Position numbers and translations under genes: made by a program. Shown one piece after another: positions 1-5,638 of a stretch of 5,638 bases of DNA. How positions within the stretch are numbered: position 1 is the stretch's first letter; every line of letters starts with the position of its first letter. The notes under the pieces were generated by a model, which saw only the letters and a program-made list of their open reading frames with translations, did not search any database and was not told where the DNA came from. This stretch comes from a virus: the IMG/VR virus record IMGVR_UViG_3300045988_003045, positions 1 to 5,638 of that record. One strand, written 5' to 3'.

Positions 1-141
1 CCCATACTTTTTCCGGCTCTACGCTGTCGAATCTGCCCGTTTCATCGTCGAAGTCTGCGATATGGTAGCCCTTGTAGTCTTCGGGTGACTGGCCCAGGAA
101 CGTTTTCTCGTCCTTTGCCATGATATTGCACATTCGTTCAA
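1..141. repeat. Terminal direct repeat, copy A (identical to 5498-5638); circularisation overlap of a 5,497-nt circular genome
   Basis: Base-by-base comparison shows 1-141 equals 5498-5638 with no mismatch. The identity ends exactly at both window ends. Confidence 0.97.
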
Positions 142-223
142 AGGTTTTATCGCTCTTGCTTTCTCCGATGTAGCAGTAGTACTTTGCTACGCTGTCGTAG
201 ATGCCATAGTATCCGTGTTTCAT
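1..223 (-). CDS. Hypothetical protein, 80 aa: 5' part (74 codons plus 1 nt) of an ORF that continues across the circular junction into 5497-5478
   Basis: ATG at 223-221 is preceded by AAGGAG with a 7-nt spacer (minus strand CTGTAAAGGAGAAAAACATG). The in-frame upstream stop is TGA at 322-320. Manual translation: MKHGYYGIYDSVAKYYCYIGESKSDKTFERMCNIMAKDEKTFLGQSPEDYKGYHIADFDDETGRFDSVEPEKVWEGKPHE. The reading frame stays open to position 1 and, on the circle, ends at TAA 5480-5478 (243 nt in total). I recognise no family. Confidence 0.55.
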   Translation of the reverse strand, partial: MKHGYYGIYDSVAKYYCYIGESKSDKTFERMCNIMAKDEKTFLGQSPEDYKGYHIADFDDETGRFDSVEPEKVW

Positions 224-319
224 GTTTTTCTCCTTTACAGTCTGATGCCGCCCCGCATGGGTTTCTGGCTGAGGTTGATACTCTTTGTCTTGCGTGCCGT
301 GACGTTGAACATCCGCTTG

Positions 320-562
320 TCAGTGCGTGCCGGCATCCTCTGTCTGTGCTTCATGTGTGTACTCCCTTCTGAGTAGTTCTAGCTCGATGTTGTTGGCCCA
401 TTTCTTCATAGTCCAGATTTGGTCAATGATTTTTTTTGCGTCTTCTGAGTTAGATACTTTTTTTATCATTTTGTATCCAGCTTCTATCTGCTTGTATAGC
501 CTTTCGGCTTCTAGCCTGAGATCTTCTTCGGTCTGGTCTCGTACGTTCCATGTTTTGCGCAT
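320..562 (-). CDS. Hypothetical small protein, 80 aa, charged and predicted helical
   Basis: ORF track entry on the same strand as all supported genes, fitting the compact gene spacing. The first in-frame ATG follows a TAA at 568-566. The SD is only weak (GAGA about 8 nt upstream). Composition is protein-like (MRKTWNVRDQTEEDLRLEAERLYKQIEAGYKMIKK...). I recognise no motif. Confidence 0.55.
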   Translation of the reverse strand: MRKTWNVRDQTEEDLRLEAERLYKQIEAGYKMIKKVSNSEDAKKIIDQIWTMKKWANNIELELLRREYTHEAQTEDAGTH

Positions 563-657
563 TAGTTATTTCTCGCTTTCTATATTTGAATAAATAAGTT
601 AATTTCTGTTTTTGTCAGGGTCGGTCTCTTGCTTTGTACAGTCTGGTCATTCTGGTT

Positions 658-762
658 TTACTCCTTTTCCTTTAGGATGTGGTAAATCTCGTCGAGCTTC
701 TCTAGAACTTTTTTAATCATCTGGATTGCTTCCTTCAGGTCTTTGACTTTAATCAGTGCCAT
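658..762 (-). CDS. Hypothetical 34-aa microprotein with a continuous 3-4 hydrophobic heptad pattern (coiled-coil-like)
   Basis: Below the ORF-track size cutoff, found by manual translation: MALIKVKDLKEAIQMIKKVLEKLDEIYHILKEKE, stop TAA 660-658. ATG 762-760 lies 2 nt after the peptidase stop and about 8 nt downstream of AAGGGGGTG, an SD embedded in the last peptidase codons. Hydrophobic residues fall at positions 6, 9, 13, 16, 20, 23, 27 and 30. Confidence 0.4.
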   Translation of the reverse strand: MALIKVKDLKEAIQMIKKVLEKLDEIYHILKEKE

Positions 763-764
763 TT

Positions 765-1148
765 TTACACCCCCTTTCTGTATCTCTCTTCACGCACATC
801 CACGTGCACGAAATTTGCGTATCTGATTACGCCGCCTTGCTCCATGATGCTATCTGCGTATTTTGCGACTTCTTGATTGCTGTGTCCTTTTACTACGATA
901 TCTGCCGCCATCCCTTTGCAGTGGTAGGAGTTTGGCGTTCCGCCGACCTTGCTGTTCCAGTTCGGCGTACGGTATCCGCTGTTGATGATCACTGGTGCGT
1001 CAAAGTGGTTTCTGATTGTTTCCAAGACTGCGAGTAGCTCAGGTGCCCACAAAAATTCTTTTGTTTTGTCTTTGCATCTAAACTCTTCTGCTTTGAAGTG
1101 TTGCGTTAATCGGTCGTTGTTTGTCTGGTTTAAGATTTCTGTACTCAT
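765..1148 (-). CDS. Zn-dependent peptidase M15 family (VanY / Peptidase_M15_3-like cell-wall hydrolase), 127 aa; candidate lysis or wall-remodelling enzyme
   Basis: The translated ORF contains SYHCKGMAAD (H-x6-D) and FVHVD, the His/Asp/His zinc-ligand pattern of M15/LAS-fold peptidases, plus the N-terminal FKAEEFRC element common in that family. I place the start at ATG 1148, which has GAGGTGG (1160-1154) 5 nt upstream. The track's longer 153-aa form starting at 1226 has no SD and runs into the promoter region. Confidence 0.85.
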   Translation of the reverse strand: MSTEILNQTNNDRLTQHFKAEEFRCKDKTKEFLWAPELLAVLETIRNHFDAPVIINSGYRTPNWNSKVGGTPNSYHCKGMAADIVVKGHSNQEVAKYADSIMEQGGVIRYANFVHVDVREERYRKGV

Positions 1149-1167
1149 TTTTACCACCTCTAGTTTT

Positions 1168-1196
1168 TTTTTATCATGCCCGGCTTGATAAGTCAA
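1168..1196 (-). promoter_or_regulatory. Candidate sigma70/sigmaA-type promoter for the peptidase and downstream genes
   Basis: The minus strand reads TTGACT (1196-1191), a 17-nt spacer ending in TGA (extended -10 TGn), then TAAAAA (1173-1168). The predicted start near 1161 lies just upstream of the peptidase SD. This is a motif match only. The -35 element sits inside a small palindrome, CTTGA-TAAG-TCAAG (1184-1197). Confidence 0.35.
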
Positions 1197-1246
1197 GGGT
1201 TTTTGAAAAAAACTTTTGACGTTCAAGTCGGGTGCCCGCGGCAGGC

Positions 1247-1414
1247 GTTTTCAACATTTTCCACATAGTTTTCAACATTTCAACATTGTTAAACTTTAGC
1301 ACAATAGAGTGTTTCAACAATTCAACAAGTTTTCAACAAATCTTTCAACATTCTTTTCAGCTGTTTTCTTACGTTTTATCGTTATAAAATAGTGGTTTTC
1401 AACTTTTCCACATA
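1247..1414. repeat. Array of TTCAACA heptamers (7 exact plus 1 partial) bracketed by a duplicated 20/21-mer GTTTTCAAC(A)TTTTCCACATA
   Basis: Exact TTCAACA occurs at 1250, 1271, 1279, 1313, 1321, 1332 and 1344, with TTCAAC at 1398. Tandem dimers TTCAACAWTTCAACA occur at 1271-1285 and 1313-1327, 42 nt apart. The long repeat lies at 1247-1267 and 1395-1414 with a 1-nt deletion. Each long copy contains TTTTCCACA (1257-1265 and 1404-1412). Confidence 0.9.
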
Positions 1415-1448
1415 CTCTACTACTACGACTACAACAAGTTATATTATA

Positions 1449-1498
1449 ATACGTGCGCACGCGTGCGCGTGTACTTTTCGCGTGTACGTGTGTGCGCG
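1449..1498. repeat. GC-rich island of alternating purine/pyrimidine with nested palindromes
   Basis: 1449-1474 (26 nt) and 1479-1498 (20 nt) alternate R/Y perfectly and are separated only by TTTT. The island contains the 14-bp perfect palindrome GCGCACGCGTGCGC (1455-1468), the palindrome GTGCGCAC (1453-1460), and a CGCGTGTAC direct repeat (1466-1474 and 1479-1487). The flanks are strongly AT-rich. Confidence 0.85.
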
Positions 1499-1501
1499 AT
1501 T

Positions 1502-1542
1502 AGAATAATAATGCCCAGTACCTTACTTGATAGGTACTGGGC
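1502..1542 (-). terminator. Perfect 11-bp stem / 8-nt loop hairpin 13 nt downstream of the rep stop, followed by a U-rich tail; candidate intrinsic terminator and/or ssDNA replication signal
   Basis: GCCCAGTACCT (1513-1523) and AGGTACTGGGC (1532-1542) are exact reverse complements, with loop 1524-1531. On the minus strand the hairpin is followed by ATTATTATTCT (1512-1502). Confidence 0.5.
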
Positions 1543-1555
1543 TAGGTGACACCGA

Positions 1556-2575
1556 TTATAAAATACCACGCTTTTTCGTTTGTTTTTTGGTGACACGTTC
1601 TTTGGTTTCTAAGACTGTCTTGTAATCTTGACCTTCTAACTGTAGTCTCTTCTGCTCCATTGCGTTTTTTTGTCTGTTCTGTTTGATTCTCCATAGCCTT
1701 TCCGGGTTTTCTGCTTCCATCTGCTTTTCATAGTATCTTGGAATCTGCGCTTGTTTTCCGTTGGTGCATTGAATGTACCCTTGCCGCCAGATTTCTGCTT
1801 TGTGTTCTTGATAGTAGTGATCGCCGAGGCCCGGCTTTAAGCTCATGCAGGCGAAAGGTTTTGTTTGCCCTAACTCGTAGTACGCATTGGCTTTCTTTCC
1901 GTCTATCTCGTACATTTTTTTTGTAACGTATCCTGCAACATATCTATAGGTTTCTGGAACTGCCTGTGCTATCTGTATCTGACCCATGCCCCATAGGCTT
2001 GCTAACCATTCGCTGGTATAGTATCCGTTGTGGTGTATCTTGTATAGATTTTTTAGGTCTGTCGGTTCCCAACCATATAGTATCATGTGATAGTGTGGCC
2101 TTGCTGTTTGCTCTCCGTATTCACCCGCTATAAAATAGCGTAATTTGCCCCTGTAAGCCTTTCTGAGACGCTTTAAGAATTTTTGAATATCTTCATACAG
2201 TAGAATTTGGACGCTTTCTGGGCGCTTCTCTCCCGGCTTCCACGTGTATTGCACCTTTCGCATGATTTCACCTGTTTTTACTATCATGCCCGGTACATGG
2301 TCATCGTCATAAGTCAGCGTGATAAACCAGACTTTCTCTTTCGGATAATCTCGTGCTTCTAGCTCGATGCGTGTTGTCCAGTCCTCTCGCTGTCTGATTC
2401 TGCATCCGATGCACTGCCCGCATGGTATCAACATAACTTTCGGATTATACATTAAATCTTCATATTTTAGCTGTTTTCCGCTTAACTGAGAAAAGCGGGC
2501 GAGTGAATATACCCGCCCGCTCACTTCCTTGTTGTTCGGGTTGTACAGCCTAATTAGTGGCTTGTAACAACTCAT
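1556..2575 (-). CDS. VP4: Replication initiation protein (HUH rolling-circle endonuclease; Microviridae VP4 / phiX174 protein A family), 339 aa
   Basis: RCR motifs are present in order: FITLTY (motif I), [10 protein letters not shown] (HUH, motif II) and [11 protein letters not shown] (motif III). Motif III has the Y-x-x-x-Y catalytic tyrosine pair arranged as in phiX174 protein A. An N-terminal Cys cluster, CGQCIGC, is also present. GGAGGA lies 9 nt upstream of the ATG. The ATG overlaps the VP2 stop (ATGA at 2575-2572). Confidence 0.93.
2489..2520 (-). other. Terminator-like hairpin plus T-tract on the sense strand inside rep codons 19-29
   Basis: The minus strand reads GCGGGCGGGT-ATATTC-ACTCGCCCGC, a 10-bp stem with one G.U(T) pair and a 6-nt loop (2520-2495), followed directly by TTTTCT (2494-2489). 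On the opposite strand the same position is an A.C mismatch, so the structure is better on the coding/virion-sense strand. Confidence 0.4.
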
Positions 2576-3387
2576 TTTTTTCTTCCTCCGCCTGTATGGA
2601 AGTTTCCTCCGCCCGCTTTAAACGGTACGGTTTTTTCTGTATTTTCCATCTGTTTATAGGTTTTGAGTAGATCTTCTGTTAGCTGTACCGGACTGCTATA
2701 GCCCGTGCTCATTTGACTTCCCACGGCTTCTGCCAGCTGGTACCACTGCGACTTACTTTCACTTCGGCTGAAATAACTGTTTGGCACGTTGCCGCTTAGC
2801 GCAGATACTCCCAGCGCGCTTGATGCTGGCATTCCCATGCTTGCGCCTGTGATTGTTGCGCCTGAACCTCCCGGTGTGCTTGCGCCGCCCTGTGCGTATG
2901 CTAAAATCGGGTTTAGTCCGGCTTTTCGCATATCTTCTACTGCTCTTTGGTATGCTGTATTGCTCATACGTTCTTGGAACTGTCTGTTTGCCAGTGCTTC
3001 GGCGCTGTTGTACTGCATTGCGGCATTATTTTCGATGTGGTTATAAATGCCCTGTTGGATTGCTGACAACGTGTTGTAGCCCATCTGCATGAGCATGTTT
3101 TGACGGTTTGTTTTACTTTGGAAAGCGTTTTGTCCGCCTTGCCACTGGTAGTATTTGTTGAGATAGTCCATGATTTGCTTGTCGTTTGTTCCGCCTGCGC
3201 TCATGGATGTGCTTTGTCCCCCGCCTTGGCTCTGGCTGAAGTTGCTTCCTTGGCTTTGGTTTTCGCTTTTCTGTCCAAAGTAGCTTGATAGCCCTTTGCC
3301 GATCAGTGACATTCCTGTGGTTACGACTTCTGGATGACTTGCAAGCCACGTGCCTGCGCTTGATAGCATTGCTCCTAATCCTGCCAT
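2572..3387 (-). CDS. VP2: Minor capsid / DNA pilot protein (Microviridae VP2, phiX174 H analogue), 271 aa
   Basis: It lies immediately downstream of the major capsid gene. It has a Gly/Ala-rich N-terminus, a low-complexity Gly/Ser/Gln region, and the conserved segment [22 protein letters not shown] that I recognise from gokushovirus-type VP2 proteins. Start-codon choice (3387 versus 3369) is uncertain; see the finding on the SD-hairpin arrangement. Confidence 0.85.
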
Positions 3388-3390
3388 TAT

Positions 3391-3415
3391 AAAACAGCCC
3401 GGATTTCTCCGGGCT
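3391..3415 (-). terminator. Hairpin plus T-tract between VP1 and VP2; candidate leaky intrinsic terminator or attenuator
   Basis: The minus strand reads AGCCCGG-AGAAAT-CCGGGCT, a 7-bp perfect stem (3415-3396), followed by GTTTTATA and then the VP2 ATG. It starts 11 nt after the VP1 stop codon (TAA 3429-3427). Confidence 0.5.
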
Positions 3416-3426
3416 TCCTCCTTTCT

Positions 3427-5103
3427 TTACAGTTTTTCCAGGCCCGGTACACTGTACAGCGGCATACAACGAGTGGTTTTGTTCATTACTCGGATTGCTC
3501 CGAAGAACTGGGGTTCGTTCTGAACAATCAAAGTTCGTGCAATTTCGGTTTTGCCCTCGTTCATCCACTCTTGGCTCAGTGTCGGCACGGTTTCGTAGTT
3601 GTCCGCATAGTGCCAGTAGTCCAGCGTGCCTTCCGCATTACTCCGCATTTTTCCGCTGATTCTGTTCGGTTTCATACGGTAGTCTGCCCATGCTTCCTGA
3701 TAGCCGAATGTTTCATCGTCCGTTGCTGTACCGGTGAGCATGATTTCTTTTTTCTTGACAGGCTGTTCGCCCAGATTTGCGAACTGAGGGAAATAGTAGT
3801 CGAGACGGTCGCTTCTGCTCCAGAATCGTTCAAGGCCCTGCTGATAGCTTCTGTCGTGTCTTACGCATAGTACACCTATGATAAAGCCGTGTTCCTCAAA
3901 AGATTTTGTGAAACTGCTTTCGTTGATAGGTGTTACGGACATTGCACCGGTTTCACCTATGGGCGTATCGTTATCTGCCTGCTGTCCGCTGGTCTGCACG
4001 ATCTGATTGATGTTCACGTGATAGCGTCCACCACCCAGATACTCCGGCACCTGTACAGTTTTGTCGCTGATGCTTACGCCGAATAGTGCCCTTACTTGCT
4101 CACGGTATCTGCTACCGCCTCTTGCCATCGCTTCGTAGTAGTGTTGCACTGCAAAGGCTTGCCGGAGCTGGTTGACGGTTGCGGCTTCAATGTTGCTGAG
4201 GTTTGCCCCGAGATATCCGTTTTTTACTCCGTCATTGAATGCCATTGACGGAATATCTTCTCCCGGTGTAGGCATGCTTGTTGCATTGAAGTTTGTCCCG
4301 TATTCATGATGCAGTTCTTCTGTCAGTTTTTCGCTTGTGAACGTTGTTACAGGTGCATTCCCCGTCAGTGCAATTGTGACTTCCGGCCCGCGCTGAGGAT
4401 ACGGCAGACAGCTTGTGAAATAATCGTGGAATTTCGAGACCGGCAGACATGGCCCGCCTGTGTATGCGTCTATGTATTCTTTTCCGGCTTGTTCATTTAC
4501 GTATCCGTTGTCTCCTCTGTCGAAATATTTTACTCCCTCATCTCCTTTTTGATACCATGCCGGATTGTCTGTATTTTGGTCTCTGAAGAATTCGTTCCAG
4601 ATTTTGATATATGCTCTTACCGGTAGTGCATTGATTTCAATATCGTTTTTGCTCTCTTTTTCGTTTAGGTGTGTCGGCACTCCCATGTAGTCCAGGATGC
4701 TTTGTGTTTTTGGCCCTTTGTATGCATCTGGCTGGTTTTCTGCGCTTGGATTTCCCACAATTTTGATTTTTGGTACACTGTACGTTTTTGCAGGCATCCA
4801 TGGTTCTTCGTCTGCTTCACCCATGAATTTCTTGAAGTTATCCCACAGTATTCTGTTTGGACAGAAGAAATAATAGAAATCGATGTATGCATCGTCCATT
4901 ACCGGGTATTTTGGTGTGGTCATTCGGATAATTGCCGCTGTGTTCACGCTGAAAGTATCGCCCGGCAGTACTTCGTCTACATAGAACGGAATCAGCTTGC
5001 CTGCATCGAAAGTCGTGAGAATGTTTTGATCTCGGGTAAAGCGCGTTCTGCTCACGTGCGTTTCCGGTACCTGGTTGAAGTGTCTCTCATTATTCCGGTT
5101 CAT
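3427..5103 (-). CDS. VP1: Major capsid protein (Microviridae F / VP1 family), 558 aa
   Basis: This is the largest ORF. The N-terminal region RHFNQVPETHVSRTRFTRDQNILTTFDAGKLIPFYVDEVLPGDTF matches the conserved N-terminal pattern of Microviridae major capsid proteins, and the size is typical of gokushovirus-like VP1. I place the start at ATG 5103, with GGAGG (5114-5110) 6 nt upstream. The track's 580-aa form from 5169 lacks an SD. Confidence 0.95.
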   Translation of the reverse strand: MNRNNERHFNQVPETHVSRTRFTRDQNILTTFDAGKLIPFYVDEVLPGDTFSVNTAAIIRMTTPKYPVMDDAYIDFYYFFCPNRILWDNFKKFMGEADEEPWMPAKTYSVPKIKIVGNPSAENQPDAYKGPKTQSILDYMGVPTHLNEKESKNDIEINALPVRAYIKIWNEFFRDQNTDNPAWYQKGDEGVKYFDRGDNGYVNEQAGKEYIDAYTGGPCLPVSKFHDYFTSCLPYPQRGPEVTIALTGNAPVTTFTSEKLTEELHHEYGTNFNATSMPTPGEDIPSMAFNDGVKNGYLGANLSNIEAATVNQLRQAFAVQHYYEAMARGGSRYREQVRALFGVSISDKTVQVPEYLGGGRYHVNINQIVQTSGQQADNDTPIGETGAMSVTPINESSFTKSFEEHGFIIGVLCVRHDRSYQQGLERFWSRSDRLDYYFPQFANLGEQPVKKKEIMLTGTATDDETFGYQEAWADYRMKPNRISGKMRSNAEGTLDYWHYADNYETVPTLSQEWMNEGKTEIARTLIVQNEPQFFGAIRVMNKTTRCMPLYSVPGLEKL

Positions 5104-5485
5104 TGTTTTCCTCCTGTTTCTTTGTCTCTTCTGCGGCCTTTTTCTGCATCCTCTGCAGTTCCATTGCATTGGCTTGCGCCGTTGCCATCATGGCGTGATA
5201 CTCGTGAATGTTTGTCGGCCATTCGGTGATATCCATGACTTCGTCTGTTTTTGCGCTGTCTACTAGACTTTTGGCAAACTCCGGGTCGAAACTTGCTTTG
5301 CGGACAATGTTTTTGATGTCGCATTCATCTGCATAGCTTTCAATTTCGCCCTGAATGTCGATTGGTTCGGTTTCAATCAACTTTTGGTTGCCTTTCTCGT
5401 CTTTTCCCCAGACGTATTGCTTGCGCAGTTTTTCGCCCGAATTTGAAAAGAAGGGCTTTCGCCCCTCCTCGTATCGCTTATTCAT
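5090..5485 (-). CDS. VP3: Internal scaffolding protein-like (Microviridae VP3-like), 131 aa
   Basis: This acidic 131-aa protein is encoded directly upstream of VP1 and overlaps it by 14 nt. The central segment IQGEIESYADECDIKNIVRKASFDPE resembles the conserved core I recall from gokushovirus VP3 proteins. An SD, GGGAGGG (about 5499-5493), spans the circular junction 9 nt upstream of the ATG. The assignment rests on size, position and partial motif recall, not on a search. Confidence 0.65.
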   Translation of the reverse strand: MNKRYEEGRKPFFSNSGEKLRKQYVWGKDEKGNQKLIETEPIDIQGEIESYADECDIKNIVRKASFDPEFAKSLVDSAKTDEVMDITEWPTNIHEYHAMMATAQANAMELQRMQKKAAEETKKQEENNEPE

Positions 5486-5638
5486 GCGGCTTGCCCTCCC
5501 ATACTTTTTCCGGCTCTACGCTGTCGAATCTGCCCGTTTCATCGTCGAAGTCTGCGATATGGTAGCCCTTGTAGTCTTCGGGTGACTGGCCCAGGAACGT
5601 TTTCTCGTCCTTTGCCATGATATTGCACATTCGTTCAA
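5478..5638 (-). CDS. Second (duplicated) view of the junction-spanning 80-aa hypothetical ORF: its 3' end (5478-5497) plus the repeated copy of codons 28-74
   Basis: The same reading frame as 1-223 continues through 5638-5498 (the repeat copy) into unique sequence and stops at TAA 5480-5478. This overlaps the VP3-like start (ATG 5485) by 8 nt. Confidence 0.55.
   Translation of the reverse strand, partial: ERMCNIMAKDEKTFLGQSPEDYKGYHIADFDDETGRFDSVEPEKVWEGKPHE
5498..5638. repeat. Terminal direct repeat, copy B (identical to 1-141)
   Basis: See copy A. The identity is exact over 141 nt. Confidence 0.97.

Follow-up and report, generated by a model that had tools for sequence, protein, structure and literature searches.

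What is the function of a dense array of direct repeats in the sole large non-coding stretch (1149-1555) of a gokushovirus genome? The genome is a 5497-nt circle, and the window (i.e. the whole 5638-nt stretch of DNA analysed) includes a 141-nt terminal overlap. A sequence-only reading had reported seven same-strand copies and one partial copy of the heptamer TTCAACA, proposed a functional repeat array and named host DnaA among its candidate binders. From the comparisons presented here, we consider it probable, though by no great measure, that host DnaA binds the double-stranded replicative form of the phage at this locus and opens it.

The array was confirmed by counting. Complete copies of TTCAACA were found on the plus strand at 1250, 1271, 1279, 1313, 1321, 1332 and 1344, with a partial copy (TTCAAC) at 1398-1403; 200 dinucleotide shuffles of the window gave a mean of 1.05 and a maximum of 4 copies, none reaching seven. 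The other sequence statements of the earlier reading held throughout, including the single large non-coding region: heptamer dimers TTCAACATTTCAACA (1271-1285) and TTCAACAATTCAACA (1313-1327) start 42 nt apart, the bracketing 20-mer repeats occur as GTTTTCAACATTTTCCACATA at 1247-1267 and GTTTTCAACTTTTCCACATA at 1395-1414, and exact 9-mers are present at 1248, 1269 and 1330. The heptamers are the cores of approximately ten 9-mers in one orientation, TTTTCAACA (the three exact copies just given) or TTTTCCACA (exact at 1257 and 1404). With the same restrained confidence as for the overall reading, these 9-mers are predicted to be 9-bp DnaA boxes in a cassette resembling the basal unwinding system (BUS) of bacterial chromosome origins (oriC).

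The DnaA-box consensus is given as TT(A/T)TC(C/A)ACA for Mollicutes and TT(A/T)T(C/T)(C/A)ACA for Acholeplasma laidlawii (Cordova et al. 2002, as cited in PMC3322544). The box family TTTTCAACA, TTTTCCACA, TTATCAACA and TTTTTAACA equals this Mollicutes and A. laidlawii consensus, which may not be the host's; against the latter form, five of the ten window boxes are exact, four deviate at a single position and AATTCAACA deviates at two. Exact matches to TTWTYMACA number five, clustered on one strand, as compared to 0.55 expected. Whether the boxes are true DnaA sites would depend on the host DnaA resembling the Mollicutes type.

The cassette and its match to published BUS rules

The cassette is non-coding and spans ~205 bp (1247-1451). 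The sequence-only reading had missed the part that runs on from the second bracketing repeat through TACT and a series of CTA-like triplets ending in G to an A+T-only tract at ~1451. The features of the region are as follows.

765-1148, minus strand: peptidase M15 gene, whose start borders the non-coding stretch
1168-1196, minus strand: sigma-70-type promoter TTGACT-17-TAAAAA with TG in front, as read from the sequence; drives the peptidase M15 operon and is separate from the cassette
1248-1285, plus strand: distal box cluster 3, four 9-mers, TTTTCAACA (1248), TTTTCCACA (1257), TTTTCAACA (1269) and ATTTCAACA (1277)
1286-1310, unstranded: variable inter-cluster spacer TTGTTAAACTTTAGCACAATAGAGTG, column conservation only ~0.5
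1311-1350, plus strand: distal box cluster 2, GTTTCAACA (1311), AATTCAACA (1319), TTTTCAACA (1330) and CTTTCAACA (1342), start-to-start spacings 8, 11 and 12
1351-1395, unstranded: linker rich in T, with T4 tracts in phase (1354, 1364, 1374) and one A4 tract (1386)
1396-1412, plus strand: trio-proximal tandem box pair, TTTTCAACT (1396-1404) and TTTTCCACA (1404-1412), start-to-start 8
1413-1416, unstranded: 4-nt spacer TACT between the proximal box and the trios
1417-1437, minus strand: DnaA-trio-like tract, 5'-TTG TTG TAG TCG TAG TAG TAG-3', i.e. 3'-GAT-5' repeats (plus strand CTA CTA CTA CGA CTA CAA CAA)
1438-1451, unstranded: G followed by the 13-nt A+T-only tract TTATATTATAATA (A+T run 1439-1451), a putative unwinding element
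1452-1499, unstranded: GC-rich alternating purine-pyrimidine palindromes flanking the cassette, not an obligatory part of it
1513-1553, unstranded: 11-bp stem-loop with loop TACTTGAT on the plus strand, plus GGTGACACC; separate from the cassette; candidate for the nick site of Rep or for an RCR origin
1556-2575, minus strand: Rep/VP4 gene, whose stop end borders the non-coding stretch

A scan of the whole window with Rfam 15 covariance models gave no match in 1149-1555, even at E <= 1. The phage encodes a peptidoglycan hydrolase (cell-wall peptidase), implying that its host has a cell wall.

Published rules for the BUS, e.g. DnaA-boxes 6 and 7 plus the DnaA-trios of B. subtilis incC, specify a box with <=2 mismatches to TTATCCACA or to the motif of the species, a spacer of 0-16 nt (typically a 4-bp gap), at least three consecutive 3'-NAN-5' trios with GAT preferred beside the box, and a second tandem box with <=4 mismatches and <=3 bp between the boxes; the 'GC-rich gap' averages 4 bp (Richardson 2016/2019; Pelliciari 2021, PMC8287927). 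The core layout of the window (TTTTCCACA, 4 nt, CTA CTA CTA) agrees with these search rules, with one mismatch to the DnaA box TTATCCACA for TTTTCCACA at 1404-1412 and three for the second tandem box, TTTTCAACT at 1396-1404. Box, second box, gap, trios, box orientation and adjoining A+T run are all present, although the run is short as compared to chromosomal origins (13 bp versus 27 bp in B. subtilis). The candidate at the tandem box pair (1396-1412) ranked first among eight permissive BUS candidates in the genome, and 4 of 20,000 random genomes of matched composition contained the BUS composite, a figure that applies to a pattern recognised after the fact. Natural matches to TTATCCACA-N2-6-CTACTACTA lay in a multi-box context in 12 of 20 cases as compared to one of eight for an inverted-box control.

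Polarity was also in agreement. In a BUS, TTATCCACA points 5' to 3' at the trios and the unwinding element, as the boxes do here. Trios sit 5' of the boxes on their own strand ('5'-tail encoding DnaA-trios'). In B. subtilis, the strand complementary to the trios reads 5'-CTACTATTACTTCTACTA-3' and the boxes lie 5' of this sequence, as in the window, and the orientation in E. coli, where the unwinding element precedes TGTGGATAA (R1), is likewise consistent. The carrier of the cassette is a circular 5.5-kb gokushovirus genome and the cassette is not beside dnaA/dnaN; it is not a chromosomal oriC, and our claim is restricted to its being 'built like' one.

The 42-nt dimer spacing had been described as four helical turns. 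The spacing stands, but the phasing is better expressed as all distal boxes lying on the helical face of the trio-proximal box, with R = 0.76 for the window at a period of 10.5 bp, a value that 247 of 100,000 random placements reached, and R = 0.74 at 10.5 bp over all cassettes. The distal boxes of B. subtilis incC are similarly phased and are active in either orientation. The linker at 1351-1395 is probably an intrinsic bend between distal and proximal boxes, as suggested by its 10-nt phasing.

Conservation, position and orientation among relatives

The cassette was detected in all 72 evaluable Rep-related IMG/VR loci with enough downstream sequence (80 fetched). Seven of the remaining eight were truncated, and the other (L051), the only cassette-less relative with downstream sequence, was an assembly chimera with tailed-phage portal and Mu F genes. 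The heptamer repeats are conserved in every evaluable relative. An alignment of 69 distinct modules gave conservation of 0.9-0.99 in the box columns, with a third cluster homologous to 1248-1285 of the window. The 1286-1310 spacer was exchanged for CGTCA..TGACG hairpin sequence in other subclades, and cluster 2 (1311-1350) was the piece most broadly kept among distant relatives (query 164-303).

Counts were made over 132 distinct cassettes of gut gokushoviruses and over 1061 boxes; as the cassettes share a common descent, the figures reflect a single conserved design rather than independent trials. The proximal box had <=1 mismatch to TTWTYMACA in 120 of the 132 and the second proximal box in 114, with a start-to-start spacing of 8 in 125. 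The box-trio spacer was 4 nt long in 115 cassettes and free in sequence (35 different 4-mers, 54% GC). At least three trios were present in 130 cassettes. Trios 1-3 were invariant, in line with published findings that origin activity requires at least three trios and depends most on trios 1-3, while trio 4 was variable and often not NAN (CGA, CGG, CGT). Variants in trio-tract length differed solely by multiples of 3 nt. An A+T-only run of 12-13 nt was present in 90 of the 132, reaching 25 nt in some. Most boxes had A at position 6, where the canonical box has C, and T occupied position 1 in just 57%. Cassette DNA was 71-81% identical between phages whose Rep and VP1 proteins were 35-46% and 41-45% identical, respectively (capsid/Rep overall 35-46%), so that it ranks with the best-conserved stretches of DNA when these genomes are compared. 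These sequence comparisons support the view that the heptamer repeats form a conserved array of putative protein-binding sites under selection.

Position and orientation were variable. The cassette is always close to the Rep gene but can be to either side of it, following VP4 in some genomes and separating VP2 from VP4 in others, and both orientations relative to the genes were observed (113 versus 32). It flips relative to the candidate nick hairpin as well as to the genes, and the A+T tract inverts together with the boxes in four loci (L029, L050, L066 and L068). In KX513864 and KT264784, the homologous promoter block comes directly after VP4, with the cassette at a different site, between VP2 and VP4. 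This separation does not support the earlier suggestion that the array controls the promoter next to it. The GC-rich palindromes adjoin the cassette in most relatives but lie ~200 nt away in KX513864 and KT264784 and are absent in MT121961. The cassette is a double-stranded, self-contained unit that is independent of gene orientation.

Searches were extended to hosts and databases. No Rep relatives were found in 185,579 representative genomes (one per species), and an exact-protein look-up of Rep returned metagenome assemblies only. In these representative genomes the conserved 22-nt trio-region pattern matched a mis-binned phage contig (L205) and, by chance, a coding sequence (L206). Outside microviruses, IMG/VR matches to a threefold TGTTGAA pattern were mostly coding tandem repeats, with a few non-coding arrays (L112, L139, L158 and L089), and matches to CTACTAC..CTACAACAAGT were Thr/Ser-rich coding repeats. 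The Spiroplasma phage SpV4, a gokushovirus of a Mollicute host, had scattered boxes and no cassette. A literature search for TTTTCAACA gave mostly irrelevant matches apart from a phytoplasma review, and no paper linking DnaA boxes or iterons with Microviridae was found in the searchable literature. The identification of GTGCGCACGTATTATAATATAAC as a dif/XerCD site was rejected, since by eye its arms bear little resemblance to known dif sites and the searches gave no prophage.

Predicted action of host DnaA and competing readings

DnaA binding, duplex opening and use of the opening are what we infer from this layout. Host DnaA would fill the distal clusters (1248-1350) on one helical face, tied to the proximal pair by the bent T-tract linker, and this occupancy would raise the local DnaA concentration at the tandem pair (1396-1412). 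A DnaA-ATP oligomer could then pass from the pair over the fixed 4-bp gap onto the (TAG)n strand (1417-1437), i.e. the DnaA-trios, and stretch that strand, melting the adjoining 13-bp A+T tract. The host helicase-loading machinery would use the open DNA for theta-type copying of the replicative form or, less likely, the opening would help the phage Rep to gain access to single-stranded DNA. The sequence-only reading had called its evidence for DnaA weak because two 9-mers lay inside one duplication. Among the binders it had listed, DnaA now has strong additional support from the consensus fit of ten boxes and from the BUS-like trios and A+T tract, with binding itself predicted.

In a bolder version of the DnaA reading, which we regard as unlikely, the cassette would be a complete, portable mini-oriC. 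Host DnaA and helicase loading would replicate the double-stranded form independently of the Rep nickase, maintaining a plasmid-like episome (carrier state or pseudolysogeny), and rolling circle would serve solely for virion output. Such an episome would explain why the 185,579 representative genomes, one per species, yielded no integrated relatives. If true, a 'phage-plasmid' lifestyle would be new to Microviridae, and the cassette would also read out host range, its box type pointing to Mollicutes-related walled Bacillota.

The main rival to the DnaA reading is that the repeats are Rep iterons, i.e. the 'bind' locus of an RCR double-strand origin, with VP4 binding the repeats and nicking in the CTA/A+T region or at the hairpin (1513-1542). 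RCR origins possess both a bind and a nick site (as in pT181, pMV158 and geminivirus iterons), iterons are typically direct repeats spaced by roughly one helical turn, and the cassette keeps to one side or the other of the Rep gene. Moreover, TACTACGAC at 1421-1429 presumably equals the pMV158-family nick sequence, and CAACAAG/TTATATTATAATAC is loosely like the phiX174 origin CAACTTG/ATATTAATAAC (phiX174 sequence verified). However, iterons normally shift along with Rep specificity, whereas the boxes are unchanged across Reps that are only 35-46% identical, with no repeat-initiator co-variation seen. A nick site within a cassette that flips relative to genes and hairpin would swap the displaced strand; TACTACGAC is itself not conserved because the fourth triplet varies; and the BUS grammar, 4-nt gap and 3-nt indel register would be left as coincidences. 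We therefore rate Rep iterons as rather unlikely.

The box evidence would equally suit DnaA binding that does not open the DNA, either as a sink comparable to datA or other DnaA-box clusters, titrating the initiator and blocking host chromosome initiation, or as a growth-state sensor or transcriptional switch. With some ten boxes on each molecule, a replicative form present in many copies could titrate DnaA, and the cassette is directly upstream of the promoter in window-type genomes. Neither role needs registered trios, a fixed 4-nt gap or an A+T tract, yet all of these are conserved, and the promoter block is separable from the cassette, making a sink or switch distinctly unlikely.

Regulation of phage genes by another double-stranded-DNA-binding protein (an OmpR/WalR-type or Spo0A response regulator, or a small, as yet unrecognised phage protein) appears very unlikely. 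The gene-sense heptamer TGTTGAA differs from the 0A box at a single position, its variant TGTTAAA fits what we take to be the WalR motif, TGTWAH, the 11-12 nt spacing suits direct repeats of response regulators, and an unrelated contig (L089) has three TGTTGAA copies upstream of a peptidase-M15-like gene. Both the Spo0A and the WalR readings were rejected from box composition, however: the Spo0A site that had been proposed, TGTCGAA, needs G at box position 6 and occurs at none of the 1061 box positions, and the dominant TGTTGAA breaks the A at position 5 of the WalR motif. In addition, the small ORFs of the phage gave no match to a DNA-binding domain, helix-turn-helix or other, the cassette is tied to no promoter, and the trios would be left unexplained. 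The earlier suggestion of complementary-strand priming on packaged ssDNA, as by the phiX174 primosome assembly site, the G4 origin or a plasmid sso, draws on this being the sole large non-coding region of an ssDNA phage, which must have such a signal somewhere, but is hardly credible for a strand-specific function in a cassette that occurs in both orientations, folds no better than shuffles on either strand (z = +0.53 and +0.57, the strongly structured part being the neighbouring 1440-1560 with z = -4.3) and has only direct repeats, which cannot pair into a duplex DnaA box.

An oriC-like layout is unexpected in a rolling-circle ssDNA phage. Microviridae are the textbook case of Rep-driven rolling circle with no host-initiator role, and to our knowledge those studied so far have no known need for DnaA. 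If the DnaA reading is true, gut gokushoviruses from humans and animals, which form a large and abundant clade, plug into the host chromosome-initiation machinery, and the view of replication, persistence and host dependence in Microviridae would change. The cassette would represent a natural minimal BUS, with a ~60 bp core plus distal boxes in >130 natural variants. These variants tolerate changes in spacer sequence and trio 4 but not in the boxes, trios 1-3, 4-bp gap or 3-nt register, and thereby offer a comparative dataset for the DnaA-trio model. Box type is in turn a testable clue to the hosts.

Known systems compared

Phage phi29 uses host regulator sites in the form of Spo0A 0A boxes, and the heptamer of the present phage is one mismatch from TGTCGAA; the defining C-G step of these boxes is found in none of the 1061 cassette boxes. 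A closer likeness exists to the low-affinity DnaA sites of E. coli oriC, which are same-orientation 9-mers 2 bp apart: both arrays consist of imperfect same-orientation 9-mers with ~11-bp periodicity, guiding DnaA oligomer growth in E. coli, but the phage mixes spacings of 8, 9, 11 and 12 and has three clusters 25-45 bp apart. The iterons of pT181, pMV158 and geminivirus/CRESS replicons resemble the cassette in that a rolling-circle replicon has direct repeats close to its initiator gene, whereas the phage repeats do not co-vary with Rep, are free in position and orientation, and come with BUS grammar.

P1 oriR, F, pSC101 and RK2 are mobile replicons that recruit host DnaA via boxes beside an A+T-rich opening region, an arrangement resembling that of the cassette. 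These replicons have their own Rep on separate iterons, unlike the phage with its DnaA-type repeats only and an HUH nickase Rep, and we know of no DnaA-trio tract described for them. In Mollicutes, short segments with DnaA boxes and A+T sequence suffice for autonomous replication. The consensus TT(A/T)TC(C/A)ACA of Mollicutes DnaA boxes and oriC plasmids (PMC3322544) covers the phage box variants but may not be the host's. Points of difference are that the cell-wall peptidase of the phage implies a walled host and that SpV4 is without the cassette.

The BUS of bacterial oriC differs from the cassette in setting, the latter being carried by a 5.5-kb ssDNA phage, with no dnaA/dnaN next to it, and being mobile and invertible within that genome. 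The phage boxes are mostly TTTTCAACA and not TTATCCACA, the tandem box nearer the trios is the better of the two, and the A+T tract is only 13 bp. The two are alike in their tandem boxes aimed at the trios, their 4-bp gap, at least three GAT trios on the 5'-tail strand, the adjoining A+T-rich tract and the additional, helically phased distal boxes set at a distance.

Heptamer array in the non-coding stretch

The 5638-nt window represents a gokushovirus genome, a circle of 5497 nt whose assembly carries a terminal overlap of 141 nt. Its closest public genomes are gokushoviruses of the gut (i.e. human, pig, monkey and others). Every gene is encoded on the minus strand and the sole large non-coding stretch lies at 1149-1555.

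Features of the genome and of its non-coding stretch
765-1148, minus: peptidase M15_3 / endolysin-like protein
1168-1232, minus: conserved promoter block
1396-1412, plus: proximal box pair TTTTCAAC-TTTTCCACA, then TACT
1417-1438, read on plus: trio tract CTA CTA CTA CGA CTA CAA CAA G
1439-1451, read on plus: A+T-only tract TTATATTATAATA
1452-1499: GC-rich alternating purine/pyrimidine tract with nested palindromes (e.g. GCGCACGCGTGCGC)
1513-1553: stem-loop with an 11-bp stem, then GGTGACACC
1556-2575, minus: Rep/VP4
2572-3387, minus: VP2 pilot protein
3427-5169, minus: VP1 capsid
5090-5485, minus: VP3 scaffold
minus: small ORFs

The peptidase M15_3 / endolysin-like gene implies a host with a cell wall. 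A peptidase M15 gene is also annotated in related GenBank gokushoviruses. Searches of the small ORFs for a DNA-binding domain, and of the non-coding region against Rfam, gave no match.

The sequence-only reading had described an iteron-like array of TTCAACA heptamers. Seven copies, all on the plus strand, were located at 1250-1350, as compared to a mean of 1.05 and a maximum of 4 in shuffled sequences; the 42 nt between the starts of the two heptamer dimers and the bracketing repeats of ~20 nt each (1247-1267 and 1395-1414) were likewise as described. That reading had made its proposal depend on retention of the array by close relatives. Among 80 IMG/VR loci with a Rep 84-97% identical to that of the window, a similarly spaced array was present in 72/72 with enough downstream sequence; seven others were truncated and one (L051) is most likely an assembly chimera. 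The condition set by the sequence-only reading was thus tried and did not overturn its proposal. At 3600-6017, L051 fuses the Rep and hairpin of a relative to portal and Mu F genes of tailed-phage type that lie on the opposite strand, with the break just after ...ccatgtatca.actattcagt. When 69 distinct modules were aligned, conservation was 0.9-0.99 for box columns and ~0.5 for inter-cluster spacer columns, and blastn with the non-coding region matched 51 phage records. The array is real, conserved and non-random.

The cassette as a double-stranded element and its neighbours

The conserved block extends beyond the second bracket of the array, giving a ~205-bp cassette (1247-1451). In four close relatives (L029, L050, L066 and L068), the whole cassette was inverted between the same flanks as in the window. 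The more distant relatives KX513864, KT264784 and MT121961 carried it between VP2 and VP4, not after VP4, and in these and KT264801 its orientation with respect to the genes was opposite to that of the window. In a census of distinct cassettes, the strand carrying the boxes was antisense with respect to the genes in 113 and sense in 32. Neither cassette strand folded better as single-stranded DNA than shuffled sequences (z = +0.5), and the adjoining 1440-1560 folded strongly (z = -4.3). Inversion, relocation and this lack of a single-stranded fold indicate that the cassette acts as double-stranded DNA and in either orientation. One complete gokushovirus contig with the cassette (CAVKUS010000079.1, 5739 nt) was placed in a 'Bacteroides sp. 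CAG:545' MAG, probably a binning artefact that is no evidence on the host.

Control of the adjacent promoter had also been suggested for the array. The promoter block consists, in order, of ACGCCTGCCGCGGGCA, an inverted repeat GTCAAGGGTTTTT/AAAAACTTTTGAC (1192-1220), TTGACT-17-TAAAAA with TG before it, and the RBS GAGGTGG. Its position was independent of the cassette in distant relatives, and in KX513864 and KT264784 it lay directly 3' of VP4 without the cassette, indicating that the array is not the operator of this promoter. The 10-mer CTTGATAAGT at 1184 is a near-repeat of the hairpin-loop region CTTGATAGGT at 1526.

The GC-rich tract flanked the cassette in most relatives, was ~200 nt off in KX513864 and KT264784, and was missing in MT121961; possible roles are Z-DNA or cruciform formation, or a recombination hotspot for cassette inversion. 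The stem-loop is a candidate Rep nick site. Its plus-strand loop, TACTTGAT, contains the heptamer ACTTGAT, also present at the phiX174 origin CAACTTG/ATATTAATAAC (sequence verified), in which the slash marks the nick. Across loci, 25 distinct stems with compensatory changes were observed around a conserved loop, and the element was 90% identical in Apis- and Ciona-associated microviruses. ACTTGAT is gene-sense in those microviruses and antisense in the window, raising the question of which strand the window's clade packages. At 1421-1429, TACTACGAC is identical to the sequence at which RCR plasmids of the pMV158 family are nicked; this is probably a coincidence, as the fourth triplet varies in relatives.

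Correspondence with the basal unwinding system

The heptamers extend to 9-mers, TTTTCAACA or TTTTCCACA in the window; the corresponding boxes of relatives read TTATCAACA or TTTTTAACA. Boxes of this family agree with the DnaA-box consensus of Mollicutes (TT(A/T)TC(C/A)ACA; Cordova 2002, as quoted in PMC3322544) and of A. laidlawii (TT(A/T)T(C/T)(C/A)ACA; quoted in PMC3322544). Five exact TTWTYMACA matches were found in the window (0.55 expected), all within the array and on one strand.

On the minus strand, CTA CTA CTA reads as 3'-GAT-5' repeats, i.e. the DnaA-trio motif of the basal unwinding system (BUS) of bacterial oriC. Published BUS rules specify a DnaA box with up to two mismatches, optionally a second tandem box with up to four, a spacer of 0-16 bp (on average, 4 bp separate the proximal box from what follows) and at least three NAN trios on the 5' tail relative to the boxes, GAT being most frequent next to the box. 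The complement of the B. subtilis trios reads 5'-CTACTATTACTTCTACTA-3', and the boxes lie 5' of it on that strand. The window cassette follows every one of these rules: box TTTTCCACA has one mismatch with a tandem TTTTCAACT alongside, and a gap of 4 nt leads to three perfect GAT trios in the published polarity, after which comes a 13-nt A+T-only tract. Box orientation was checked against E. coli oriC, in a sequence that matched 5425/5426 E. coli genomes (best-matching records 100% identical); there the unwinding element is followed by TGTGGATAA (R1). The composite, a pattern recognised after the fact, arose in 4/20,000 composition-matched random genomes and ranked first of 8 permissive BUS candidates in the genome. 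In a second check on orientation, multi-box, A+T-flanked contexts accompanied 12/20 distinct IMG/VR matches to TTATCCACA-N2-6-CTACTACTA and 1/8 matches to an inverted-box control.

Variation among 132 distinct cassettes (related sequences, not independent trials)
trio-proximal box, at most 1 mismatch: 120/132
second box, at most 1 mismatch: 114/132
second box 8 nt upstream: 125/132
gap exactly 4 nt: 115/132
different gap sequences: 35
at least 3 consecutive trios: 130/132
A+T-only run of 12-13 nt: 90/132

Trios 1-3 were invariant, the fourth was CGA, CTC, CGG, CTA, CGT or CTT, and the length of the trio tract varied only in steps of 3 nt. In published work, the minimum for origin activity is put at three trios, with trios 1-3 mattering most. 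Distal boxes (clusters within 1248-1350) share a helical face with the proximal box, with R highest at a period of 10.5 bp: 0.74 across the full set of cassettes and 0.76 for the window by itself, a value reached in 247/100,000 random placements. Distal boxes of B. subtilis incC are helically phased and active at a distance and in either orientation. Between distal boxes and proximal pair, T4 tracts at 1354, 1364 and 1374 and A4 at 1386 recur with ~10-nt phasing, suggesting an intrinsic bend at 1354-1389. This pattern of variation fits the BUS reading.

Clusters of consensus TTATCCACA boxes, followed by a GC-rich gap of 4 nt, then (CTA)3-5 and finally an A+T-rich tract, i.e. canonical BUS grammar, were also found in IMG/VR contigs of 23-161 kb (L304, L309, L320 and L296/L305/L316). 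In L304, L309 and L320, whose neighbours were checked, the BUS-like origin adjoins phage-like genes, for an ExoX-like nuclease, cell-wall hydrolase, DUF1064 and AAA_5, and is not beside dnaA/dnaN. BUS-type origins may be common in tailed phages, and their occurrence in some tailed-phage-like contigs may mean that phage use of the module is wider than described. Short non-coding TGTTGAA(A) arrays occur in the non-microvirus contigs L089 (7930-7958), L112, L139 and L158 (2226-2253) and may be DnaA-type box clusters of other gut phages. In L089, three copies precede the promoter that serves a peptidase-M15-like gene; TGTTGAAAACTATGTTGAAACTGTTGAAAG is common to L112 and L139, and L158 has TGTGGAAAA and three TGTTGAAA within an apparent replication-organiser gene.

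Possible roles and relation to known origins

Host DnaA, one of the binders proposed by the sequence-only reading, stood and was considerably sharpened; its other suggestions did not. The analysis establishes the cassette's grammar, its orientation and its conservation. From these we infer, with moderate confidence, that host DnaA would bind the double-stranded replicative form at the cassette and open the A+T tract, the simplest use of the opening being to let the host begin theta copying of the duplex. Alternatively, the cassette could hold Rep iterons as the bind locus of an RCR origin, with the candidate nick site close by. Between the window and four genomes, cassette DNA was 71-81% identical, Rep 35-46% and VP1 41-45%, and whole-genome blastn placed the cassette among the best-conserved DNA segments. 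This difference favours a conserved host partner over a co-evolving phage protein and points to the former as the putative binder; Rep iterons are considered unlikely. A DnaA sink or sensor without opening is rated slightly lower than Rep iterons. Weak points of the main reading are the short A+T tract and box position 6, mostly A, not C. Binding by another regulator is more doubtful still, and Spo0A, suggested earlier, is ruled out to the extent that sequence permits: the G required by TGTCGAA occurs at that position in 0/1061 boxes. A single-strand origin is hardly credible for an element whose strands fold no better than shuffles.

A literature search found no paper joining DnaA boxes, DnaA-trios or iterons to Microviridae, and SpV4, a gokushovirus of a Mollicute, is without such a cassette. 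DnaA-recruiting plasmid origins are alike, but the cassette is without separate Rep iterons. The oriC BUS has the same build, although the cassette is not a chromosomal origin; it is a known type of element, varied, in an unexpected replicon.
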